Assembly (NCBI GenBank): GCA_035524965.1
Contig: DATLFH010000019.1
Span: forward strand, 5,753 to 69,752
Reading direction: 5' to 3'
Length of the DNA stretch: 64,000 nt
Origin: Gemmatimonadota bacterium
GTDB lineage: Bacteria; Gemmatimonadota; Gemmatimonadetes; JACCXV01; JAHWKZ01
Under the pieces are notes generated by a model. It worked only from the letters and a program-made list of their open reading frames with translations. It did not search any database and was not told where the DNA came from. Positions 1 through 64,000 of the stretch are shown in pieces. Within the stretch, counting starts at the first letter, position 1, and every line of letters begins with the position of its first letter. A program made the position numbers and the translations under genes.

Positions 1-1158
1 TTCGCGGAAGCGATGTACTACTGCGTGGGGTGCCGGGCCTGCGAGACCGCGTGTCCCGCGGGCGTCCAGTTCGGGCGGCTCCTCGAAGGCGCCAGGGCGG
101 CGGTCGAGGAGGCGAAGGCGCCGGGCCGCCCGCCGGATTTCCCGCGCCGCTGGCTCCTCGAGCGCGTGCTCCCCTACCCCAAGCGGCTCAGGCGGGGGGC
201 GCGGGTGCTGAGGCTCTATCGGCGGACGCTGCGTCGAAGCGAGCCGTGGCGGCGGTGGTTCGGAGAACGGTTCCCCGATCTCGCCGAGATCGAACCGCTC
301 GTTCCCGACGTCCCGCCGCAGGGCCGCCGCTGGCGGCTGCCGCCGGTCCTCGAGCCCGCCGATGTCGTGAATGGCGGGAAGAGCGGCAACGGGACCCCGA
401 ATACGCGCGGCACCGTCGCCGTCCATCCGGGCTGCGTCCAGCCGATCCTCCTGCCCGAGGTCAACGCGGACACCGTGCAGGTCCTGGCCTTCCACGGCTG
501 GCGGGTCGTCGTCCCCAGCGATCTCCGCTGTTGCGGCGCGCTCCACGCCCACCAGGGGGAGACCGGCGCGGCGCGGGAGCTCGCCCGCGCCAACATCGCC
601 GCCTTCGAGGCGTCCGGCGCCGAGCGCCTGGTCTCGAACGCCGGGGGGTGCGGCGCCCACCTGAAGGGATATCGACATCTGCTGGCGGACGAGCCGGGGT
701 GGGCCTCACGCGCGGAAGCGTTTTCGGCAGCGGTCGTCGACGTGGCCGAGCACCTCGTCGGGAGCGGAGTCCGCCGCCCGCGGCGCCCGTTCAGCCTCAG
801 GGCGACCTACCACGACTCCTGCCACCTCGTCCACGGCCAGCGGGTCGCCGAAGCGCCGCGGCTCCTTTTGGGCGCCATCCCGGGCCTGGATCTGGCGCCG
901 CTCGCGGAATCGACCTGGTGCTGCGGATCGGCGGGGATCTACAACCTGACCCACCCCGAAGCGGCCGCCGAGCTCCTCGAGCGGAAGATCGGCCACATCC
1001 GGGCGACCGGGGCCGAGCTCGTCGTGACCGGCAATCCGGGCTGCATCCTCCAGATCGCGAGCGGCCTCAGGGCGGCCGGCTCACCCGTCCGGGTCGTCCA
1101 CCCCGTATCTCTCCTCCGGGTCGCCTACGAGCTGCCGCCGCTCCTGCCGCGATCCTGA
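1..1158 (+). CDS. (Fe-S)-binding oxidoreductase, GlcF / heterodisulfide-reductase-like, 5' partial at window edge
   Basis: ORF 13..1158 opens with a ferredoxin-type CxxCxxCxxxCP motif. Two Cys-rich CCG-like motifs (HDSCHL, NPGC) follow. The frame is open to base 1, so the N-terminus lies outside the window. Confidence 0.8.
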   Translation, partial: FAEAMYYCVGCRACETACPAGVQFGRLLEGARAAVEEAKAPGRPPDFPRRWLLERVLPYPKRLRRGARVLRLYRRTLRRSEPWRRWFGERFPDLAEIEPLVPDVPPQGRRWRLPPVLEPADVVNGGKSGNGTPNTRGTVAVHPGCVQPILLPEVNADTVQVLAFHGWRVVVPSDLRCCGALHAHQGETGAARELARANIAAFEASGAERLVSNAGGCGAHLKGYRHLLADEPGWASRAEAFSAAVVDVAEHLVGSGVRRPRRPFSLRATYHDSCHLVHGQRVAEAPRLLLGAIPGLDLAPLAESTWCCGSAGIYNLTHPEAAAELLERKIGHIRATGAELVVTGNPGCILQIASGLRAAGSPVRVVHPVSLLRVAYELPPLLPRS

Positions 1159-1178
1159 CAGGTCGCCAAGGCAGCCCC

Positions 1179-1385
1179 TTAGGTCGTTTCTTCGTCGTCG
1201 AGCAGCGTCCGCGCGCGGGCCGCGTCTTCGGGCGCGACCAGGAGCCGCGCCGGAGCGATCCCGACATACGCGCCGCCGATGTCGTCGGCCACGACCGCGC
1301 TCGGGATTCCACCGTCCTCGAGCCGGCCCTGGGCGATCTCGGCGAGGTGCCGGTAACGGTAGCGGGCGATCTCGACGGGCTTCAT
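1179..1385 (-). CDS. DUF2007-like small putative signal-transducing protein
   Basis: 68 aa ORF with natural, non-Arg-rich composition that occupies the intergenic slot. Confidence 0.5.
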   Translation of the reverse strand: MKPVEIARYRYRHLAEIAQGRLEDGGIPSAVVADDIGGAYVGIAPARLLVAPEDAARARTLLDDEETT

Positions 1386-1387
1386 CC

Positions 1388-1993
1388 CTATGGCTGTCGC
1401 GTCGACACCAGCTCGAACGATTTGAACTCCACGCCATCGGGTCCCGGCGTGTATGCCTCGTAGCGGACCGTGTCGTCGTCTACGATCGTGGTCACGCCGC
1501 GCATCGTCTTCTCCTCGCCGGTGACGACATCGTCATAGGTCCCGGTCATCGTCAGCGTCCGGGTCGCGGGATCGTACGATCCACGGCTGATCATCACGCC
1601 GGTGCTGTGGTTGTCGACCCAGACCGCGATGTATTCCTCGTCCCGGTTGTCATAGCCCGTCATCCCGTGACCTTCGAAGGGCTGGCCCATAGCCGAACCT
1701 TCGTAGCCCTCGATGAGGTAGCGACCGCCGAAGGCCATCTCCGACGAGGACGTTCCGCTCGACTCCATCGGTTCGTCGCCGGGCGCCATCCAGAACCTCG
1801 CGGTCCAGTTCCAAGCGCCCTCGAGCTGCGCCAGGTGGGCATGCTCCTCTCCTGGCGTGGCGTACTCGGTCCACTTCTCCATCATGAGCTGTTCCTCGGC
1901 GCCCATGTCGACTTCCTGGGCCGCGGCCGGAACCCCCGTGGTGATCGCGTAGGCCGCGACGGCGGCCGTAAAGGTCATGAGCTTGCGGATCAT
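1388..1993 (-). CDS. DUF1579 family secreted protein
   Basis: The ATG (MIRKLMTF...) follows a GGAAG RBS and a signal peptide. The upstream part of ORF 1388..2146 is Arg-rich junk. Confidence 0.7.
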   Translation of the reverse strand: MIRKLMTFTAAVAAYAITTGVPAAAQEVDMGAEEQLMMEKWTEYATPGEEHAHLAQLEGAWNWTARFWMAPGDEPMESSGTSSSEMAFGGRYLIEGYEGSAMGQPFEGHGMTGYDNRDEEYIAVWVDNHSTGVMISRGSYDPATRTLTMTGTYDDVVTGEEKTMRGVTTIVDDDTVRYEAYTPGPDGVEFKSFELVSTRQP

Positions 1994-2066
1994 TCGGCTT
2001 CCTTTCGTTGAGGTTGTCACGGTCAGCGCTGTCCACCGGCGGCCGGCTGGACCCGCCGCCGGGCGA

Positions 2067-3104
2067 CTAGCGCTCGCCCGCCTCGTAATCGACGGCGTCC
2101 TGCCGCCGGAAAACCAGATCGACCGATCGCGCGGCCGCGTCGCCACCGGGAGCCGCGCCGACGAGCACGTAGAGCTTGCCCGAATCAGGGTACTCGGAGA
2201 CCTCCGGCTCCTCCATGGTGGAGAGCGCGAAGTACTCGAGCGGGGAATCGCCGGCGTTGGAGACCGCGTGCGCTCCCCCGGGACCCGGCGGGCAGAGGAA
2301 AGAGTCCCCCGGCCTCAGGTCCCTCTCGCCCTCCTCCGTCCGCAGCCGTGCGTAGCCCGAGCGGACGTAGAAGAACTCCTCGTTAACATGCTGAAAATGA
2401 TACGGCCATGATCGCTGTCCGGGCCGCAGCCGGTACACACTGTAGCCGAGGAGCCGGGCGCCGGCCATTCGCGACGGGCGCTTCCGCTCGCCGGCGAAGG
2501 GACCGAAAGCATACGGCTCCCAGGGGAGGTCCCCGAGGCCGACGATCCGCCGGTCCCGCTCGGCCGGGGGCTCCGGGGCAACGCCGAGCGGCTCGCCGAC
2601 CGGCTCGCCTTCGAAGTAGGGCCCATCGTCCTCTCCGGACGGCAGGACGCGCCCGTCCTTGATGAGGATCCACTCGGCGTCGGGCTCACGAGCCAGATCT
2701 CTCAAGCCGACCCCGCGCTTCCCGGAATCCGAGTACTCGACGAGCTCGCGCTCGATCATGGTGGAAGCGAGGAGCATGTGGGCGGGCCGGTCGTACCGGT
2801 TCAGGAACTGGTGGACGCTGTCCGCCCCCGGGGGCAGGGCGACCACGTCGCCGGCCGTCAACGCGTGCTCGGCGCCGTTCAGCCGCACCGACAGCTCGCC
2901 CCCGAGGACGAGCGCCATCTCCTCGTTGACGTAGTGCGCGTGGTAGGGGGCCGAGGTTTTGCCGGGCGGAACGACCCACGCGCCCACACCGAGCTTGCGC
3001 CCGCCAAGGCGGCGCGACAGATCGGCCCACCGGGCGCCGAATCGCACGCCGCGCTCGAAGGGCTTCCACTCGAGATCCGCCCAGTTGACGACCGAAACCG
3101 CCAC
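2067..3104 (-). CDS. bicupin protein (two cupin barrels)
   Basis: Two cupin-like cores are present. The N-terminus of ORF 2067..3176 is Arg-rich, so I placed the start at an internal GTG (VAVSVVNW...). Confidence 0.65.
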   Translation of the reverse strand: MAVSVVNWADLEWKPFERGVRFGARWADLSRRLGGRKLGVGAWVVPPGKTSAPYHAHYVNEEMALVLGGELSVRLNGAEHALTAGDVVALPPGADSVHQFLNRYDRPAHMLLASTMIERELVEYSDSGKRGVGLRDLAREPDAEWILIKDGRVLPSGEDDGPYFEGEPVGEPLGVAPEPPAERDRRIVGLGDLPWEPYAFGPFAGERKRPSRMAGARLLGYSVYRLRPGQRSWPYHFQHVNEEFFYVRSGYARLRTEEGERDLRPGDSFLCPPGPGGAHAVSNAGDSPLEYFALSTMEEPEVSEYPDSGKLYVLVGAAPGGDAAARSVDLVFRRQDAVDYEAGER

Positions 3105-5109
3105 CGGATAGCTTCGCCTCCACGATGCCGGACCGTGAAGAGATCGAGCGCGCGATCGGCCAGGTTTTCGCCGCAACCGAGCTGCAGCAGGCAGGGCTCC
3201 GCCAGCGCCGGGCGCTGAAGCTGCTCGATCAGGGGGTCTGGGAGGGAACGGTCACGCCTTTCTACCAGGCCCGCGCCGAGCAGCGGATCAACAGCTATCT
3301 CCGCACGCTGTGGGACGCCGCCACACGGGAGCGGCTCGCCCACCCTAGCGAATAGGGCCCGAGCGAATCGGAAGGTACTCGTCGCTCCCTCGCGCGGCAG
3401 GGCCTCGAACACCGTCTCCCCGTCGATCACCGTCTCGAGCACGCTCGTCCGCCAGATCTCATCGGCCGGGACCTCCATCGGGTCGCGGTCGAGGACGAGG
3501 AAGTCGGCCCGCTTCCCGACTTCGAGGCTCCCCACCTCGTCCTCCATTCCGGCCGCTCGCGCGGCCCAGATCGTGAAGCACGCCAGCGCCTGCTCGCGGG
3601 TCAGCCGCTCTTCGGGATACCAGCCCCCCTCGGGCCACCCCTCCTGATCCCGCCGACTGACCGCCGCATACAGCCCGTAGAAGGGGTTCGCGCTCTCGAC
3701 CGGGAAGTCGCTCCCGCACGCCAGCGGGACGCCCGCCGCGCGCAGCTTCTGCCAGGCGTAGGCGCCGGCGATCCGCTGCGGGCCGACCCGCTCCTCGGCC
3801 CAGTACATGTCGCTGGTCGCGTGGGTCGGCTGGACCGACGCGATCACCCCGAGCCTGTCGAAGCGGAGCCCGGCAAAGCCCGGGATGTCCTCGAGTGCGA
3901 TCACCTGGGCGTGCTCGATCCGCGGGATGGGTCCGGCGCTATCCGGCGTCACCTCGCGCATCGCTTCCTCGATCGCGTCCAGCGCGACCCGGTTTCCGCG
4001 GTCGCCGATCGCGTGGATCGCGGGCTGGAGCCCGAGCCGAAGCACGCGCGCGGTCCGCGCGGCCAGCGAGTCCGGCGGCGTCACGAGGAGCCCCTCGTTT
4101 TCGGGATCGTCGCTGTAGGGCTCCATGAGCGCCGCGCCCCGGCTCCCCAGCGCGCCGTCGGCGTAGAGCTTGACGCCCCGGACCCGGAACCGGTCGCCAT
4201 CCTCGCCGATCTCCGCCCCGCCACCCGTCACCCACCAGGCGAGAAGGTCTTTCTCGTCGGAATCCATATAGGCCACGATCCGCGGCAGGAGACGGCCGCT
4301 GTCCGCCCACGCGCGATACAGCTCGATCTCGGACCGCGCAGCCCCCATGTCGTGGACTCCGGTCAGGCCCAGCGCGACGATGTGCGCCTGCGCGGCCGCC
4401 AGACGCGCCGCCCGCTCGGCACCATCGGGCTCGATCAGAGGCTCCACCAGATCCTCGGCATTGTCGATCAGGACGCCGGTCGGTCTCCCTGCGGCGTCGC
4501 GGAGGATCCTGCCCCCGGGAGGATCGGGCGCATCGGCCGTGATCCCGGCGAGATCGAGCGCGCGCGCGTTCAACCAGACGGCGTGGCCGTCGACGCGCCT
4601 CAGGTACACGGGGTGCTCGGGAGCGGCCTCGTCGAGCGGCTCGTGCGTGGGGAACTCCTTGGCCGCCCAGTCGTTCTGATCCCAGCCGCGGCCCACGATC
4701 CAGGCTCCGTCTTCCCGTTCGGCCGCGGCGATCCGCACTCGTTCGGCGACGTCGGCGGGGCTCGCGGTTCCGGCGAGATCGAGCGTCCTCAGCAACTCGC
4801 CGAGGTTCCCCAGGTGCCCATGCGCGTCGATCAGGCCGGGGATCACGGTCCGGCCTTGGAGATCGAGGACGACGGTACCAGCCCCACGGAAGCGGTCGAG
4901 GATCTCGCCGGATGCACCCAAGCCGACGATCTCCCCGTCCGCGATCGCCATCGCCTCGGCCCGCGGGCGCTCGCCGTCCATCGTGTGAATGACGCCGTTC
5001 GTGACGATCCGGTCGGCGGGCTCCTGCGCGCCCGCGGGCGTGACGCAGAGCGCTGCTGGAGCAGCCGTCAGGACGACCGCGAGCAGGCCCCGGCCGATCC
5101 GGAACCGCA
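2879..5109 (-). CDS. amidohydrolase-3 family metal-dependent hydrolase, secreted; 3' boundary doubtful
   Basis: Signal peptide at MRFRIGRGLLAVVLTAAPAAL. HGH metal-binding motif and a typical Amidohydro_3 C-terminus (...LVLDRDPMEV...ETVFEALPR) ending near 3392. The frame then runs about 170 more Arg/Ser-rich residues to 2879 without a stop, overlapping the cupin gene. Confidence 0.7.
3125..3355 (+). CDS. small hypothetical protein (76 aa)
   Basis: Third-position GC is very high and the composition is protein-like. It fits exactly between the cupin start and the end of the amidohydrolase domain. Confidence 0.4.
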   Translation: MPDREEIERAIGQVFAATELQQAGLRQRRALKLLDQGVWEGTVTPFYQARAEQRINSYLRTLWDAATRERLAHPSE

Positions 5110-5186
5110 TGGCACCTCCGGTGGGATTTCGGGTACCGGCTTGATCGGCTCGGACGTTAGCTTCGCGCGCCAATCTACGGGAGCCC

Positions 5187-5891
5187 ATGGCGGACCGCAT
5201 CCTCGAGTTCCTGGTACCGTACCTCGATCAGTACGGCTACGCGACCCTTTTCCTCCTGACCTTCCTCGAGACGAGCGCGTTCCTCGGTCTGGTTGCGCCG
5301 GGCGAGACGATCATCGTTCTCTGCGGCTTCTACGCGTATCGGGGGGTCCTCGACCCGTGGCTGGTCGGCGGGCTGGCGACCCTCGGCGCGATCACGGGCG
5401 ACCAGGTCGGCTACTTGTTGGGGCGGACGTACGGCCACGGTCTGATCACCCGCTTCGGAAAGTACTTCTTCTTCGACCGCAAGCGGCTCGAGGCGACCGA
5501 ACGGTACTACGACCGGCACGGGGGCAAGACCGTCTTCTTCGGCCGCTTCATGTCGCTGCTACGCTCCTTCGGTCCCGTCGTCGCGGGGATCAGCCGGATG
5601 CCCTACCGTATCTTCCTCCCGTGGAGCGTGGCCTCGTGCATCATCTGGGGCGCGGCGTTCACCCTGATCGGCTACTTCTTCGGCGCTTCCTGGGAGCTGA
5701 TCGAGCGCTATCTCGGGTGGGGCGGCGCGGTCGCGTTCGCACTGGGCATCGCCCTCGTCCTCTGGCTCCTCCACCGCAAACGGGAGGTCGAGCTCGAGCA
5801 GGAGCTCGCCGGACCGGGCGAAGCGCCGGCCGGCGGCGATTCGCATTCTGAAGAGAGCTCCCGTCAGGGAAAGGAGCGTCATGCCAGCTAG
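5187..5891 (+). CDS. DedA / SNARE-associated (VTT domain) membrane protein
   Basis: Multi-TM protein with the DedA signature region (GLVAPGETIIV..., FFGRF). Confidence 0.85.
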   Translation: MADRILEFLVPYLDQYGYATLFLLTFLETSAFLGLVAPGETIIVLCGFYAYRGVLDPWLVGGLATLGAITGDQVGYLLGRTYGHGLITRFGKYFFFDRKRLEATERYYDRHGGKTVFFGRFMSLLRSFGPVVAGISRMPYRIFLPWSVASCIIWGAAFTLIGYFFGASWELIERYLGWGGAVAFALGIALVLWLLHRKREVELEQELAGPGEAPAGGDSHSEESSRQGKERHAS

Positions 5892-7527
5892 GCCGAGCCG
5901 TGCCAGCCAAACACCGCGCCGTCGAAGCGGTCGCCGGCCGGCGGTCGTCGCCGCTCTCGCAGGGGTCCTCGCGCTCGCCGCATGCGGCGGCAGTTCCGGG
6001 GACCGGACCTCGGGTCGGAACGTCCTCCACCTGTACATGGAATCCGACCCCGCGAGCCTCGATCCGATCCAGGCGGTCGATGTCTACCGCGGGCGCATGG
6101 TCGTGTATCTGTATGACGGTCTCGTCCAGTTCCAGGACGACGAGATCCGCCCCAACCTGGCGGAGTCGTGGGAGATCTCCGAGGACGGGACGATCTACAC
6201 CTTCGAGCTGCGGGACGACGTCGCCTTCCACAACGGTCGCCGCCTGACCGCCGAGGACGTGAAGTACTCCTTCGAGCGCGCGCTCCAGCCGGCGAACCAG
6301 AGCCCGCTGACGTGGGTCTTCGACTTCATCGACGGCGCTCGTGAGATGACCGAAGGGGAGGCCGAAGAACTGACCGGGGTCCGCGTCCTCGATCCGCGTA
6401 CGGTCGAGATCGCCCTGCGCCAGCCGTTCGCACCCTTCCTGTCGCTGATGGCGATGCCCGCCGCCCATATCGTGCCCCGCGAAGAGATCGAGTCGAAGAG
6501 CGACCAGTTCTCGGAGGCCCCGATCGGCACCGGCCCGTGGATCTTCGAATCGTGGGCCCACGACGACGTCGTACGGCTGACCGCGAACCCGCGCTATCAC
6601 AACGGCCGGCCGCGAACCGACGGGATGGAGATCCGGATCATCCCCGAGACGACGACCGTGATCGCCGAGTTCGAGCGCGGCAACATCGACTGGGCCGACC
6701 TGAACGAGTTCCCCAAGCCCGAGTACGACCGCTTCGCCGCGGACGCCGAATGGGAGCCGCATGTCCACACGCGGCCGGCGCTCGTCACCTACTATCTCGC
6801 CCTCAACAACCGGAAACCCAAGTTCGCCGACCCGCGCGTTCGCCAGGCCCTCAACTACGCGGTCGACGTGGCCGCGATCGCCCGGGCGATCTATCCAGGG
6901 GAAACGGTGCTGTCGCACGGGCCGATCCCCCCGGGGCTGCCCGGTTACCGTGAGGACGGTGAGCCGTACGGGCACGATCCCGATCGCGCGCGGGCGCTCC
7001 TCGCCGAGGCCGGGGTCGAAGGGCTCACGTTCGACGTCTTCTTCCGGGCTCTCGCGCTGAACCAGCGATTCCTGGAGGCGGCCCAGGCCAACCTCGCCCA
7101 GGTCGGCGTCACGATGAACCTCCAGCAGCGCGACTGGACCGCCGTGCGCCAGTCGATGCAGCAGGGAGAGCTCGACGCCTACCTCGCCAACTGGTACGCC
7201 GACTACCCGGACGCCGAGAACTTCCTCTTTCCACTCTTCTACAGCGAGATGGCGGGCGCCGGCGGAAACGCGGCCTTCTACTCGAGCGCGACGGTCGACT
7301 CGCTGATCCTGACCGCGCGGAGGACGCTCGACGACGAGGAGCGGATCCGGATGTACTCCGAAGCCGAATCCCTGATCCAGGCCGATGCCCCGTGGGTCTT
7401 CACCGTCCACCCGTTCGACGCCGACATCGTCCAGCCGTGGGTCGAAGGCTACGAGATCCCGCAGGTCTTCTATGGCCAGAAGTGGGTCGACGTGTCGCTC
7501 GACGGGGACTCGGCGGCGGAAGAGTAG
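5881..7527 (+). CDS. ABC transporter substrate-binding protein, family 5 (peptide/nickel, DppA/OppA-like), lipoprotein
   Basis: Lipobox LALAACGG followed by an SBP_bac_5-like sequence. Confidence 0.85.
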   Translation: MPARPSRASQTPRRRSGRRPAVVAALAGVLALAACGGSSGDRTSGRNVLHLYMESDPASLDPIQAVDVYRGRMVVYLYDGLVQFQDDEIRPNLAESWEISEDGTIYTFELRDDVAFHNGRRLTAEDVKYSFERALQPANQSPLTWVFDFIDGAREMTEGEAEELTGVRVLDPRTVEIALRQPFAPFLSLMAMPAAHIVPREEIESKSDQFSEAPIGTGPWIFESWAHDDVVRLTANPRYHNGRPRTDGMEIRIIPETTTVIAEFERGNIDWADLNEFPKPEYDRFAADAEWEPHVHTRPALVTYYLALNNRKPKFADPRVRQALNYAVDVAAIARAIYPGETVLSHGPIPPGLPGYREDGEPYGHDPDRARALLAEAGVEGLTFDVFFRALALNQRFLEAAQANLAQVGVTMNLQQRDWTAVRQSMQQGELDAYLANWYADYPDAENFLFPLFYSEMAGAGGNAAFYSSATVDSLILTARRTLDDEERIRMYSEAESLIQADAPWVFTVHPFDADIVQPWVEGYEIPQVFYGQKWVDVSLDGDSAAEE

Positions 7528-7591
7528 CCTGACGAACTGGAGGGCCGACCGGACCTCCGGTACGTTCGAGATCGAGGAGTAGGCCACGGCC

Positions 7592-7855
7592 CTACTCCAG
7601 CCGATCGAGCCGGCGCCGGATCTCGGCCTCGTCCAGCCCGTCGATCTCGATGATCTTCCGCGCGGACGACGCCCCGGCGACCAGGCGCAGCCGCCCCACC
7701 GGTAGCTCGAGCGATCGCGCGAGCACCTCGAGGGCGGCGGCGTTGGCTTTCCCGTGCTCGGGCGCGGCTCGTACCCGTATCTTCAAGGCGTCACCCAGCC
7801 ATCCCGCCACCTCCTCGCGCGTCGCCCGCGGGACGACCTTTACGGCGAGCCTCAT
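7592..7855 (-). CDS. DUF167 (YggU-like) family protein
   Basis: 87 aa with a ...AAPEHGKANAAL...L... pattern. Confidence 0.7.
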   Translation of the reverse strand: MRLAVKVVPRATREEVAGWLGDALKIRVRAAPEHGKANAAALEVLARSLELPVGRLRLVAGASSARKIIEIDGLDEAEIRRRLDRLE

Positions 7856-8881
7856 GCCGTCCCGTCCTCCCGGTCGGCGGAATCGCGGCGGGGATCAGGG
7901 GTTCCCTCGGGGCGGAGCGGGATCAGCCCCTTGCGCAGCGACTCCAGATCCTTCTCGCCACCCCTCCCCCAGAAGAGCACGATCGCCAACGTGGCGTAGA
8001 TCGGCAGGTGTCCGACCAGCTCGCGCCAGCCGAAGACGGTCAACGTCAGGTTGAACGGCAGCCACAGCAGGAGGATGACGATCCGCGGAAAAGCTCCCGA
8101 GACGAGGAGGATGCCGGCCAGCAGCTCCACCGTCCCCGCGGCCAGGATGAAGGCCACGTCGGTGATCGGCAGGCCGAGACCGGCGGCGAAGTTGACGAAC
8201 GGATACGCCTCCACGAAGCGCAGTGCGAGCGGCAGGTTGAGGAGCTTCTCGGTGAACGCGAGCCAGACGATGCCGAGTCCGGTCGCCACGCGGAGCGCGG
8301 GCACGGCATAGGGAAGGAGCGCCACGCGAGCGCCGGCCCAGTCGCCGAAGAGGCGATCGACCGCGATCGGCCCCCGCCCGACGATCCAGAAGAAGGCAGC
8401 GATCCCGAGAAAGATGACCTGCTCGATCAGGAGCGACGGCCCGAACAGGAAGGCGCCGATCACCCAGATCCCGGCCAGGCCGAGGGCGGCGTAGCGCGCG
8501 AAGAGGCCGTAGAAGAGGAGGAGCGCGATCGCCACCTCCGCCAGCCCGACGAACGCGCTGGCGGGTAGCAACATTTCGAGGTTCGGCGCGAAGAGCTGCC
8601 CCTGGACCCCGCTGACCAGGAGCGGAACCGCGGTATGGACCGCGAGCAGGAGCGGGACCCACCCCATCGTGACCGCCAGCCGCTCGGGCGTGGCGCCCAG
8701 CGCGAGCGGCCCGGGCAGGAGAGGGCGCCTTCCGCACCGGACCCAGAGGACATAGACCGCCGCCGCGCACAGGACGGCGATCCCGACCGGCACGTAGCCC
8801 TCCGGACGGAGCAGGTCGCCCCACCGGGTGGGAAGCCCTTGGTCGGAAACGAACCACCGCTCGTGGGCCGCGGCCGTCATC
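7852..8881 (-). CDS. DoxX family membrane protein
   Basis: Polytopic membrane protein. The real start is at MTAAAHERW; the upstream part of ORF 7852..9216 is Arg/Ser-rich junk. Confidence 0.7.
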
Positions 8882-8899
8882 CCGTTCGGAGTCCCCCGT

Positions 8900-9640
8900 T
8901 CAGCGCGATCCGGGCAGGAAAGCGAGTGCGTCGAGCGCGTACCACGCCCCGAAGAGGAGGCACAGAAGGCCAAGCGAGGGGAAGAGCGCCGCGAGCCTCG
9001 CCGCCACCGGCCGGCGGCCGAGCGCGTAGCCGAAAACGGCCGAGGCCGCCGCCATCGAGAGCGCGGTGCCGGCCGCGAAGATCGCCAGGCCGGCAGCCGC
9101 TCGACCGTCCGGGAGTGCCGCCACGACGAGGAGGCTTGCGCCCGCGGACCCGCCGGCGCCGTGGAGGAGCCCGATCCCGAAGGAGGCGAAGGGCGTGCGC
9201 CCGAGCGCCTCGTCATGAGGGTGATCGTGGCGCGGGGCGTCGGAGTCGATCGCGTGACGATGCGCGTGCGCGTGTGGGTGAGCGTGCCACACGCCGTCGT
9301 GGGCGTGCGGGTGGGCGTGGAACGCGCCCCGCCGCCAGCGGACCAGGAGCCGGATCGCGAGCGCCGCGATCATGACGCCGATCGCCACCTCGGCCGCGCG
9401 CTGAAAGGTGTCCGGCAGGTAGCGATCGAGAAGGACGATGGGCAGGCCGAGCGCCAGCAGCGTGGTCGCGTGCCCGAGTCCCCAGAAGAGGCCGAGGACG
9501 CCGGCCAGGCGCGCGCCCAACTGCGTTTCGTTCAGAACGAGGGCCGAGACGGCGGTCAGGTGGTCGGGATCGGTCGCGTGCCTGAGCCCGAGGAGGAGCG
9601 CCGCGACGAGCGCCGCTTCCGGCCCCCTTACCGCGTCCAC
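8900..9640 (-). CDS. nickel/cobalt transporter-like membrane protein (NicO/RcnA-like) with a His-rich loop
   Basis: TM segments, a DPDHLTAV motif and a HAHPHAHDGVWHAHPHAHAHRH loop. GTG start chosen because the upstream part is junk. Confidence 0.55.
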   Translation of the reverse strand: MDAVRGPEAALVAALLLGLRHATDPDHLTAVSALVLNETQLGARLAGVLGLFWGLGHATTLLALGLPIVLLDRYLPDTFQRAAEVAIGVMIAALAIRLLVRWRRGAFHAHPHAHDGVWHAHPHAHAHRHAIDSDAPRHDHPHDEALGRTPFASFGIGLLHGAGGSAGASLLVVAALPDGRAAAGLAIFAAGTALSMAAASAVFGYALGRRPVAARLAALFPSLGLLCLLFGAWYALDALAFLPGSR

Positions 9641-11520
9641 GTGTTGTTCTGCGGGTTCACGTCCCCCCACTCGGGGCCGCCGTTGACCGTGATCCTCTCG
9701 GCGCGCTCGGGGAGCCTCAGGGTCGCGGTCGCGCGGTCGGTCAAGTGGAACGCCTCGACCGGGATCGTCACCGTGTCGGTCGCGCCGGTCGCCGTCACCG
9801 CTACGACGCGGGCCGGCATGAGGAGATCGCCCCGCTGGTCGACCGAGACCGTGACGGTCCACACGCCCTCGGACTGGTTCTGGTCGACGCCCAGGATCGC
9901 CATGTCGTTCGTCGCCGTCGTGTAGGTCCAGTTGTGCCAGAACCACCCCAGCTCGCGGCCCAGCTCGTTCTCCATCACCCGGAAGAAATCGGCCGGCTGG
10001 GGGTGCTTGTAGGACCAGATCTCGTAGTAGCGTCTGAGCGCCCGGTCGAACGGTTCCGCTCCGGCCAGGGCCCGCAACGCGTTCAGCATCACCGCCGGCT
10101 TGATGTACGCGCCGATCCCGAGCGCCGGTCCCCCGGACGCGAACAGGTCGGGCTCGTTGCCCATCGGCTGCTCGGGGAAGACCCGGATCGCGCCCGCGTA
10201 CTGGGCGACATTGGCCAGCTCCGGCTGGCTCTCCGGGAAGTACACCGCCTTGCTGAGCTGGTTGATGAAGGTGTCGATCCCCTCGTCCATCCACGCGTGG
10301 CGCCGTTCGTCCGAGCCGACGACCATCGGAAACCACATGTGCCCCCATTCATGGTCGAGGACGTCGAAGAGCGCCTCGCGGTCGGCCTCGCCGGCCACGA
10401 ATACGACCATCGGGTACTCCATCCCGTAGACCGGCCCCTCGACCGCGGTGGCGTTGGGATACGGGTACTCCCCCAGATACTCGGAATAGAACTCGATCGA
10501 ATGGCGGGTCATCGCCGCCGCCTCCCGCCAGGCTCGGGCAGCCGGCCGGTAGAGCGCGTGGACGAGGGCGTCGCCGGCGCGCGTCGCGTCCCACACGACT
10601 TCCGGGCTCGCCGCCCAGGTGAAGTCGCGCACGTTCTCGGCCCGGAAGCGCCAGGTCAGCATACCGTCCGTTCGCGGCCGAAAACCCGCCGGGTCGGCGA
10701 GCTCGGTTTCCGTCACGACGTGGACGATCGTATCCCCGGCGGCCGCCGCCAGGCGATCGCGCTGGGTCGCGGTCAGGACCTCTTCGGGGTTCTCGAGCGC
10801 GCCGGTCGCTCCCACCAGGTACGCGGCCGGGACCGTCAGCGCGACCGTGAAGTCGCCGTACTCGAGGTAGAACTCGCCCTGTCCCAGATACGGCATCGTG
10901 TTCCAGCCGCTCACGTCGTCGTAGACCGCGAGGCGCGGGTACCACTGGGCGAGGAGGTAGTGATTCCCCTCGCGCCCCATCCGGTCGGCGCCGTGCTCGG
11001 GCACCCGAAAGCTCCAGTCGATTGAGAACGTCGTCGAGCCGCCGGGGGCGAGCGGCCGGGCGAGGTCGACCCGCATGAGCGTATCGTGGATCCGGGTCTC
11101 GAGCTCCCTCCCGTCCGCCGCCACCCGCGCGATCGTGGTGCCGCCCTCGAAGCCGCCGCCGCCAAAGCGCGCTTCCTCGGGGAACGTCTGGGCCCCCTTG
11201 CTGCCCGGCGCGAAGAGGTTCTGGTCGAGCTGCACCCACACGTAGGTCAGGGTGTCGGGAGAGTGGTTGGCGTACGTGATCGTCTCCGAGCCGGTCACCG
11301 TCTGCGACGCCGGGTCGAGCGTCGCCTCGATCGCATAGTCGACGCGCTGCTGCCAGTACTCGGGGCCCGGCCGCCCGGAGGCCGTCCGGTACGCGTTCGG
11401 CGTCGGCAGATCCGGCTCGCGGAAGCGCTCGTCGACCTGGGTCTGACTCTCCTGGGCCGCGGCGTAGGGGACGGTGGCCGCGATCCACGCGAGCGCCACC
11501 AAGAGCTTCCTGACGATCAA
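9628..11520 (-). CDS. M1 family aminopeptidase, secreted
   Basis: Signal peptide. HEWGHMWF zinc motif (HExxH) with a downstream E, and an M1-like N-terminal beta domain. Confidence 0.9.
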   Translation of the reverse strand: MIVRKLLVALAWIAATVPYAAAQESQTQVDERFREPDLPTPNAYRTASGRPGPEYWQQRVDYAIEATLDPASQTVTGSETITYANHSPDTLTYVWVQLDQNLFAPGSKGAQTFPEEARFGGGGFEGGTTIARVAADGRELETRIHDTLMRVDLARPLAPGGSTTFSIDWSFRVPEHGADRMGREGNHYLLAQWYPRLAVYDDVSGWNTMPYLGQGEFYLEYGDFTVALTVPAAYLVGATGALENPEEVLTATQRDRLAAAAGDTIVHVVTETELADPAGFRPRTDGMLTWRFRAENVRDFTWAASPEVVWDATRAGDALVHALYRPAARAWREAAAMTRHSIEFYSEYLGEYPYPNATAVEGPVYGMEYPMVVFVAGEADREALFDVLDHEWGHMWFPMVVGSDERRHAWMDEGIDTFINQLSKAVYFPESQPELANVAQYAGAIRVFPEQPMGNEPDLFASGGPALGIGAYIKPAVMLNALRALAGAEPFDRALRRYYEIWSYKHPQPADFFRVMENELGRELGWFWHNWTYTTATNDMAILGVDQNQSEGVWTVTVSVDQRGDLLMPARVVAVTATGATDTVTIPVEAFHLTDRATATLRLPERAERITVNGGPEWGDVNPQNNTWTR

Positions 11521-11608
11521 CAGTGCCTCCTCAGCGACAGGTTCCGAATCGGTCCAGACGGCGGGTTTCGTTGCGCGCCGTCGGCGGCCACGAATACGTT
11601 ACCGCGTC

Positions 11609-12547
11609 ATGCTCCAGTACGCTCTCCGACGCATCGTCCATACGATCCCCGTCCTGTTCGGAGTGCTCGTCGTAACGTTCGCGCTGCTCTACATCGCGCC
11701 CGGCGATCCGGTGCTGGCGATGGTCGGCGACCGTTTCGATCCGGCGACGCTCGATCGTCTGCGCGCCGAGCTCCACCTGGACGAGCCGGTGTGGAGTCAG
11801 TTCTACCACTACGTGACGGGCCTCCTCCAGGGCGACTGGGGCCGCTCGTACATGACGCGGCAGCCGGTACTGGCGGGGATTCTCGACCACTTCCCGAAGA
11901 CGCTCTACCTGGCTTCGGTGGCGATGCTCTTCGCCACGCTCTCCGGCGTCCTGATCGGGATCGCTTCCGCCGTCAAGCAATCGACGTGGATCGACAGCCT
12001 GGGGATGACGTTCGCCTTCCTCGGGATCTCGTTCCCCGTCTACTGGGTGGGCCTGGTCCTGATCCTCGTCGTCGCGGTCTCGTGGGAGCTCCTGCCGCCG
12101 TCCGGCTTCGGCGGCGGGGCGCTCCCCTACCTGATCCTGCCCGCGTTGACGCTCGGCATGCGCTCGACCGCGTACATCGCGCGCCTCACGCGCTCCTCGA
12201 TGCTCGAGATCATCCGCCTCGATTACATCCGCACCGCGCGCGCCAAGGGGCTGGCGGAAAGGACGGTCATCGGCAAGCACGCGCTCAAAGCGGCGCTGAT
12301 CCCGGTCGTGACCGCGATCGGTTTGGACTTCGGCGCCTACCTGTCGGGCTCGGTCCTCACGGAGTCGATCTTCGCCTGGCCGGGGATCGGCCGCTTTGCG
12401 CTGAACGCGATCCTCGACCGCGACCTTCCGGTCATCCAGGGGACGGTGCTCTTCCTGGCGATCGTCTTCGTGCTCGTCAACCTGCTGGTCGACCTCCTGT
12501 ATGGATATCTCGACCCGCGGATACGGTATGAGCGGGCGGGGCCGTAG
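11609..12547 (+). CDS. ABC transporter permease (DppB/OppB-like)
   Basis: BPD_transp_1 motifs. The start at MLQYALRRIV is typical of OppB/DppB. Confidence 0.85.
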   Translation: MLQYALRRIVHTIPVLFGVLVVTFALLYIAPGDPVLAMVGDRFDPATLDRLRAELHLDEPVWSQFYHYVTGLLQGDWGRSYMTRQPVLAGILDHFPKTLYLASVAMLFATLSGVLIGIASAVKQSTWIDSLGMTFAFLGISFPVYWVGLVLILVVAVSWELLPPSGFGGGALPYLILPALTLGMRSTAYIARLTRSSMLEIIRLDYIRTARAKGLAERTVIGKHALKAALIPVVTAIGLDFGAYLSGSVLTESIFAWPGIGRFALNAILDRDLPVIQGTVLFLAIVFVLVNLLVDLLYGYLDPRIRYERAGP

Positions 12548-12550
12548 CGG

Positions 12551-13408
12551 ATGGAGCTGTGGCGCGCGCTGAAGCGGAACCGCCTCGCGATGGTCGGGGC
12601 GGCGGTCGTCGCCCTCCTCGTCGTCTTCGGGATCGCCGGCCCGTGGGTCGCGCCCTACGACCCGCTCGCGCAGGATTTGTCGCGCGGCCTCGAGCCGCCC
12701 TCGGCCGAGCACTGGTTCGGCACCGACACCTTCGGCCGCGACATCCTGTCGCGGGTCCTCTACGGCGCCCGGATCTCGCTCATCGTCGGCGTCGCTTCGC
12801 AGGCGATCGCGTTCACGCTGGGGGTTCTGCTGGGAGTCGTCTCCGGCTACTACGGGGGCAAGGTCGACGGCCTCGTCATGCGGCTGGCGGACGTGACCCT
12901 CGCCTTCCCGACCCTCCTCCTCCTGATCGCGATCACGGCCGCGTTCCAGCCCTCGCTCGCGGTCGTCTTCGTGGCGATCGGCGTCGTCGGCTGGGCGGGG
13001 CTCGCCAGGCTCGTCCGCTCCCAGGCGCTCGTCGTCCGCGAGCTCGACTTCATCCAGGCCGCCCGCGCGCTCGGGATGGGGGACGCGCGGCTTCTGTCGC
13101 GGCACGTGCTACCCAACTGCCTCGCCCCGGCCGTGATCGCGGTGACGCTCGGGATGGCGGGAGCGATCCTGCTCGAGGCCGCGCTCTCGTTCATCGGTCT
13201 GGGCGCCCAGCCCCCGACCCCCTCGTGGGGCTCGATGATCTCCGATGGGCGGGACCTTCTCCGCGCGGCCCCCTGGATCTCGATCTTTCCCGGCCTGGCG
13301 ATCGGGTTCGTCGTCCTCGGCTTCAACCTGTTCGGCGACGGCCTCCGGGACGCCATGGACCCGCGCTTGAGGGGCCGGGTGCGGCGCGCGCTCCCGCGAC
13401 CCGAGTGA
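12551..13408 (+). CDS. ABC transporter permease (DppC/OppC-like)
   Basis: BPD_transp_1 permease lying 4 nt after the previous permease. Confidence 0.85.
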   Translation: MELWRALKRNRLAMVGAAVVALLVVFGIAGPWVAPYDPLAQDLSRGLEPPSAEHWFGTDTFGRDILSRVLYGARISLIVGVASQAIAFTLGVLLGVVSGYYGGKVDGLVMRLADVTLAFPTLLLLIAITAAFQPSLAVVFVAIGVVGWAGLARLVRSQALVVRELDFIQAARALGMGDARLLSRHVLPNCLAPAVIAVTLGMAGAILLEAALSFIGLGAQPPTPSWGSMISDGRDLLRAAPWISIFPGLAIGFVVLGFNLFGDGLRDAMDPRLRGRVRRALPRPE

Positions 13409-13447
13409 GCGCGGAGGGGCTTAACATTTGCGTCCCCGACCCGTCCA

Positions 13448-14035
13448 ATGAGCGAAGGGAGACCTCCCAAGCGTGGAGATCCGATGGGCGACGATGAGCT
13501 GGTGGCCGAGGCCAGGCGCGGCAACGCGCGAGCGTTCGGCCGCCTGGTCGAGCTCCATCAGCCGCGGCTCTACGGCATGCTGGCCAAGATGACCGGCGAC
13601 TCCGAGCTCGCGCTCGACCTCTCCCAGGAGGCGTTCATCCGCGCCTGGCAGGGGCTCGAGGGTTTCGAGGGGCGGGCGACGTTCTCGACGTGGCTTTACC
13701 GGATCGCGGTCCGGCTCGCCTACGACGCGCGGCGCGACCCACGGCACGACGACCCCGACGCGCTGGCGGGGATCGCCGATCCGGCGCCCGGCCCCGACGC
13801 CCATCTGGACCGGTCCGCCGAGGCCGAGGATCTCCGGCGGAGGATCGAGACGCTTCCGGACATGCAGCGCGCGGTCGTGACCTTGAGGACGTACAACGAT
13901 CTTCCGTACCGTGAGATCGCCACGATCCTGGAGACGAGCGAGAACAGCGCCCGCGTATCATTCCACCACGCGATCATGCGTCTCAAGGAAGGGTACCTGC
14001 GGGACGGGCGCCGGCAGGAGGCGCCGACACGATGA
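13448..14035 (+). CDS. ECF sigma factor (sigma-70 family)
   Basis: Regions 2 and 4 are present (DLSQEAFIRAW; TYNDLPYREIATIL). The start may instead be the internal MGDDELV at 13484. Confidence 0.85.
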   Translation: MSEGRPPKRGDPMGDDELVAEARRGNARAFGRLVELHQPRLYGMLAKMTGDSELALDLSQEAFIRAWQGLEGFEGRATFSTWLYRIAVRLAYDARRDPRHDDPDALAGIADPAPGPDAHLDRSAEAEDLRRRIETLPDMQRAVVTLRTYNDLPYREIATILETSENSARVSFHHAIMRLKEGYLRDGRRQEAPTR

Positions 14036-14679
14036 ACGATTCGCATGGGAACGAGGAAGGCCCGACGATGGACGGACACCTGACCGACGACGAGATCCTC
14101 GCCTGGCTCGACGAGCCGGGCGAGGCCGGACCGCCTGAGCATCTGGCAGAGTGCCTCGCCTGCCGCGAGCGCGCGGCCGACACGGAGAAACTGCTGGCCG
14201 CGCTTGGCGCCGATCCCCCGGCGATCCCCGAGGCGCTCGCGGCCCAGCGGGGGCGGGTGATGGCGGCCGTAGCGGCGCGCCCCCGCGGCAGCAAGGTGAC
14301 CGCGATCCGCGGGCCTTCGATCCGCCGCTACGGGTGGATGCCGTTGGCAGCCGCCGCGGTGATCGCGGGTCTCCTTCTCCTTGGCCGGGACGCGACCGAG
14401 CCACCGGCCGGCGGTCCGGCCGGCACCGTGACGACGAGGCCCGAGGTGCTGGAGGCCATCGATCCGGCGCCCCTCCCTGTCGTCGCGGAAGCCGACCGCG
14501 CAGCCGAGGAAGCGTACGCCGTGGAGATCGACGCGGCGCTGGCCGCGCTCGATCCCGGCCCGGCCGTACCCACCTACGCCTTCGGCACGGGCGTCCTGGC
14601 GGAAGAGTTCGCGGCCCTGTCGGTGGAAGACCAGAACGCGATCCTGGCTGAGATGTCCGACATGACCTTCGATCTATGA
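14032..14679 (+). CDS. zinc-finger (ZAS-type) anti-sigma factor
   Basis: HLAECLACRE motif and one TM segment. Overlaps the sigma stop by 4 nt. Confidence 0.75.
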   Translation: MNDSHGNEEGPTMDGHLTDDEILAWLDEPGEAGPPEHLAECLACRERAADTEKLLAALGADPPAIPEALAAQRGRVMAAVAARPRGSKVTAIRGPSIRRYGWMPLAAAAVIAGLLLLGRDATEPPAGGPAGTVTTRPEVLEAIDPAPLPVVAEADRAAEEAYAVEIDAALAALDPGPAVPTYAFGTGVLAEEFAALSVEDQNAILAEMSDMTFDL

Positions 14680-15326
14680 GGAGAAGAATGACGATGCTGC
14701 GCAGGTTTCCGACGTTGATTCGCGTGCGGGCGGTCATCCCCCTGCTCGCCCTCACCGCGGCCCCGCTGATCGCGCAGGAAGCGCCCGAGCGGCGGCCGCC
14801 CCGGCAGGCGCCGGCCCCGCCGGCCCTCGAGCGGCTCGAGCGATTCAGGATAGAACGGCTGCAGGAGGCGCTCGAGTTGAACGATGAACAGGCGCGCACC
14901 CTGCGGGAGAGCATGGAAGCGGCGGGGCGCGCTTACCGGCAGGCGCTCGTACAGCAGAGGGAGGCGATGGAGCGGCTCCGCCGGGAGCTTCGGAGCCAAC
15001 CCGTCGAGAGGGACGCTCTCGACCGCGCGCTGGAAGCGCTCGAGAACGAGCGCCGGACGCTGGAGCGGCTGCGCGAGGAGGAGCGGGGCGATATAGAGCG
15101 GCTCCTCACCCCCGAGCAGCGGGCGAAGTTCCTCCTCTTCAACCGCCAGTTCGACGAGCGACTGCGGGAGCTGATCACCAAGCGCCGGCAGGGCTCGGCG
15201 CCGGGCGCTCCGGGCTTACGGGGCAGGCCCCTCGCGCCGCGCGGGGGAAACGAAGCGGCGCGGATCCGGCGGCAGATCGAGCTGCTCGAGCGCCGGCTCG
15301 AGGAGATCGAGCGCCTACAGAACTGA
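14676..15326 (+). CDS. periplasmic Spy/CpxP-like (LTXXQ motif) protein
   Basis: Signal peptide, coiled-coil and an LTPEQ motif. Third gene of the sigma/anti-sigma module. Confidence 0.7.
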   Translation: MRRRMTMLRRFPTLIRVRAVIPLLALTAAPLIAQEAPERRPPRQAPAPPALERLERFRIERLQEALELNDEQARTLRESMEAAGRAYRQALVQQREAMERLRRELRSQPVERDALDRALEALENERRTLERLREEERGDIERLLTPEQRAKFLLFNRQFDERLRELITKRRQGSAPGAPGLRGRPLAPRGGNEAARIRRQIELLERRLEEIERLQN

Positions 15327-15351
15327 CCGCGCGCCACTCCCGCCTGAGGAT

Positions 15352-15795
15352 CTACTCTTCCGGCCGCTCTCCCCAGTGCTCGGCGAAGGAGCGGAGCCGC
15401 TCCCTGAGCGCGGGCTCGATCGGCCGCGGACGGCCGGTTTTGGGGTCGATCATGACCTGGACCGTCCGGCCGCGGGCGACCAGACGGTTGCTCGCCTCGT
15501 CGAAGAGCTCGTAATCGAGGACGAACGAGCTCGTCCCGATCCGCGATAGCCAGACCTCGACCCGGACCGTCTCGCGCAGCATGGCGGCCGATACGTAGTC
15601 GCACTCCGCGCGCGCCACCACGAAGTCGAGAACGTCGTAGGAGTAGTCGTGGTGGAGCTCCTGCCAGTACGCTGTCCGGGCGACCTCGAAGTAGGTGAAG
15701 TAAACCGAGTTGTTGACGTGGCCCATGGGGTCCAGGTCGCGGAACCGGACCGGGATCTTGACGTGGAAGCGGCGCACGGTCGGGTGCCGGCTCAT
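15352..15795 (-). CDS. acyl-CoA thioesterase (4HBT / YbgC-like hotdog fold)
   Basis: FRDLDPMGHVNNSVYFTYFEVAR motif. Confidence 0.85.
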   Translation of the reverse strand: MSRHPTVRRFHVKIPVRFRDLDPMGHVNNSVYFTYFEVARTAYWQELHHDYSYDVLDFVVARAECDYVSAAMLRETVRVEVWLSRIGTSSFVLDYELFDEASNRLVARGRTVQVMIDPKTGRPRPIEPALRERLRSFAEHWGERPEE

Positions 15796-15885
15796 GCGGC
15801 GGCCAAGCTAGCGGTCCGTCCAGGGGCCCACTACCCTGCGATTCGTCGGATTGCGGCCTCGCCGGCGGCCGGCTACGTTCCAGCC

Positions 15886-17262
15886 CCCGTGCACCGCGAC
15901 ACGCCGCTCGCCCCGTTTTCCGACCTCGCGCACCCGGGGCGGCTGGCGCTGACCGGCGCCGTCCTCGTTCTCCTCCTCGCCGGCTTCGTCCCGCTCGCCC
16001 GCGCCCAGGCCTACCTCCGGTGGGACCAGGCGGCCCGCCCGGCGGCCCTGGGTGGCGCCGCGGCCGGGCTGGCGGAGGACCCGAGCGCGGTGTTCTACAA
16101 CCCCGCCGGAATCGTCCACCTCTTCGGAACCTACTTCCAGGCCGGCGGGAATCTGGCGGTCGACGAGGCCCGCTTCCGCGCCTTCGGGGGGGACGGCGCC
16201 TTCGGGGGCGACGGCGCCTCCGAACGCGACGAGTCACCGATCCTGGCCGGGTCCCTGTATGCGACCCACACGGTCGCCCAGCAACTGACCGCCGGCCTCG
16301 GGGTGAACGCTCCCTGGGGCTTGTCGGTCGACTGGGGGAATCCCACCGCCTTCGCCGGCCGCTTCCGGTCGATCGAGAGCCGGCTCAGCGCGATCCAGTT
16401 CAACCCCGTCCTCGCCTATGGTCCGGTCGGTCCGTGGAGCGGCGCCATCGGCGTCGACGTCCTGTACGCCACGCTCGGGCTGGAGCGGTTCGAGCAGGAC
16501 CCGGCGGTGAGCGCCCTCGGCGGCCGTTCGCCGATCGCGCTCGCCCGCACGCACCTGGAGGCGGACGGGACGGGGGTCGGTTGGAATGCGGCGCTCATGT
16601 ACCGCCCCTCGGCGCGGATCGCGGCCGGCGCACAGTACCGGAGCGAAATCGACATCGAGCTGAGCGGCGTGGCCGACTTCGAGATCGTCGCGCCGGCGGA
16701 TCTGAGGCAGATCGTGGTGCCCGGCCGGGAGATCACGGTCGGCGAGCTGATCGCGGACCGTTTCGTGGACCAGTCGGTTCTCTCGACCGTTACCTTCCCG
16801 CACCTCGCTGTCGTCGGCGTTGCGGTCCGGCCGCTCGAGCAGCTCCGGCTCGCATTGGACGTCCAGTGGGTCGGCTGGGGAGCGGTCGACTCGCTCGCGC
16901 TCGCCTTCACCGATTCGGCGCTGGACGAGGCCGGTCCGCTTCTTTATGAGGACGCGTGGGCGATCCGGGGAGGCGTCGAGTTCGAGGTCCGGCCGGGGCT
17001 GCCGCTGCGCCTCGGGTATGCCTGGCTGGAGACCCCGACGCCGGCGCTGGCGGTTACGCCTCTCCTCCCCGATGCGGGCCGCGACGTCTACTCGGTCGGT
17101 GCGGGCCTCGGCTGGTTCGGCAACCGGGTCGACCTGGGCTATCGCGTGACGATCCTGGACGACAGGGAAGGGGTTGCCTTCCCGGGAGATCCGGGCGCCC
17201 TGGACGGGATCTACGAGGCGGTCCTTCACGAAATCGGGATCAGCGTCTCACGCCGGCTGTGA
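15886..17262 (+). CDS. outer-membrane transporter of the FadL/TodX (OMPP1) family
   Basis: Signal peptide, beta-barrel-like sequence and the FYNPAG motif. The start is uncertain; I chose a GTG. Confidence 0.6.
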   Translation, partial: PVHRDTPLAPFSDLAHPGRLALTGAVLVLLLAGFVPLARAQAYLRWDQAARPAALGGAAAGLAEDPSAVFYNPAGIVHLFGTYFQAGGNLAVDEARFRAFGGDGAFGGDGASERDESPILAGSLYATHTVAQQLTAGLGVNAPWGLSVDWGNPTAFAGRFRSIESRLSAIQFNPVLAYGPVGPWSGAIGVDVLYATLGLERFEQDPAVSALGGRSPIALARTHLEADGTGVGWNAALMYRPSARIAAGAQYRSEIDIELSGVADFEIVAPADLRQIVVPGREITVGELIADRFVDQSVLSTVTFPHLAVVGVAVRPLEQLRLALDVQWVGWGAVDSLALAFTDSALDEAGPLLYEDAWAIRGGVEFEVRPGLPLRLGYAWLETPTPALAVTPLLPDAGRDVYSVGAGLGWFGNRVDLGYRVTILDDREGVAFPGDPGALDGIYEAVLHEIGISVSRRL

Positions 17263-17302
17263 GGTCGCGGTGGTCTTGTCCACTCCTCCGTATCGGGATA
17301 TA

Positions 17303-17761
17303 ATGCCGAGACTTATGCGCCTTTCCAAAGATCAGCGGGAGGACTTTATCGCGCAGTGCCGCGCCGCTGGACTGTCGGTCACCCACCAGCGGCTGGCGAT
17401 CTTCGACGCGGTGATGGCGAACTGCAACCGGCACCCCTCGGCCGAGATCATCTATCAGACGGTGCGCGAGCGGTATCCGACGATCTCGTTCAACACGATC
17501 TACAAGAACCTCGAGACCTTCGAGGAACTGGGGATCGTCGTCAAGGTGAATCCGCTCTACAACGAGGCGCGCTACGACGTCGACGTGCGGCCCCATCACC
17601 ACCTGATCTGCCGCCAGTGCAAGACGATCGTCGACGTGCACGACAAGAAGCTGGACCGCGTGCCGGCGCCGGAAGAGGCCGACAACGGATTCCGGGTCGA
17701 GAACTGGACGGTCCAGTTCACCGGGCTCTGCGCCGACTGCCAGCAGCCCGTTCCGGCCTGA
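17303..17761 (+). CDS. fur: Fur family transcriptional regulator
   Basis: HHHLICRQC...C..C metal-binding motifs. ATG at MPRLMRL. Confidence 0.85.
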   Translation: MPRLMRLSKDQREDFIAQCRAAGLSVTHQRLAIFDAVMANCNRHPSAEIIYQTVRERYPTISFNTIYKNLETFEELGIVVKVNPLYNEARYDVDVRPHHHLICRQCKTIVDVHDKKLDRVPAPEEADNGFRVENWTVQFTGLCADCQQPVPA

Positions 17762-17765
17762 AACG

Positions 17766-18689
17766 TCAGCCTGCTGCGGCGGGTCTCCTCTCTAACGCGA
17801 CCCGGTCCCAACCACCCAGATCCGCCGCCGCCTCATAGGTGCTCCGGACGAACTCGAGCAGCGCCTCGTCCGGCCGATCCGACCGGCGGACCGCCTCGTA
17901 CGGCAGGATGAATTCCGACATCTCCGGGCTGTAGAAGGCGCCTGCGGGACGCACCGGGCGCTCCCGGTACCCCTTCGGCTCGGGGTAGGCGTAGGCATAG
18001 AAGGCCGGCTCCCGCACCGCTCCGCCCCCGGGCCAGAACCCGCAGCTGCTCACCTCATGGGAGTAAGCCTCCCGGGTCACGAAGTCGGCCACGTTGGGCG
18101 CCCCGGGATGCTCGGGCGCGCGGCGGCCGGAGAAGAACGTCAGCGCCAGGTCGAAGCTCCCCCAGAAGAAATGGACCGGGCTCGCCTTGCCGAGGAAACC
18201 CGAGCGGAAGCCGGTCAGGACGCGATCGGTCTGAAGCAGGACCCGCCAGAATCGTTGTACAGCGTCGGGATCGTAGGACGCATGCGCATCGTCCTCCTCG
18301 AACGGAATCGGATCGGCGACCTCGACGGGCGTGGTCCAGAGACTCACCTCGATCCCAAGTCCGCCCAGCGCCGCCATCACCTCCCGGTAAAAGTCGGCAA
18401 CCGCACGCGGCGCCAGCGCGAGCATCCGGACGGCGCCGTCGCTGTCACGGATCATGAGCTCGTGATCGATGAAGTCGAAGTCGATCTGGAAGGCACGCCC
18501 TTCGTATGGGATCGGGGACGTCGTCAGGCCTCGAGATGTCACGTACAGAGGCACCTGCCACCAGTGGTTGATCAGCGGGGCCCGGGCGAGGCGGATCTTT
18601 CCCACGACCTGGGTCCACATGTGAAGGGTCGTACACGTTTCCGGCCACTCATCGAGCGCGAGGCTCGGCCAGACCTTGGAATTCGCCAT
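17766..18689 (-). CDS. DUF5996-like conserved protein
   Basis: About 307 aa from MANSKVWPS onward, with non-biased composition. Confidence 0.6.
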   Translation of the reverse strand: MANSKVWPSLALDEWPETCTTLHMWTQVVGKIRLARAPLINHWWQVPLYVTSRGLTTSPIPYEGRAFQIDFDFIDHELMIRDSDGAVRMLALAPRAVADFYREVMAALGGLGIEVSLWTTPVEVADPIPFEEDDAHASYDPDAVQRFWRVLLQTDRVLTGFRSGFLGKASPVHFFWGSFDLALTFFSGRRAPEHPGAPNVADFVTREAYSHEVSSCGFWPGGGAVREPAFYAYAYPEPKGYRERPVRPAGAFYSPEMSEFILPYEAVRRSDRPDEALLEFVRSTYEAAADLGGWDRVALERRPAAAG

Positions 18690-18849
18690 CTGCACCTCCG
18701 TGGGCTGGGCGTGAACGCGGCGGAGATTCATTCCTCGGTAGGTTCGGCGCAAGGCGGGCGCAAGGCAGGCGCAAGGCTGGAACCCGCCGGGGGACCCGGC
18801 GTATTATCTTAATACCGCCAGCCGGCGTCCCCGATCGGAGGTAGGTCCA

Positions 18850-19620
18850 ATGGCCCGTCCGCGCTTTCCGCTCCCGGGGGTGGTCCTGCTCATCGGCGCG
18901 CTCGCCTGCCAGGCCGAGCCCGCCGCCGAGCGCTCCGCGCCCCGCGTCGTCTTCCAGCAGCCCCAATCATCTCCGTCGGATGTCGCCACGGCCGTGGCGC
19001 TCGGACCCGCGGGGGGCTCGCCCGAGGTCATCGTGCTGGGCGAGCCGCGCCCGACGCAGGCGGCACCGCGCCCGGCCCCCCGGGCCGCGCCGGCTCCACA
19101 GGTGATCGTCCGCACCGTCTACGTCGACGCCCCACCGGAGACGCCTCGGGAGACCGAGCCGATCGCCCCGTCGTGGCCGGCGGACGAACGCGTGGAGCCG
19201 GTCGCGACCTATCCCGAACCAGTCTATGAGCCTTCCGCCCCGGCGGACCCGGTGTACGAGCCGGTGGCCACCACCTGGCCGGCCCCGGGTCCCACGCCGA
19301 CGACGTTCCCCGTCCCCGACCAGGGGCCGAACCGGACCCAGGACGCGATCGTCGGCGCCGCTATCGGCGCGGGGATCGGCGCCGTCCTCGGCGGCCGGGA
19401 CGGCGCGATCCGGGGTGGGATCGGCGGCGGGATCGGTGGCGCGATCGGCGGCCGGAACGGAGCGATCCTGGGCGGCGTGCTCGGAGGCTCGAACCGGGGC
19501 GGCGTGCTCGGAGGCGGCCGCGGCCGCGTTCCGCGTCGCGGCGGCGGTTGCTACGCGGAGCCGTTCTCGTCGCCGACTCCCCTCCTGCGGGACGTCACCG
19601 TCGACCTCGTGTCCCGCTGA
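18850..19620 (+). CDS. Pro-rich secreted protein with C-terminal glycine-zipper domain
   Basis: Signal/lipobox (LIGALACQ), a PxxP-rich linker and a GAxxGAxxG zipper. Confidence 0.6.
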   Translation: MARPRFPLPGVVLLIGALACQAEPAAERSAPRVVFQQPQSSPSDVATAVALGPAGGSPEVIVLGEPRPTQAAPRPAPRAAPAPQVIVRTVYVDAPPETPRETEPIAPSWPADERVEPVATYPEPVYEPSAPADPVYEPVATTWPAPGPTPTTFPVPDQGPNRTQDAIVGAAIGAGIGAVLGGRDGAIRGGIGGGIGGAIGGRNGAILGGVLGGSNRGGVLGGGRGRVPRRGGGCYAEPFSSPTPLLRDVTVDLVSR

Positions 19621-20564
19621 TGGGCGGGCGGATCCGGCGAGCTAGGGCGCCGCTCGCGCTCGCGGCGGCGGGCAGCATGGCGGCTCTGACAGCGCTCGCT
19701 TCCGCCGGCTGCCGCCAGGATGTGCAAACCGAGGGCTCGGAGCGCCGGGTCGTGGTCCGCTCCGACGGGCGCGCGCTCCCTCCCAGCGTGACGGCTCGAC
19801 AAGGGCTTTCGCTGGGACCGGTCGAGGGCGCCCCCGAGATCGTGATCCTCCCTGAAGGCGAGCCCGAGAGCGCGACCCGGATCGTCTACGAGACCGTGGT
19901 CGAGGAGAGCCCGGATTCGCCGGCGCCGGCCGGCCAGGAGGCCGATCTGGCGGGCGCCGGTGCGACGTTGCCGGTGGTCTACCCCAACGCCGAAGCCGAG
20001 GAACTCCTCCTCCCCGCCGAGCGCACCCAGATCCACTTGACCGCGACGACGACCCTCTCCACGGACGCGAGCGAGGTCGGAGATCCGGTCACGGCCGAGA
20101 CCGCCGAGCCGGTGATCGTCGATGGCGAGGTCGTGATCCCGGAGGGCTCACTCGTCCACGGGCGGGTGAGCGAGATCGAGCGCGGCGAGTACCCGGTCCG
20201 CCGGCCGTCGATCGAGATCGTCTACGACCGGATCGAGACGCCCGACGGCCGGGTGATCCCGATCGACGCGCGCACGTCGGGCGAGGTGGGAACGGTGGTC
20301 CAGCACCCGCGCGGCGATCACGACCGGATGCGGAACATCCTGCTCGGGGCCGGCATCGGGGCGGCGACGGGCGGGGCGACGGGCGGGAAGCGAGGCGCCG
20401 TCCTGGGCGGGGTCGTGGGCGGAACGATCGGAGCCGGGGTCGGGAGCGGGGGCGTCGACTGGTGCGCGGTCCTCCATCCGGGCGACCCCCTGATCATCAT
20501 CTTCAACCGCGACGCGGTCATCCGCCGCGGGCCGTTCCTCATGAACGCGACCGGCCGCGACTAG
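19620..20564 (+). CDS. glycine-zipper domain lipoprotein
   Basis: The ATG overlaps the upstream TGA as TGATG. Lipobox LASAGC and a glycine zipper near the C-terminus. Confidence 0.6.
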   Translation: MGGRIRRARAPLALAAAGSMAALTALASAGCRQDVQTEGSERRVVVRSDGRALPPSVTARQGLSLGPVEGAPEIVILPEGEPESATRIVYETVVEESPDSPAPAGQEADLAGAGATLPVVYPNAEAEELLLPAERTQIHLTATTTLSTDASEVGDPVTAETAEPVIVDGEVVIPEGSLVHGRVSEIERGEYPVRRPSIEIVYDRIETPDGRVIPIDARTSGEVGTVVQHPRGDHDRMRNILLGAGIGAATGGATGGKRGAVLGGVVGGTIGAGVGSGGVDWCAVLHPGDPLIIIFNRDAVIRRGPFLMNATGRD

Positions 20565-20575
20565 GCGCGTGCGGC

Positions 20576-21028
20576 ATGCGGGCGCTGTCGGCCCTTCTCT
20601 GGTCCGTGCTGGCCGCCGGCTGTGTGGTCTACGACTCGGGCCCGGTCGGCCCGGACAGCTCGGGCCGGCCGTTCGTCGAGGGGCGCTGGGACATCGACGC
20701 CTTCGTCTCCTCGAGCACGTGCGGCTTCGTAGGGGATGAGCCCTTCTCGGCCCGGGTCTTCCAGAACCGCGATCGGATCCAGTTCGTCGTCGACATAGCC
20801 GGCTTCGGAGACCTCCGCTACGACGGGTTCCTCGAGCGCGACGGCGACTTCTTCGTACGCCACACGACGTTCTTCCCGGAGGCCGACATCCGCGACTCTT
20901 CCCAGGTCGACGGCCGCTTCTCTTTCAGCGGGCGGAGCCTGACGGCGACCGAGGTCGAGGAGATCACCGACCTGCGGACAGGGCGCACGTGCCGGATCGT
21001 CTGGCGCTGGCGGGGCGACCGGCGCTGA
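20576..21028 (+). CDS. hypothetical lipoprotein
   Basis: MRALSALLWSVLAAGC lipobox. Confidence 0.55.
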   Translation: MRALSALLWSVLAAGCVVYDSGPVGPDSSGRPFVEGRWDIDAFVSSSTCGFVGDEPFSARVFQNRDRIQFVVDIAGFGDLRYDGFLERDGDFFVRHTTFFPEADIRDSSQVDGRFSFSGRSLTATEVEEITDLRTGRTCRIVWRWRGDRR

Positions 21029-21462
21029 CGCCGTCCGAGGCGCCGCCCGAGCTCGAAAGACTCCTCGACCGCTTCGCCGCACTCGGACGCGAGCCGACGA
21101 TGCAGCTCCTCGTCGAGTACGCGAACCGCTTCCCCGAGCTGCCGGCGCGCTACGCCGCACTGGCGGCGGACGAGCGCTACAAGGTCCACGAGTGCATGAC
21201 GCCGGTCTCGCTCTTCAGCGAGGTTGAGGGTGGCGGGATCTGGTTCTACGCCGATGTCCCGCGGAGCGCCCCCACGGTCCGGGCCCTCCTGACGATCTTC
21301 ACTCAGGCGCTGAACGGGAAGCCGCCCGCGGCGGTCCTGGCGATCCCCGCCGACTTCGTGTCGCGGCTGATGCAGAAGGTGGGACTATCGACGCGCGAGC
21401 GGGGCTTGAACGCGATCGTGGCCCGCATGAAGCGCCACGCGGCCGAGGCGCTGGCGGCCTGA
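20989..21462 (+). CDS. sufE: SufE-like sulfur acceptor protein
   Basis: KVHECMTPVSLF conserved-Cys region. The C-terminus ...GLSTRERGLNAIVARMKRHA is SufE-like. Start uncertain. Confidence 0.7.
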   Translation: MPDRLALAGRPALTPSEAPPELERLLDRFAALGREPTMQLLVEYANRFPELPARYAALAADERYKVHECMTPVSLFSEVEGGGIWFYADVPRSAPTVRALLTIFTQALNGKPPAAVLAIPADFVSRLMQKVGLSTRERGLNAIVARMKRHAAEALAA

Positions 21463-21496
21463 GCCGGCGACCGCGCCGCGCGGATCAAAGCCGGTT

Positions 21497-21737
21497 GATC
21501 CCAGAATCCTTCCGGAAGCTCGCCCTCCGGTGGTCGGACGAGACCCGCCTCGATCAGCTTCTGTAGATTGGCAGCGTGCCGCTCCGCGGAGTTCAGCGGT
21601 GCCAGTTTGGCCACCGGTGTGCCGCGCTCGGTGACGATGACCTCCTCGCCGTTCTTGACGGCGCGGAGGAACTCGCTGAGCCGGGCCTGCCGGCGCTCGG
21701 CGCCATTCGAACAAACCCGCTCCGGGCGGCGTCTCAT
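21497..21737 (-). CDS. Phd/YefM-VapB-like antitoxin, orphan or remnant (no toxin gene)
   Basis: RLSEFLRAVKNGEEVIVTERGTPVAKLAPL followed by ...LIEAGLVRPPEGELPEGFWD. The ORF has no stop before 21303, so it would overlap sufE; boundaries are approximate. Confidence 0.3.
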
Positions 21738-21789
21738 TGGTGACGATCGCGATCCATTGACTTCGATCCGGCCCGGGGGCGTCTGCACG

Positions 21790-22308
21790 GTGAGCGATCT
21801 CGTCGAGCGCGCCCAGCGGGGCGAGGCGGGGGCCTTCGACCGACTCTATCGGGAGCACGTCGAGCGGGTGTACGCGATCTGTCTCCGCCTGTCGGCCGAT
21901 CCGTTGCGGGCCGAGGGACTGACCCAGGACGTGTTCGTTCGCGCCTGGCGCCGGCTGGATTCGTTCCGGGGCGAGAGCCGGTTCTCGACCTGGCTCCATC
22001 GGATCGCGGTCAACGCCTTCATGGAGGACCACCGGTCGATGACGCGGCGCGGCCGGCGGATCGAGACGACCGGACCCGGAGGCCTGGAGGCGTACTCGAT
22101 CGCCATTCAGAGCGGTGCTCCAGACACGCGGCTCGATCTCGAACGGGCGATCGCGGCGCTGCCCCGGGGAGCGAGAACGATGATCGTCCTGCACGATGTC
22201 GAAGGGTACCGTTACGAGGAGGTCGCCGCGCTGACCGGCGTCGCCCTCGGAACGGTCAAGTCGCAGATCCACCGCGGGCGAAGGCTCCTGAGGGAGGCGC
22301 TCGGATGA
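21790..22308 (+). CDS. ECF sigma factor
   Basis: GTG start. Regions 2 and 4 present (DVFVRAWRRL; VLHDVEGYRYEEVAALTG). Confidence 0.8.
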   Translation: MSDLVERAQRGEAGAFDRLYREHVERVYAICLRLSADPLRAEGLTQDVFVRAWRRLDSFRGESRFSTWLHRIAVNAFMEDHRSMTRRGRRIETTGPGGLEAYSIAIQSGAPDTRLDLERAIAALPRGARTMIVLHDVEGYRYEEVAALTGVALGTVKSQIHRGRRLLREALG

Positions 22309-23012
22309 ACCGGTCCCACCTTTCGGAAGAGAGGCTCAACGACTACGCCGAAGGCGCCCTGGCGCCGGCCGACCGGCAGGCGGTCGAGGACCATCTGGCG
22401 GCCTGCGCGGACTGCCGGGCGGAAGCCGCGGGCCTGCGCACGCTGCTCGCGGATCTGGAGCGGCTCCCGCGGGAGGTCCATCCGCCCCGGGACCTCCTGC
22501 CGCAGATCGAGACGGCGGCCCGCCGGCCGGAGGTCGTGCCAATCGATCGGGAGGGCTCGCGCGACCGGGCGGGCTCACGCGGCCGGAGCTTGCGGGACCT
22601 CCGCGCTCCGCTGGCGGCCGCCGCCCTGGGGCTCGTCGTCGTGACCGCGGCGGCTACCTTCCTTTTCGTCCAGAGTCGCGGCCCGGAGCCGATCGCCGAG
22701 CGGGCGCCGGGGGTCGCGGGTTCGCCCGCGCCCGGCGACTTCCCGGCCGGATTCCGCGCCGTCGCAAACGAATACGACCGGGCGATCGGCGAGCTCACGG
22801 CCACACTCGAGTCGCACAGCGCCGACCTCGACCCGCTGACCGTCCGGCTGGTCGAGGAAAACCTGCGGATCATCGACCGGGCGATCCGCGAATCCCGCGC
22901 CGCGCTCGATGCCGATCCCGGAAACGAGCTCCTGCGACATCTCGTCGTCGCGTCCTACGAGCGAAAGCTCGATCTCCTGCGGCAGGCGACGCAGCCGCCG
23001 GCCCCGCTGTGA
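22305..23012 (+). CDS. zinc-finger (ZAS-type) anti-sigma factor
   Basis: HLAACADCR motif and one TM. ATGA overlap with the sigma gene. Confidence 0.75.
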   Translation: MNRSHLSEERLNDYAEGALAPADRQAVEDHLAACADCRAEAAGLRTLLADLERLPREVHPPRDLLPQIETAARRPEVVPIDREGSRDRAGSRGRSLRDLRAPLAAAALGLVVVTAAATFLFVQSRGPEPIAERAPGVAGSPAPGDFPAGFRAVANEYDRAIGELTATLESHSADLDPLTVRLVEENLRIIDRAIRESRAALDADPGNELLRHLVVASYERKLDLLRQATQPPAPL

Positions 23013-23902
23013 GCGCGGTCATGAAGAGCCTGGCTTCGATCCTGCTCGTTCTGGCGACCGCCGGGACCGCCTCTGCGCAGGACGAGGTGAATCGCCGGAT
23101 CGGAATCGACGCCCACGCCTACATCAAAGTCTACCTGCTGGAAGGGTCGGTGCGGGTCGTCGGCTGGGATCGGGACTCCCTGGCCGTGAGCGGTACGGTC
23201 GCAACGGGGCGACTCTTCTTCGGCGGCGCGGGGAAGAGCGCCAAGCTCGGGGTCTGGGACGATAACCTGGAGTCTGGTAGCGCCGATCTCGAGGTCCGCG
23301 TTCCCGCGACCAGCACGATATGGATCAAGTCCCACGAGGCGGACGTCAGCGTGTCCGGCGTCACCGGCGGGGTCGATGCGTACTCGGTGACCGGCGACGT
23401 GCGTGTTGCGGGGACGCTACGGCACCTCTACGCCGAGTCGATGGGCGGCGCGATCGAGATCACGGCCTCCGCACCCTCCGTACGGGCCAAGACGGCAGGC
23501 GGCTGGATCACCTTCAGGGGGAGCGGCGACGACCTCACGCTCTCGACCGTCGCCGGTACGATCGACGCAGCCGCCCGCCGGAACCCCCTGCGGGCGAGGA
23601 TCGAGACCGTCACCGGCGACATCCGCTTCGCGGGCGGCGTCCAGCCCGGCGGCGCCCTCGCTTTTCAGACCCACAGCGGCGCCGTCGACATCCAGCTCCC
23701 GGGTGATCTGGGCGCCGAGGTGGCGGTCGCGACGATCGAGGGTGAAATCGCCAATGGGCTACGCGTGGCAGCGGGGGGAGAGCGCGATCTGCGGGGACGG
23801 GAGCTCAGCTTCCTGACGGGAGAGGGGGGCGCGCAGGTCACCGTACGGACCTTCAGCGGTGACGTGACCCTGAGCGCGAGTGAGATAGCGATCGAGAGAT
23901 AG
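23009..23902 (+). CDS. DUF4097 putative adhesin / beta-helix protein
   Basis: Signal peptide. Repeated G.V.V...GD..V pattern typical of DUF4097 proteins found after ECF modules. Confidence 0.7.
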   Translation: MSAVMKSLASILLVLATAGTASAQDEVNRRIGIDAHAYIKVYLLEGSVRVVGWDRDSLAVSGTVATGRLFFGGAGKSAKLGVWDDNLESGSADLEVRVPATSTIWIKSHEADVSVSGVTGGVDAYSVTGDVRVAGTLRHLYAESMGGAIEITASAPSVRAKTAGGWITFRGSGDDLTLSTVAGTIDAAARRNPLRARIETVTGDIRFAGGVQPGGALAFQTHSGAVDIQLPGDLGAEVAVATIEGEIANGLRVAAGGERDLRGRELSFLTGEGGAQVTVRTFSGDVTLSASEIAIER

Positions 23903-24007
23903 TCCGAGAGAGATAGCCGGCTCGCGAACCTGCCCTTCGAACCTTTTCAGCCGTTCCGACCGTCCAAGATGCGAACCACACCCCGAACCCGACAGAGGAG
24001 GCTACTC

Positions 24008-24610
24008 ATGTCGATCCGATCCCTGCCCTTCGTTCGCACCGGCCTGGCGCTGTTCCTGGGCCTTTTGCTGACCGCTCCCGTGCTGGCTGGACCCCCCTGG
24101 ATCTCGATCGAGATCCCGGCCAACCCGCACGACCGCGCCACGCGCGGCGCATTGCTGGTCGTCCACGCCTACCATCACGGCGACAACGTCGCCTACCCCC
24201 TGACCGGCACCGCCGAGGGGCTGGTGGACGGGAAGCGGGTGTCGCTGCCGCTCTCGATCACGCGCACCGGCTCCGCCGGCGTCTACGCGGTCGCTCCGCC
24301 GGATCTTCCCGCGGGAAGCTGGATCCTGGTGCTCCGGCTCGCCGCCGGCGAGGGGTCCGGCGCCACCGCGCTCGTCCGCCTCGACGGTCGGGGGGAGATC
24401 GCGGGGGTCCGAGTGCCGAGCGACTCACGTGAGGGCTGGACGATCCCGCGCCCTGTGACGGGCGGCGAGATCGACGATCTCCTCCAGCGGGGGGGGCTCG
24501 CGAGCACGGACGGCCCTTCCGCGAGCGCGCTCGCCGCGGGCTTCGGGGCGACGATCCTCGTCCCCTTCGTGCTGTTCCGCCTCCACCGCCGGCGCGGCGA
24601 AGGCCGCTAG
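24008..24610 (+). CDS. hypothetical secreted protein with C-terminal membrane anchor
   Basis: Signal peptide and a C-terminal TM followed by RRRGEGR. Confidence 0.5.
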   Translation: MSIRSLPFVRTGLALFLGLLLTAPVLAGPPWISIEIPANPHDRATRGALLVVHAYHHGDNVAYPLTGTAEGLVDGKRVSLPLSITRTGSAGVYAVAPPDLPAGSWILVLRLAAGEGSGATALVRLDGRGEIAGVRVPSDSREGWTIPRPVTGGEIDDLLQRGGLASTDGPSASALAAGFGATILVPFVLFRLHRRRGEGR

Positions 24611-24620
24611 CGGGCCCGGC

Positions 24621-25070
24621 TCAGCCCCCGCGGTTCACGGAGAGCGTCGCGACGTAGCTGCGCTGCCGTATGGGCTCGGTGGAGAGAGGGTCAGGATCGA
24701 GCTGGACCAGGCGAATCTCGTGGTCCGCGTGGACGACCGCTTTCGGCTCCAATGTGGTGTGGAGGGCGATCACCTCGGCGGACCGGCGGCCGATCGTGAC
24801 CTCGAGCACGACCGCGGCGTCCCCCTCCCAGATACAGTCGACGTCGACCGGGCACCGGGAGTCCTCGCGGACCTCCCGGAACAGGATCGCCAGGCCGTCC
24901 TCTCCCACTTCCACGCGCTCGCCGACCCTGATCTCGAAATCGCGGCCGAGCTCGATTGTACCCAGAGTCGGATCCGAGTCGGTCGGCGCGAGACCGTTGC
25001 CGCTCGAGCATGAGAGCGCCGCTGCGAGCCCGATCACGAAGGTCAACCGCGGGACGCTCACACCGTTCAT
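24621..25070 (-). CDS. hypothetical lipoprotein
   Basis: MNGVSVPRLTFVIGLAAALSC lipobox. Confidence 0.5.
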   Translation of the reverse strand: MNGVSVPRLTFVIGLAAALSCSSGNGLAPTDSDPTLGTIELGRDFEIRVGERVEVGEDGLAILFREVREDSRCPVDVDCIWEGDAAVVLEVTIGRRSAEVIALHTTLEPKAVVHADHEIRLVQLDPDPLSTEPIRQRSYVATLSVNRGG

Positions 25071-25108
25071 CGTACGGACCAAATTACCCGATGGCCTGAC
25101 CGGTTGAA

Positions 25109-25987
25109 TTACTTCTCGATCGGCGCCCGCACGACGTTCCCCCACTCGGTCCAGGAGCCGTCGTAGTTGCGCACGTTGTCGAAGCCGAGGAGATAGTTGA
25201 GCACGTACCAGGTGTGGGAGCTCCGCTCCCCGATCCGGCAGTAGGCGATGACCTCGTCGCTAGGATCGAGCGCCTGCTCGTCGCAGTAGATCGTCTTGAG
25301 CCGGTCGGCCGGCAGGAACGTGTGCGTCTCGGGATCGACCGCGCGCGCCCAGGGGACGTTCTTCGCCCGCGGGATGTGGCCGCCCCGGAGCGCCCCTTCC
25401 TGAGGGTACTCGGGCATGTGGAGGAGCTCGCCCCGGTACTCCTGCGGGCTGCGGACATCGACGAGCTGCCCCTTCTTCTCGACGTGCTCGACGACCTCGT
25501 CGCGGAACGCGCGGATCTTCGCGTCGTCGCGCTCCGGCGTGGGGTAGTCCTTTGATTTGTACTTCGGGACCTGGGTCGTCATCTCGCGGCCCTCGACCTC
25601 CCACTTCGCGCGCCCGCCGTCCATGACCCGGCAGTCCTCGTGACCGAAGAGCTTGAAGACCCAGAGCGCGTAGGTCGCCCACCAGTTGTTCTTGTCGCCG
25701 TAGAACACGACCGTGGTGTCGCGCGCGATCCCGAGCCGGTCCATGAGATCGGCGAATCGCTCGGGATCGACGTAATCGCGGATCAGGGAGTCGTTCAGGT
25801 CCGTGTGCCAGTCGACCTTGACCGCGCCCGGGATGTGGTCCGTGTCGTAGAGGAGGACGTCCTCGTTGGACTCAACCAGACGGACCGTATCATCTTCCAG
25901 ATGTTCCGCGACCCAGTCGGTCGATACGAGCGCCTCCGGATGGGTGTACCCTCGCTGCTCGATATCAACAACTTTACTTGTAAACAT
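25109..25987 (-). CDS. thiosulfate / 3-mercaptopyruvate sulfurtransferase (double rhodanese)
   Basis: Two rhodanese domains with the active-site loop CRIGERSS. Confidence 0.85.
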
Positions 25988-26010
25988 TCCGGCTCCCTTG
26001 GTTGAATCCT

Positions 26011-27318
26011 TCAGACGGGCAGACCGCGCGCGCGCAGGAAGTCCAGCGTGCGGCGGGTCGCCCCGGCGTGGTCCTCGAGGAACTGTCGCGCGGCCGTTCC
26101 GGACCGCCGGCGGGATTCCGGGTCGGACAGCCACGCTCGCCATAATGTCATCAGTTCGGGGGTCGAACGCACGTTCGCCAGACCGCCCGATGCCCGCATC
26201 GCCTGCACCTCGTGGGGATTCCCGTGATCGGAACCGGTCACCACTGGAACCGCGTGGGCGGCCGGCTCCAGCGTGTTGTGGACGGCGCCGCCGAAGCCGC
26301 CCCCGACGTAGGCGAGATCGGCCACACCGTAGAGACGATACAGGATCCCGATCCGATCAACGATGAGGACAGCCGGTCCTTCGCCCGATGGAGCCTCGTC
26401 CGTGATAAGGCCGGCCTGGAGGCCGTGAGCGCGTGCCTTCCGGATGAGCCGCTCGATCGCGTCCGGGGTCGGCTCGTGCGGCGCGATGACGGCGATCAGC
26501 CGCGGGTGCTCCCGCCGGAGACGGGCCACGGCCTCCAGCAGGACGGCCTCGTCGGCCGGCCAGGTGCTCCCCGCTACGACGACCGGCCCAACGTCCGGGG
26601 CGGGGCGCCAGGGCGGCGGCTCGGCGCGGGCCGCATCGAGCCGCGCCAGCGTCGCATCGATCCGCGTATCACCGGTGACGCCGACGATCTTGCTCGGGAT
26701 GCCGGCCTCTCGCAGCCGGTCGGCATCCTCCGGAGCCACCACCGCGATCGCGCGAAACTCGCGGTAGAGCAATCGCGTCAGCGCGCGGAGGGGCGGGCGC
26801 AGCCGTCGGCTCCCTCCCGCCACCCTGCAGCAGACCTGGGCGAGGAGGGTTCCCCGTTCGGCCGCCGTCCAGACCAGGTTCGGCCACAGCTCCCCCGAGA
26901 CCAGCACGAGCGCGCCGGGGTCGATCGCCTCGACGACGCGGCGGACGGAGCGAGGGAAGTCGAACGGCAGATAATCGGCCGCGTCCGGTACGGGCCATCC
27001 GGCATGAACCCGCTCGGCCGAGGTCGAGAAGTAGGAGGCGAAGATCGCCGCCTCCGGCTGCTCGCCTCGTATCGCTTCTACCAGCGGCCGCGCTTGCAGC
27101 GTCTCGCCGGCGCTGGCCGCGTGGACCCAGATCCGCGGCCCCCGCCCCGCGGTCCGCGCCGCGGCCGCCTCCCAGCGCGCTTCGACCCCCTTCCGCGCGG
27201 CCATCTCCCGTGCCAGCCGCGGGCGCACGCGCGCGAGGCCGCCCAGAGCGACGCGCGACGCGGGGACGGCAAGGCCGTTGTAGACCCATCGCGAAAGCCT
27301 GCCGCCCGGCGCGCTCAT
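26011..27318 (-). CDS. waaA: 3-deoxy-D-manno-octulosonic-acid transferase
   Basis: Full-length KdtA-like sequence (Glycos_transf_N plus a GT-B C-terminal domain). Confidence 0.85.
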
Positions 27319-27518
27319 CCCTCCCTGTCGCCGGTAAAGAAAACGTAGCGGTCCGCAGCGCTGTTGAGAATGCCGCGGAAGACGCGTCCGGCAAGGCGGG
27401 TTGGGTCGATGGCACGCGCGATTTCCCGCCCTTCCCGATCACGAATCGCCCAGCCCAATCGCTGCGTCAAAGTCCCGATCGGCCCGCCGTCCGGCGCGAC
27501 GACATCGAACCGCCGCAC
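27315..27518 (-). CDS. hypothetical protein; probably the 3' part of a longer, possibly frameshifted gene
   Basis: GTG-start ORF whose frame stays open upstream to at least 27749 (the limit of my manual translation) with no ATG/GTG/TTG. A neighbouring frame carries an ATG at 27737. Confidence 0.3.
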   Translation of the reverse strand: MRRFDVVAPDGGPIGTLTQRLGWAIRDREGREIARAIDPTRLAGRVFRGILNSAADRYVFFTGDREG

Positions 27519-27744
27519 GGCGACCCATCGACGACGGGGAACGAGGCGGAAGGCGAGGTGCTCCCGGCCGGGAACCGGATGGAACGTGGTCGGACCCTTC
27601 AGGCCGTAGTGGGCGACGTCGGACCGGCCGGCGGGAGCTCCGTCCGGTCCAGAGACGTGATAGCTCGCCGTGTAACCCTCCCCCCAATAACGACGAAAGC
27701 CGGAAGTCTCCCTCCGGCTCTCACAGCGAAACTCATGTATTGCG

Positions 27745-28056
27745 CTAGATCGCGTCGACGCGCACGATCCCGGGTACCATCTCCTGGAGCCGCTGCTCGA
27801 TCCCGCGCTTGAGGGTCATCGTGCTCATGGGGCACCCGCCGCAGGCGCCCATCATCCGCAGCGTCACGACACCCTCCTCGATGTCGAGGAGCTCGACGTT
27901 GCCGCCGTCCATCGCGATCGCGGGGCGGATCGTGTCAAGCGCTTCCTCGACCCGCTCGCGCAGGGCCTCGTTGTCGATGTCGGTCGTCCCCACTTCGGCC
28001 TCTGTCACCGCCGTCGCGGGCCGTCCGTCGTTCGCGCGATCCGTAGCTTCGGGCAT
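27745..28056 (-). CDS. NifU-like Fe-S cluster assembly protein
   Basis: C-terminal GACGGCPMSTMTLKRGIE motif. 103 aa from MPEATD; the upstream part of the ORF is junk. Confidence 0.8.
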   Translation of the reverse strand: MPEATDRANDGRPATAVTEAEVGTTDIDNEALRERVEEALDTIRPAIAMDGGNVELLDIEEGVVTLRMMGACGGCPMSTMTLKRGIEQRLQEMVPGIVRVDAI

Positions 28057-28243
28057 GTCGAATGCACCTCCCATACGATTCGAAATCAAGTTGGAAGATA
28101 CCGCGCGCGAACGCTTCAACGCAAGCTTGGGAGGGTCGGCGGATCGCCTTCCGTGGCGCCCTCGGGCACGGTCCCGTAGCGCACGCCAGGCGCGATGCGA
28201 GGTGCGGCTGCCTCCGATGGGTGTAGACCGTACATTCGGGCCG

Positions 28244-29812
28244 ATGGCGGACTCCAAGCGCATCCTCTGGGTCGACGACGAGATCGGCGGCCTCAAGTCC
28301 CACATCCTGTTCCTCGAGAATCGCGGCTTCGCCGTCACCACGGCCCCTAATGGCGAGGACGCGCTGGCGGTCCTCTCCGAGAACGGGTTCGACTGCGTCC
28401 TGTTGGACGAGCAGATGCCCGGCATGCGCGGCATGACGGTGTTCCAGCGGATCCGCGACACCCATCCCCGCCTCCCCGTCGTGATGGTGACGAAGAGCGA
28501 GGAGGAGGGACTGATGGACCAGGCGATCGGCCGCCGCGTGGACGACTACCTCGTCAAGCCGATCAACCCCAACCAGGTCTTATCGGTCCTCAAGCGCCTC
28601 CTCGAAGGATCGCAGATCCGTCACCAGACGATCGCGCAGGAGTTCAGCCGCCGCTATCTGGACCTCGAGGAGGAGCGGAAAACCCGCGTCACGTGGGACG
28701 ACTGGGTAGCGCTGTACAGGGAGATCCTGGCATGGGAGCTCCGGCTCATCGAGGCGGGCGAGCGGGGGCTCCTGGAGAGCCAGCGGGAGATCCACAAGGC
28801 GGCCAACGCCGACTTCACCCGCTACGTCGTCCGTAACTACCGCAACTGGGTGGCGGCGCGACCGGGCGATCGCCCGACACTCTCGCCCGACGTGATCGGA
28901 GAGCGGGTCCAGCCGCTTCTCGAGGCCGACAGCGGGCCCGTCTTCTTCGTGATCATCGACTGTCTGAGGCTCGACCAGTGGCTCGCCATCCGGGACGCGC
29001 TCGAACCGGACTATACGATCGACGAGTCGTTCGCCGGTTCGATCCTGCCGTCGGCTACGCCGTACTCGCGCAACGCGATCTTCAGCGGCTGGTTCCCGCG
29101 ACAGATCGCCGACAAGCACCCCCATCTGTGGATCGGCGACGCCGACATCGAGGGCTCGCTCAATCCGCACGAAGGGGAGCTTCTGGAGAGGCAGCTTAGA
29201 AGGAAGGGGCTCGGCGAGGTCTGCCCCGTTCAGTACACGAAAGTGTACACCGCCGACGACGGGGCGGCGGCGCTCAAGAAGCTTCCGCAATGCTTCCAGA
29301 GCCGGCTGTCGGCCTTCGTGTTCAATTTCATCGATGTCCTGACCCACGGGCGCTCGGAGTCCGAAATCCTTTTGGAGATCGCGCCCGACCCCGAGGCGTT
29401 CCGCTCGCTCAGCCGGTCGTGGTTCCTCCACTCGCCGCTTTACGAGCTGTTGCGTCAGTCCGCGAGGCACGGCGTGCGCGTCGTCCTCACGACCGATCAC
29501 GGATCGGTGCACTGCTTGAGGCCCGCGACCGTGTACGCGCGGCGTGACGCATCGCAGAATCTGCGCTACAAGTTCGGGACCAACATACGCGCCGAGGATG
29601 CGGAGGCCGCGTTCAGGGTCGTCGACCAGGCCGAGATCGGCCTGCCGGACCTGGGCATCAATGTCGCCGCGCTGATGGCGGTCGAGGACTACTACTTCGT
29701 CTATCCCACCAAGCTGCGCGAGTACCAGAGCCGTTATTACGGCGCCTTCCTGCACGGCGGGATCTCGCTCGAGGAGCTGATCCTGCCGGTCGCGACGCTG
29801 ACCCCGAGGTAG
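28244..29812 (+). CDS. response regulator with receiver domain fused to PglZ (alkaline-phosphatase-like) domain, PorX-like
   Basis: CheY-like N-terminus (ILWVDDE...DCVLLDEQMPGMRG...KP) followed by about 400 aa of PglZ-type sequence. Native GC. Confidence 0.8.
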   Translation: MADSKRILWVDDEIGGLKSHILFLENRGFAVTTAPNGEDALAVLSENGFDCVLLDEQMPGMRGMTVFQRIRDTHPRLPVVMVTKSEEEGLMDQAIGRRVDDYLVKPINPNQVLSVLKRLLEGSQIRHQTIAQEFSRRYLDLEEERKTRVTWDDWVALYREILAWELRLIEAGERGLLESQREIHKAANADFTRYVVRNYRNWVAARPGDRPTLSPDVIGERVQPLLEADSGPVFFVIIDCLRLDQWLAIRDALEPDYTIDESFAGSILPSATPYSRNAIFSGWFPRQIADKHPHLWIGDADIEGSLNPHEGELLERQLRRKGLGEVCPVQYTKVYTADDGAAALKKLPQCFQSRLSAFVFNFIDVLTHGRSESEILLEIAPDPEAFRSLSRSWFLHSPLYELLRQSARHGVRVVLTTDHGSVHCLRPATVYARRDASQNLRYKFGTNIRAEDAEAAFRVVDQAEIGLPDLGINVAALMAVEDYYFVYPTKLREYQSRYYGAFLHGGISLEELILPVATLTPR

Positions 29813-29834
29813 GGTTTCCTTTGCCTCCCAGGAG

Positions 29835-29863
29835 TTGACAAGCGACTTCTAAGCTGCTATACT
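29835..29863 (+). promoter_or_regulatory. near-consensus sigma70 promoter (TTGACA - 17 nt - TATACT) heading the low-GC cassette
   Basis: TTGACA at 29835-29840, a 17-nt spacer, then TATACT at 29858-29863. GGAGG at 29904-29908 sits 5 nt before the GTG at 29914. Confidence 0.55.
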
Positions 29864-29913
29864 ATTCTTAATAGCGTAGTAGCTTGGGAAGGGTTCCTTT
29901 CGCGGAGGTTGCG

Positions 29914-30375
29914 GTGAGAATAGTTTGCCTTGAAGGAAGCAGCCTAAATCAGTTGAGCAGGCTCGGCGTCAGCTTCCAAGATCTGACGCCGCATGGGGCT
30001 GGTAGTTCCATCTATCACTTGGTCGTAATGACTGAGGAGCAGGCCGCTGCACTCAGGGAACTCGGGCTCGGAGGGGAGGACATCACGCCCACAGTTCTTC
30101 AGCGAGCCGAACCAGCTTCAAATGGAGGCTACGTTCATTGTCGCGGCGGGAGAATCCCAGATGGCCTTCGGCTCCGCAAGAAGTACAAAGGTCGAGTTAT
30201 CGAGGCGGAAACGAGGGGCGGAAAATTTTGGGTTAACGGACGCAGTTTTTCCAATCCGTCACGCCCTGCGTGCGAAATAACCGGTACCTCGGTCAATGGT
30301 TGGGTTTGGTGGAATTACTTCGATGAATCGAGTGGAGACTGGCGCTCTCTCAACGATCTTCCCGATAACGAGTGA
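29914..30375 (+). CDS. small protein with DUF4357-like C-terminal domain (first gene of low-GC cassette)
   Basis: Started at the GTG behind a GGAGG RBS; the track's TTG at 29884 is an alternative. The C-terminal half reads KFWVNGRSFSNPSRPACEITGTSVNGWVWW, which resembles the DUF4357 signature. GC is about 50%. Confidence 0.6.
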   Translation: MRIVCLEGSSLNQLSRLGVSFQDLTPHGAGSSIYHLVVMTEEQAAALRELGLGGEDITPTVLQRAEPASNGGYVHCRGGRIPDGLRLRKKYKGRVIEAETRGGKFWVNGRSFSNPSRPACEITGTSVNGWVWWNYFDESSGDWRSLNDLPDNE

Positions 30376-30457
30376 GCTTGAGTCACGAGCCTTGCACCAA
30401 TGGCAGCGAAAATGAGTTTCGGGAAGAGAACCGTCAGTCTACTGACAGGATCCTGAC

Positions 30458-30781
30458 ATGATGAGGGAAAGAGTAACGATTGATCAGTATTGTTCCTCAG
30501 CAGGAACCCGCGAACGCGGGCGGCGGGTCTATCCGGAGATCCTGAAAGCGGCAGAAGGTGATAGAGATCTAGAGATCTCTTTCGAGAAAATAGATTTCGT
30601 GTCTCCATCCTTTCTGGATGAGACCGTCGTTCGCTTGGTCGAAGAAGATCCCTCAATCGCTAAGCGCATAACCGTCATCGGACTGCAGCCTTTTGCGGCG
30701 CGAATGCTGAAAACAGCTCTGGGGAAGCTGGGAATTTCCACGGAAATCGTCAAAGACACGACCGAGCGAAGGGCAAGCTAG
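30458..30781 (+). CDS. STAS-like DUF4325 family protein (anti-sigma-antagonist fold)
   Basis: 107 aa. ISFEKIDFVSPSFLDE matches the DUF4325 core. Low GC. Confidence 0.65.
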   Translation: MMRERVTIDQYCSSAGTRERGRRVYPEILKAAEGDRDLEISFEKIDFVSPSFLDETVVRLVEEDPSIAKRITVIGLQPFAARMLKTALGKLGISTEIVKDTTERRAS

Positions 30782-31653
30782 ACGCGCGGTCTGGGATCCC
30801 AGACGATTTCAACGAGAGTTCCAGGAAGAGGGGAACAGCTTTCCCGGGCGGATATACCCCTATCACCGGCATACACGTGAGCGGCACCGCTCCTAATTCC
30901 GAGATAGCCTCCATGTTCTCGAACCGCCTCAACAATCATGGGAAGGCCGAGTCCTCCCCTGCCAATCCTGCTTGAGACATGCGGGTCTAAAGCACGAAGC
31001 ACCATTTCCGCGTCGGATAGCGTGCCGAGTCTCCCCTCGAGGGCTGCGGGGATGCCGATGCCGCCATCTCCGACTGCGATCTGCACTCTCTGATTATATC
31101 GTTGGACAGTGACTATCGCCTCACGGCTCTGGCTATGGGACTCGATGTTGCTGAGCAGCTCACCCAGGCCGAGACGAAGGTATTCTCCGCTGATTTCGAG
31201 ATCTTTTCCTCGCATGACGATCGTCTCAAAAATTCTTTGCGTGAGATCCTCGACCTGATCGTCGTTCTTCAGCTCGAAGATCGACACCTCGAGCAACTTG
31301 TCCGCCAGGTCTCTCTCGCTCAGCTGCAATTGTTCGATCGGGGGGCGAAACCCGACAGGGAGATCTGAAACCGCAGCCGGAAAGTGCATTCTCACTAGAT
31401 AGTTCCTGACATCCAAGGAATCGGGCAGCTCGACCAAAACCTTCGACGCTCCACGATCAAGGAGATCTCGGATGAGCCAGTACAGATAGATCAAGCCGAA
31501 GGGCTCGATGAACTCGACGTGGTTCATGCGAAGGACAACCTCAGGTTCTACGGCACCTGTCGGGGAGAGCCGGAAAGTCGTGCCTTGCTTGAGTCGAATC
31601 TCGTTGAGAGAAAGCACGAGGCGATCTCCCTCTCGCTGGAGTTCCAAAGGCAT
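30778..31653 (-). CDS. GHKL (histidine-kinase/RsbW-like) ATPase with N-terminal STAS-like region
   Basis: N box ELLSNIESHS, G1 box VGDGGIGI and G2 box GRGGLGLP. Convergent with the STAS-like gene, with the stop codons overlapping by 4 nt. Low GC. Confidence 0.7.
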   Translation of the reverse strand: MPLELQREGDRLVLSLNEIRLKQGTTFRLSPTGAVEPEVVLRMNHVEFIEPFGLIYLYWLIRDLLDRGASKVLVELPDSLDVRNYLVRMHFPAAVSDLPVGFRPPIEQLQLSERDLADKLLEVSIFELKNDDQVEDLTQRIFETIVMRGKDLEISGEYLRLGLGELLSNIESHSQSREAIVTVQRYNQRVQIAVGDGGIGIPAALEGRLGTLSDAEMVLRALDPHVSSRIGRGGLGLPMIVEAVREHGGYLGIRSGAAHVYAGDRGISARESCSPLPGTLVEIVWDPRPRV

Positions 31654-31669
31654 CGACCTCTCCGCTGGT

Positions 31670-32323
31670 TCAGCCTCCTGAAGCGAATCCCGCGAGAGCC
31701 TCCTTGCCCCGATCCACGATGGGCTCCCCGTGGGTCAGGAGGAGGTGGCGGAAGTCGCGCTCGAGGAGGGCGTGGCAGGCTTTAGCGACGCGCGCCTTCA
31801 AGGCCGGCGGGTCGTCCCCATACCAGCCGTCCGGCGCGTAACTGAGGGGCCCCTCGCCGTCCCGCAGCAGGATATCCGCGAAGGTCAGGGCCCCGCCGGC
31901 GACGGGCACGTAGAGGACGGTTTCGTCCAGCTCCTGGCCCGGAACGGCGAGCGCTTCGATCCCGCCGGTCAGCGCCGCGCCGTGGTTGAACGGCTCAGCG
32001 GCCGGCACACGCTCCCGCACGTGGTCGAGCCCGGCGCGATGGCAGAGTACCCGGCAGCCGAACGCTTCGGCGAAGGCGGAGCTCTCCCGTGAGTGGTAGC
32101 GATTGGTCACCAGGATCGTCTCAGGCGCCGGCCGGCCCTCGAACCACTCGAACCGCGCGCCCGGGATCATGGGGTCGATCAGCACGCGGGATCCCTCCAC
32201 GTAGTAGGAGCTGACGACGATCCTTTGCTCCGGGTGGAATGCGGTCCAGTGATGAAGTCCCGGCGCGATCTCCCGGACCGGTCCCGGGGGCGGAGTTTCG
32301 GCGCCCTTCGCGGCACCGGTCAT
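31670..32323 (-). CDS. MBL-fold-like hydrolase family protein (paralog 1)
   Basis: Paralogous to the next gene (VTNRYHSRES / LTNRHHYRHS; LLTHGEPIV / LLAHGEPIV). Confidence 0.55.
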   Translation of the reverse strand: MTGAAKGAETPPPGPVREIAPGLHHWTAFHPEQRIVVSSYYVEGSRVLIDPMIPGARFEWFEGRPAPETILVTNRYHSRESSAFAEAFGCRVLCHRAGLDHVRERVPAAEPFNHGAALTGGIEALAVPGQELDETVLYVPVAGGALTFADILLRDGEGPLSYAPDGWYGDDPPALKARVAKACHALLERDFRHLLLTHGEPIVDRGKEALAGFASGG

Positions 32324-32946
32324 GATCCCGCCGTCTCCTTTCGCTTGCCCACGAACCGGGCGAGCGCCTCCCGACCCCCGCCTACGATCGGCTCGCCGTG
32401 CGCCAGGAGGACATGACGGAAGTCGTGCTCCTCGACAAGGCGGCCGAGCGACTCCCGGAGACCCGCCTTGACCCCCTCCGGATCCTCACCCATGTATTCG
32501 TCGGACACGAACCTCAGATCTCCCTCCCGGATGACCGCATCCCCGATCGCCAGGATCCCAGCCTCGCGCACCGTGTGGAACGCCGTCTCCTCCGGACAGA
32601 GCACTCCGATCTCGATCGCCAGGAAGCCGTTCGGGAAGTCATCCCCGGCGGCAAACGGCTCGACCTCCTCGCCGGATGTGAACTCGTGCATCCCCGCCCG
32701 ATGGCAGCGCACGGTCGCGCCGTAGGCGCCGGCCAGCTCGCCGCTGTGCCTGTAGTGATGGCGGTTCGTCAGCAGGATGTCGTGCGGCTCGCCGTGGCGC
32801 CGGAACCACTCGACGCCCTCCTCCGGCACCCGCGGGTCGATCAGCACACCGCCGTCGGCATCAGTCAGGTAGTACGAGTGGATATCGATTCCCCACTTCT
32901 CGTGCTGGGTCGTCCAGTGGAAAACGCCGGGCAGGATCTCATTCAT
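32320..32946 (-). CDS. MBL-fold-like hydrolase family protein (paralog 2)
   Basis: Tandem duplicate with a 4-nt overlap. Confidence 0.55.
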   Translation of the reverse strand: MNEILPGVFHWTTQHEKWGIDIHSYYLTDADGGVLIDPRVPEEGVEWFRRHGEPHDILLTNRHHYRHSGELAGAYGATVRCHRAGMHEFTSGEEVEPFAAGDDFPNGFLAIEIGVLCPEETAFHTVREAGILAIGDAVIREGDLRFVSDEYMGEDPEGVKAGLRESLGRLVEEHDFRHVLLAHGEPIVGGGREALARFVGKRKETAGS

Positions 32947-33043
32947 GATACCCTCGGTCCTTCGGGTGATGGCGTGCTGCTCGCCCCGCGGGAGACGACT
33001 CCCGCGCGGGTAGGGACGGCGCCAGTTTAATATCTTCTCTCCG

Positions 33044-34870
33044 ATGGCTACCTACCTCCGGATGCTGGGATATCTGCGGCCGCACGCACCGCTCCTCGGG
33101 CTGTCGTTCGGGTTGATGGTGGCGTTCGCCCTGGTCGATGGCTTCTCGATCGTCGTCCTGATCCCGTTTCTGCAGGTCCTCTTCGGCGGCCCCTCGCCCG
33201 CGGCCGCGATCCCGGCTCCCGATCACTGGCTGGGGCGGATCGAGAACTTCCTCAAGTACGATCTCTTCACGTTCCTGGCCGAGCCGTCGCGGCTGGGGAC
33301 GCTGACTAACGTGTGCCTCATCATCCTGGTGATCTACTTCGTGAAGGCGGTGCTGGGCTACTTCCAGCAGTTCCTGCCGCAGATCGTGCTCGAGCGGGCG
33401 CTCAGGGACCTCCGGAACGAGTTCTTCGCCCACCTCCACGGCCTCTCGTTCCGATACTACCAGCGGACCCGCGCCGGACACCTGCTGTCGATCCTGACGA
33501 ACGATGTCCAGCTCCTCAAGAACGCGATCTCGACCGGCGTCTTCCAGGTGACCCGCAACCTCCTGGAGGTCTCGGTCACGCTCCTCATCCTGCTGGCGAT
33601 CTCGTGGCGGCTGACGCTCCTCGCCATCGCGATCCTGCCCCCGATCGCCTGGATCGCGGTCCTGATCGCGCGGAAGCTGCGGCGGGTCAACCGCGAGCTG
33701 CTCCAGAAGTTCGGCGACGTCACAAGCGCGCTCCAGGAGACGATCGCCGGGATTCGCATCATCAAGGCGTTCGGCGCCGAGCGCTACGAGCGGGCGCGGT
33801 TCGCCGGCGACAACGCGGGCTACCTCAGGAACACCGTGCGTTCGAGAAAGTACGCGCTGCTGGGCACGCCGCTCTCGGAGTTCCTGCTAGCGACGGCGGT
33901 CGTCGTGATCCTGTACATCGGCGGCCGCATGATCCTGACCGGCGGGGATCTCACTCCCGAGACGTTCTTCGTGTTCCTCGTCGCGGCGCTCAAGCTGTCG
34001 AGCCCCCTCAAGTACCTCTCGAAGCTGAACGAGGACGTGCAGCCGGCGCTGGCCGGCTGCGAGCGGATCTTCGCGGTCCTCGACACCGAGCCGGAAGTCG
34101 TGGAAGCGTTGCACCCGGTGCCGATCTCGGGCTTCGAGGATCGGGTCCGCTATGAGGACGTCTCCTTCGCCTACGAGGAGGGCGGGCCCGTCCTCCACGA
34201 TATCTCGTTCACGATCGGGAAGGGGGAGGTAGTCGCGCTCGTCGGCCCATCGGGGGGCGGCAAGTCCACGCTCGTCGACCTCCTGCCGCGATTCTACGAC
34301 CCGTCCTCGGGCCGAATCCTGTTCGATGGCCACGATCTCCGCGATGTCCGCCTCGCCGACCTGAGGTCGCAGATGGGGATCGTCACGCAGGAGGTGATCC
34401 TGTTCCATGACACGGTGGCCGCCAACGTCGCCTACGGGACCGTGCCCGACCAGGAGCGGCTCGAGGCGGCCGCCCGCGCCGCCAACGCGCTCGACTTCAT
34501 CCGGGCGCTCCCTGACGGATTCGAAACGCCCCTGGGCGAGCGTGGGGTGCGTCTCTCCGGCGGCCAGCGGCAGCGGATCGCGATCGCGCGCGCGATCTAC
34601 CGGAACCCGCCGATCCTCATCTTCGACGAGGCGACCTCGGCGCTGGACACCGAGAGCGAAATGCTGGTCCAGGAGGCGATCTCCCGACTCATGGAGAACC
34701 GTACGGCGATCGTCATCGCGCATCGTCTTTCGACGGTGCTCCGCGCCGACCGGATCGTCGTGATCGAGCGGGGCCGAGTGGTGGAACAGGGGACCCACGC
34801 CGAGCTCCTCGCGCGCGCGGGTCGCTACAGCCGCCTCTACGAGCTGCAGTTCGCCGAGCTGCCGGCGTGA
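33044..34870 (+). CDS. msbA: ABC transporter ATP-binding/permease, MsbA-like lipid exporter
   Basis: Six-TM domain, then Walker A GPSGGGKST, signature LSGGQRQR and Walker B ILIFDEATSALD. Confidence 0.8.
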   Translation: MATYLRMLGYLRPHAPLLGLSFGLMVAFALVDGFSIVVLIPFLQVLFGGPSPAAAIPAPDHWLGRIENFLKYDLFTFLAEPSRLGTLTNVCLIILVIYFVKAVLGYFQQFLPQIVLERALRDLRNEFFAHLHGLSFRYYQRTRAGHLLSILTNDVQLLKNAISTGVFQVTRNLLEVSVTLLILLAISWRLTLLAIAILPPIAWIAVLIARKLRRVNRELLQKFGDVTSALQETIAGIRIIKAFGAERYERARFAGDNAGYLRNTVRSRKYALLGTPLSEFLLATAVVVILYIGGRMILTGGDLTPETFFVFLVAALKLSSPLKYLSKLNEDVQPALAGCERIFAVLDTEPEVVEALHPVPISGFEDRVRYEDVSFAYEEGGPVLHDISFTIGKGEVVALVGPSGGGKSTLVDLLPRFYDPSSGRILFDGHDLRDVRLADLRSQMGIVTQEVILFHDTVAANVAYGTVPDQERLEAAARAANALDFIRALPDGFETPLGERGVRLSGGQRQRIAIARAIYRNPPILIFDEATSALDTESEMLVQEAISRLMENRTAIVIAHRLSTVLRADRIVVIERGRVVEQGTHAELLARAGRYSRLYELQFAELPA

Positions 34871-35952
34871 TGCGCCTGCCGCTGGAGCCCGGCGATGTCC
34901 GCCGCGCGCTCTTCATCCGCCTCCGGCGTTTTGGCGACACGATCGTGCTTGGACACGCGATCCGCGCGTTCAGGCGCTGGGCGCCTGGCGCCCGCCTGGG
35001 CGTCGTCGTCCAGCCCGGCTACGAGGCGTACGTCGAGCTCCTCCCCGAGGTCGACGCGGTCGTGATCGCAGGCCGCGGCGTACGGGACGGCGCACAGGCG
35101 CTGGCCCGCGTGTGCGCATTCGGCGCCGATCTGGCGATCGACTTCCATGGCAACCCGCGGGCGGCGCTCCTGACGCTAGCGAGCGGCGCCCGGCTCAAGG
35201 TGGGCGAGCGGCGCTTCCGGTGGCCGGTCTACGACGTGCGAACGCCGCATGCCGAGCTCGTATTCGGCCTGGAGCGCCGGAGCCACACGGTCGAGAACCA
35301 CCTGGCGCTCCTGGCCGCGATCGGCATCCCGACGCCGCCCGAGCCGCTGGCGCTGCCGGTCCCCGCCCAGGCGCGGGCGGCCCTCGCCCATCGTCTCGGG
35401 ACCGCCGGCGTCCCCGACGGCCCGCGCGTGGTCCTCTTTCCGACGACGACGCTGCGAGGCAAGCAATGGCCGATCGAGCGCTGGTTCTCGCTCGCCGCGC
35501 GTCTGGCAGAGACCTGGACCGGAGCGATCCTGCTGCCGTTCGCGCCCGGCGAGGATTCGATGGCCGAGCATGCGCGGGAGGCGGCTGGAGGGGCGCATGT
35601 CCTCCCCTCGCTCCCCCTCGCCGAGCTCAGCGCGCTCGCTTCCACGGCTGCCCTTGTGGTCGCGCAGGACTCGCTCGGCGCCCATCTGGCCGCCGCCCAC
35701 GGCGTTCCCTCGGTCCTCCTCTTCGGGGCGACCGATCCGGCCGAGTATCACCCCTGGATGGCGGAGCACGTCGTGCTCCGGGTCGAGGGCCTTTGCTGCT
35801 CGCCATGCGGCGGCCGGTCGTGTCGCTCGCCCTACTACCCGTGGGCGTGCATCGACGGACTCGATGAGGACGCGGTGCTCGGGACCGTGCTTGCCTGGCT
35901 TGCCGGCGAGCGACCGGGAGCGCGCACCGCGACGCCACGTGCCGGCGCCTGA
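34867..35952 (+). CDS. glycosyltransferase family 9 (LPS heptosyltransferase-like)
   Basis: GT9-like sequence. ATGA overlap with the msbA-like gene. Confidence 0.7.
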   Translation: MMRLPLEPGDVRRALFIRLRRFGDTIVLGHAIRAFRRWAPGARLGVVVQPGYEAYVELLPEVDAVVIAGRGVRDGAQALARVCAFGADLAIDFHGNPRAALLTLASGARLKVGERRFRWPVYDVRTPHAELVFGLERRSHTVENHLALLAAIGIPTPPEPLALPVPAQARAALAHRLGTAGVPDGPRVVLFPTTTLRGKQWPIERWFSLAARLAETWTGAILLPFAPGEDSMAEHAREAAGGAHVLPSLPLAELSALASTAALVVAQDSLGAHLAAAHGVPSVLLFGATDPAEYHPWMAEHVVLRVEGLCCSPCGGRSCRSPYYPWACIDGLDEDAVLGTVLAWLAGERPGARTATPRAGA

Positions 35953-37079
35953 TGAGCGACCCGCTCGCCGTCTTCCATTGCGACGCGCGCACGATCTGGG
36001 CCGGAGGGCAGAACCAGCTCCTGCTCCTCGCCCTCGGACTTCGGCAGCGCGGCCACCGGCAGTGGATCGTGACTCCGCCCGGGAGCCCGCTCGCCGGACG
36101 GGCAGGGGATGAAGGGCTGGACCTCCTGCCTCAGCCCTATCGGGGCGAGGCCGATCCGCGCGCAACGTGGAGGCTCGCGAGACTGATCCGCAGGCATCGC
36201 CCCGACCTGGTCCACGCGCACGACCCTCACAGCCTGGCGCCGGCGGCCCTCGCCGCTCGGCTGGTCGGGCTTCCGCCGCGCGGCATTCGGCCGCGCGTGA
36301 TCGGCCACCGCCGGGTCGACTTCCACATCCGGCCGCACCGCGTCTCGCGCTGGAAGTATGCGCGTGGACCCGACCGCCTGATCGCCGTCAGCGAGCGGGT
36401 CCGGGAAGTCCTCCTCGAGAACGGCGTTCCATCCGGGCGCATCACGGTGATCCACGATGGGATCGACCTCGAGGCGCAGCCCCCGCCGTCGGGGCCTTCG
36501 CTCAGGGCCCGGATCGGCGCCGGCCCGGAGATTCCGCTCGTCCTGACGATCGCCTCGGCCGTCGGGTACAAGGACCATCCGACCCTGATCGAGGCGGCCG
36601 CGTCGCTGCGTGGACGCGAGCCGATGACGCGATGGGTCGTCCTCGGCGAGGGGGGCCTCCTGGAAGAGATGCGCGCGCGAGTCCGATCGCGCGGCCTGGA
36701 GGGGCGTGTCCACTATCTGGGCTTCCATCCGGGTGCGCGAGGCTTCCTGCCCGAGGCCGACGTCTTCGTCCTGTCGAGTCGAACCGAAGGGCTGGGGACG
36801 AGCGTGCTGGACGCGATGGCGGCCGGCGTGCCGGTCGCCGCCACGGCGGGCGGCGGTATCCCCGAGATGGTCGAGCACGAGGTCACCGGACTTCTCGCGC
36901 CGGTGGGGGACGGCGACGCGCTCGCGGGCCACGTCGATCGGCTGCTCGACGAGCGCGGTCTCGCCCGCCGGCTCGCGGACCGCGCGCGGGAGCGCGTCCG
37001 CGACTTCGACATCGCGCGTACGGTCGAGCGGACCGAGCGGCTCTACCGCGAGGTCCTCGCCGGCCATCCGTATGATTAG
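35952..37079 (+). CDS. glycosyltransferase family 4
   Basis: The C-terminal half matches the GT4 sequence pattern. Confidence 0.8.
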   Translation: MSDPLAVFHCDARTIWAGGQNQLLLLALGLRQRGHRQWIVTPPGSPLAGRAGDEGLDLLPQPYRGEADPRATWRLARLIRRHRPDLVHAHDPHSLAPAALAARLVGLPPRGIRPRVIGHRRVDFHIRPHRVSRWKYARGPDRLIAVSERVREVLLENGVPSGRITVIHDGIDLEAQPPPSGPSLRARIGAGPEIPLVLTIASAVGYKDHPTLIEAAASLRGREPMTRWVVLGEGGLLEEMRARVRSRGLEGRVHYLGFHPGARGFLPEADVFVLSSRTEGLGTSVLDAMAAGVPVAATAGGGIPEMVEHEVTGLLAPVGDGDALAGHVDRLLDERGLARRLADRARERVRDFDIARTVERTERLYREVLAGHPYD

Positions 37080-37147
37080 GCTGCCCATCATGGGCCGCTT
37101 TCCAGCGAACGACTTTCGTTCCAACGATCCGGAGGAGAGGAGAGGAC

Positions 37148-37534
37148 ATGGCTGACGTCACCCTGAAGAAGATCGACGAGCTCGAGGGCTATGAGGGCCC
37201 GGGTGGGCCGTCGGGTGCGTTCCTGTACGCCGGCAAGAATCTCGGCGTGACGGCGTGGGGCATGAACGTTCTGAGGCTGCCGCCCAACTGGTCGGAGTAC
37301 CCTGAGCACGATCACACGGCAGACGGCCAGGAGGAGGTTTATGTCGTGCTGGAGGGTAGCGCGAAGCTCGAGGCGGGTGGCGAAAGCTGGCCACTCGAGC
37401 CGGGCATGCTGGTCCGCGTCGGTCCTGGCGAGAAACGGGCGATCGCGCCCGGCGAAGATGGCGTCACGCTGCTGGCTCTGGGGGGCACGCCCGGCAGGGC
37501 CTACGAGCCGCCGTCCTGGATGCAAGTTTCATGA
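37148..37534 (+). CDS. cupin domain protein
   Basis: Single cupin barrel (HDHTADGQEEVYVVLEG). Confidence 0.7.
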   Translation: MADVTLKKIDELEGYEGPGGPSGAFLYAGKNLGVTAWGMNVLRLPPNWSEYPEHDHTADGQEEVYVVLEGSAKLEAGGESWPLEPGMLVRVGPGEKRAIAPGEDGVTLLALGGTPGRAYEPPSWMQVS

Positions 37535-38046
37535 GACGGGTTCGCTATTCGGTAGCAATGAGCCTCGACGGCTTCATCGCAGGCCCTCAGGGCGAAAGCG
37601 ACTGGATTGTCATGGATCCGGACATCGATTTCCGTGCCCTGTTCAAAGAGTTCGACACCGTCCTATTGGGTCGGAAGACTTACGAAGCAATGCACCTGCA
37701 AGGCGGTGGCGGCGGGATGTCCGGCATGCAGGCCTACGTCTTTTCGCGCACCCTTCGCCAGAACGACTGTTCCGATGTGAAGGTTTCGGACAAGCTGGAA
37801 GAAACGTTGGCTGTCCTCAAGGCAAGCTCGGGGAAAGACATCTGGTTGTTTGGCGGCGGCTCCCTTTTCCGCAGCCTGCTGGATCTCAGGATGGTGGACG
37901 CGGTTGAGGTGGCGATCGTACCGGTGCTTCTCGGGGGTGGGATATCTCTCCTACCTCATCCAGCCAAGCTGGCCAGGCTTCGGCTGACGAAGCACCGGGT
38001 CTACGAGAAGACGGGCACGATTGCGCTCGAGTACGCAATGACGTGA
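37531..38046 (+). CDS. dihydrofolate-reductase-like (RibD C-terminal domain) protein
   Basis: YSVAMSLDGFIAGP...LLGRKTYE motif. GC is noticeably lower than the flanks. Confidence 0.75.
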   Translation: MRRVRYSVAMSLDGFIAGPQGESDWIVMDPDIDFRALFKEFDTVLLGRKTYEAMHLQGGGGGMSGMQAYVFSRTLRQNDCSDVKVSDKLEETLAVLKASSGKDIWLFGGGSLFRSLLDLRMVDAVEVAIVPVLLGGGISLLPHPAKLARLRLTKHRVYEKTGTIALEYAMT

Positions 38047-38729
38047 GAGGCTGCTTCGGCGAGCGTGGACCTGCAATGACAGACGATCACAGGTGTCGTG
38101 ACCAGGCCGCGTGGGAGCGTATCTTCGCGGCGATCCCCGCGGACTGGTATAGCGCGCCGCCCTCGGATGCGATGAACCAGTGCAGGGCTTACTTCGCGGC
38201 CAATTCCTGCCAGCGACTCCTCGATCTCGGGTGCGGCTTCGGCCGCTGGGCACAGTATCTGACGGGCCACGGCACGAAGGAGGTGGTCGGGATCGACTAC
38301 GCCGAGCACGGGATTCGAGCTGCGGTCGCCTGGGCCCGCAGGGAAGGTTTCAACGGAAAGTTCGTTGTCGCCTCCGTTGCCGAGCTCCCCTTCCATGGTC
38401 AGCGGTTTGACGGTGTGCTCGCGGCGGTGCTCCTCGACAACTTGACCCGAGCGGATTGCGCGCGTGTGGTGCGGGAGGTCAACGCTGTCGCGCGACGCGG
38501 CGCGCGTGGATTCTTCGTGTTCAATCCGCGTCTCACGCCAGCCGAACTTGCGGCCGCGTCGGACGACAACCCGACGAAGGATTGCACGCACGTCGTATAC
38601 GAGGATGAGGAGTTGACCGGCTGCTTGCCGGGTTGGACCGTAACGCGAGTCGGGCCGACCGCGGAACGATTTCGAGTGGTCGAAGCAACCTATCAACCCA
38701 CGAGCAACCTTCACGGCATGCCATCCTGA
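38043..38729 (+). CDS. class I SAM-dependent methyltransferase
   Basis: Motif I LLDLGCGFGRW. The start could be the internal MTDDH at 38076. Confidence 0.75.
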   Translation: MRGCFGERGPAMTDDHRCRDQAAWERIFAAIPADWYSAPPSDAMNQCRAYFAANSCQRLLDLGCGFGRWAQYLTGHGTKEVVGIDYAEHGIRAAVAWARREGFNGKFVVASVAELPFHGQRFDGVLAAVLLDNLTRADCARVVREVNAVARRGARGFFVFNPRLTPAELAAASDDNPTKDCTHVVYEDEELTGCLPGWTVTRVGPTAERFRVVEATYQPTSNLHGMPS

Positions 38730-38743
38730 GATTAGGGGAGCTG

Positions 38744-39310
38744 ATGACGACACATGTTCGTGTCTTATGCCGCGCGCTGGTTCCATGCTGTGCGCTGATT
38801 CTGGCAGCGGGATGGGCGACGATCGCGGAGGCCCAGGAGGGCTCCCCGCAGTACCCGCTGCCCACCGACGTCGAGAGCCTCGACGGGATCATCCGGGCTT
38901 ATTACGAGGTCGTGTCCGGGCCGGCGGGTAAGTCTGCGGACCGCGCTCGCGACGAGTCCCTGCACGCTCCGGGAGCTCGCATCGGAATCAGCGGCGTGGA
39001 CCCGGACGGCAAGCCCACCCTCCAGATGATGACCCTCGGCGAATACCATGATCGCTTCGGCGGGCCACGCGCGAATCCGTTCTACGAGTGGGAGATTCAC
39101 CGGGTGACGCAGCGATTTGGCAATATCGCGCACGTGTGGAGCACGTACGCTATCAGCGATACGCCGGGCGGCGCGTCTACGGGGAGAGGAATCAACAGCA
39201 TTCAGCTCTACTTCGATGGCGCGCGATGGTGGATTACCGGCTGGGTGTTCGATTCCGAGCGGGCGGGGAATCCCATTCCCCGGCAGTTTCTGCCGACCGG
39301 CCCCGGTTAG
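38744..39310 (+). CDS. secreted NTF2-like/SnoaL-like fold protein (paralog of 49219..49782)
   Basis: AGGGGAG RBS before the ATG, then a signal peptide. Shares DVESLDGII.AYY.VVSGPAG, QRFGNIA and RGINSI.L..DG.RWW with the other copy. Confidence 0.65.
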   Translation: MTTHVRVLCRALVPCCALILAAGWATIAEAQEGSPQYPLPTDVESLDGIIRAYYEVVSGPAGKSADRARDESLHAPGARIGISGVDPDGKPTLQMMTLGEYHDRFGGPRANPFYEWEIHRVTQRFGNIAHVWSTYAISDTPGGASTGRGINSIQLYFDGARWWITGWVFDSERAGNPIPRQFLPTGPG

Positions 39311-39349
39311 GCGCCGGTCGCCGAGGAAGAGCCCCGCGCTGGAAACCGG

Positions 39350-39568
39350 CTAGCCGGAGGTGGGGGTCATCTCCGCGTTGTCGCAATGGAAGCCCGCTGT
39401 GGAGTGGGTCCCGTCGCAGAAGGGCTTGGTACCGGAGTCCCCGCAGCGGCAGAGCCACGTCTCCCCCTGCGCCTCGAGCTTCGTCCCATCGCTCAAAACG
39501 ATCTTGAAGGTCCCGCGAACGTAATAGGGGCCGTTCTCCTGGGGCGTGATCACGACGTCGTCCGTCAT
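39350..39568 (-). CDS. CDGSH-type iron-sulfur domain protein
   Basis: CRCGDSGTKPFCDGTH motif. Confidence 0.8.
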   Translation of the reverse strand: MTDDVVITPQENGPYYVRGTFKIVLSDGTKLEAQGETWLCRCGDSGTKPFCDGTHSTAGFHCDNAEMTPTSG

Positions 39569-39733
39569 CCGGAACCTCCTGTGTAATGGTGTAGCGGGCC
39601 TTGCCGGGCGGTATCAACCGGCGGCTGCGTTTCCATTCGCGGATCGGTTCTCCAGGCACATCGCGACCTCGCCCCCGAAGAGGATCGTCACGGGCTTCCT
39701 CGAGGATCTCCCAGACCGCTTCGAGGAAGCCCC

Positions 39734-40312
39734 TCAAGCGTCCGGTCGGTGGCGCCGGGTCCAGGCAACCAACGCACCGAGAAGCCGGCCGACGAACTCC
39801 CGCGTCTTCTCGTCGGTGAGGTTGCCGTCCGCGTCGAACTTCTCGGCCGCGCCGGCGACCAGCACCTCCGGCTTCAGCAAGGCGGGCGTGCCGGTGAAGA
39901 CGAACGCCTGCCGGAGCTGGAGCTGGCTGCGGGCGGTTCCGGTGCGGCCCGGCGTCGCGCCCATGATCGCCGCCGGCTTGCCGGCCAGCGGTGAACCGTC
40001 CGGCGGGCGGGACGCCCAGTCGATCGCGTTCTTGAGGACACCCGGCACCCCGTAGTTGTACTCGGGGGTTACGATCAGGATCGCGTCCGCCTCGCGGATC
40101 CGGCGCTTGAAATCGGCCACCGGTGCGGGATCTCCCTCGGCCTCGATGTCGGCGTTGTAGAGCGGAATCGGCGCGAGATCGAACGTGTCGATCGTCATCC
40201 CCTCGGGCGCGATCTCGACCGCGGCGCGAAGGAGCGCCCGGTTGAACGAGCCCCGGCGCAGGCTCCCGGCGAAACCGAGGATTCGGAGGTCATCGTTGAT
40301 CGACTCGGACAC
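39734..40312 (-). CDS. NADPH-dependent FMN reductase
   Basis: ILGFAGSLRRGSFN...TPEYNYGVPGVLKNAIDW motif. Confidence 0.85.
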   Translation of the reverse strand: MSESINDDLRILGFAGSLRRGSFNRALLRAAVEIAPEGMTIDTFDLAPIPLYNADIEAEGDPAPVADFKRRIREADAILIVTPEYNYGVPGVLKNAIDWASRPPDGSPLAGKPAAIMGATPGRTGTARSQLQLRQAFVFTGTPALLKPEVLVAGAAEKFDADGNLTDEKTREFVGRLLGALVAWTRRHRPDA

Positions 40313-40450
40313 CGGGTTACCTTATGGGTGCAGCGTGGGTGCGGCAACCTGCGGCGCTGAACCGGGCCGCGAATATTCGGCTCGAGAAGCTCGTTGTTGC
40401 CGGCACTCGCGCCTCGATCCCCAGCAAGGAACCCTCGGGAGAACCGGCGG

Positions 40451-41662
40451 ATGATGACCACCGGAAGACGGATGGCGATTCTGGGCGGCGGCCCGGTCGG
40501 CCTCGAGTGCCTCCTCCGGGCGGTGCGGGAGGGTTGGGAGGCGACCCTTTTCGAGCGCGGGCGGGTGGGCGAGAACGTCCGCGGTTGGGGCCACGTGCGG
40601 ATGTTCTCCCCGCTCGAGATGAACCTCTCCGAAGCCGCCCGCGCCGTCGCCCGGGACACCTGCGCCTGGACGCCCGGTTCCGAGGAGCTCCTGACCGGGA
40701 ACGAGTACGTGGCCCGCCATCTGGAGCCGCTCGCCGGATCCCGCGAGCTCGCCGGGCGCGTGAGGACCGGCACCGAGGTCCTCGCCGTCTCACGCGGAGG
40801 CTTGAGGAAGGGGGACGAGATCGCGACGCCGGCCCGCGGCCGCCGGCCCTTCTGGATCCTCGTGCGGGACGACCGCGGAGAGCGGGTCGAGTCGGCCGAG
40901 ATCGTCATCGACGCGACCGGCACGTTCGGCAGCCCCAACTGGCTCGGTCCCGGTGGGATCCCCGCCATCGGCGAGACCCTCGCCGCGACGGCGATCGAGT
41001 ACCGCCTGCCCGACATTACCGGCAGCGACCGCGATCGCTTCGCCGGGCGCCATACGGCAGTGATCGGGGCGGGACACTCGGCGGCGACCGCCATCGGCTG
41101 GTTGGGCGAGGTGGCGGCCGCGTGGGCCGGGACGACCGTGACCTGGGTGACGCGTTCCTCCGATAAGCAACCGGTCGCCGAGATCGCAGGCGATCCCCTG
41201 CCGGAGCGGGAACGGGTGACACGCCTGGCCAACGACGCGGCCGGCCGCGCCCCCGGCTGGCTCGAGCGCGAGGTGGGCGCGAGCGTGCTCGCGGTCTCCG
41301 GTGACGGCGGCCGACATCGGCTGCGGGTCGCCAACGGCGGAAACCCGCGCGAGCTCGTGGCCGACCGTGTCCTGGCGCTGGTCGGCTACCGGCCGGACCT
41401 CGGGCTCGCCCGCGAGCTGCAGGTCCAGACCTGCTGGGCGACCGAGGGCACCTACCCGCTCGCGGCTGCGCTCCTTTCGCAAACCGGCGGAACGGCCGAC
41501 TGCCTGACGGCCGGGGCGAACCTGGACGCGGCCACCCTCAAGCACCCGGAAGGCGGGTTCTACACGCTCGGGATGAAGAGCTACGGGCGAAACCCGAACT
41601 TCCTGATCCGCGCCGGCCTCAAGCAAATCGATGATCTTTTCGCGCTTTTGGGATCCGCCTGA
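40451..41662 (+). CDS. FAD/NAD(P)-binding oxidoreductase (flavin monooxygenase-like)
   Basis: GxGxxG motifs at MAILGGGPVGLE and AVIGAGHSAA. The upstream part of the ORF is junk. Confidence 0.65.
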   Translation: MMTTGRRMAILGGGPVGLECLLRAVREGWEATLFERGRVGENVRGWGHVRMFSPLEMNLSEAARAVARDTCAWTPGSEELLTGNEYVARHLEPLAGSRELAGRVRTGTEVLAVSRGGLRKGDEIATPARGRRPFWILVRDDRGERVESAEIVIDATGTFGSPNWLGPGGIPAIGETLAATAIEYRLPDITGSDRDRFAGRHTAVIGAGHSAATAIGWLGEVAAAWAGTTVTWVTRSSDKQPVAEIAGDPLPERERVTRLANDAAGRAPGWLEREVGASVLAVSGDGGRHRLRVANGGNPRELVADRVLALVGYRPDLGLARELQVQTCWATEGTYPLAAALLSQTGGTADCLTAGANLDAATLKHPEGGFYTLGMKSYGRNPNFLIRAGLKQIDDLFALLGSA

Positions 41663-41674
41663 TGGAGAAGCGAG

Positions 41675-42859
41675 CTACTGCGGTACGATCTTGAAGACGC
41701 CGCCCTCGGCGGTCAGGATGTACAGCTCTCCATCGGAGTCTTCCCCGAACGAAGTCACGCTGGATTGGGGCGGCTCGATCTCGGACCACCGGCGCGGGTC
41801 GGTCGCCTCTCCGCCGGACAACCGGAAGCTGCGCACGAATCCGCTGCAGAAATCGGAGTAGAAGTAAAGTCCTTCAAGCGAGGGAAGCGCGTCACCCCGG
41901 TAGACGTGGCCGCCGGTCACCGAGCAGCCCTGGTCGTGCGAATATTCGAGGACCGGCAGCGTCAGCCCCTCCGTATCGCAATCTTCCCGCGGCTCGAAGC
42001 AGCGCGACCCTTCCATCACGTTCCACCCGTAGTTGAGTCCTCCGCCGGCTCCGTCGACGGCGTTGATCTCCTCGATCGCGTTCTGTCCGACGTCGGCGAT
42101 GTAGAGGTCGCCGATCTCGCGATCGAAGGCGAAGCGCCACGGGTTGCGGAGACCGTAGGCCCAGATCTCGCCGCGGGCGCCGGCCTGGTTGACGAACGGG
42201 TTATCCGGCGGGACGGCGTACGGCTCCACGCCGTCGATGTCGAGCCGCAGGATCGAGCCCAGGAGCGTCCCCAGGTTCTGGCCGTGACCTTGCGGATCGC
42301 CGCCCGAGCCGCCGTCCCCCAGACCGACGTACAACATCCCGTCCGGACCGAAGACGATGAGCCCCCCATTGTGGTTGCTGAACGGCTGGGCGACGGTCAG
42401 GATCGTTCGGACCGGCGCGGCGTCCGCGCGATTCGGATCGCCGGACACCCGGTACTCGACCACCCGCGTGTCGCCGGCCGTGTCCGTGTAATCGACGAAG
42501 AACCGGCCGCTGGAGGCGAAGTCCGGATGCAATGCGATCGAGAGGAGCCCCTGCTCGCTGCCCCTCGAGACGAGCGCGGTCACATCGAGGAAGGGATCCG
42601 GCAACACCTGGCCGTTCTCGACGACGAGGACCCGGCCCCCCTTCTCGACTACGAAGAGGCGCGGATCTCCCTCCGGTGCGGTCAGGTGGACCGGGAAGTC
42701 GAGCCCGGTCGCGATCGGGCGGAGAGTAGGCCGGGAGTTCCCGCCGTTCGGATCGGGGTCCGGATCCGGCCCCGACTGATTGACCTGGCCATTGGCACAC
42801 GCAATCCCGAAGGCCAGCACCGGGACGAACCCGAGGCGTAGTTGGTGGAAGGCGCGCAT
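41675..42859 (-). CDS. PQQ-dependent sugar dehydrogenase (soluble glucose/sorbosone dehydrogenase family), lipoprotein
   Basis: Lipobox, then beta-propeller motifs (HNGG, GDGG, YGLRNPWRF). Confidence 0.75.
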   Translation of the reverse strand: MRAFHQLRLGFVPVLAFGIACANGQVNQSGPDPDPDPNGGNSRPTLRPIATGLDFPVHLTAPEGDPRLFVVEKGGRVLVVENGQVLPDPFLDVTALVSRGSEQGLLSIALHPDFASSGRFFVDYTDTAGDTRVVEYRVSGDPNRADAAPVRTILTVAQPFSNHNGGLIVFGPDGMLYVGLGDGGSGGDPQGHGQNLGTLLGSILRLDIDGVEPYAVPPDNPFVNQAGARGEIWAYGLRNPWRFAFDREIGDLYIADVGQNAIEEINAVDGAGGGLNYGWNVMEGSRCFEPREDCDTEGLTLPVLEYSHDQGCSVTGGHVYRGDALPSLEGLYFYSDFCSGFVRSFRLSGGEATDPRRWSEIEPPQSSVTSFGEDSDGELYILTAEGGVFKIVPQ

Positions 42860-42880
42860 GGGCGACGATTATAGGGACTG

Positions 42881-44194
42881 ATGAAGGACTCGACACGCAT
42901 CCAGCGATTGTGGCCGCTCGTCCTGCTCGCGTCCATCGTGGCAGCGTGCTCGGCCGGCGAACCGCGCGAAGGCTCGGCGGGCGAGACCTCGCCGGCTGCG
43001 GCGCAGGCAGACAAGGGTGCGGAGGACGGAGGAGAGGACATGAGCCCCGCCCGGTTCCTGTTCGCCTGGGCGGGCGACGTCGATCGGCGAGATGGCGACT
43101 TCCTGGCGGTTCTCGACGCGGACCCGGCGAGCGACGGCTACGGCCGGATCGTGGCGACCGTGCCGGTCGACCAGGCGGGAACCCATCCCCATCACACCGA
43201 GCACCGAATGCCCGAGAGCCGGCATCTGTTCGCGAACGGGTTCATGGCCGGGCGCACGTTCCTCTTCGACCTCGCCGATCCCGAAGCACCGAGAGTCATC
43301 GGTTCCTTCGAGGAGGCGGCCGGGTACACGTTTCCGCACAGCTATGAGCGGCTACCCGGCGGCAACGTGCTGGCGACGTTCCAAGGGCGGAGCGCCCGGA
43401 ACGTCGACCCGGGCGGCCTGGTCGAGCTGACCGACGAGGGCGAGGTCGTACGGGCGGCGAGCGCCGCAGACCCGCGAGCGGCCGGCGCTCTCATCCGGCC
43501 CTACAGCCTGGCGATCGTGCCCGCACTGGACCGCGTCGTGACGACGAGCTACGACATGGGCGAGGACATGGGGTTCCAGGGCGGCCGTCGCGGCCGGACG
43601 GAGATCGTGCAGGTCTGGCGGCTCTCGGATCTATCCGTGCTGGCGACGATCGTCCTCCCGCCCGGACCGCGGGGCGGCGAGGGGGAGCAACCGGGTGAGC
43701 CCCGCGTGCTGTTCGACGGACGCACCGTGCTGGTCGCGACGTTCGCCTGCGGGCTCTACCGGATCACGGGACTCGAAGGCGACCGGCCGGGCGCCGAGTT
43801 CGTCCACGGGTTCGACGGCGGCGGATGCGCGGTGCCGGTCGTCCACGGCGATCTGTGGATCCAGTCGGTCCCAAGCGCGCACGCGGTCGTCGCGCTCGAC
43901 GTATCGGACCCGGCCCGGCCACGCGAGGTCTCGCGGGTCACGCTGGGTGGCCGGAACTACCCGCACTGGCTGGCCCTCGACCCGGCCGGTGGACGGATCG
44001 TCGTCGCCGATCGGGGCGACGGCGAGCGGCGGCTGTTCGTATTGACGCTCGACCCCGGAACGGGAAGCCTCGCGCTCGACGAGCGCTTCCGCGACCCCGG
44101 CTCCGACCGGCCGGGCGTCACGTTCGATCGCGAGTTGTGGCCGCACGGGAATACGGGGGCCGCGCGTCCGCATGGAGCCGTCTTCGGGCACTGA
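42881..44194 (+). CDS. selenium-binding-protein (SBP56)-like lipoprotein
   Basis: Lipobox (LASIVAACS). HH-containing segments; the similarity to the SBP56 family is weak. Confidence 0.5.
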   Translation: MKDSTRIQRLWPLVLLASIVAACSAGEPREGSAGETSPAAAQADKGAEDGGEDMSPARFLFAWAGDVDRRDGDFLAVLDADPASDGYGRIVATVPVDQAGTHPHHTEHRMPESRHLFANGFMAGRTFLFDLADPEAPRVIGSFEEAAGYTFPHSYERLPGGNVLATFQGRSARNVDPGGLVELTDEGEVVRAASAADPRAAGALIRPYSLAIVPALDRVVTTSYDMGEDMGFQGGRRGRTEIVQVWRLSDLSVLATIVLPPGPRGGEGEQPGEPRVLFDGRTVLVATFACGLYRITGLEGDRPGAEFVHGFDGGGCAVPVVHGDLWIQSVPSAHAVVALDVSDPARPREVSRVTLGGRNYPHWLALDPAGGRIVVADRGDGERRLFVLTLDPGTGSLALDERFRDPGSDRPGVTFDRELWPHGNTGAARPHGAVFGH

Positions 44195-44246
44195 TATGGA
44201 AGGGCCGATTCGGGCTGGCGATCCAGGGCTCGAAACAGGGCTCGAA

Positions 44247-45137
44247 TCAGGTGCTGCAGACGGCGTACGCCGTGACGTTCAGCCGCCGGCCGACGTTGAG
44301 GGACACGTCCTCCACGACTCCGACCGCCGTCCAGGTCGTCGCATCGCTCGGGTACGACTGGGTCAGGACCGCCCTCTCGGGGAAGACGCCGTCGCTCACT
44401 TCCGCGCGGCCGCCACCACCGAGAAGGACGCCCGACGTACACGACGCCGTGGCGGTCACCGTCGTTCCCTTGGCCGCGTTCGGGAGCGATTGCTGAGTCG
44501 CGCCGACCACGGCCGTGCTTCCGGTAGGACCGGCCGGACCCTGGGGACCTTCCGGACCCTGTAGCCCCGCCGGACCCTGTAGCCCCTCCGGACCCTGCAA
44601 CCCCTCCGGACCCTGCAGCCCCTGCGGACCCGCCGGGCCCTCCGGACCCGCTGGACCTTCCGGACCCTGCAGCCCCTCCGGACCCGCTGGACCGCCCGGA
44701 CCCGCTGGACCTTCCGCGCCCTGCGGACCCCCGGGACCCGCCGGACCTTCCGGACCCTGCAGCCCTTGTGAACCCTCGGGACCCGCCGGACCCTCTGCAC
44801 CTTGAGGGCCTTCGGGACCCTGCGGGCCGGCCGGGCCCTGCGGACCCGGCGGACCCTCCGGACCCGGCGGACCTTCGGTGGGCAAACCGTCGGTCTCCTC
44901 CAAGCCGGTCCCTGAATTCCACGAGAAAGCGACATGGCCGGGAAGGCACTCGGCGAACAACCCCGGAAGAGCGACCCGATAGACGAGGCCCCCGGGCGCG
45001 TTGTAACAGGCCTGGACGACCTGGACTACGGGCGCTTCCTGGCCGCGAAGCGAACCCGGCCCGAAGAGTCCGCCGTAGGCGATCGCCAGGCCAGCCGCCC
45101 GAAGCCAGCCTCGCCGCGTGAGATCATAAACGGACAT
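44247..45137 (-). CDS. bacterial collagen-like triple-helix repeat protein with twin-arginine signal
   Basis: [12 protein letters not shown] Tat-like signal. About 41 consecutive Gly-X-Y triplets ([18 protein letters not shown]...). Globular N- and C-terminal domains. Confidence 0.8.
44520..44888 (-). repeat. coding tandem repeat (9-nt GGN CCN GNN periodicity) encoding the collagen-like Gly-X-Y region
   Basis: Direct reading shows degenerate ggaccctgcagcccctccggacc units. Confidence 0.8.
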
Positions 45138-45577
45138 CAGTCTCGCTCCTGATCGAGAAGGGGAAGAACGCTCGCCGTGCGGTTCGCCACCGCCCGTGAT
45201 TCAAATTCGTACAGGTAGATCGCATCCAGCGTGACGGTCTCGGCTACGGAAAAACCGCTTCTCTCTCGGTAGGAGCGGCTCGCGAGGTGCAGGTCGTCGA
45301 GCGCGCCCAGAAAGCCCGGTAGATCCCGATCCTCCAGCCGATCGGCGAGGTGCCGCGTCACCCGATGGATCGGTTCGGCCGCTGATTGATCGGCCAGCCC
45401 GGCCGCCTGGCCGGCAACCGATATCGGGTCGTAGAGAAGCCGCTCGAGGAGCTCGAAGCGGTTGTCGGACACGACATCCGTCGGCGCCGTCGGCCCCGGT
45501 CCCGCATCAAAACCGCACGCCATCCCGGTGACGAGCAAGAAGACGCCCGGCCGAAAGATTACAGAACGAACACGCAT
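45137..45577 (-). CDS. hypothetical lipoprotein
   Basis: [22 protein letters not shown] lipobox. Lies immediately upstream of the collagen-like gene with a 1-nt overlap. Confidence 0.5.
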
Positions 45578-45790
45578 CCGGCGCACACCCGATGGAGTCG
45601 GGGATAAGTCACTACGGCGTTCATGCTTGCGGCTTGATTGCAAGTGAGATGCCGGTCGCCCGACCGACCTACGACTGCTACGGATCGATGCAGCCGGTCA
45701 CGCGGTTCGAGCAGGGTTGCGGCGGAGTGGGTTTGGGAACGAAAGCTGCGTGGAACGGAATGAGCCTGGCGGAACCGAAGACCGAGCGCA

Positions 45791-45818
45791 GAAAGCCCGC
45801 GGTCACCCGCGGGCTTTC
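45791..45818 (-). terminator. GC-rich perfect hairpin (12-bp stem, 4-nt loop) 21 nt downstream of csbD
   Basis: gaaagcccgcgg tcac ccgcgggctttc. No U-tract, as is common at high GC. Confidence 0.5.
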
Positions 45819-45838
45819 CAGGAGATGCCCGTGGAGGA

Positions 45839-46045
45839 CTAGCGCTTGAGCTTCTTACCGGCCTCCTCGACCCTCTCACCGGTCTCGCGCTTCACCTCGC
45901 CGTACTTTTCCTGGATCCGTCCCTCGGTCCGCTTCGCCTGGCCCTCGGCCTCCCTGTCCCGGTCGCCGGTCCATTCTCCGGCCTTCTGCTCGACGGCTCC
46001 GCGCGCTTGTTTGGCTTTACCCTTGATCTCATCCTTGTTCGGCAT
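45839..46045 (-). CDS. csbD: CsbD family stress protein
   Basis: 68 aa with Lys/Glu-rich ...KGKAKQA.G...K.GE.TGD... repeats. Confidence 0.8.
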   Translation of the reverse strand: MPNKDEIKGKAKQARGAVEQKAGEWTGDRDREAEGQAKRTEGRIQEKYGEVKRETGERVEEAGKKLKR

Positions 46046-46251
46046 CGTGGCCTCCCCCTCGGGTAAGTATTTCTACTTTGACGGCAGTTTACCCACTGTC
46101 GGAGAAAGTCACCGTACTACGCCTTACAGGTGCGTCGCGGGCGCGGCATCCTCCGCCGGGCGCCCGGCGACCCGCCTAGCCGCGGTGATCGTGACGGGGA
46201 AGTCGCTGGTAGCATGCTCCTCTCCGGCATCGTAACGCTCCTCTCCTCGGA

Positions 46252-47175
46252 TCAGGGTCTCGGCTGCTCGGGCCGGCGAAGCCAGACCGTCCCGTTGAAG
46301 GAGGCGAGCTCGATCCGCGCGCCTCCCGAGCCGAGCGTGAAGCGCATCTCCTTGCCGCGCTGCAGCTCCGAGATCGCGATCGGGAAGTCGGCCTCGATCC
46401 GCCCGTTGAACGTCGAGACGTGCACGCTGGCGTTCGTACCCGCCGGCACGGTGATATCGATCGGGCCGTTGTGCGTGCTCAGGCTGTATCGGCCGTCGGC
46501 GTGGAGCGTGCCGCGGTAGCGCACCGCTCCATTGATCGTGGTCGCCTCGACGCTACGGGAGTCGACCTCGGAGAGCACGACGCCGCCGTTCACCGAGGTG
46601 ACCTTGAGCTCACCGGTGACATCGGTCACTTGGACCGGCTGGTTCACCGACTGGGCTTCGACGCTTGCGCGCGCACCGACGAGATCGACGGAACCCTGCA
46701 CACTCTGCAACTGGACCAGCGTACGCCCGCCCCGCACCTTGATGTCGCCCCTGACGGTCCCCACCTCGACCCGCCCGCGGGTCTCCTCGATCGTCACGTC
46801 GGAATCCAAACCGTGGATCGAGAGGTCCATCGCTACCGGCACGGTGAGCCTGTAGTCGAGCGCCTCCTTTATCTTTCTCCGCTGATTCCAGCTCTCCCCG
46901 TGGATCGCCAGGACCCGACCGCCGACCTGAATCCGGATCGCGCCGCGGGCGGCTGCATCCGCGACCAGCCGCACGAAGTCCCGGTCCCACGTCCGGATCG
47001 TGATATCTCCGCGAAGATCGTGAAGCTCGAGACGGGTCTCCTCCGTAACGGCCAGGAGAGTGTCGATCTCGGACTGGGCCGCCCCGACACCCGGGACGGC
47101 CGCCGAGAGGGCGAGCGACGCCAGTGTGATCGTGCCGATGCGCCATGCGGAACGGCTGGCGTTCATATCACGCAT
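46252..47175 (-). CDS. DUF4097 putative adhesin / beta-helix protein
   Basis: Signal peptide and repeated G.V.V..V.G.I pattern. Lies downstream of a sigma/anti-sigma pair. Confidence 0.7.
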   Translation of the reverse strand: MRDMNASRSAWRIGTITLASLALSAAVPGVGAAQSEIDTLLAVTEETRLELHDLRGDITIRTWDRDFVRLVADAAARGAIRIQVGGRVLAIHGESWNQRRKIKEALDYRLTVPVAMDLSIHGLDSDVTIEETRGRVEVGTVRGDIKVRGGRTLVQLQSVQGSVDLVGARASVEAQSVNQPVQVTDVTGELKVTSVNGGVVLSEVDSRSVEATTINGAVRYRGTLHADGRYSLSTHNGPIDITVPAGTNASVHVSTFNGRIEADFPIAISELQRGKEMRFTLGSGGARIELASFNGTVWLRRPEQPRP

Positions 47176-47178
47176 CCT

Positions 47179-47814
47179 CTAGAGCGATACTTGAACGATC
47201 GCGGCCGCATCGCGCAAGACCTCGAGCTTCCGTTGGCGCGTATTCGTGAGGTGATCGTAGAGATAGATGCTGTTCGGATCGGCCTCGAGCGCTTCCAGCG
47301 TCTGTGCGATCGCCGCGTCGATGATCGCGATATTGGTCTCCACCGTCCGCACGGTCTCAGGATCCAATCGATCGCGGGACGCCTCGAAGGCCCGTTCGAG
47401 CTCGGCGGTCGCATCCGCATAACCACCCCGGGCGTCCGAGGAGACGGCCGGGCGGTCCGGCCGCCCCAGCCAGACGAGGCCGCCCGAGACGACGATCAGA
47501 GCGAGCGCCGCGGCGGCGAGCTGGGGAATCGTGAATGAGATCCGGGAGAACCTTTTCCGGCGGTGGGCCAGCGGGATCACTTCCGGGTCACGATCGACCC
47601 GGGCCTGCAGGCGGCGGGCGATCTCCGGCCAGAGATCCTCCTCGGGCAGGCGATCTTCGAGTCCCCGCGCCTCGGCGACGATCCGCTCGAGGTCGGCCAG
47701 CACGCCGGCGCATTCGGCGCAGTGCGCGAGGTGCGTCTCGAGCGCCTGCCGCTCGGCGGCGTTCAGCTCGCCATCGAGGTAGGCCGACAGCCTCTCCGTC
47801 CGGTGCTCGTTCAA
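47179..47814 (-). CDS. zinc-finger (ZAS-type) anti-sigma factor
   Basis: HLAHCAECA motif and one TM. Confidence 0.75.
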   Translation of the reverse strand: MNEHRTERLSAYLDGELNAAERQALETHLAHCAECAGVLADLERIVAEARGLEDRLPEEDLWPEIARRLQARVDRDPEVIPLAHRRKRFSRISFTIPQLAAAALALIVVSGGLVWLGRPDRPAVSSDARGGYADATAELERAFEASRDRLDPETVRTVETNIAIIDAAIAQTLEALEADPNSIYLYDHLTNTRQRKLEVLRDAAAIVQVSL

Positions 47815-47824
47815 GCCGCCCTCC

Positions 47825-48298
47825 CTACCGATTCAAGTGCTCGCGCACGAGCATGCGGGCCCGGTGGAGCTGCGATTTCGAGGTCCCCTCGGTGACGCCC
47901 AGCATGTCCGCGATCTCCCCGTGCTTGTAGCCCTCGACATCGTGCAGGACGAACACGCGCCGGGCGCCGCCGGGCAGACGGGCCATGGCGGCCTCCAGAT
48001 CGACCGTGACCGCCGGTTCCGCCGGTCTCGCACCCGCACCGGCGACCGTCTCCTCGTCCGTCCAGAAGCGCTCGTTCCGGCGATCCCGGGCCCGGCGGTG
48101 GCCGAGCAGGACGTTCACCGCCAGCCGGTGCAGCCACGTGCCGAACGCCGCCTCACCACGAAACGTGCCCAGCTTCTCCCAGGCGCGAACGAACACGTCC
48201 TGGGTGAGCTCGTCGGCCTCGTCGGCGCCGACCATTCGCCGCGCGAGTCCATGCACCCGCGCCGCGTGAGCGAGATAGAGACGCTCGAACGCGGCCAT
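47825..48298 (-). CDS. ECF sigma factor (N-terminus probably extends upstream from a non-ATG start)
   Basis: Regions 2 and 4 present. In-frame upstream sequence ...NIDAKLAAEGDMAAFERLY preceded by GGAGGG suggests a CTG start near 48364. Confidence 0.75.
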   Translation of the reverse strand: MAAFERLYLAHAARVHGLARRMVGADEADELTQDVFVRAWEKLGTFRGEAAFGTWLHRLAVNVLLGHRRARDRRNERFWTDEETVAGAGARPAEPAVTVDLEAAMARLPGGARRVFVLHDVEGYKHGEIADMLGVTEGTSKSQLHRARMLVREHLNR

Positions 48299-48469
48299 GT
48301 CGCCCTCGGCGGCGAGCTTGGCGTCGATATTCGAGCCCGCCCTCGGGGACGGCGTATCGATGGCCAGGATGTTCCCTCCGCGGCCGAGGGTTCGTCATAC
48401 ACCGGGTTGGACAGCGGGCGGGGAGGGAAGGTTGGAAGCGTCCCCGCCCGTGCGGGCAGAGCCTTGCGG

Positions 48470-49102
48470 CTACTGGCTGTGACCGGCGTGCGGGGCCGGG
48501 GCGGCCGGCGCGTCCGAAGGGCACGACACGGCCGGGTTGAACTCGGCGAACATTCCGCTCGGGTTCTCACGCTCGGTCCACACATGGAGCTCGTAGTGCG
48601 GCTCGAACATGTGGGCCTCGTCGATCTCGGTCGCGGGATCGTCCACCATCAGCGTGAACGGGACATCGTGGAACATCGGCGGCTCATCCGTCCCGTTCGC
48701 CGCCTCCCAGGCCGCCTGGAAGACCAGGTACTCGACGGCCACCAGATTCAGGGATCCGTCGGGCTGAGGCTCGTAGACCAGAACTTCGGGTTGCGAGACC
48801 TCGATCGTGGCGTTGTCGCCGGTGACCCGCGGCTCGAAGGCGGTGATGCCGAGCAGGTCCGGACGGAAGTAATGGATGCCCATGCCGCCTACCTCGGCCG
48901 GCAAACCGAACAGGGCCGCGGTGACGCAGGTATGGGTCGGGTCCGGGATGTAGCCGTCAGCAAGCGCCGCCTGGATGTCCCGGTACTTCGCGGTGGCCTC
49001 GCGGATCGCCGCCAGATCCTCGTCGATGCTCTGGGCGGCCGCCGGGCCCACGCCGGCCGCCGCCAGCGTCAAAAGAAAGGCGGGAACACACAATCCGCGC
49101 AT
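48470..49102 (-). CDS. hypothetical secreted protein
   Basis: Signal peptide from MRGLCVPAFLLTLAAAG. Confidence 0.5.
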   Translation of the reverse strand: MRGLCVPAFLLTLAAAGVGPAAAQSIDEDLAAIREATAKYRDIQAALADGYIPDPTHTCVTAALFGLPAEVGGMGIHYFRPDLLGITAFEPRVTGDNATIEVSQPEVLVYEPQPDGSLNLVAVEYLVFQAAWEAANGTDEPPMFHDVPFTLMVDDPATEIDEAHMFEPHYELHVWTERENPSGMFAEFNPAVSCPSDAPAAPAPHAGHSQ

Positions 49103-49218
49103 TCGTGATTCTCTCCACGACAAGGTTTTCGGGGATCCCCGTCCGCATTAGCGGAGAGGTGAGCGATCATTGACAAAATCGCCGTATCCACCGCGGACAG
49201 CAAGGACCGTACTGCCGC

Positions 49219-49782
49219 TCAGAACCAATCCGGCAGCGGGTTTCCCTCGCGCACCTCGTCCCAGGCGATCGACACGAGATACCAGCGCGTTCCGTCGGTT
49301 ACGAGCGTGATCGTGTTGATCCCGCGTGTGAAGGGCTCGGGATCCTCGGGGGACCGGCGCGACTCGTAGGCGCTCATCGCATTGGCGATGTTGCCGAAGC
49401 GCTGGAGCCCCCGCCCGGACTCCCGCTCGAAGAAGGGGTTCTCCTGAAGGAACGCGCCGCTCCGCTGCACGAAGTCCTCGACACCGAATACCCGCAGCGG
49501 CGTCGTGCCGTCCGGACGCGGAACCATCGATGACAGAACGGCGCCGGGGGCGAACAGCGAGCGGAAGCGGTCCCAGTCACGGCCGCCGGCGGGACCGCTG
49601 ATCACATCATAGAGCGCGGCGATGATCGCATCGATCGATTCGACATCGGCGGGCGCGGCGGCCGGGGCGGCGGGCCCGGCGGGATGGGCGACCGGCGCCT
49701 CCTGCGCTCCGGCCGTCCGGACAGCCGCCGCGGGCAGGAGCACGGCCAGAACGAGCGGGATCAGCCTAAAGGCAAGCTTCAT
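49219..49782 (-). CDS. secreted NTF2-like/SnoaL-like fold protein (paralog of 38744..39310)
   Basis: Signal peptide and shared motifs with the 38744 gene. Confidence 0.65.
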   Translation of the reverse strand: MKLAFRLIPLVLAVLLPAAAVRTAGAQEAPVAHPAGPAAPAAAPADVESIDAIIAALYDVISGPAGGRDWDRFRSLFAPGAVLSSMVPRPDGTTPLRVFGVEDFVQRSGAFLQENPFFERESGRGLQRFGNIANAMSAYESRRSPEDPEPFTRGINTITLVTDGTRWYLVSIAWDEVREGNPLPDWF

Positions 49783-49816
49783 GCGACCTCCTGAAGAGAC
49801 GGGTGAGGAATTTGAG

Positions 49817-52492
49817 CTACAGCGGCAGCCAGTAGGAGAACTTCACGGCCAGGATATTTTCGCCGTCCGCAGCGAACGAATCGAGCAGGTCGTCCGGGTT
49901 CACGAGCCGGCCGATCTTCTCGTCGGCGGCACGGTTCTGCTGCCACACCACGAAGAACGTGCTGCCGGGCCGCCACTCCCAGCGCATCACCAGGTTGCTC
50001 CGGAAGGAGAGCGCGTCGAAATCGGGGTTCTGGATCGTGAATGTGTCAGCGCCGGCGGTGACGGCGTAGTCGCCCTGCTCGTCCCGGACGAGCGTCGTCC
50101 CCCCCTCCTCGCCGTACGTCACCAGGTCATTGTCGCGTGCGCGCTCGAGCTCGCCGATGTCGAAAAACCGTCCGCTCGCGGCGAATGGCTCGGCGTAGAG
50201 CTCCAGGCTGAGCTCCGGTGAGAACGCGTAGCTGGCGCGCACCGGCATCGCGATCTCGCTGCGGTCGACCCACCCGAACACGTAGCGTCGGCCGAATGTC
50301 GCGGCCGGCCCCGCGTCGAGCGCGGTCAGGAACTGGCGGGAGTCGCGCGAGCGCTTGTAGCGCGGCTGGAACGAGAGCGTCAGCCGGTCGCTCGCCTGGA
50401 GCGTGAGCTCGGGATCGATCCGGTACTCCCAGCCGCCCAGCTCGCTCCGGCCGCCGAACGATCGCAACCCCCACCGAGTCGGGCTGCTGAAGTTGTTGAA
50501 CGCTCCGCCTGCCACCCACCAGCCGCGCGGCGTCTCCATGAGCGGGCCGCCGCGGGTCGCATCGTCGCTCGTGGAACGGAGCTGGATCCCGGTCTCGAAG
50601 AAGCCGCGGACGAAGTTCAGCAGCGTGTATTCGCTGAAGAGCCCGAGGTTGGAACGACGCCGGACGCCGTCGAAGTTCCAGTTGTTGCTCGAGAAACCGA
50701 CGAGCAGCCAGTTTCGGAAGATCGGTCCAGGGTTCGTCTCGCGGTAGCCGAGATCGATCCATCCCTGGATGTCGTCCGCGCGCGAGAGTCTACCGGCGTC
50801 GTTGATCTCGAAACCGGGGGAGTCCATCCAGATCCCGTGGTTCCAGCGCCAGTTCCCGGTCCGCTTCCCGCCCCGGAGGGCCGCCGACCAGCCGGTGAGC
50901 GATTCCCGATCGGGATCCAGTTCGACGTGATCGGCATCGGGCCGCTGGAAGAAGTGGGCGCTGCTCCGCTGGAGCTGCTCGATCGCGGCCGGCTCGCCGC
51001 TCACGTGGCTGAAGCCGAGGTGGCCCAGGATCTCGTACCAGCCGTCGGTGAAGCGCTTGTTCCAGTCGACCCCGCCCGTGATCGCCCGCTCGGGGAGCCG
51101 CGCCGCGAGCGCGGACCCGGATTCGAGGCTGCGCTGCACACCCGTCAGCGTCAGGCCGAGGATCGAGGCGTTCTCCCCGATCTGCTGCTGGAGTCGCATC
51201 ACACCGTATCCCGTGTACGGCTCGACCTTCACCTTGTCGGAGGCGCCCGTCTCGAGGTCGAAGGCCCGCGCGTGCTCGTCGTCGGTGACGGCCGCCAGGG
51301 CACCGACCGTGAGCCCGGAGGGAAGGCGGCCGGTCAGCTTGGCCGCCCCCCAGATCGTCGTCGTTTGGGGAGCGTCGTCGAAATCGCCGCCGCTCCGGCC
51401 GTGGGGAGGCGCGCCGATTCGCCGTGAGTAATAGTAAGCCGGTCCGACGCCCCCGAAGTTCTCCTGCCCCTTGGTGAAGAACGGTCGCCGCTCGTCGAAG
51501 AACGTCTCGAAGGCGGTCAGGTTGACCTCCGCGGGATCGGCTTCCACCTGCCCAAAATCGGGGTTGATCGCGGCATCGAGGGTAAGGTTGGGCCCCAGCC
51601 CCATCTGGAAATCGGCTCCCGTCCGACCACCCATCTCGAGCTCCTCGCGGAACGGATCGTCGGAGTCGATCAGGGCGTCCGAGGTGAGGGTCGCGCTGCT
51701 GGCCACGTACGGCGTGACCTCGACCCGGCGCGAGGGCGCGATGCCGCGGATCCCCACGAGATCGCCGAACCGCGATGCCCAGCCGGTCTGGTCGCGCGGC
51801 ACGACGATCCAGAAGTCGTCCTCGTTGAGCGCCGGCACGTAGCGGTTTACGTTGACCCCCCACACCTGCTCCTCGCCGGCGTTGAACCGGAGCTGAGAGA
51901 ACGGGATCCGCATCTCCGCCGTCCAGCCGTCGTCTCCGACCCGGGTGCGCGCCGTCCAGACCGGGTCGAAGGTGAAGTCGCGAGCGTGGAATTCATCGGT
52001 GTCCAGGGTGTGGAAATAGTCGACCCGCACGCCCGCCGCCGTGACCGCGAAGCTGTACGCCGTCCGACGGTCGTGGTACGTGTCCAGCGAGACGATCAGG
52101 CGCTCGGTGTTTCCGACATCGTCGCGGCGGGTCATCAGGTCGCCGATCTGCGATCGATCCTGGGCGTGCATTCGGGCGCCGACGTAAAGCGCGTGCTCGT
52201 CGAACAGGAAGGCGACTTCGGTCGGCAACGTGGCCGGCTGGCCCTGGTCGGGCTCCTTCTGGGTGAAGTCCGACACCCAGCGGGCGCTCCGCCAGGCGGC
52301 GTCGTCGAGGGAGCCGTCGATCTCGGGCGTGCCCCCCTGCACCCGGACCACCTGGATCTGCTTCCCGATCGCGGAATCGGCGGCCGCCGGTCCGGTTTCG
52401 CTGTTCTGAGACCGGGCGGCCGCGGAGGAAGGGACCCAGGCCGCCAGCGCGACCAGGGCGAGGAGGGCGAGAGCGGAGCTCAGCGAGCGCAT
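49817..52492 (-). CDS. large secreted DUF5916-like protein with CBM9-like N-terminus (outer-membrane/hydrolase-like)
   Basis: Signal peptide. 891 aa with a beta-rich C-terminus ending ...KFSYWLPL. Confidence 0.6.
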   Translation of the reverse strand: MRSLSSALALLALVALAAWVPSSAAARSQNSETGPAAADSAIGKQIQVVRVQGGTPEIDGSLDDAAWRSARWVSDFTQKEPDQGQPATLPTEVAFLFDEHALYVGARMHAQDRSQIGDLMTRRDDVGNTERLIVSLDTYHDRRTAYSFAVTAAGVRVDYFHTLDTDEFHARDFTFDPVWTARTRVGDDGWTAEMRIPFSQLRFNAGEEQVWGVNVNRYVPALNEDDFWIVVPRDQTGWASRFGDLVGIRGIAPSRRVEVTPYVASSATLTSDALIDSDDPFREELEMGGRTGADFQMGLGPNLTLDAAINPDFGQVEADPAEVNLTAFETFFDERRPFFTKGQENFGGVGPAYYYSRRIGAPPHGRSGGDFDDAPQTTTIWGAAKLTGRLPSGLTVGALAAVTDDEHARAFDLETGASDKVKVEPYTGYGVMRLQQQIGENASILGLTLTGVQRSLESGSALAARLPERAITGGVDWNKRFTDGWYEILGHLGFSHVSGEPAAIEQLQRSSAHFFQRPDADHVELDPDRESLTGWSAALRGGKRTGNWRWNHGIWMDSPGFEINDAGRLSRADDIQGWIDLGYRETNPGPIFRNWLLVGFSSNNWNFDGVRRRSNLGLFSEYTLLNFVRGFFETGIQLRSTSDDATRGGPLMETPRGWWVAGGAFNNFSSPTRWGLRSFGGRSELGGWEYRIDPELTLQASDRLTLSFQPRYKRSRDSRQFLTALDAGPAATFGRRYVFGWVDRSEIAMPVRASYAFSPELSLELYAEPFAASGRFFDIGELERARDNDLVTYGEEGGTTLVRDEQGDYAVTAGADTFTIQNPDFDALSFRSNLVMRWEWRPGSTFFVVWQQNRAADEKIGRLVNPDDLLDSFAADGENILAVKFSYWLPL

Positions 52493-52643
52493 CTCTCTCT
52501 ATAACGCGGCCAGTCCGGCCGGTGTTCAAAAGTGACCCTTGTCCTCCAGCACGTGCGGTCAGGCCTGCCCCTCCGGGCCCCCCCCCGGCCGCCGGTTCGA
52601 GGCGGCTTCGCCGCCTCCCTCGGGAGCCGTTATCTTTCCAGGC

Positions 52644-53393
52644 ATGGTCTACTTTCTGATCCCGGCCTACGACGAGGAGGGGACGATCGGGCTCCTCCTC
52701 TACAAAGTCCGGCAGGTGATGCGCGATGTCCGGCGCGAGTATCTCGCGATCGTACTCGACGACGGATCGCGGGACGGCACCCCCGAGGTCGCGGCGCAGT
52801 ATCAGCGCTTCCTGCCCGTCAAGGTTCTGCGCCACGCGGCCAATCAGGGGTTCGGGCCGACCCTCGACCGGTTGGTGCGCGAAGCAGCGCGCCTGTCCCG
52901 CTTTCCGGAGCGGGACATCGCCATTACGCTGGAGGCCGACTTCTCGTGGTCCCCGGATGCGGTGCCCGACATGGTGCGCCAGATCGAGGCTGGGGCGGAC
53001 ATCGTGATCGGTGCGCGAACCTCACTGCCCGGCGGCGTGACGGACCGGATGCCGTTGCCGAGGCGCGCGGCCGGGCGCTTCATCTCGATGATCCTTCGCG
53101 CGGTCATGCCGCTGAACGGAGTGACCGACTACACGTCCACCTTCCGGGCCTACCGGATCGGCATGCTGAAGCGTGCGATCGCCGCTCACCAGGAAAACCT
53201 CATCACCGCCCACGACGGCGCCGCGAACGTGGAGCTGCTGCTTCGACTGGGCCGGCTCCACCCCGGCGTAGCCGAGGTCCCGGCCCGCTGCCGCCTCGAT
53301 ATTCGGCCCCGACCGTCGCGGCACCGGTGGACGAGCGCCGTCCGGGGGCATCTGGCGCTGACCGGGAGGGTCGATCGCGTCGCTTCCCGATAG
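52644..53393 (+). CDS. glycosyltransferase family 2 (polyprenyl-phosphate glycosyltransferase, DPM1-like)
   Basis: MVYFLIPAYDEEGTI...VLDDGSRDGT motif. Confidence 0.8.
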   Translation: MVYFLIPAYDEEGTIGLLLYKVRQVMRDVRREYLAIVLDDGSRDGTPEVAAQYQRFLPVKVLRHAANQGFGPTLDRLVREAARLSRFPERDIAITLEADFSWSPDAVPDMVRQIEAGADIVIGARTSLPGGVTDRMPLPRRAAGRFISMILRAVMPLNGVTDYTSTFRAYRIGMLKRAIAAHQENLITAHDGAANVELLLRLGRLHPGVAEVPARCRLDIRPRPSRHRWTSAVRGHLALTGRVDRVASR

Positions 53394-53448
53394 CGTCCTG
53401 CCCTGCGAATCGGAACAATTCTTGCGACTAGGCCGTATCAATCCAGCG

Positions 53449-54219
53449 ATGAAGAACATCTTCAGACTCCTCGGCATCGGCCTGCTTTCAACGGCAGGCA
53501 GCGTCTCCGCGCAGACTCATCCCGGTCTGCTGCGGGAGGTTTCGTTCCTCCCCGGCGAGACGATGGACTACGCGGTATCCTATGGCGTGGTGCCGGCCGG
53601 GACGATGAAGCTCGAGGTCCAGGATCTCGAGACCTTCATGGGACGGCCGGCCTATCACTTCGCATTCAGCGCCGAGAGCAACCGCGCCGTGTCGTTCCTC
53701 TACCAGTTGGAACAGACCGAGGAGGCCTGGTTCGACGCGCAGGAGCTCTACTCTCTCAAGTACGAGCGCCGTTCGACCGAGAACGACAAGACGCGGACGC
53801 AAGAGTACCGCTTCGATCAGGAGCGCCTTCTCCGGATCGAAGCGGACGGGAACACGAAACCGGCCAGCCCGCGCGCGGTCGACCAGCTTTCGATGATCTA
53901 TTACCTGCGCCTGCTGCCCTATCAGCCGGGCGCCCGCTTCACCCTGCGGAATCAGGCGGATCCCGAGGACAATCCGATCGCCATCCAGGTGTTGAAGATC
54001 GAGCGCGTGAAGGTCCCCGCCGGAACGTTCGAGACCTACGTCCTGAAGCTCGACCTGACGACCGACAGCGGCGTCTTCAAGAAGGGCGGAGAGAACCGGG
54101 TCTGGGTTACGGTTGACGGGCGCCACATCCCGGTCAAGCTGTCGAGCAAGATCGGGCTGGGGAACTTCCAGGCCGAGCTGGTGGAGTACTCGGCTGGATC
54201 CCCGGTCGCGCGGCGTTGA
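53449..54219 (+). CDS. DUF3108 domain secreted protein
   Basis: Signal peptide and beta-rich sequence. Confidence 0.6.
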   Translation: MKNIFRLLGIGLLSTAGSVSAQTHPGLLREVSFLPGETMDYAVSYGVVPAGTMKLEVQDLETFMGRPAYHFAFSAESNRAVSFLYQLEQTEEAWFDAQELYSLKYERRSTENDKTRTQEYRFDQERLLRIEADGNTKPASPRAVDQLSMIYYLRLLPYQPGARFTLRNQADPEDNPIAIQVLKIERVKVPAGTFETYVLKLDLTTDSGVFKKGGENRVWVTVDGRHIPVKLSSKIGLGNFQAELVEYSAGSPVARR

Positions 54220-54270
54220 CGGCAGGGAAACCTCCCGCGCTTCACCTCGATCCTCGACCCTAGGCGAGCG

Positions 54271-55239
54271 GTGACCTCACGCTACGAGGCGGCGGACCTC
54301 GCAGCAGTCACGCCGATCCCGTTCGCCAGCCGCCGCAACCGGGTCACGCGCGCCCGGTTCGGCCACGTGCTCGAGCCTCCCCCCGCAGTCGAGTCCCTCA
54401 TCGAGTCCCTGCCCGATCTGCTGGCGGCGACCGCGTTCCGCACGATCGTCGCCCGCTGGGCGGAGGCGGTCGGCGGCGATCGGGCCGTCGTCCTCCTCCT
54501 CGGAGGCCACGTCGTAAAGGCCGGCTGCTCTCCTTTCCTCATCGATTGCGTGGCCCGCGGCTGGGTGACGCACCTCGCGCTCAACGGCGCGACTGCGATC
54601 CACGACTTCGAGATCGCCCTGTTCGGCGAGACCTCCGAGGACGTGGCCGCCAACCTCGCCGACGGCTCGTTCGGCCTGTCCGACGAGACGGGTCGCGGGA
54701 TGGCGGAAGCTGCGGAGATGGCGCGGGGCGACGGGCTCGGGCTCGGGGAGGCTCTCGGCCGCTGGCTCCTCGAACACGATCCGCCCGTTTCCCACGCCGC
54801 CGAGAGCCTCCTCGCGCAGGCGTATGTCCACGCCATCCCGCTCACCGTCCACACCGCGATCGGGGCCGAGATCCATCACCAGCACCCGGCGTTCGACGGC
54901 GCCGCGGCGGGCGCTGCTAGCCACCTCGATTTTCGCATCCTGGCTGCCGGCCTGCGCGGCCTGCACGACGGGGGGGTGGTCGTCAACTTCGGCTCGGCGG
55001 TCGTCCTTCCCGAGGTATTCGTGAAGGCGCTCAACGTGGCACGACACCTCTGGCCACCGCTCAGGAACTTCACCGCCGCCGACTTCGACATGCTCCGCCA
55101 GTATCGTCCGCTGGCGAACGTGATCGGAAGACCAGTGCTCGAGGGAGGCGAGGGCTATCACGTCACCGGGCACCACGAGCTGCTGATCCCCCTGCTCTAC
55201 TACGCCCTGCGCGCGAGGCTGGCCCGTGAACCTTCGTGA
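54271..55239 (+). CDS. conserved hypothetical protein (possible deoxyhypusine-synthase-like NAD-binding fold)
   Basis: 322 aa with natural composition. The fold assignment is tentative. Confidence 0.45.
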   Translation: MTSRYEAADLAAVTPIPFASRRNRVTRARFGHVLEPPPAVESLIESLPDLLAATAFRTIVARWAEAVGGDRAVVLLLGGHVVKAGCSPFLIDCVARGWVTHLALNGATAIHDFEIALFGETSEDVAANLADGSFGLSDETGRGMAEAAEMARGDGLGLGEALGRWLLEHDPPVSHAAESLLAQAYVHAIPLTVHTAIGAEIHHQHPAFDGAAAGAASHLDFRILAAGLRGLHDGGVVVNFGSAVVLPEVFVKALNVARHLWPPLRNFTAADFDMLRQYRPLANVIGRPVLEGGEGYHVTGHHELLIPLLYYALRARLAREPS

Positions 55240-55248
55240 GCGGGCGCC

Positions 55249-56037
55249 GTGACGGCCGGCGGCCTCCGCGCCCCCTTTCCCCCGGCCGGCTACCGTCGCT
55301 GGCGCGCGGGGCCGCACGACGCCGTCGCCTGGGAGCCGGCGGCCGAGCCGGTGCGCGCCGCGCTGGCCGAATCGGGGTCGTTGTACGACTGGGCGGCCGC
55401 CCACTCGGAACGGGAGGTCGAGACCGGTCGCGGGCGCCTCTTTGCCGTCCGGCTGGGTCCTCTCCGGGCGGCGGTGCGGCACTACCGACGCGGCGGCTGG
55501 ATCGCCCCGCTGCTCGATGACCGCTACTTCGACGATCCGCCGCGTCCCTTCGCCGAACTCGCGATCAGCGAGGGGCTCCGGCAGGCGGGCGTGAGCACGC
55601 CGCGCGTGCTGGCGGGGGTCGTCACGCGGGCCGCGCCCGGCTACCGCGCGGACCTCGCCACGGAGTGGCTCGAGCCCGGGCTCGACCTCGTGTCGCTCCT
55701 CGCGCCCAATCATTACCCGGACGACGAACGCGCGGCCGCACTGGCGGCAGCCGGTGAGACGGTCGGCCGCGCCCACCGGGCCGGTCTCGACCACCCCGAT
55801 CTCAACCCGGGCAACGTGTTCGTCCAACCTTTCCAGAACGGCTGGTCGGCCGCTCTTCTCGACCTCGACCGCGCCCGTATCACGGTCGCACTTTCGGCGG
55901 GGTTTGAAAGACGAAACCTGCGCCGGTTCCAACGGGCGATCGAAAAGGCCTGCCGGCAGGGTCGCCTTGCGTGGGGTATTGTGGAGCGGGAAGCCTTTCA
56001 GGCGGGGTATGAGCGGGGCTATCCGCGCGCCGTGTAA
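55249..56037 (+). CDS. lipopolysaccharide kinase (Kdo/WaaP) family protein
   Basis: Catalytic loop HRAGLDHPDLNPGNVFV. Confidence 0.65.
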   Translation: MTAGGLRAPFPPAGYRRWRAGPHDAVAWEPAAEPVRAALAESGSLYDWAAAHSEREVETGRGRLFAVRLGPLRAAVRHYRRGGWIAPLLDDRYFDDPPRPFAELAISEGLRQAGVSTPRVLAGVVTRAAPGYRADLATEWLEPGLDLVSLLAPNHYPDDERAAALAAAGETVGRAHRAGLDHPDLNPGNVFVQPFQNGWSAALLDLDRARITVALSAGFERRNLRRFQRAIEKACRQGRLAWGIVEREAFQAGYERGYPRAV

Positions 56038-57020
56038 GGTCCGGCCCGCGACTCGCTCGATGTGGACCCCGCCGGATAGCGGACAACGCGGCGGGCTGCC
56101 TCTTCGCTCTCCTTCCCGTTCCGGCCGCCCTGCGCATCCGGGCCGTCACCCGGTTTCCCGAACCAGCCTCCCCCGGTCTGCCCCTCCAGCCATACCAGAC
56201 CGATCAGGAGCGCGAGGCTGCCGAGCAGCAGTGCCAGGACCAGCACCGCCACGAACCAGGTTCCGGGAGTCTCCGATGGTACGGACTCCATGAACGTCGC
56301 CTGTGCGATCGCCAGCGACAGGCCGTTGAAGACCGAGTGGACGATGATAGCGGCCACGAGCGTCCGGGTCGCCAGGACGACCCACGCGAGGATGAGCCCC
56401 AGAAAGAAAGTCGGCAGGATCTGCCACGGATTGTAGAGGTGAAACAGGGCGAAGAAAACCGCCGTCCAGAAGCTCGCGGTATGCGGTCCGTAGCGCCGCG
56501 CCAGCCCCTGCAGCAGGACCCCGCGGAAGAGAGCCTCCTCCAGCGTGGGGGCGATCACCACGGCGATGAGGAGGGTCGCGATCATGTCGCCCGTGCCGCT
56601 CATCTCGAGGAGGTCGCGGAGCATCGACTCGAACATCTCCGGGACCGGCACGATTCGCTGGATGACGACGTACAGCTCGCTGAATACCGTCACCGAGCCG
56701 AGGACGACCAGGACCAGGGGGGCGAGCGAGCGCTTTTCCACCGGATGCAGCGCGATCGCCTCACGCCATGGCAGCTTCGTCCGCCGGATGGCGTAGAGAA
56801 TCGCAACCGCCAGCGCGATTTCCGTAGGAGCCGCCATCTGGGCGATGTCGGGCCAGTCGGGGAAGAGTACGACCGTCACCCCGGCCAGCACGGCGGCCAG
56901 CAGGAGCGTGCCCAGCAGGAGCCCTACGGTGCGGGCCAGGGTCGGATAGGGGGGTCTCGTCACGGCGGATGGGGGCTGAGGGTTGCGCGCCGTTGGGACC
57001 ACGGCGTCGTTCCGAATCAC
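56019..57020 (-). CDS. CPBP family intramembrane metalloprotease (CAAX protease/Abi)
   Basis: EEALFRG and FALFHLYN motifs in a polytopic membrane protein. The start and the C-terminal tail are uncertain. Confidence 0.7.
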   Translation of the reverse strand: MIRNDAVVPTARNPQPPSAVTRPPYPTLARTVGLLLGTLLLAAVLAGVTVVLFPDWPDIAQMAAPTEIALAVAILYAIRRTKLPWREAIALHPVEKRSLAPLVLVVLGSVTVFSELYVVIQRIVPVPEMFESMLRDLLEMSGTGDMIATLLIAVVIAPTLEEALFRGVLLQGLARRYGPHTASFWTAVFFALFHLYNPWQILPTFFLGLILAWVVLATRTLVAAIIVHSVFNGLSLAIAQATFMESVPSETPGTWFVAVLVLALLLGSLALLIGLVWLEGQTGGGWFGKPGDGPDAQGGRNGKESEEAARRVVRYPAGSTSSESRAGPYTARG

Positions 57021-57104
57021 CGAATTTACCGCGCAAGCCCCCCGCCGTCGCGGTTGCGGGCGAGTCCTCGAACCGGGATCGCCGGCCCCATTATAAGCCG
57101 CCGG

Positions 57105-58199
57105 CTAGCGGCTTTCAATCAGGACGAATACTTCCGCGCCGGATCGTTCCACGCTGAGATTGATCTCGTCGTCGCGCTCCCACGCCTCCGTCATCCGGCG
57201 TTGGGCGTCTACGACATCGGAGCCCACCGGTCGCCCCTCGATCGTCCGGAGGAGGTCCCCCTGGAGCACGCCGGCCCGGGCCGCCGGGGAGCCCGCGTCG
57301 ACATAGGCGACGAAGATCCTCGTGTCGTAGGTGGCTCCGAGGTCGAGGCCGTAATCGGTGCCGCTGGCGCGTTCGCGCGCTACCGGCGCGGGAGCCTCGG
57401 CGCCCGCCCGCTCCGCGTATTCCTCCCTGACGGCGAAGACCGCGCTCCCCGGCGGGTTTCGATCGAGCCAATCCGCCAGGGTGGCGATTCGCGACAGGCG
57501 GTGGTTCGGCTCGAGTGCCTCCACAACGAACGCGTGATTCGGGTTGTAGGCCCGCCACAGCGGATCGTCAAACGCTTCCGCGAGGCGCCGGCGGCCCCAG
57601 AGGTCCTCCAGCGCGCGGTAGGTCACCCAGTTGACGAGCGCCTCTGCGTCGAAATTCCCGGGCGCCATGAACGGATGATCGTAGGCCGGATCCCGGCGGT
57701 CCGGGGCGACGAAGGGCGGGGCGTCGAGCAGGTAGTGGGTGAGCTGATGGGCGACGATCAGGAGCCGTAGATCCAGGTCATCGGGGATGGGGACCTCGCC
57801 GCCGGTGCCGCGCACCGACCCGAGCGCGAGAACGAGCGGGTACTCGATCGACACGGTCGGCCAGTCGCGAACGAGATACACCTCGATGTCGCGGTAGGGC
57901 CAGTCGAGGCCGGTGAAGTCCGCCACCCGCTGGAGGAAGAGCGACCCCTGACGGTCCCACCAGTCGACCAGCGGCTCGGCCTCCTCGCGCACCCAAGCGA
58001 TGTCCTCTTCTACAGATTCGCCGCCGGCCCGGCCACCACCGGGGTACGCGATCTCCAGGAGCTCTTCTCCGCCGGCGCGAAAATGGACGACCGGGACGGC
58101 CGCGTCGGACTGGGCGCGGAGGGCCGCGGGAAACGCGAGGTGCCCGAGACCCGCGACCGCCGCAACGACCGCCGCCAAAAGGACCTTTAGAGCGCGCAT
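57105..58199 (-). CDS. secreted protein with C-terminal PDZ domain
   Basis: Signal peptide, and a PDZ-like region FVAYVDAGSPAARAGVLQGDLLRTIEGRPV. Confidence 0.6.
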   Translation of the reverse strand: MRALKVLLAAVVAAVAGLGHLAFPAALRAQSDAAVPVVHFRAGGEELLEIAYPGGGRAGGESVEEDIAWVREEAEPLVDWWDRQGSLFLQRVADFTGLDWPYRDIEVYLVRDWPTVSIEYPLVLALGSVRGTGGEVPIPDDLDLRLLIVAHQLTHYLLDAPPFVAPDRRDPAYDHPFMAPGNFDAEALVNWVTYRALEDLWGRRRLAEAFDDPLWRAYNPNHAFVVEALEPNHRLSRIATLADWLDRNPPGSAVFAVREEYAERAGAEAPAPVARERASGTDYGLDLGATYDTRIFVAYVDAGSPAARAGVLQGDLLRTIEGRPVGSDVVDAQRRMTEAWERDDEINLSVERSGAEVFVLIESR

Positions 58200-58288
58200 A
58201 GGACCGCCTCCCCTATATTAGTCTATATTAGCCGCATGATTCCGTTTATAACCCGCCTGCTCGTACCACTCCGCGCCGCGATCGTTCC

Positions 58289-59332
58289 GTGCCGATTGTA
58301 GCCGAGAAGGACGTTATCCGGACGATCCGCCGGGTCAAGGACCCGGACAACAACAAGGACCTGATCTCGCTTGGGCGGGTCAAGGAGCTGAAGGTCCAGA
58401 ATGGCGAAGTCGCCTTCAAGGTCCTGGTCGACCCTGCCCGGCCGCTCTCCGAGTCTGTGCTGCGGGAGCTCAAGTCCCTGATCGGGGAAATGGAGGGGGT
58501 CGCGAACGTGGCGATCCGCCTCCAGGAACAGGCCGGGGTCGCGGGCGGGCCGATCAAGCGGCCCTCGCCGCAGCAGCCGATCCCCGGGGTTCAGCACATC
58601 CTGGCGGTGGCCAGCGGCAAGGGTGGTGTCGGCAAGTCCACGGTGGCGGTCAACCTCGCGCTCGCCATCGCCGCCGAGGGGCACCGTGTCGGCCTCCTCG
58701 ACGCCGACATCTACGGACCCTCGATCCCGACGATGATGGGGCTGAAGGGAGCCCAGCCGGCCGCAGTCGACAAGCGGATCCAGCCGATTCCGCGATACGG
58801 GATTGCGCTCATGTCGCTCGGGTTCCTCGTCCAGGAGGACACGCCGATGGTATGGCGCGGTCCCATGGTTCACTCGGCGGTCACGCAGTTCCTGCGCGAA
58901 GTGGATTGGGGCGAGCTCGACTATCTCGTCGTCGACCTGCCGCCCGGAACCGGTGACGCGCACCTGACGCTCACGCAATCGGTGCCGCTCGACGGCGCGG
59001 TGATCGTCACGACCCCCCAGGAGATCGCGCTCATCGACGCGAAGAAGGGGCTCAAGATGTTCGACAAGGTCGGCGCGCGCGTACTGGGGATCGTCGAGAA
59101 CATGGGGAGCTTCGTGTGTCCCGATTGCGGGGCCGAGCACGCCATTTTCGGGGCCGGCGGCGGGCGGGCCACGGCGGAGCGTTTCAACGTTCCTTTCCTG
59201 GGTACGATCCCGCTCAGCGTCGACGTCACGCCCACCGGCGATCGCGGTGAGCCGATCGTTCACGCGTTTCCGGATTCGCCGATCGCAGAGCGCTTTCGCC
59301 AGATCGCGCGCCGCGTGCTGGCCGTGAGCTGA
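58289..59332 (+). CDS. Mrp/NBP35 (ApbC) Fe-S cluster carrier ATPase with N-terminal DUF59
   Basis: P-loop SGKGGVGKST and CPDC motif. Confidence 0.85.
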   Translation: MPIVAEKDVIRTIRRVKDPDNNKDLISLGRVKELKVQNGEVAFKVLVDPARPLSESVLRELKSLIGEMEGVANVAIRLQEQAGVAGGPIKRPSPQQPIPGVQHILAVASGKGGVGKSTVAVNLALAIAAEGHRVGLLDADIYGPSIPTMMGLKGAQPAAVDKRIQPIPRYGIALMSLGFLVQEDTPMVWRGPMVHSAVTQFLREVDWGELDYLVVDLPPGTGDAHLTLTQSVPLDGAVIVTTPQEIALIDAKKGLKMFDKVGARVLGIVENMGSFVCPDCGAEHAIFGAGGGRATAERFNVPFLGTIPLSVDVTPTGDRGEPIVHAFPDSPIAERFRQIARRVLAVS

Positions 59333-59348
59333 CTCCAGAGCGCCGCTG

Positions 59349-60449
59349 ATGACCGCCGACGAGGAGCCGGGCCGGGTGCAGGCCGCCGGGACCGAGCGGC
59401 AGGCCACGCCCGCCGAGGCCGGCGTCGAAGCACAACGGCTACTCGAGCGATTGCTGGCGGCGGTCGATCCTAACCTTCCGGTCGCCATCTACACGCACGA
59501 CCATCCCGATCCCGACTCGATCGCGAGCGCCTCCGCGATCGAGTACCTGTTGTCGCGAAAACTCGGCATCGAGCCGATCATCGCCTACGGCGGTATGATC
59601 GGCCGAGCCACGAACCGGGCGATGGTGGATCAACTCGGAGTACGACTTCATCCTCTGAGCCAGATTCGACACTCGGAGTACGGAACGCACATCCTGATCG
59701 ACACACAGCCCGAGACGGGCAATCATTCCCTGCCCGACGACCTGCCAATCGCGATCGCGATCGACCATCACCCTCTGCGGCCGGAGACGGCGAACGTGAC
59801 GTTCGCCGACGTCCGGACCGAGTACGGCGCCACCTCGACGATCCTGTACTACTACTTGAAGGCGGCCGGTCTGGACCTGCCGACCAAGCTCGCCACCGCG
59901 CTCTTGATCGGGATCAAATCGGACACGCGGGGACTGGAGCGCGAGACGAGCGAGGCCGACCTCCACGCGTACCTGGAGATCTTCCCTCGCGCGGACCTGA
60001 CGCTTCTCGCGCGGATCGAGAGTCCCCGGATCCCGCGCCGCTATTTCGAAGCCTTCCACCGGGCGCTCGAGGTGAGCGTGCTCCACGACGGGGCGATCAT
60101 CGCCGACGTGGGGAAGGTGGAGAACCCGGATCTGGTCGCCGAGATGGCGGACTTCTTCATCCCTCTGGAGCGCGCCGAGTACGCGCTCGTCATGGGCCGC
60201 CACAAGGGCCGGCTCTATCTGAGCCTGAGGACGCGCGACGAGGCTCACGACGCGGGCGCGATGATCTCACGAATCGTGGGCGAGCTCGGCACGGCCGGCG
60301 GTCATGGCAGGATGGCCGGCGGCCAGATCGAGCTGCGCGACGACCCGCACGAGGACGCTCAGGAGGTGCGCCGGCGATTTCTGAGCGCCCTCGGCCTCGA
60401 CCCCGAGGACAAAGGCGACGCCTTGATCCGCTCCGAACGAGCGGACTGA
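59349..60449 (+). CDS. DHH family phosphoesterase (NrnA-like)
   Basis: DHH motifs (HDHPDPDS, DHH) and a DHHA1-like C-terminus (GGGH). Confidence 0.75.
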   Translation: MTADEEPGRVQAAGTERQATPAEAGVEAQRLLERLLAAVDPNLPVAIYTHDHPDPDSIASASAIEYLLSRKLGIEPIIAYGGMIGRATNRAMVDQLGVRLHPLSQIRHSEYGTHILIDTQPETGNHSLPDDLPIAIAIDHHPLRPETANVTFADVRTEYGATSTILYYYLKAAGLDLPTKLATALLIGIKSDTRGLERETSEADLHAYLEIFPRADLTLLARIESPRIPRRYFEAFHRALEVSVLHDGAIIADVGKVENPDLVAEMADFFIPLERAEYALVMGRHKGRLYLSLRTRDEAHDAGAMISRIVGELGTAGGHGRMAGGQIELRDDPHEDAQEVRRRFLSALGLDPEDKGDALIRSERAD

Positions 60450-60467
60450 GGCCTATCGCCAACCTGC

Positions 60468-60941
60468 CTAGAAATAGTTCTCGGTGGGGAACACCTGATA
60501 CCGGCCGTTGCTCCACGCGTAGATCGCGCTCGAGCGCCCCGGGAAGACGAGCTCCAACGAGGGATGGGGCAGATCGATCGAACCCTTGGGGCCCAGCACC
60601 CTCTGCCAGCCGGGTAATACGAGCCGGAGCTCGACCACACCCGAGGGGAGGCCGGTGTAGAGCGGGTGCGGCTGAAACCCGCCGTTGGTTGCGTTGAAGA
60701 TCACGAGCGAGGAGCCGCCCGCCCCCGACAGGATCGCCGCCACATCGGGGCGGCCGTCGCCGTTGAAGTCGGCCCAGTGGACGAGATCGCCCCCGTCGGG
60801 CAGGCTCAGACCGGGGTCGAACCCGGCGACGGCCGCCACCAGGCCCGCGTCCTGGGCGGATGACCGCGAAACCATGCATGTTACCAGGATCACGGCCATC
60901 AGGGCTGTTCGGATGGGGACAGCCACGTGCATAAGTTGCAT
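60468..60941 (-). CDS. hypothetical secreted protein (FG-GAP-like)
   Basis: Signal peptide. DFNGDGRPD motif. Confidence 0.5.
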   Translation of the reverse strand: MQLMHVAVPIRTALMAVILVTCMVSRSSAQDAGLVAAVAGFDPGLSLPDGGDLVHWADFNGDGRPDVAAILSGAGGSSLVIFNATNGGFQPHPLYTGLPSGVVELRLVLPGWQRVLGPKGSIDLPHPSLELVFPGRSSAIYAWSNGRYQVFPTENYF

Positions 60942-61052
60942 CTCTCCTCGTGCCTTCACAACCGATACTACCCCTCGCGCCGCACCCGGTTCGGTCGCCG
61001 GCTCTCCACGGCGCGGTTGGCCCGCGCCTTGCACTAGGCGTATCTTCACAGC

Positions 61053-61409
61053 ATGCTTGGGTTTATCAAGAACCGCTTCGGAAACGACCGTGAGTACCAG
61101 GTTCTCCTGGAAGTGGAGGAGGACGGCACGTTCGCCGCGACCTCGCCGGCCCTGCCCGGTTTCGTGGCGTATGGTGCGTCCGAGGCGAGCGCGGTCCGAA
61201 AGCTACGCCGGGCGATCCGCCGCAACCTGGAGGGGTTTGCCAAGGACTACGTGCGGGTCTCCAGCGCGGATTCCCCGACCAGCCGGCACAAGTCGGCGCT
61301 CCATTTCCGGCTTCCGCTGACCACGACCGCCAAGGTCGTGCTCACCTCCGTGGCCGCCGTGAGCCTGCTCGCTCTCCTCGCCCTCGAGCTCCGCCGCCGT
61401 CGCGACTAG
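61053..61409 (+). CDS. HicB-like (UPF0150) antitoxin-domain protein with hydrophobic C-terminal extension
   Basis: The N-terminus YQVLLEVEEDGTFAATSPALPGFVAYGASEASAVRKLRRAI fits the HicB N-domain. No hicA gene is adjacent. Confidence 0.5.
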   Translation: MLGFIKNRFGNDREYQVLLEVEEDGTFAATSPALPGFVAYGASEASAVRKLRRAIRRNLEGFAKDYVRVSSADSPTSRHKSALHFRLPLTTTAKVVLTSVAAVSLLALLALELRRRRD

Positions 61410-61450
61410 CGGAAAGGCTCCCCGCGCCGTCTTCCTCGAACTTATACTCC

Positions 61451-63019
61451 CTACCGTCCCGTAGAACTCTCCAGCCGCGGCGCATCCCACATCGTATATC
61501 CCGCCAGCCGTTCGGCCACCGCGTCCTCGATCGCGATCGCGCCGCCCTTTCCACGCGGCAGGCTGTTGCTGATCACCGAGAACGCGAGCAGCTCGCCGTC
61601 CAGGGTCGTCACGTATCCCGAGAGCGACGAGACGCCGCGAAGAGTTCCGGTCTTGGTGCGCACGTTTCCGCGGGCGGCCGGCGCGTTCAGCCGGCGCGGG
61701 TCACCATCCTCGCCCGCGATCAGCAGAGACTCGTAATACTCCCCGAACCATGGATGATCCGCCATCGCGACGAGCAGCTCGGCCGTCCCCCGCGCGGTCA
61801 CAGAGTCGTAGCGGCTGAGCCCGGAACCATCCTCGATCCGGACGCCCCACACTGACACTCCCATCCTGGACAGGAAATCGCGAACCACCTCCGCACCCTC
61901 GTCGAACGAGCCCTCATCTTCGAAGATCGCCCCCAACGTCTTGAGGACCTGCTCGGCGAAGAAGTTCTGGCTGTTCTTGTTGATCACCCGGACGATCTCG
62001 ATCATGCGGGGGCTGCTCTGGCTGGCGACGAGCCGCGCAGATCGGCGCGACCGCTGTTCCCAGTCGTGGCGGACTTTGAGACCGCCTTGCACGGTGATTC
62101 CGGCGCGCGCGAGGCGATCGCGAAAGACTGACAGCGCGAAGAGCGGTGGGTCTTCCACCGCCACGACGTACCTGAGCGGTCCGCTGCGGATCGGGATCCG
62201 GCCTCGGATCTCGTAGCCTCCCAGATCGGGCCGGCGGCGGATGCCGATGGAGCGACCCCCGCGCCGGTTCCCGGTCACTGCGCTGTTGACCATGACCAGC
62301 CGGTCCGAGTGAGGGTCGAAGGAGATCCTCGGCGGCGCACCGACCCAGTCTCCGGGGCGAACCTCGATCGTGACCGTGTTGTCGTTGAACGACAGGGCGC
62401 TCGTGCGGGCGCCGTACCACCACAGGAGGTTCGTGCTTTCCCATCCTGGCGCCACGCGCGCGTCATCGAAATACGACGCGTCGCCGACGATCCCTCCCGC
62501 GATCCGACGCACGCCCAGCGACCGGAGTTCAGCCGCGAAGCGGTCGAACACGTAGGTCGTGCTGTCCGCGTAGAAGCGGCCGGACAGCGTGGGGTCCCCT
62601 CGCCCTTCCAGAATCACGTCCCCTTGAAGCGTGCCGTCCGGCCGGATCGGACCCTCCGCGTAGAGCGACGTCGTGTACTGGAAGTCCGGCCCCAGCCGGT
62701 CGAGCGCCGCCGCGGTCGTATAGAGCTTCATGTTGGAGGCGGGGACGAGCGGAATGTCGGCGTCGTGCAGGTAGAGAGGAAGCTCACGCTCGACGGCGTA
62801 TACGGCGACGCCGATCGACCCCCCCCGCCCGAGGACGATCGGATCGATGAGCCGCGCAATCGCGGCCGGGCTGGCGCCGGAGACTCCCGCTGCGCGATTC
62901 CCGCGTCCGGCCGCCGAACCCCCCTGTCCGGGCAGCGCAGTACTCTGCGCCGCGAGCGGCGCGGCGGTGACCGCGCACAGGGCGACGAGAAAGATCGAAT
63001 CGCTTCGTTTCACTCGCAT
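61451..63019 (-). CDS. dacB: D-alanyl-D-alanine carboxypeptidase/endopeptidase (PBP4, peptidase S13)
   Basis: Signal peptide, then SxxK (PASNMK), SxN and KTG (KTGTL). Confidence 0.85.
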   Translation of the reverse strand: MRVKRSDSIFLVALCAVTAAPLAAQSTALPGQGGSAAGRGNRAAGVSGASPAAIARLIDPIVLGRGGSIGVAVYAVERELPLYLHDADIPLVPASNMKLYTTAAALDRLGPDFQYTTSLYAEGPIRPDGTLQGDVILEGRGDPTLSGRFYADSTTYVFDRFAAELRSLGVRRIAGGIVGDASYFDDARVAPGWESTNLLWWYGARTSALSFNDNTVTIEVRPGDWVGAPPRISFDPHSDRLVMVNSAVTGNRRGGRSIGIRRRPDLGGYEIRGRIPIRSGPLRYVVAVEDPPLFALSVFRDRLARAGITVQGGLKVRHDWEQRSRRSARLVASQSSPRMIEIVRVINKNSQNFFAEQVLKTLGAIFEDEGSFDEGAEVVRDFLSRMGVSVWGVRIEDGSGLSRYDSVTARGTAELLVAMADHPWFGEYYESLLIAGEDGDPRRLNAPAARGNVRTKTGTLRGVSSLSGYVTTLDGELLAFSVISNSLPRGKGGAIAIEDAVAERLAGYTMWDAPRLESSTGR

Positions 63020-63022
63020 CTC

Positions 63023-64000
63023 CTATCCTTCTCGCAACTCGAGCCGGCGGCAGCCGGTCCGCATCGCCGCATAGATCGCGATCGTAGATAACCCGGCCAC
63101 GGCGCTCATGCCTCCGACGAGGCCTACCCACTCACGCGCGCCCATCCCCCATCCGAGCCACGCGGCGCGGAAGGAGTGGTAGACCGGCCAGGCGAGCACG
63201 GTCACGGAGGTCAGCACCAGCAGCGCGCTCAGTACCATGAACAGGAAACCGGCGTAGCTGGTTGCGACCTGCGCGCTGTCGGCCGCGTCGAACCGCGGGT
63301 ACGCCGCCCCCAGACCGACCGCCAACCCGACGATCGCCGCGGACAGGAACAGGATTGCGGTGACCGACAGCACGCCCAAGAACATCGTGGTATCGAGCAG
63401 AGTATTCGACAGCACGACCAAAAGTTCCGCCACGACGACCAGCGGCAGGAACCCTCCCCAGAACTTGGCCCACAGCAGCTCGGGGACGGTGAGCGGGCTC
63501 GACCGCAGCACCCACAGTGTGTTGCCCTCCATACTGACCCCCGGCAGGATGAAGCGTGCCGCCAGCGCGGTCGCGACGAGCCCGACCAGCGCCACGTTCA
63601 GAAACGCGAGAAGGTTACGGAGGAAATAACCGGTGCCCCCCGCCGGATCGAGCGGCAACACCCTGAAGTTGTAGAGGTATACCGCGATGACGGCCATGAG
63701 CAGGAAGAGCTGCGACCACTGCGATGGCTCGCGGAAGAACGTCGAGATGTCTTTGATGATGAGGGCTCGCATGCGGCTCGGGAAGGGTCGCGAGAGGACC
63801 CGCACCGCTCCCTGCCACCAGGACTGCCGCGTCCATTTCGCCCGCGCCGCCTCCTGCGACTTCGAGAACCCGGTGCGGAACATCTCTCGAAACACGCCCG
63901 CGGCGGCGAGCAGCGAGACGACCGCCCCGGCGGCGAGCAGCCCCCCGTAGAGGATCACCGCGTCCCAGTGGATCGTGTGGTACAGCCCGAGGATCTCGCC
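63023..64000 (-). CDS. polytopic membrane protein (putative ABC-exporter-like), N-terminus beyond window
   Basis: The frame is open to the window end and contains multiple TM segments. Confidence 0.55.
   Translation of the reverse strand, partial: GEILGLYHTIHWDAVILYGGLLAAGAVVSLLAAAGVFREMFRTGFSKSQEAARAKWTRQSWWQGAVRVLSRPFPSRMRALIIKDISTFFREPSQWSQLFLLMAVIAVYLYNFRVLPLDPAGGTGYFLRNLLAFLNVALVGLVATALAARFILPGVSMEGNTLWVLRSSPLTVPELLWAKFWGGFLPLVVVAELLVVLSNTLLDTTMFLGVLSVTAILFLSAAIVGLAVGLGAAYPRFDAADSAQVATSYAGFLFMVLSALLVLTSVTVLAWPVYHSFRAAWLGWGMGAREWVGLVGGMSAVAGLSTIAIYAAMRTGCRRLELREG

Follow-up and report, generated by a model that had tools for sequence, protein, structure and literature searches.

The closest described relatives of the genes analyzed here are CapK/CapS and VapK/VapS, ssDNA-activated kinase and STAS-substrate switches of immune operons (Chambers et al., EMBO J 2026, PMC13373217). 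[quoted passage not shown] VapS is a proven antitoxin of the PIN toxin VapC, and the ssDNA-sensing residue F54 of VapK, whose equivalent in CapK is W68, is required for phage protection (PMC13373217). In both systems the kinase serves as the sensor rather than the effector (PMC13373217). DUF4325 proteins have also been found coupled to VapC-like PIN toxins (PMC5499597).

Within the window, the whole 64-kb stretch of Gemmatimonadota chromosomal DNA that was analyzed, a low-GC island carries a GHKL kinase gene (K), a DUF4325 gene (S) and a third reading frame, orf1 (Table 1). The original prediction described these as a three-gene cassette of uncharacterized families, and we revise both parts of that description. 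K and S are homologous to the CapK/CapS and VapK/VapS proteins described in PMC13373217, and only these two genes travel together, in about 20 contexts, orf1 never being linked to them elsewhere. We think it probable that the island is horizontally acquired DNA and that its functional core is a phospho-switch made of two genes, like CapK/CapS and VapK/VapS.

Table 1. Features of the island and its flanks, in window positions
Feature	Position	Strand	Remarks
PorX-like response regulator (REC + PglZ domains), native left flank	28238..29812	+	GC3 0.90
Low-GC island	29813..31669	.	From PorX-like stop to stop of MBL-like gene 1; GC, likelihood edges, absence in relatives
Sigma-70-type promoter, TTGACA-17 nt-TATACT, TG before -10	29835..29863	+	Consensus match at 11/12 positions; faces orf1 and the STAS gene
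orf1, RAMA/DUF4357/DUF2924-like C-terminal domain	29884..30375	+	163 aa from TTG 29884; outside the conserved pair
Hairpin and T-rich tail, kinase-sense strand, just past the STAS-gene antisense	30431..30448	-	Possible kinase terminator, weak
S, STAS-only (Pfam DUF4325), VapS/CapS relative	30458..30781	+	107 aa; predicted phospho-acceptor S51
CTAG, overlapping stop codons of the convergent K and S genes	30778..30781	.	Read from the sequence
K, STAS (about residues 1-105) and C-terminal SpoIIAB/RsbW-type GHKL kinase domain	30778..31653	-	291 aa; VapK-like, without N-terminal HTH
MBL-fold gene 1, native right flank	31670..32323	-	GC3 0.85; co-directional with the kinase gene, 16 nt upstream

The kinase and its STAS partner

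K has the architecture of VapK, a STAS domain joined to a GHKL kinase domain without an HTH, and its family profile matches VapK across both domains (hhalign 98.8%, E = 9.4e-17, 240 columns). With CapK it shares the same STAS-GHKL core (hhalign 99.1%, E = 1.3e-18), the alignment starting at CapK residue 118, and it retains the catalytic asparagine, N169 aligning with N218 in the N-box of CapK. K differs from CapK in lacking the N-terminal HTH, for which Pfam gives no match in K. The kinase domain is recognized by Pfam as HATPase_c (32.9 bits, cut-off 26.4), and Pfam likewise finds a STAS domain in phage homologues of K; the AF2 model of K is confident, and its STAS beta-strands begin at residue 3. 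The ATP-binding motifs are intact. Across 103 sequences, down to 22% identity, no substitution occurs at Asn169 of the N-box, at His173 or in the G1 box D196-G198-G200, and E165, G234 and G236 are conserved to at least 90%. In the STAS domain, F48, which is conserved to at least 90% among close-clade sequences, appears in the alignment to occupy the position of VapK F54, and the canonical serine position of this domain reads Pro-Phe (E50-P51-F52-G53).

S is recognized by Pfam as DUF4325 (34.9 bits, cut-off 23), with no other domain. The best PDB match of its family profile is Escherichia VapS (9z7o_A, E = 4.4e-6), with RsbS at 0.19, and its hhalign score against VapS is 91.8%. F42, S51 and F52 do not vary across 17 sequences, and the motif S51-F52-x-D-E matches S54-F55-P-R-E of CapS, with S51-F52 at the place of S54-F55. 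VapS S48 falls one residue off S51, at P50, in profile alignments whose register is uncertain by ±1-2 residues. Despite this offset we regard S51 as the predicted phospho-site, because it is invariant and fits the CapS motif. For all three proteins the domain calls first made from the sequence were essentially right, DUF4325 and HATPase_c being above their Pfam cut-offs and DUF4357 a sub-threshold match in orf1.

A sequence search of K against the PDB gives only marginal histidine-kinase matches, and a fold search was needed; the identity of K and S is only about 15-20% to VapK and VapS and about 20% to the characterized homologues as a group. PADLOC v2.0 and NCBIfam have no significant match for either protein, K reaching only PglZ at E 0.056 in PADLOC. 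A literature search on DUF4325, or on STAS and partner switching in anti-phage defense, found nothing relevant.

Both S and VapS are small STAS proteins that have a conserved serine and end in a short tail, and both are encoded next to their kinase, but the tail of S is unlike the VapC-blocking helix of VapS and the island has no VapC/PIN gene. Unlike CapS, S has no wHTH DNA-binding domain, and thus cannot act as a repressor on its own, nor does an immune operon lie downstream. In capKS and vapKSC the S gene follows the K gene on the same strand, whereas here the two genes converge on overlapping stop codons.

Linkage and genetic contexts of the pair

The K family is large (~1,400 representatives at E <= 1e-10), and in every informative relative its gene is linked to an S gene. 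The pair co-travels in about 20 independent contexts, all inspected by hand; a viral scan contributed one locus and a metagenome scan four. In the close clade, 10/10 distinct loci are convergent, and the distant relatives are co-directional: K and S converge in the window and in L001-L006, L089, L094 and L101-L103, and run in the same direction in L091, L092, L093, L096, L097, L104, L106 and L109. The gap between the two genes is -10 to +30 nt in all close homologues, and the same 4-nt overlap of stop codons recurs in L001-L003, L094 and, by called gene coordinates, L007.

The pair is mobile, and some of its settings are of a defense type. It occurs in small islands, in accessory loci of prophages beside integrase, repressor or paratox genes, and on conjugative plasmids; HNH genes, a type ISP restriction enzyme and a type IV secretion region are also found in its surroundings. 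Several other contexts consist of ordinary chromosomal genes (L004, L097). Among the phage copies, which match phrog_3364 for K (6e-20 with the K of the window) and phrog_9989 for S, Javan132_0004/0003 and MPV1_51/50 are the same two genes with the toxin likewise missing; phage and plasmid copies differ from the window in being co-directional, K then S, and are only ~25% identical. K and S are also matched in tandem by the fused phage family phrog_5816 and by a PADLOC DrmA profile, PDLC02567. The latter matches phage proteins only, not the K and S of the window, where DISARM genes are absent.

No PIN domain is encoded in the island ORFs or beside the pair in the ~20 related loci inspected, and the island, like most of the other contexts, has neither a sigma factor nor a PP2C phosphatase.

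The third gene, orf1, stands outside this association. It was missed by one gene caller on an identical independent contig, it has no match in a word-indexed search, itself included, and it never lies beside the pair in other loci; we therefore reject it as a member of the module. Its lone tblastn match beside a pair (L103) is the wrong frame of a native reductase gene. Other tblastn matches are small plasmid proteins annotated DUF4357 or DUF2924 (8e-8 to 1e-2), the alignment has 16 invariant columns, the Pfam matches to DUF2924, RAMA and DUF4357 are all sub-threshold, and PADLOC v2 gives only weak C-terminal matches to PDC-S14. An alternative start, GTG 29914, lies behind GGAGG at 29904-29908 and would give 153 aa. 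A single-sequence AF2 model is unusable (pLDDT 47). We conclude that orf1 is genuine, a small RAMA/DUF4357-like protein that is not linked to the pair.

Composition and acquisition of the island

The island was first noticed as a sharply bounded low-GC block with foreign codon usage, and computed profiles bear this out. Its GC content is 0.545, against 0.690±0.020 (mean and sd; minimum 0.630) for all non-overlapping 1857-nt segments of the 64 kb (z = -7.1). In a 300-nt profile GC falls from 0.65 to 0.54 at entry and rises from 0.59 to 0.68-0.72 at exit, each within one step. A two-boundary likelihood scan places the best-fit edges at 29810 and 31688; on the right, 31653 fits almost as well. 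The left edge is at the stop of the PorX-like gene (29810-29812), and the right edge lies no more than about 20 nt from the stop of MBL-like gene 1 (31670-31672). GC3 in the three island ORFs is 0.56, 0.55 and 0.62, compared with 0.85-0.92 in six neighboring genes, a difference that amino-acid content does not explain.

The original prediction, which saw no mobility genes, holds: no integrase, transposase, nearby tRNA or significant flanking direct repeat is recognizable at the island, the only tRNA-like call being 11 kb away. Short matches between the flanks, considered as possible repeats or target duplications, are at chance level, and the GCCTCC common to both edges is too short to count. 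There are also no defense genes within the island's flanks in the window.

Comparison with related genomes agrees with composition. The cassette is found in 0/19 related Gemmatimonadota genomes, and each of its three genes is missing from all 19, so none of these relatives carries the same genes here at native GC. The flanking genes are conserved: orthologues of the PorX-like gene are 78-85% identical in the 19 relatives, and those of MBL gene 1 are 70-73% identical in L008, L010, L012 and L015. The idea that relatives would preserve an empty site holds in part. In six of them the PorX-like gene is 21 nt from msbA and the slot is empty, but the simple form of that site, with the PorX-like gene directly beside the MBL gene, is absent; relatives either have no MBL genes or carry different genes, of native GC, in that position. 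The closest homologues lie in contigs (L101, L102) of ~55% GC, like the island, and in L103, whose genome has a GC of 0.70, the pair alone makes up a 1.2-kb island of GC 0.49-0.55. Composition and absence from the 19 relatives together support horizontal acquisition, as was proposed.

The alternative is that the region is native and owes its low GC to functional or expression constraints. Edges without integrase, tRNA or direct repeats would fit such a history, as would the variability of the slot between the PorX-like gene and msbA in this lineage, which extends to native-GC genes. Against it stand a GC3 gap beyond what amino-acid content can account for, the absence of the genes from 19/19 relatives and the match in GC between the island and the contigs of its closest homologues. 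We consider a native origin highly improbable, and the evidence already in hand strongly disfavors it.

Mechanism and alternative readings

By analogy with the described switches, K would bind S and move phosphate from ATP to Ser51, where the second STAS helix begins, and this phosphorylation would free S from its bound partner. K is probably activated by ssDNA bound in the groove that separates its STAS domain from the kinase domain, as the placement of F48 at the VapK F54 position suggests, and an ssDNA-activated K would let the module report DNA damage or phage replication. Since S carries no wHTH and no PIN toxin is encoded alongside it, S must gate a partner encoded elsewhere, or orf1, or else K has further substrates. 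Several observations count against this reading: both known outputs (the CapS wHTH and VapC) are missing, which leaves the mechanism incomplete, the gene order is convergent, PADLOC has no model for either protein, the window has no defense neighbors, several homologues sit among ordinary chromosomal genes, and no K promoter was found within the island. The role in defense or stress sensing that was first proposed for the island is plausible on the same analogy and from context.

The island does contain a predicted promoter of its own, as first proposed: sites with at most one mismatch number 2 in the 64 kb, compared with 0.01 expected from shuffles, and the match in the island is a strong one of sigma-70 type. 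It can, however, serve only orf1 and the DUF4325 gene, because the kinase gene lies on the opposite strand, 16 nt behind the native MBL gene. S and orf1 would be transcribed together from this predicted promoter. No promoter for the kinase was found inside the island, and K is most likely expressed by read-through from the native MBL operon. With convergent genes and overlapping stop codons, each transcript would continue into the other gene in antisense. The number of terminator-like hairpins in the island, 2, is not above the shuffled expectation of 2.5±1.6.

The kinase fold and the STAS partner also recall SpoIIAB/SpoIIAA and RsbW/RsbV, and K could be an anti-sigma factor sequestering a sigma factor of the host or the mobile element, with S as its anti-anti-sigma antagonist. 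We find such a partner-switching module distinctly unlikely, as the sigma factor and PP2C phosphatase of those systems are missing both here and in most other contexts, K has a fused STAS domain of its own and aligns with CapK and VapK over both domains, S is closest to VapS and not to SpoIIAA or RsbV, and the pair is carried by mobile elements, not by a developmental or stress operon. Somewhat less unlikely is a self-contained toxin-antitoxin or abortive-infection pair with no third component, in which K would be the toxic effector, phosphorylating essential host proteins, and S would serve as a pseudo-substrate antitoxin. The two-gene unit can move alone, as in L103, and it is found at accessory positions of prophages, the usual sites of exclusion and addiction genes. 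The coupling of DUF4325 proteins to VapC-like PIN toxins (PMC5499597) and the proven antitoxin role of VapS further indicate that S-type proteins act as neutralizers. This reading has to contend, though, with the kinase being a sensor and not an effector in both characterized systems, and with a convergent arrangement that is unusual for toxin-antitoxin pairs.

It is also conceivable that the usual role of the pair is to serve a mobile element, where it might connect DNA damage to prophage induction or to a neighboring defense operon, and that it is here a stranded and functionless orphan. Phage pairs do adjoin repressor and integrase genes, the window lacks output genes, mobility genes and defense neighbors, and the island offers no promoter for K. 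We nonetheless judge a remnant improbable: none of the three ORFs is broken, the catalytic and family-invariant residues are all kept, the promoter match is near-perfect, and the toxin-less two-gene form recurs in many unrelated hosts, which argues for a functional unit. A more speculative variant of the phospho-switch, to which we give modest weight, is that the stand-alone pair may be a complete signaling or abortive-infection device. Here ssDNA-activated K would phosphorylate S and thereby release or activate a non-adjacent target, which could be a host protein or, for this island, orf1, a co-transcribed protein predicted to bind DNA. In the Gemmatimonadota-type clade the convergent overlap would add mutual antisense control that sets K and S expression against each other. 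Were this so, the tandem DrmA-profile match would represent the same sensor gating a defense helicase in cis.

CapK/CapS and VapKSC, described only in 2026, established a modular switch that leads from DNA damage to immune-gene expression or toxin release. The phospho-switch we favor for the window, together with its relatives, would be a third and apparently widespread format of that switch, without repressor domain or toxin, found in temperate phages, on plasmids and in tiny islands that lack an integrase, with one clade fixed in a convergent layout. For gene pairs now annotated only as 'ATP-binding protein' and 'STAS-like domain-containing protein', the comparison supplies names and candidate residues (N169 and F48 of K, S51 of S). 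The target of S in this minimal format would reveal how far the modularity of the sensor reaches, including its possible fusion to DrmA of DISARM, and whether phages use the sensor for decisions of their own.

A foreign island in a variable slot

Between a PorX-like gene and two tandem MBL-fold genes, GC falls to 0.545 over 29813-31669, which is 7.1 sd below the mean of the other 1857-nt windows in the 64 kb (0.690, sd 0.020, minimum 0.630). Fitting two boundaries by likelihood sets one edge at 29810, at the PorX-like gene's stop codon, and the other at 31688, within ~20 nt of the first MBL-like stop codon, with 31653 nearly equal. Likewise, GC3 is 0.55-0.62 in the three island ORFs versus 0.85-0.92 in six neighbouring genes. 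The sharply bounded island of the original prediction is thus borne out, as is the absence of an integrase, transposase or meaningful flanking repeat from the island and its surroundings, where no tRNA lies nearby either.

Scanning a single genome for each species identified 19 Gemmatimonadota with a PorX-like protein 78-85% identical. Relatives with the same three genes at native GC would have counted against the original prediction, yet 0 of the 19 encode orf1 (the small first ORF), the DUF4325 protein or the GHKL protein. Composition and this absence together uphold horizontal acquisition, and it is very unlikely that these are native genes of unusual composition. In six relatives (L014, L016-L019, L024), msbA follows 21 nt after the PorX-like gene. 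In the remainder, this slot reaches ~7 kb and contains a single MBL gene or two, alongside 0.4-6.4 kb of further genes at native GC (0.68-0.73), among them a PEP-mutase/isocitrate-lyase-like gene (L008 and L012) and a gene for a 440-aa membrane protein (L009). Because its contents differ among relatives (L008-L026), the slot is a hypervariable region in this Gemmatimonadota lineage, with a low-GC filling in this genome only. The simple empty site that had been proposed, a PorX-like gene directly adjoining an MBL gene, does not occur among these relatives.

The MBL paralogues share 76% identity over a 79-nt stretch, and relatives carry one, two or none. They are native and older than the island; ‘MBL operons’ downstream of capKS have been mentioned (PMC13373217), and we claim no connection to them. 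A second assembly from another run (L088, Logan, SRR8556377) is 100% identical across 29792-33604. Its contig starts 21 nt left of the island's left edge, which may reflect an assembly-graph branch from strains without the island.

Features of the window and of two comparison loci
Feature	Coordinates	Strand	Description
PorX-like-to-msbA slot	29813-33043		two MBL-fold genes
Promoter	29835-29863		sigma-70-type, TTGACA-17-TATACT, upstream TG; faces orf1 and S
orf1	29884/29914-30375		RAMA/DUF4357/DUF2924-like
Hairpin	30431-30448	K-sense	weak; such sites not enriched
S	30458-30781	plus	107-aa DUF4325/STAS-only protein
K	30778-31653	minus	291-aa STAS-GHKL kinase protein
MBL-fold genes	31670-32946		PF14597-like tandem paralogues; coding regions overlap 4 nt
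Second-lowest GC stretch	~37000-39400		GC 0.63-0.65; minimum 1857-nt window begins 37514; dip far weaker than the island's
tRNA-like gene	42681-42767		four-base anticodon (cgcg), identity unassigned (ARAGORN)
Near-consensus promoter	57090-57118	minus	TTGAAA-17-TATAAT; only sigma-70 match besides the island's
K-S pair, L103	755-1984		pair alone as island
K-S pair, plasmid pAACI02 (L106)	79-1748		Alicyclobacillus

A mobile pair related to VapK and VapS

The original prediction called these families uncharacterised, which does not hold for K and S, as the pair is homologous to VapK/VapS and CapK/CapS, described by Chambers et al., EMBO J 2026 (PMC13373217). In that work, CapK phosphorylates Ser54 of CapS, a STAS-wHTH protein; the repressor dimer breaks, and operons such as CBASS, Bub and Thoeris are de-repressed. 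For VapKSC, the proposal is that VapK (STAS-GHKL) phosphorylates Ser48 of VapS, a STAS protein with a short tail, and thereby releases the PIN toxin VapC; the operon shields E. coli from phage Bas42, and VapK F54, a predicted ssDNA-stacking residue, is needed. Using the sequences in that paper's Appendix Table S2, the K family profile matches VapK over both domains (98.8% probability, E = 9.4e-17, 240 columns) and CapK (99.1%, E = 1.3e-18). S exceeds the Pfam threshold for DUF4325, ‘STAS-like domain’, and the best match of its profile in the whole PDB is Escherichia VapS (9z7o_A, E = 4.4e-6; hhalign 91.8%).

K lacks an N-terminal HTH and is therefore VapK-like, not a CapK in the strict sense. 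Unlike CapS, S has no wHTH, and so cannot alone be a repressor. VapKSC includes a PIN gene, whereas none is found in the island or beside the ~20 related pairs inspected. Gene order differs as well: capS directly follows capK in 443/443 cases and vapKSC is a three-gene operon in that order (PMC13373217), while the close clade of the window pair is convergent. No PADLOC v2 model matches K or S of the window.

In 103 K homologues, to 22% identity, no variation occurs at Asn169 of the GHKL N-box, at His173 or at D196-G198-G200 of the G1 box, and E165, G234 and G236 are ≥90% conserved, a pattern expected for an active ATP-using enzyme. The AlphaFold2 model of K is confident (pLDDT 87.8, pTM 0.89), and F48 aligns with VapK F54 (numbering checked against deposited model files). 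Among 17 diverse S proteins, invariance is limited to F42, S51 and F52, and the motif S51-F52-x-D-E is the counterpart of S54-F55-P-R-E in CapS. VapS S48 falls opposite P50 in the profile alignments, leaving an uncertainty of one or two residues in the register against VapS, and S49 is a second candidate phosphorylation site. In one subclade (L004, L006, L101, L102, L103), S ends in a conserved ARG(I/L)xxx(I/L)PxYEPA tail, which differs in the window and may be a partner-binding peptide like the VapC-blocking tail of VapS.

In a set of 5.8 billion clustered proteins, only 16 are close homologues of K; searching exhaustively with the profile gives 1,438 cluster representatives (E ≤ 1e-10), and nearly all of the best 150 are 255-325 aa and match most of the profile. 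The source MAG's NCBI record gives the kinase as 249 aa from an internal Met43; the homologues without exception, as well as a second gene caller on the identical contig, support the 291-aa form, which includes the first STAS strands.

Every close K homologue (40-57% identity) with sequence past its 3' end has a convergent DUF4325 gene (L001-L006, L089, L094, L101-L103; ten distinct loci), at a gap of -10 to +30 nt, and several share the window's 4-nt stop-codon overlap (CTAG). Among distant homologues (~25% identity), the pair is co-directional, K then S. Such pairs lie between lysin and paratox genes in Streptococcus phage Javan132, between repressor/methylase and integrase genes in Marinitoga phage MPV1, on an IMG/VR phage contig (L093), in a type IV secretion region (L096) and on Pseudomonas, Alicyclobacillus and Hymenobacter plasmids. 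A published prophage table shows this pair, as a 293-aa protein and a DUF4325 protein of 112 aa, in Francisella phage KIRK, where the CI repressor and the integrase flank it. In most hosts, the pair's GC is below that of its surroundings. L103 has the pair by itself as a sharply bounded 1.2-kb island (GC 0.49-0.55 versus 0.70), flanked by native genes in a different high-GC genome and without mobility genes, and the mobile unit is therefore two genes. Phage K homologues and MPV1 S (L090-L092) match consecutive N-terminal segments (~5-260, 314-393) of the 1750-position PADLOC DrmA profile PDLC02567, and phage K and S match phrog_5816 (441 positions) in the same order. These profile coordinates suggest fused forms of K and S as well, among them N-terminal parts of some DISARM helicases.

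orf1 and transcription

The three-gene cassette of the original prediction is not upheld: of the island's three ORFs, only K and S are linked elsewhere. Among the pair loci inspected, orf1 never adjoins the pair, and the two-gene unit moves alone in L103; orf1 is rejected as a third module member. It matches DUF2924, RAMA and DUF4357 below Pfam threshold only. Its tblastn matches include 130-150-aa plasmid proteins annotated with a DUF4357 or DUF2924 domain (Azonexus, 8e-8; Variovorax, 9e-7; Rhizobium; Streptomyces), and the C-terminal domain has 16 invariant columns in a four-sequence alignment; it is therefore a real RAMA/DUF4357-like family member. RAMA domains are predicted N6-methyladenine readers in restriction-modification contexts (PMC4738411), and DUF4357 is found in GmrSD, GIY-YIG and T5orf172 proteins (PMC4619093).

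The island does have a strong, near-consensus promoter of its own, as predicted (two matches with ≤1 mismatch in the 64-kb window versus 0.01 expected), but it faces orf1 and S; K, whose start lies 16 nt past the native MBL gene and follows a GGAGAGG ribosome-binding site, probably depends on read-through. An extended -10 element, TGTGTATAAT-like, is conserved 20-35 nt upstream of the S start in L004 (as TATACT), L006, L101, L102 and L103. In the window, the equivalent promoter is upstream of orf1, as though orf1 had come in and separated S from its promoter. Because the genes are convergent and overlap, transcription of either one yields RNA antisense to its partner, and the hairpin may end the K transcript.

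A putative phospho-switch

The island appears to combine a mobile VapK/VapS-like phospho-switch of two genes with a small RAMA/DUF4357-like gene unrelated to it. By analogy with its homologues, K would bind S and phosphorylate Ser51, ssDNA would trigger K, and phosphorylation would alter S binding. Candidate targets are a host protein, orf1 (predicted to be co-transcribed with S, in the window only) or further kinase substrates.

A classical anti-sigma/anti-anti-sigma pair would agree with the fold, and on pAACI02 the pair is immediately downstream of a gene for a 92-aa ‘sigma factor-like helix-turn-helix DNA-binding protein’, the one inspected context that points towards a sigma-type output. 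However, no sigma factor or phosphatase is present here and the sequences are nearer to VapK and VapS, making this reading improbable. That K is itself a toxin with S as its STAS antitoxin we consider doubtful. A stranded, functionless fragment has little chance of being the explanation, as the motifs are intact and the toxin-less pair recurs. The main interest of the VapK/VapS-like pair is that it lacks every known output, and that phages and plasmids commonly carry this minimal format.

What the first reader, a model, noticed from the sequence alone, without database searches (positions are those of the whole stretch)
30458..31653. Convergent STAS-like (DUF4325) and GHKL-ATPase pair with overlapping stop codons, resembling an RsbV/RsbW partner-switching module
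The 107-aa protein has the DUF4325 core ISFEKIDFVSPSFLDE. The opposing 291-aa protein has complete Bergerat-fold N, G1 and G2 boxes, and its own N-terminal ~120 aa also look STAS-like (EVVLRMNHVEFIEPFGLIYLYWLI). The two genes converge, and their stops overlap at 30778-30781, so mutual transcriptional interference or antisense regulation is built in. Foreign partner-switching modules like this are poorly characterised and recur in accessory islands. Here one is coupled to a DUF4357-like protein, a combination I do not recognise as a described system.
Basis: partly seen in the sequence, partly recalled or inferred. Interest (0 to 1): 0.75.

Follow-up and report, generated by a model that had tools for sequence, protein, structure and literature searches.

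The report
Orphan VapK/VapS-like kinase–STAS gene pair
A small piece of foreign DNA carries two tail-to-tail genes, a serine-kinase-type ATPase and its likely small substrate protein; they are relatives of a DNA-damage-sensing switch described in 2026 for bacterial anti-phage immunity, but here they have no attached effector, so the output of the switch is unknown.

Summary
A 107-aa DUF4325 (STAS-like) gene (30458-30781, +) and a 291-aa GHKL gene (30778-31653, -) converge, and their stops share CTAG. Both lie in a 1.85-kb low-GC islet among housekeeping genes of a Gemmatimonadota MAG.

It is not an RsbV/RsbW sigma-factor module. Its nearest characterised relatives are the ssDNA-activated kinases VapK and CapK (hhalign 94-95%). 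The small protein's best match among solved structures is VapS (EMBO J 2026, PMC13373217).

The catalytic Asn (N169), the G1 and G2 boxes, the Phe aligned to VapK F54 (F48) and the Ser aligned to the CapS phosphosite (S51) are invariant in the family.

The pair differs from both described systems. There is no PIN toxin, no wHTH on the STAS protein and no conserved third gene in 11 loci. The tail-to-tail arrangement, with 3' ends from 18 nt of overlap to 30 nt apart, is conserved through a deep clade. More distant relatives are co-directional, and several sit near the integrase or lysis genes of temperate phages.

The DUF4357-like ORF is not a recurrent partner. Verdict: a new variant of a recently described kind, of moderate interest, with unknown output.

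The parts
30458..30781 (+). Gene for a 107-aa single-domain STAS-like protein (DUF4325), VapS/CapS-like; the presumed kinase substrate
   Evidence: Pfam DUF4325 E 1.2e-8. The family profile's best PDB hit is Escherichia VapS 9Z7O_A, E 9.4e-4. AF2 model pLDDT 88.3. All leading Foldseek hits are STAS proteins, though weak (E 0.04-0.5).
30602..30610 (+). S49-P50-S51 at the N-terminus of helix 2: candidate phospho-acceptor serines (S51 preferred, S49 the alternative)
   Evidence: P50, S51 and F52 are invariant and S49 is S or T in 13 relatives. S51 aligns with the experimentally phosphorylated CapS S54 (PMC13373217). S49 aligns with VapS S48 in the HMMER alignment. Helix 2 starts at residue 50 in the model.
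30778..31653 (-). Gene for a 291-aa STAS-GHKL protein, VapK/CapK-like; the presumed serine kinase
   Evidence: HATPase_c. hhalign to VapK 93.9%, E 1.6e-7, covering both domains. hhalign to CapK 94.9%, E 4.7e-8. phrog_3364 E 6e-20. The 291-aa start is supported by homologues and by the model.
31273..31653 (-). N-terminal STAS-like domain of the kinase (aa 1-127), including invariant F48 (31510-31512), P51, F52, G53 and W59
30790..31206 (-). GHKL (Bergerat-fold) domain, aa ~150-288: N box 31135-31161 (E165, N169, H173), G1 31054-31068, G2 30943-30963
30778..30781 (.). CTAG shared by the two convergent stop codons
   Evidence: Sequence. The 3' ends lie between -18 and +30 nt of each other in all 15 loci of the clade, window included.
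29813..31669 (.). Low-GC islet (about 1.85 kb) between a PorX-like response-regulator/PglZ gene and an MBL-fold gene
   Evidence: GC 0.50-0.58 against 0.64-0.76 in the flanks. The flanking genes are housekeeping types.
29884..30375 (+). 163-aa ORF with a DUF4357/RAMA/DUF2924-like C-terminal domain. It is a passenger in the same islet and not a conserved partner; its coding status is uncertain.
   Evidence: Sub-threshold Pfam hits to aa 90-157. tblastn hits to stand-alone 141-147-aa DUF4357 proteins. Not called on the Logan contig. No homologue in the k-mer protein search. Absent from the other loci.
29835..29863 (+). Sigma-70-like promoter match (TTGACA-17-TATACT with TG) at the left edge of the islet. 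It could drive the 163-aa ORF and the STAS gene.
   Evidence: 11 of 12 consensus positions match. This is a consensus match only.

Best explanation
The locus is a horizontally acquired, self-contained two-gene signalling module of the CapK/VapK-CapS/VapS family.

The 291-aa protein is a serine kinase: a SpoIIAB-like GHKL domain regulated by its own N-terminal STAS-like domain. The 107-aa DUF4325 protein is its dedicated substrate.

By homology with VapK and CapK, the kinase is probably switched on by single-stranded DNA produced by DNA damage or phage replication. The ssDNA would bind in the groove between the two domains, which includes F48. The active kinase then phosphorylates the STAS protein on the serine at the start of helix 2 (S51, or else S49). 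Phosphorylation changes what the STAS protein binds.

Unlike CapS (fused wHTH) and VapS (bound to the PIN toxin VapC), this STAS protein has no encoded output partner. The target must therefore lie in trans (a host or phage factor) or be the kinase itself.

What is shown: domain architecture, homology, conservation of catalytic and acceptor residues, pair conservation, mobility. What is inferred: kinase activity, the ssDNA trigger, the phosphosite. What is unknown: the output.

The two genes have separate promoters and abutting 3' ends, so they cannot be translationally coupled as the co-directional relatives appear to be. Convergent transcription may help set their ratio.

For: Homology to the characterised systems: hhalign to VapK 93.9% over residues 39-281 of the window kinase against VapK 44-284 and to CapK 94.9%; the STAS profile's best PDB hit is VapS; CapS S54 aligns with S51.

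Functional residues are invariant: E165, N169, the G1 and G2 boxes, F48 and P50-S51-F52.

The pair is the only conserved unit. K and S are adjacent in every locus examined, and no neighbouring ORF is shared among 11 loci of the clade.

Mobility and conflict context: a low-GC islet; neighbours include HNH nucleases, a Type ISP restriction enzyme, a transposase HTH, HIRAN and an excisionase-type HTH; co-directional relatives lie near the integrase or lysis genes of Streptococcus, Marinitoga and Gordonia phages.

Experimental precedent: ssDNA-dependent phosphorylation of CapS S54; loss of VapKSC phage protection in the VapS S48A and VapK F54A mutants (PMC13373217).
Against: No biochemical data exist for this clade. 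Identity to VapK and CapK is only about 23-24%, and the STAS-to-CapS profile match is weak (probability 15%, E 1.8e-3). The lysines predicted to contact ssDNA in CapK (K237, K239) fall in a variable loop here. The paper calls VapK F54 equivalent to CapK W68 on structural grounds, so the alignment F48 = F54 is suggestive and not proof of ssDNA sensing. PADLOC 2.0 has no model that hits either protein, and in this window the islet sits among LPS and housekeeping genes, not in a defence island. Without an effector, a defence or toxin-antitoxin role is conjecture. Foldseek support for the STAS fold of the small protein is consistent but statistically weak.
Confidence: 0.55

Rival explanations
1. 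Stand-alone abortive-infection or toxin-antitoxin-like system in which the kinase itself is the effector. The STAS protein acts as a decoy substrate or antagonist that soaks up basal kinase activity. On infection, ssDNA hyper-activates the kinase, the STAS pool is exhausted or released, and the kinase phosphorylates or sequesters essential host or phage proteins. This is a specific version of the main explanation that names the output.
For: No third conserved gene. The two-gene unit recurs near the integrase or lysis genes of temperate phages of unrelated hosts (and the 293-aa + DUF4325 pair in the Francisella prophage), and next to restriction and HNH genes. VapKSC, a relative, protects against phage. 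Separate promoters with convergent geometry recall the separately controlled toxin and antidote genes of some restriction-modification systems (own knowledge).
Against: No toxicity or defence data. No PADLOC hit. In the characterised relatives the kinase is purely a sensor, and the effector is VapC or the downstream operon. In this window there is no defence-island context.
Confidence: 0.25
2. Classical RsbV/RsbW- or SpoIIAA/SpoIIAB-type partner switching: the kinase is an anti-sigma factor that holds a sigma factor until the unphosphorylated STAS antagonist displaces it.
Against: Pfam found no sigma factor and no PP2C phosphatase among the eight flanking window genes scanned, and none was annotated in the other loci inspected. 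The kinase carries a fused STAS domain that RsbW and SpoIIAB lack. The small protein matches DUF4325 and not the canonical STAS Pfam families. Sequence profiles point to VapK and CapK. The module moves between phyla and phages, so it cannot depend on one cognate sigma factor.
Confidence: 0.07
3. Local regulator of the neighbouring gene: the STAS protein binds and controls the DUF4357/RAMA-like 163-aa protein encoded just upstream on the same strand. The arrangement would be split, analogous to CapS (STAS fused to a DNA-binding domain) or to VapS-VapC.
For: The ORF and the STAS gene are co-directional and 82 nt apart, behind a near-consensus promoter. The ORF's C-terminal domain belongs to a group found with restriction and mobile elements. 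The family shows modular outputs: wHTH in the Nostoc relative and in CapS, PIN in VapKSC.
Against: The ORF is absent from every other locus of the clade. It was not called on the other assembly of the same locus, and no version of it is in the protein collection. Its Pfam hits are below threshold. Homologous DUF4357 proteins elsewhere are not next to K-S pairs.
Confidence: 0.08
4. Decaying remnant of a VapKSC or CapKS locus that has lost its effector and no longer functions.
For: There is no effector, the islet is tiny, and it holds a possibly degenerate third ORF.
Against: Both proteins are full length, with catalytic and acceptor motifs invariant across homologues down to 40% identity and beyond. 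The effector-less pair recurs in many independent contexts, including intact temperate phages. The clade-specific convergent geometry is stable.
Confidence: 0.05

Closest known systems
VapKSC (VapK kinase, VapS STAS antitoxin, VapC PIN toxin; Chambers et al., EMBO J 2026, PMC13373217; PDB 9Z7O)
   Same: The kinase has the same two-domain STAS-GHKL build and size (about 290 aa) with no N-terminal HTH, and profile homology covers both domains. The partner is a roughly 110-aa DUF4325-type STAS protein with a short C-terminal tail, a conserved Ser at the start of helix 2, and VapS as its best PDB match. The Phe aligned to VapK F54 is invariant.
   Different: There is no PIN/VapC gene here or in any of the 11 loci of the clade compared. 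The genes converge with overlapping stops instead of forming a co-directional K-S-C operon. Identity is only about 24%.
CapK-CapS (HTH-STAS-GHKL kinase plus STAS-wHTH repressor upstream of CBASS, Bub, Thoeris and other immune operons; same paper; PDB 9Z71-73)
   Same: The linker and GHKL domain are homologous, including the NYLxR motif and the catalytic Asn (CapK N218 = N169). The acceptor Ser-Phe motif is shared (CapS S54-F55 = S51-F52).
   Different: The kinase lacks the N-terminal HTH. The STAS protein lacks the wHTH and so cannot be a repressor of that type. No immune operon lies downstream. All 443 reported capK genes are immediately followed by capS, and in the reporter construct the two genes run in the same direction, whereas these genes are convergent.
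SpoIIAB-SpoIIAA and RsbW-RsbV partner-switching modules
   Same: They share the fold of both components and the logic of a GHKL Ser kinase phosphorylating a STAS protein at the N-terminus of helix 2.
   Different: Those kinases have a single domain and act as anti-sigma factors encoded with their sigma factor and a PP2C phosphatase. None of this is present here.
phrog_3364 (phage protein family of unknown function) and the K-S pairs of Streptococcus phages LYGO9 and Javan39, Marinitoga phage MPV1 and Gordonia phage Phishy
   Same: These are kinases with the same architecture (E 6e-20 to the PHROG; 25-27% identity by tblastn). Each is followed by a DUF4325 protein, with no PIN gene annotated after it and no wHTH detected on it.
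   Different: Those pairs are co-directional with overlapping or closely spaced genes. They have not been characterised either.

Membership tests
VapK/CapK-type STAS-GHKL kinases | STAS-like domain fused N-terminally to a GHKL kinase domain | tested here: met
VapK/CapK-type STAS-GHKL kinases | Detectable sequence homology to VapK and CapK | tested here: met
   hhalign 93.9% (E 1.6e-7, both domains) to VapK and 94.9% (E 4.7e-8, linker plus GHKL) to CapK
VapK/CapK-type STAS-GHKL kinases | Catalytic N-box Asn (CapK N218) and ATP-binding G boxes | tested here: met
   N169 aligns with N218; E165, N169, D196, G198, G200, G234 and G236 are invariant in 22 diverse relatives
VapK/CapK-type STAS-GHKL kinases | Aromatic residue for ssDNA stacking (VapK F54 / CapK W68) | tested here: inconclusive
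   F48 aligns with VapK F54 and is invariant in the close clade. Its position in the groove and its role in ssDNA binding could not be examined.
VapK/CapK-type STAS-GHKL kinases | ssDNA-stimulated phosphorylation of the partner STAS protein | not testable with these tools
   Needs biochemistry or complex prediction
VapKSC toxin-antitoxin/defence operon | Three-gene operon with a PIN-domain VapC toxin bound by VapS | tested here: not met
   No PIN hit for any islet ORF; no conserved third gene in 11 loci
VapKSC toxin-antitoxin/defence operon | VapS-like partner: DUF4325 STAS domain, short C-terminal tail, conserved Ser/Thr | tested here: met
   Best PDB hit is VapS, E 9.4e-4. The VapS fragment itself hits an annotated DUF4325 protein. 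S49 (S or T) and S51 (invariant).
CapK-CapS transcriptional controller | CapS = STAS domain followed by a DNA-binding wHTH | tested here: not met
   At 107 aa the model shows only the STAS fold plus a disordered tail; Pfam finds only DUF4325
CapK-CapS transcriptional controller | capK immediately followed by capS, upstream of an immune operon | tested here: not met
   The genes are convergent, and the flanks are LPS, MBL-fold and PorX-like genes
RsbW/RsbV or SpoIIAB/SpoIIAA partner switching | Cognate sigma factor (and usually a PP2C phosphatase) encoded with the pair | tested here: not met
   None among the eight flanking window genes scanned with Pfam, nor among the genes listed for the other loci
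RsbW/RsbV or SpoIIAB/SpoIIAA partner switching | Single-domain (~140-160 aa) anti-sigma kinase | tested here: not met
   291 aa with a fused STAS domain
RsbW/RsbV or SpoIIAB/SpoIIAA partner switching | STAS antagonist with a phosphorylatable Ser at the N-terminus of helix 2 | tested here: met
   S49-P50-S51 at the start of helix 50-63
Two-component sensor histidine kinases | DHp/HisKA dimerisation domain with a phospho-accepting His | tested here: not met
   Pfam gives only HATPase_c and no HisKA at E<=1. All NCBIfam HK hits are far below their cut-offs and cover only the ATPase domain.
Pfam DUF4325 (PF14213) | Score above the gathering threshold | tested here: met
   34.9 bits against 23

The most novel reading that the evidence does not exclude
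The effector-less kinase-STAS pair is an autonomous, mobile DNA-damage/ssDNA-triggered immune or exclusion system carried by temperate phages and genomic islets. The kinase, or the released STAS protein, acts directly on a universal host or phage target. In one deep clade the two genes have been locked tail-to-tail so that convergent, mutually antisense transcription sets the kinase-to-substrate ratio. That would be a third and minimal output mode of the CapK/VapK family, with an unusual gene-geometry control.
Probability: 0.25. Interest if true: 0.7.

Novelty: new variant of a known kind. Interest (0 to 1): 0.45.

Why it matters
The CapK/VapK kinases are a newly recognised way for bacteria to turn DNA damage or phage-derived ssDNA into a phosphorylation signal. 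Only two outputs are known: a repressor and a PIN toxin.

The profile search indicates that proteins with this STAS-GHKL build are widespread (1,347 clusters at 50% identity with E <= 1e-10). Of the loci sampled here, one (the Nostoc plasmid) has a partner with a CapS-like tail, and the rest have neither known output. Minimal pairs like this one may therefore be common among the relatives, but no census was done.

Finding what the lone STAS protein or the kinase acts on would show whether the module is a general-purpose sensor that works in trans. It sits in temperate phages of several phyla, so it could be a prophage-encoded exclusion system or a RecA-independent damage sensor for lysogeny decisions; both are speculation.

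The conserved tail-to-tail overlap also offers a test case for control by gene geometry in a kinase-substrate pair.

Tried and rejected
- PADLOC models: no hit to either protein apart from a noise-level PglZ match (E 0.056). The only other hits were weak PDC-S14 matches to the C-terminus of the 163-aa ORF.
- NCBIfam: only far-sub-threshold histidine-kinase hits limited to the ATPase domain, so a two-component kinase was rejected.
- Single-sequence PDB searches gave nothing useful. Only the family profile reached VapS.
- The search for related loci returned few loci from the genome, viral and metagenome collections. L011 was an ordinary histidine kinase and was discarded. A broader alignment could not be used for a viral scan.
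- Looked for a conserved third gene. The small ORFs upstream of the STAS gene in L005 and L007 do not resemble the 163-aa ORF, and an all-against-all BLASTP of 133 neighbouring ORFs from 11 loci gave no cross-locus hit.
- Looked for a terminator or conserved hairpin beyond the gene ends that would define antisense overlap. One weak terminator-like hairpin on the kinase strand lies at 30431-30448, just past the STAS start, but nothing comparable recurs in 9 other loci. The STAS leader does not fold better than shuffles (z = 0.07), and there is no Rfam match.
- Looked for att-like repeats or a tRNA at the islet edges. Only short imperfect repeats inside the flanking genes and no nearby tRNA.
- Literature searches for a described stand-alone kinase-STAS defence pair found none.
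Full report

Yes. The window holds a 107-aa ORF on the + strand (30458-30781) and a 291-aa ORF on the - strand (30778-31653). Their stop codons share the tetranucleotide CTAG at 30778-30781.

Pfam places the small protein in DUF4325, the 'STAS-like domain of unknown function' (34.9 bits, cut-off 23). It places residues 159-256 of the large protein in HATPase_c (32.9 bits, cut-off 26.4).

Both genes, together with a 163-aa ORF (29884-30375, +), occupy a stretch of about 1.85 kb with GC 0.50-0.58. The flanks have GC 0.64-0.76. On one side the flanking genes are a receiver-PglZ (PorX-like) protein, NifU, a Kdo transferase and a rhodanese. On the other side they are two MBL-fold paralogues, an MsbA-like ABC transporter and a heptosyltransferase. 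None of these eight is a sigma factor or a PP2C phosphatase. The source is a Gemmatimonadota metagenome-assembled genome.

**2. What are the two proteins?**

The word-index search found fifteen homologues of the large protein at 40-56% identity, besides the window protein's own database entry. In the alignment of the window protein with fourteen of them, several features are invariant: the N box (E165-x3-N169...H173), G1 (D196-G-G-I-G200), G2 (G231-x-G-G-x-G236-L), and an N-terminal motif F48-x-x-P51-F52-G53...W59.

Pfam finds no HisKA/DHp domain, and the NCBIfam histidine-kinase hits are far below threshold and cover only the ATPase domain. This is not a two-component sensor.

The small protein also models well (pLDDT 88.3). 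Its leading Foldseek hits are all STAS proteins, but the scores are weak (E 0.04-0.5).

**3. The closest characterised relatives**

A full-text search turned up Chambers et al., EMBO J 2026 (PMC13373217). That paper describes two systems:
- **CapK + CapS.** CapK is an HTH-STAS-GHKL kinase and CapS is a STAS-wHTH repressor. ssDNA activates CapK, CapK phosphorylates CapS on S54, and the adjacent immune operon is de-repressed.
- **VapKSC.** VapK is a STAS-GHKL kinase, VapS is a STAS protein with a short tail that acts as antitoxin, and VapC is a PIN toxin. The operon protects against a phage, and protection is lost in the VapS S48A and VapK F54A mutants.

I took the VapK, CapK and CapS sequences from the paper's supplementary files and compared them with the family profiles:
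- The kinase family profile aligns with VapK at 93.9% probability (E 1.6e-7). The alignment covers both domains (residues 39-281 of the window kinase against VapK 44-284) and places VapK F54 on the invariant F48.
- It aligns with CapK at 94.9% (E 4.7e-8). This places the catalytic CapK N218 on N169.
- The profile of the small protein's family has Escherichia VapS (9Z7O_A) as its best hit in the whole PDB (E 9.4e-4). A VapS fragment in turn hits an annotated DUF4325 protein.
- The match to CapS is weak (probability 15%), but it aligns the proven phosphosite S54-F55 with S51-F52.

In 13 relatives of the small protein, V48, P50, S51 and F52 are invariant, and S49 is Ser or Thr. In the model, helix 2 begins at residue 50, which is where SpoIIAA-type proteins are phosphorylated. 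S51 is the best candidate acceptor. S49 is the alternative, because HMMER aligns it with VapS S48.

**4. How this locus differs from the described systems**

- The STAS protein has no wHTH, so it cannot act as a CapS-type repressor.
- There is no PIN gene.
- There is no conserved third gene at all. BLASTP of 133 ORFs lying within 3 kb of the pair in 11 loci of the clade gave no cross-locus hit.
- The neighbours vary from locus to locus. They include HNH nucleases and a transposase HTH (L001), a Type ISP restriction enzyme (L004), HIRAN and an excisionase-type HTH (L007), and peptidases (L005).
- The geometry differs. In the window and in the 14 further loci of this clade (L001-L008, L013, L023-L027; some are the same contig or a near-identical one recovered twice), the two genes converge. 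Their 3' ends lie between 18 nt of overlap and 30 nt apart. This holds down to relatives that score only E 1e-38 against the family profile.
- More distant relatives (23-29% identity) are co-directional, with the kinase first. Examples are the Chloroflexia, Dehalococcoidia and other metagenomic loci, an IMG/VR contig, and a Nostoc plasmid whose partner carries a CapS-like wHTH tail.
- Several temperate phages also carry co-directional pairs. In Streptococcus agalactiae and S. dysgalactiae prophages the pair sits between the lysin and paratox genes. In Marinitoga phage MPV1 it sits beside the serine integrase. In Gordonia phage Phishy it lies between the tail genes and the integrase.
- The Francisella prophage KIRK has a 293-aa hypothetical protein followed by a 112-aa DUF4325 protein, a few genes from the cI repressor on one side and the integrase on the other. 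I did not compare its sequences.
- The kinase matches a PHROG of unknown function (phrog_3364, E 6e-20).
- An exhaustive profile search finds 1,347 clusters at 50% identity with E <= 1e-10. The best 150 are nearly all 260-320 aa and match over both domains.

The STAS-GHKL kinase family is therefore large. Of the loci sampled here, only the Nostoc one shows either known output, so the effector-less pair may be a common form, but I did not make a census.

**5. The 163-aa ORF**

Its C-terminal ~70 residues give consistent but sub-threshold hits to DUF2924, RAMA and DUF4357. tblastn finds stand-alone 141-147-aa 'DUF4357 domain-containing proteins' on Streptomyces and Azonexus plasmids, so it may be a real small gene. 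A near-consensus sigma-70-type promoter lies just upstream.

Against this, the ORF was not called on an independent assembly of the same locus. No version of it is in the protein collection. It is absent from every other K-S locus. I treat it as a passenger in the islet and not as part of the system.

**6. Mechanism**

*Shown:* domain architecture; homology to VapK, CapK and VapS; invariance of the catalytic and acceptor residues; strict pairing of the two genes; mobility.

*Inferred from the characterised relatives:* the large protein is a serine kinase that phosphorylates the small STAS protein at S51 (or S49). It is likely activated by ssDNA, and phosphorylation changes what the STAS protein binds.

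*Unknown:* the output. The module works in hosts as different as Gemmatimonadota, Streptococcus, Gordonia and Marinitoga. The target must therefore be either a universal host or phage component or the kinase itself.

My preferred specific version, held at low confidence, is that the STAS protein buffers or antagonises the kinase until a strong ssDNA signal overrides it. The kinase then acts on other proteins, giving an abortive-infection or exclusion outcome.

The convergent geometry rules out the translational coupling that the overlapping co-directional genes of relatives suggest (for example the 7-nt overlap in the Streptococcus prophage). It also leaves no intergenic room for a terminator, so some antisense read-through is plausible. 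However, I found no conserved terminator, hairpin or RNA family. Antisense control therefore remains a hypothesis.

**7. Rivals**

- *A true RsbV/RsbW-type sigma-factor switch.* Unlikely: no sigma factor or PP2C, a two-domain kinase, DUF4325 rather than canonical STAS, and cross-phylum mobility.
- *Regulation of the adjacent DUF4357-like ORF.* Unlikely, because the association is unique to this window.
- *A decaying remnant.* Unlikely, given the invariant motifs and the recurrence in intact phages.
- *A two-component histidine kinase.* Excluded.

**8. Novelty and score**

The kind (a CapK/VapK-type kinase with a DUF4325/STAS substrate) was described in 2026, so this is not categorically new. 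The variant appears undescribed in PADLOC 2.0 and in the literature I could search. It has two distinguishing features: it is a two-gene unit with no effector, and in a deep clade the genes are locked tail-to-tail.

Interest is moderate at 0.45. It extends a fresh family and poses a clear question, namely what a lone kinase-STAS pair acts on. Nothing here contradicts current understanding.

Noticed in passing
window 28223-29812 (+): The gene just left of the islet encodes a response-regulator receiver domain fused to a PglZ (alkaline-phosphatase-like) domain, a PorX-like architecture. Its GC content is that of the core genome. The weak PADLOC 'PglZ' hit to the kinase is unrelated noise.
   Followed up: partly
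window 29835-29863 (+): A near-consensus sigma-70-type promoter (TTGACA, 17-nt spacer, TATACT with an upstream TG; 11 of 12 positions) sits exactly at the left edge of the low-GC islet. It is unusual for a genome of about 68% GC and may have arrived with the islet.
   Followed up: no
window 30431-30458: A cluster of GTCAG/CTGACA half-sites (ccGTCAGTctaCTGACAGGATCCTGACAtg) abuts the STAS start codon. It could be an operator, or a weak terminator for the kinase strand. The fold is not significant, and nothing comparable was seen by eye in the nine other loci folded.
   Followed up: partly
window 31654-32946 (-): Two tandem MBL-fold paralogues (217 and 208 aa) lie directly upstream of the kinase on the same strand. 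Only 16 nt, holding a GGAGAGG Shine-Dalgarno sequence, separate the first one's stop from the kinase start, so the foreign kinase may be transcribed by read-through from host genes.
   Followed up: no
window 42681-42767 (+): ARAGORN reports a 'tRNA-???' with a four-base anticodon (cgcg). This could be an artefact or an unusual tRNA-like element.
   Followed up: no
window 30778-31653 (-), compared with database protein P0001: The public annotation of this kinase starts at M43 (249 aa), which removes the first three strands of the STAS-like domain. The homologues and the AF2 model support the 291-aa start.
   Followed up: yes
L009 6759-7535 (Chloroflexia MAG): The partner gene after the kinase encodes 258 aa that look like two tandem DUF4325-like repeats, with LTYTF and LSYSF in place of VSPSF.
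   Followed up: no
L018 3896-5416 (Nostoc linckia plasmid): A kinase without an N-terminal HTH is followed by a 197-aa STAS protein. The C-terminal tail of that protein resembles the wHTH of CapS, and two large hypothetical genes follow. This may be a CapKS-like regulator of an unknown operon.
   Followed up: partly
L007/L008 3062-3667 (Gemmatimonadota MAG): A HIRAN-domain gene lies immediately upstream of the kinase on the same strand. HIRAN domains bind 3' ssDNA ends, which is suggestive for a kinase thought to sense ssDNA.
   Followed up: no
L021 4410-4637 (Gordonia phage Phishy gp33): The 75-aa protein after the phage 'histidine kinase' gp32 carries the DUF4325 core (AAISFADELIKE) but is truncated. 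It keeps only the S51-equivalent serine, which favours S51 as the acceptor.
   Followed up: partly
window 29763-29776 and 31755-31768: Imperfect 14-nt direct repeats (93% identical) lie inside the core genes on either side of the islet. They may be chance matches in GC-rich DNA or traces of the insertion event.
   Followed up: no
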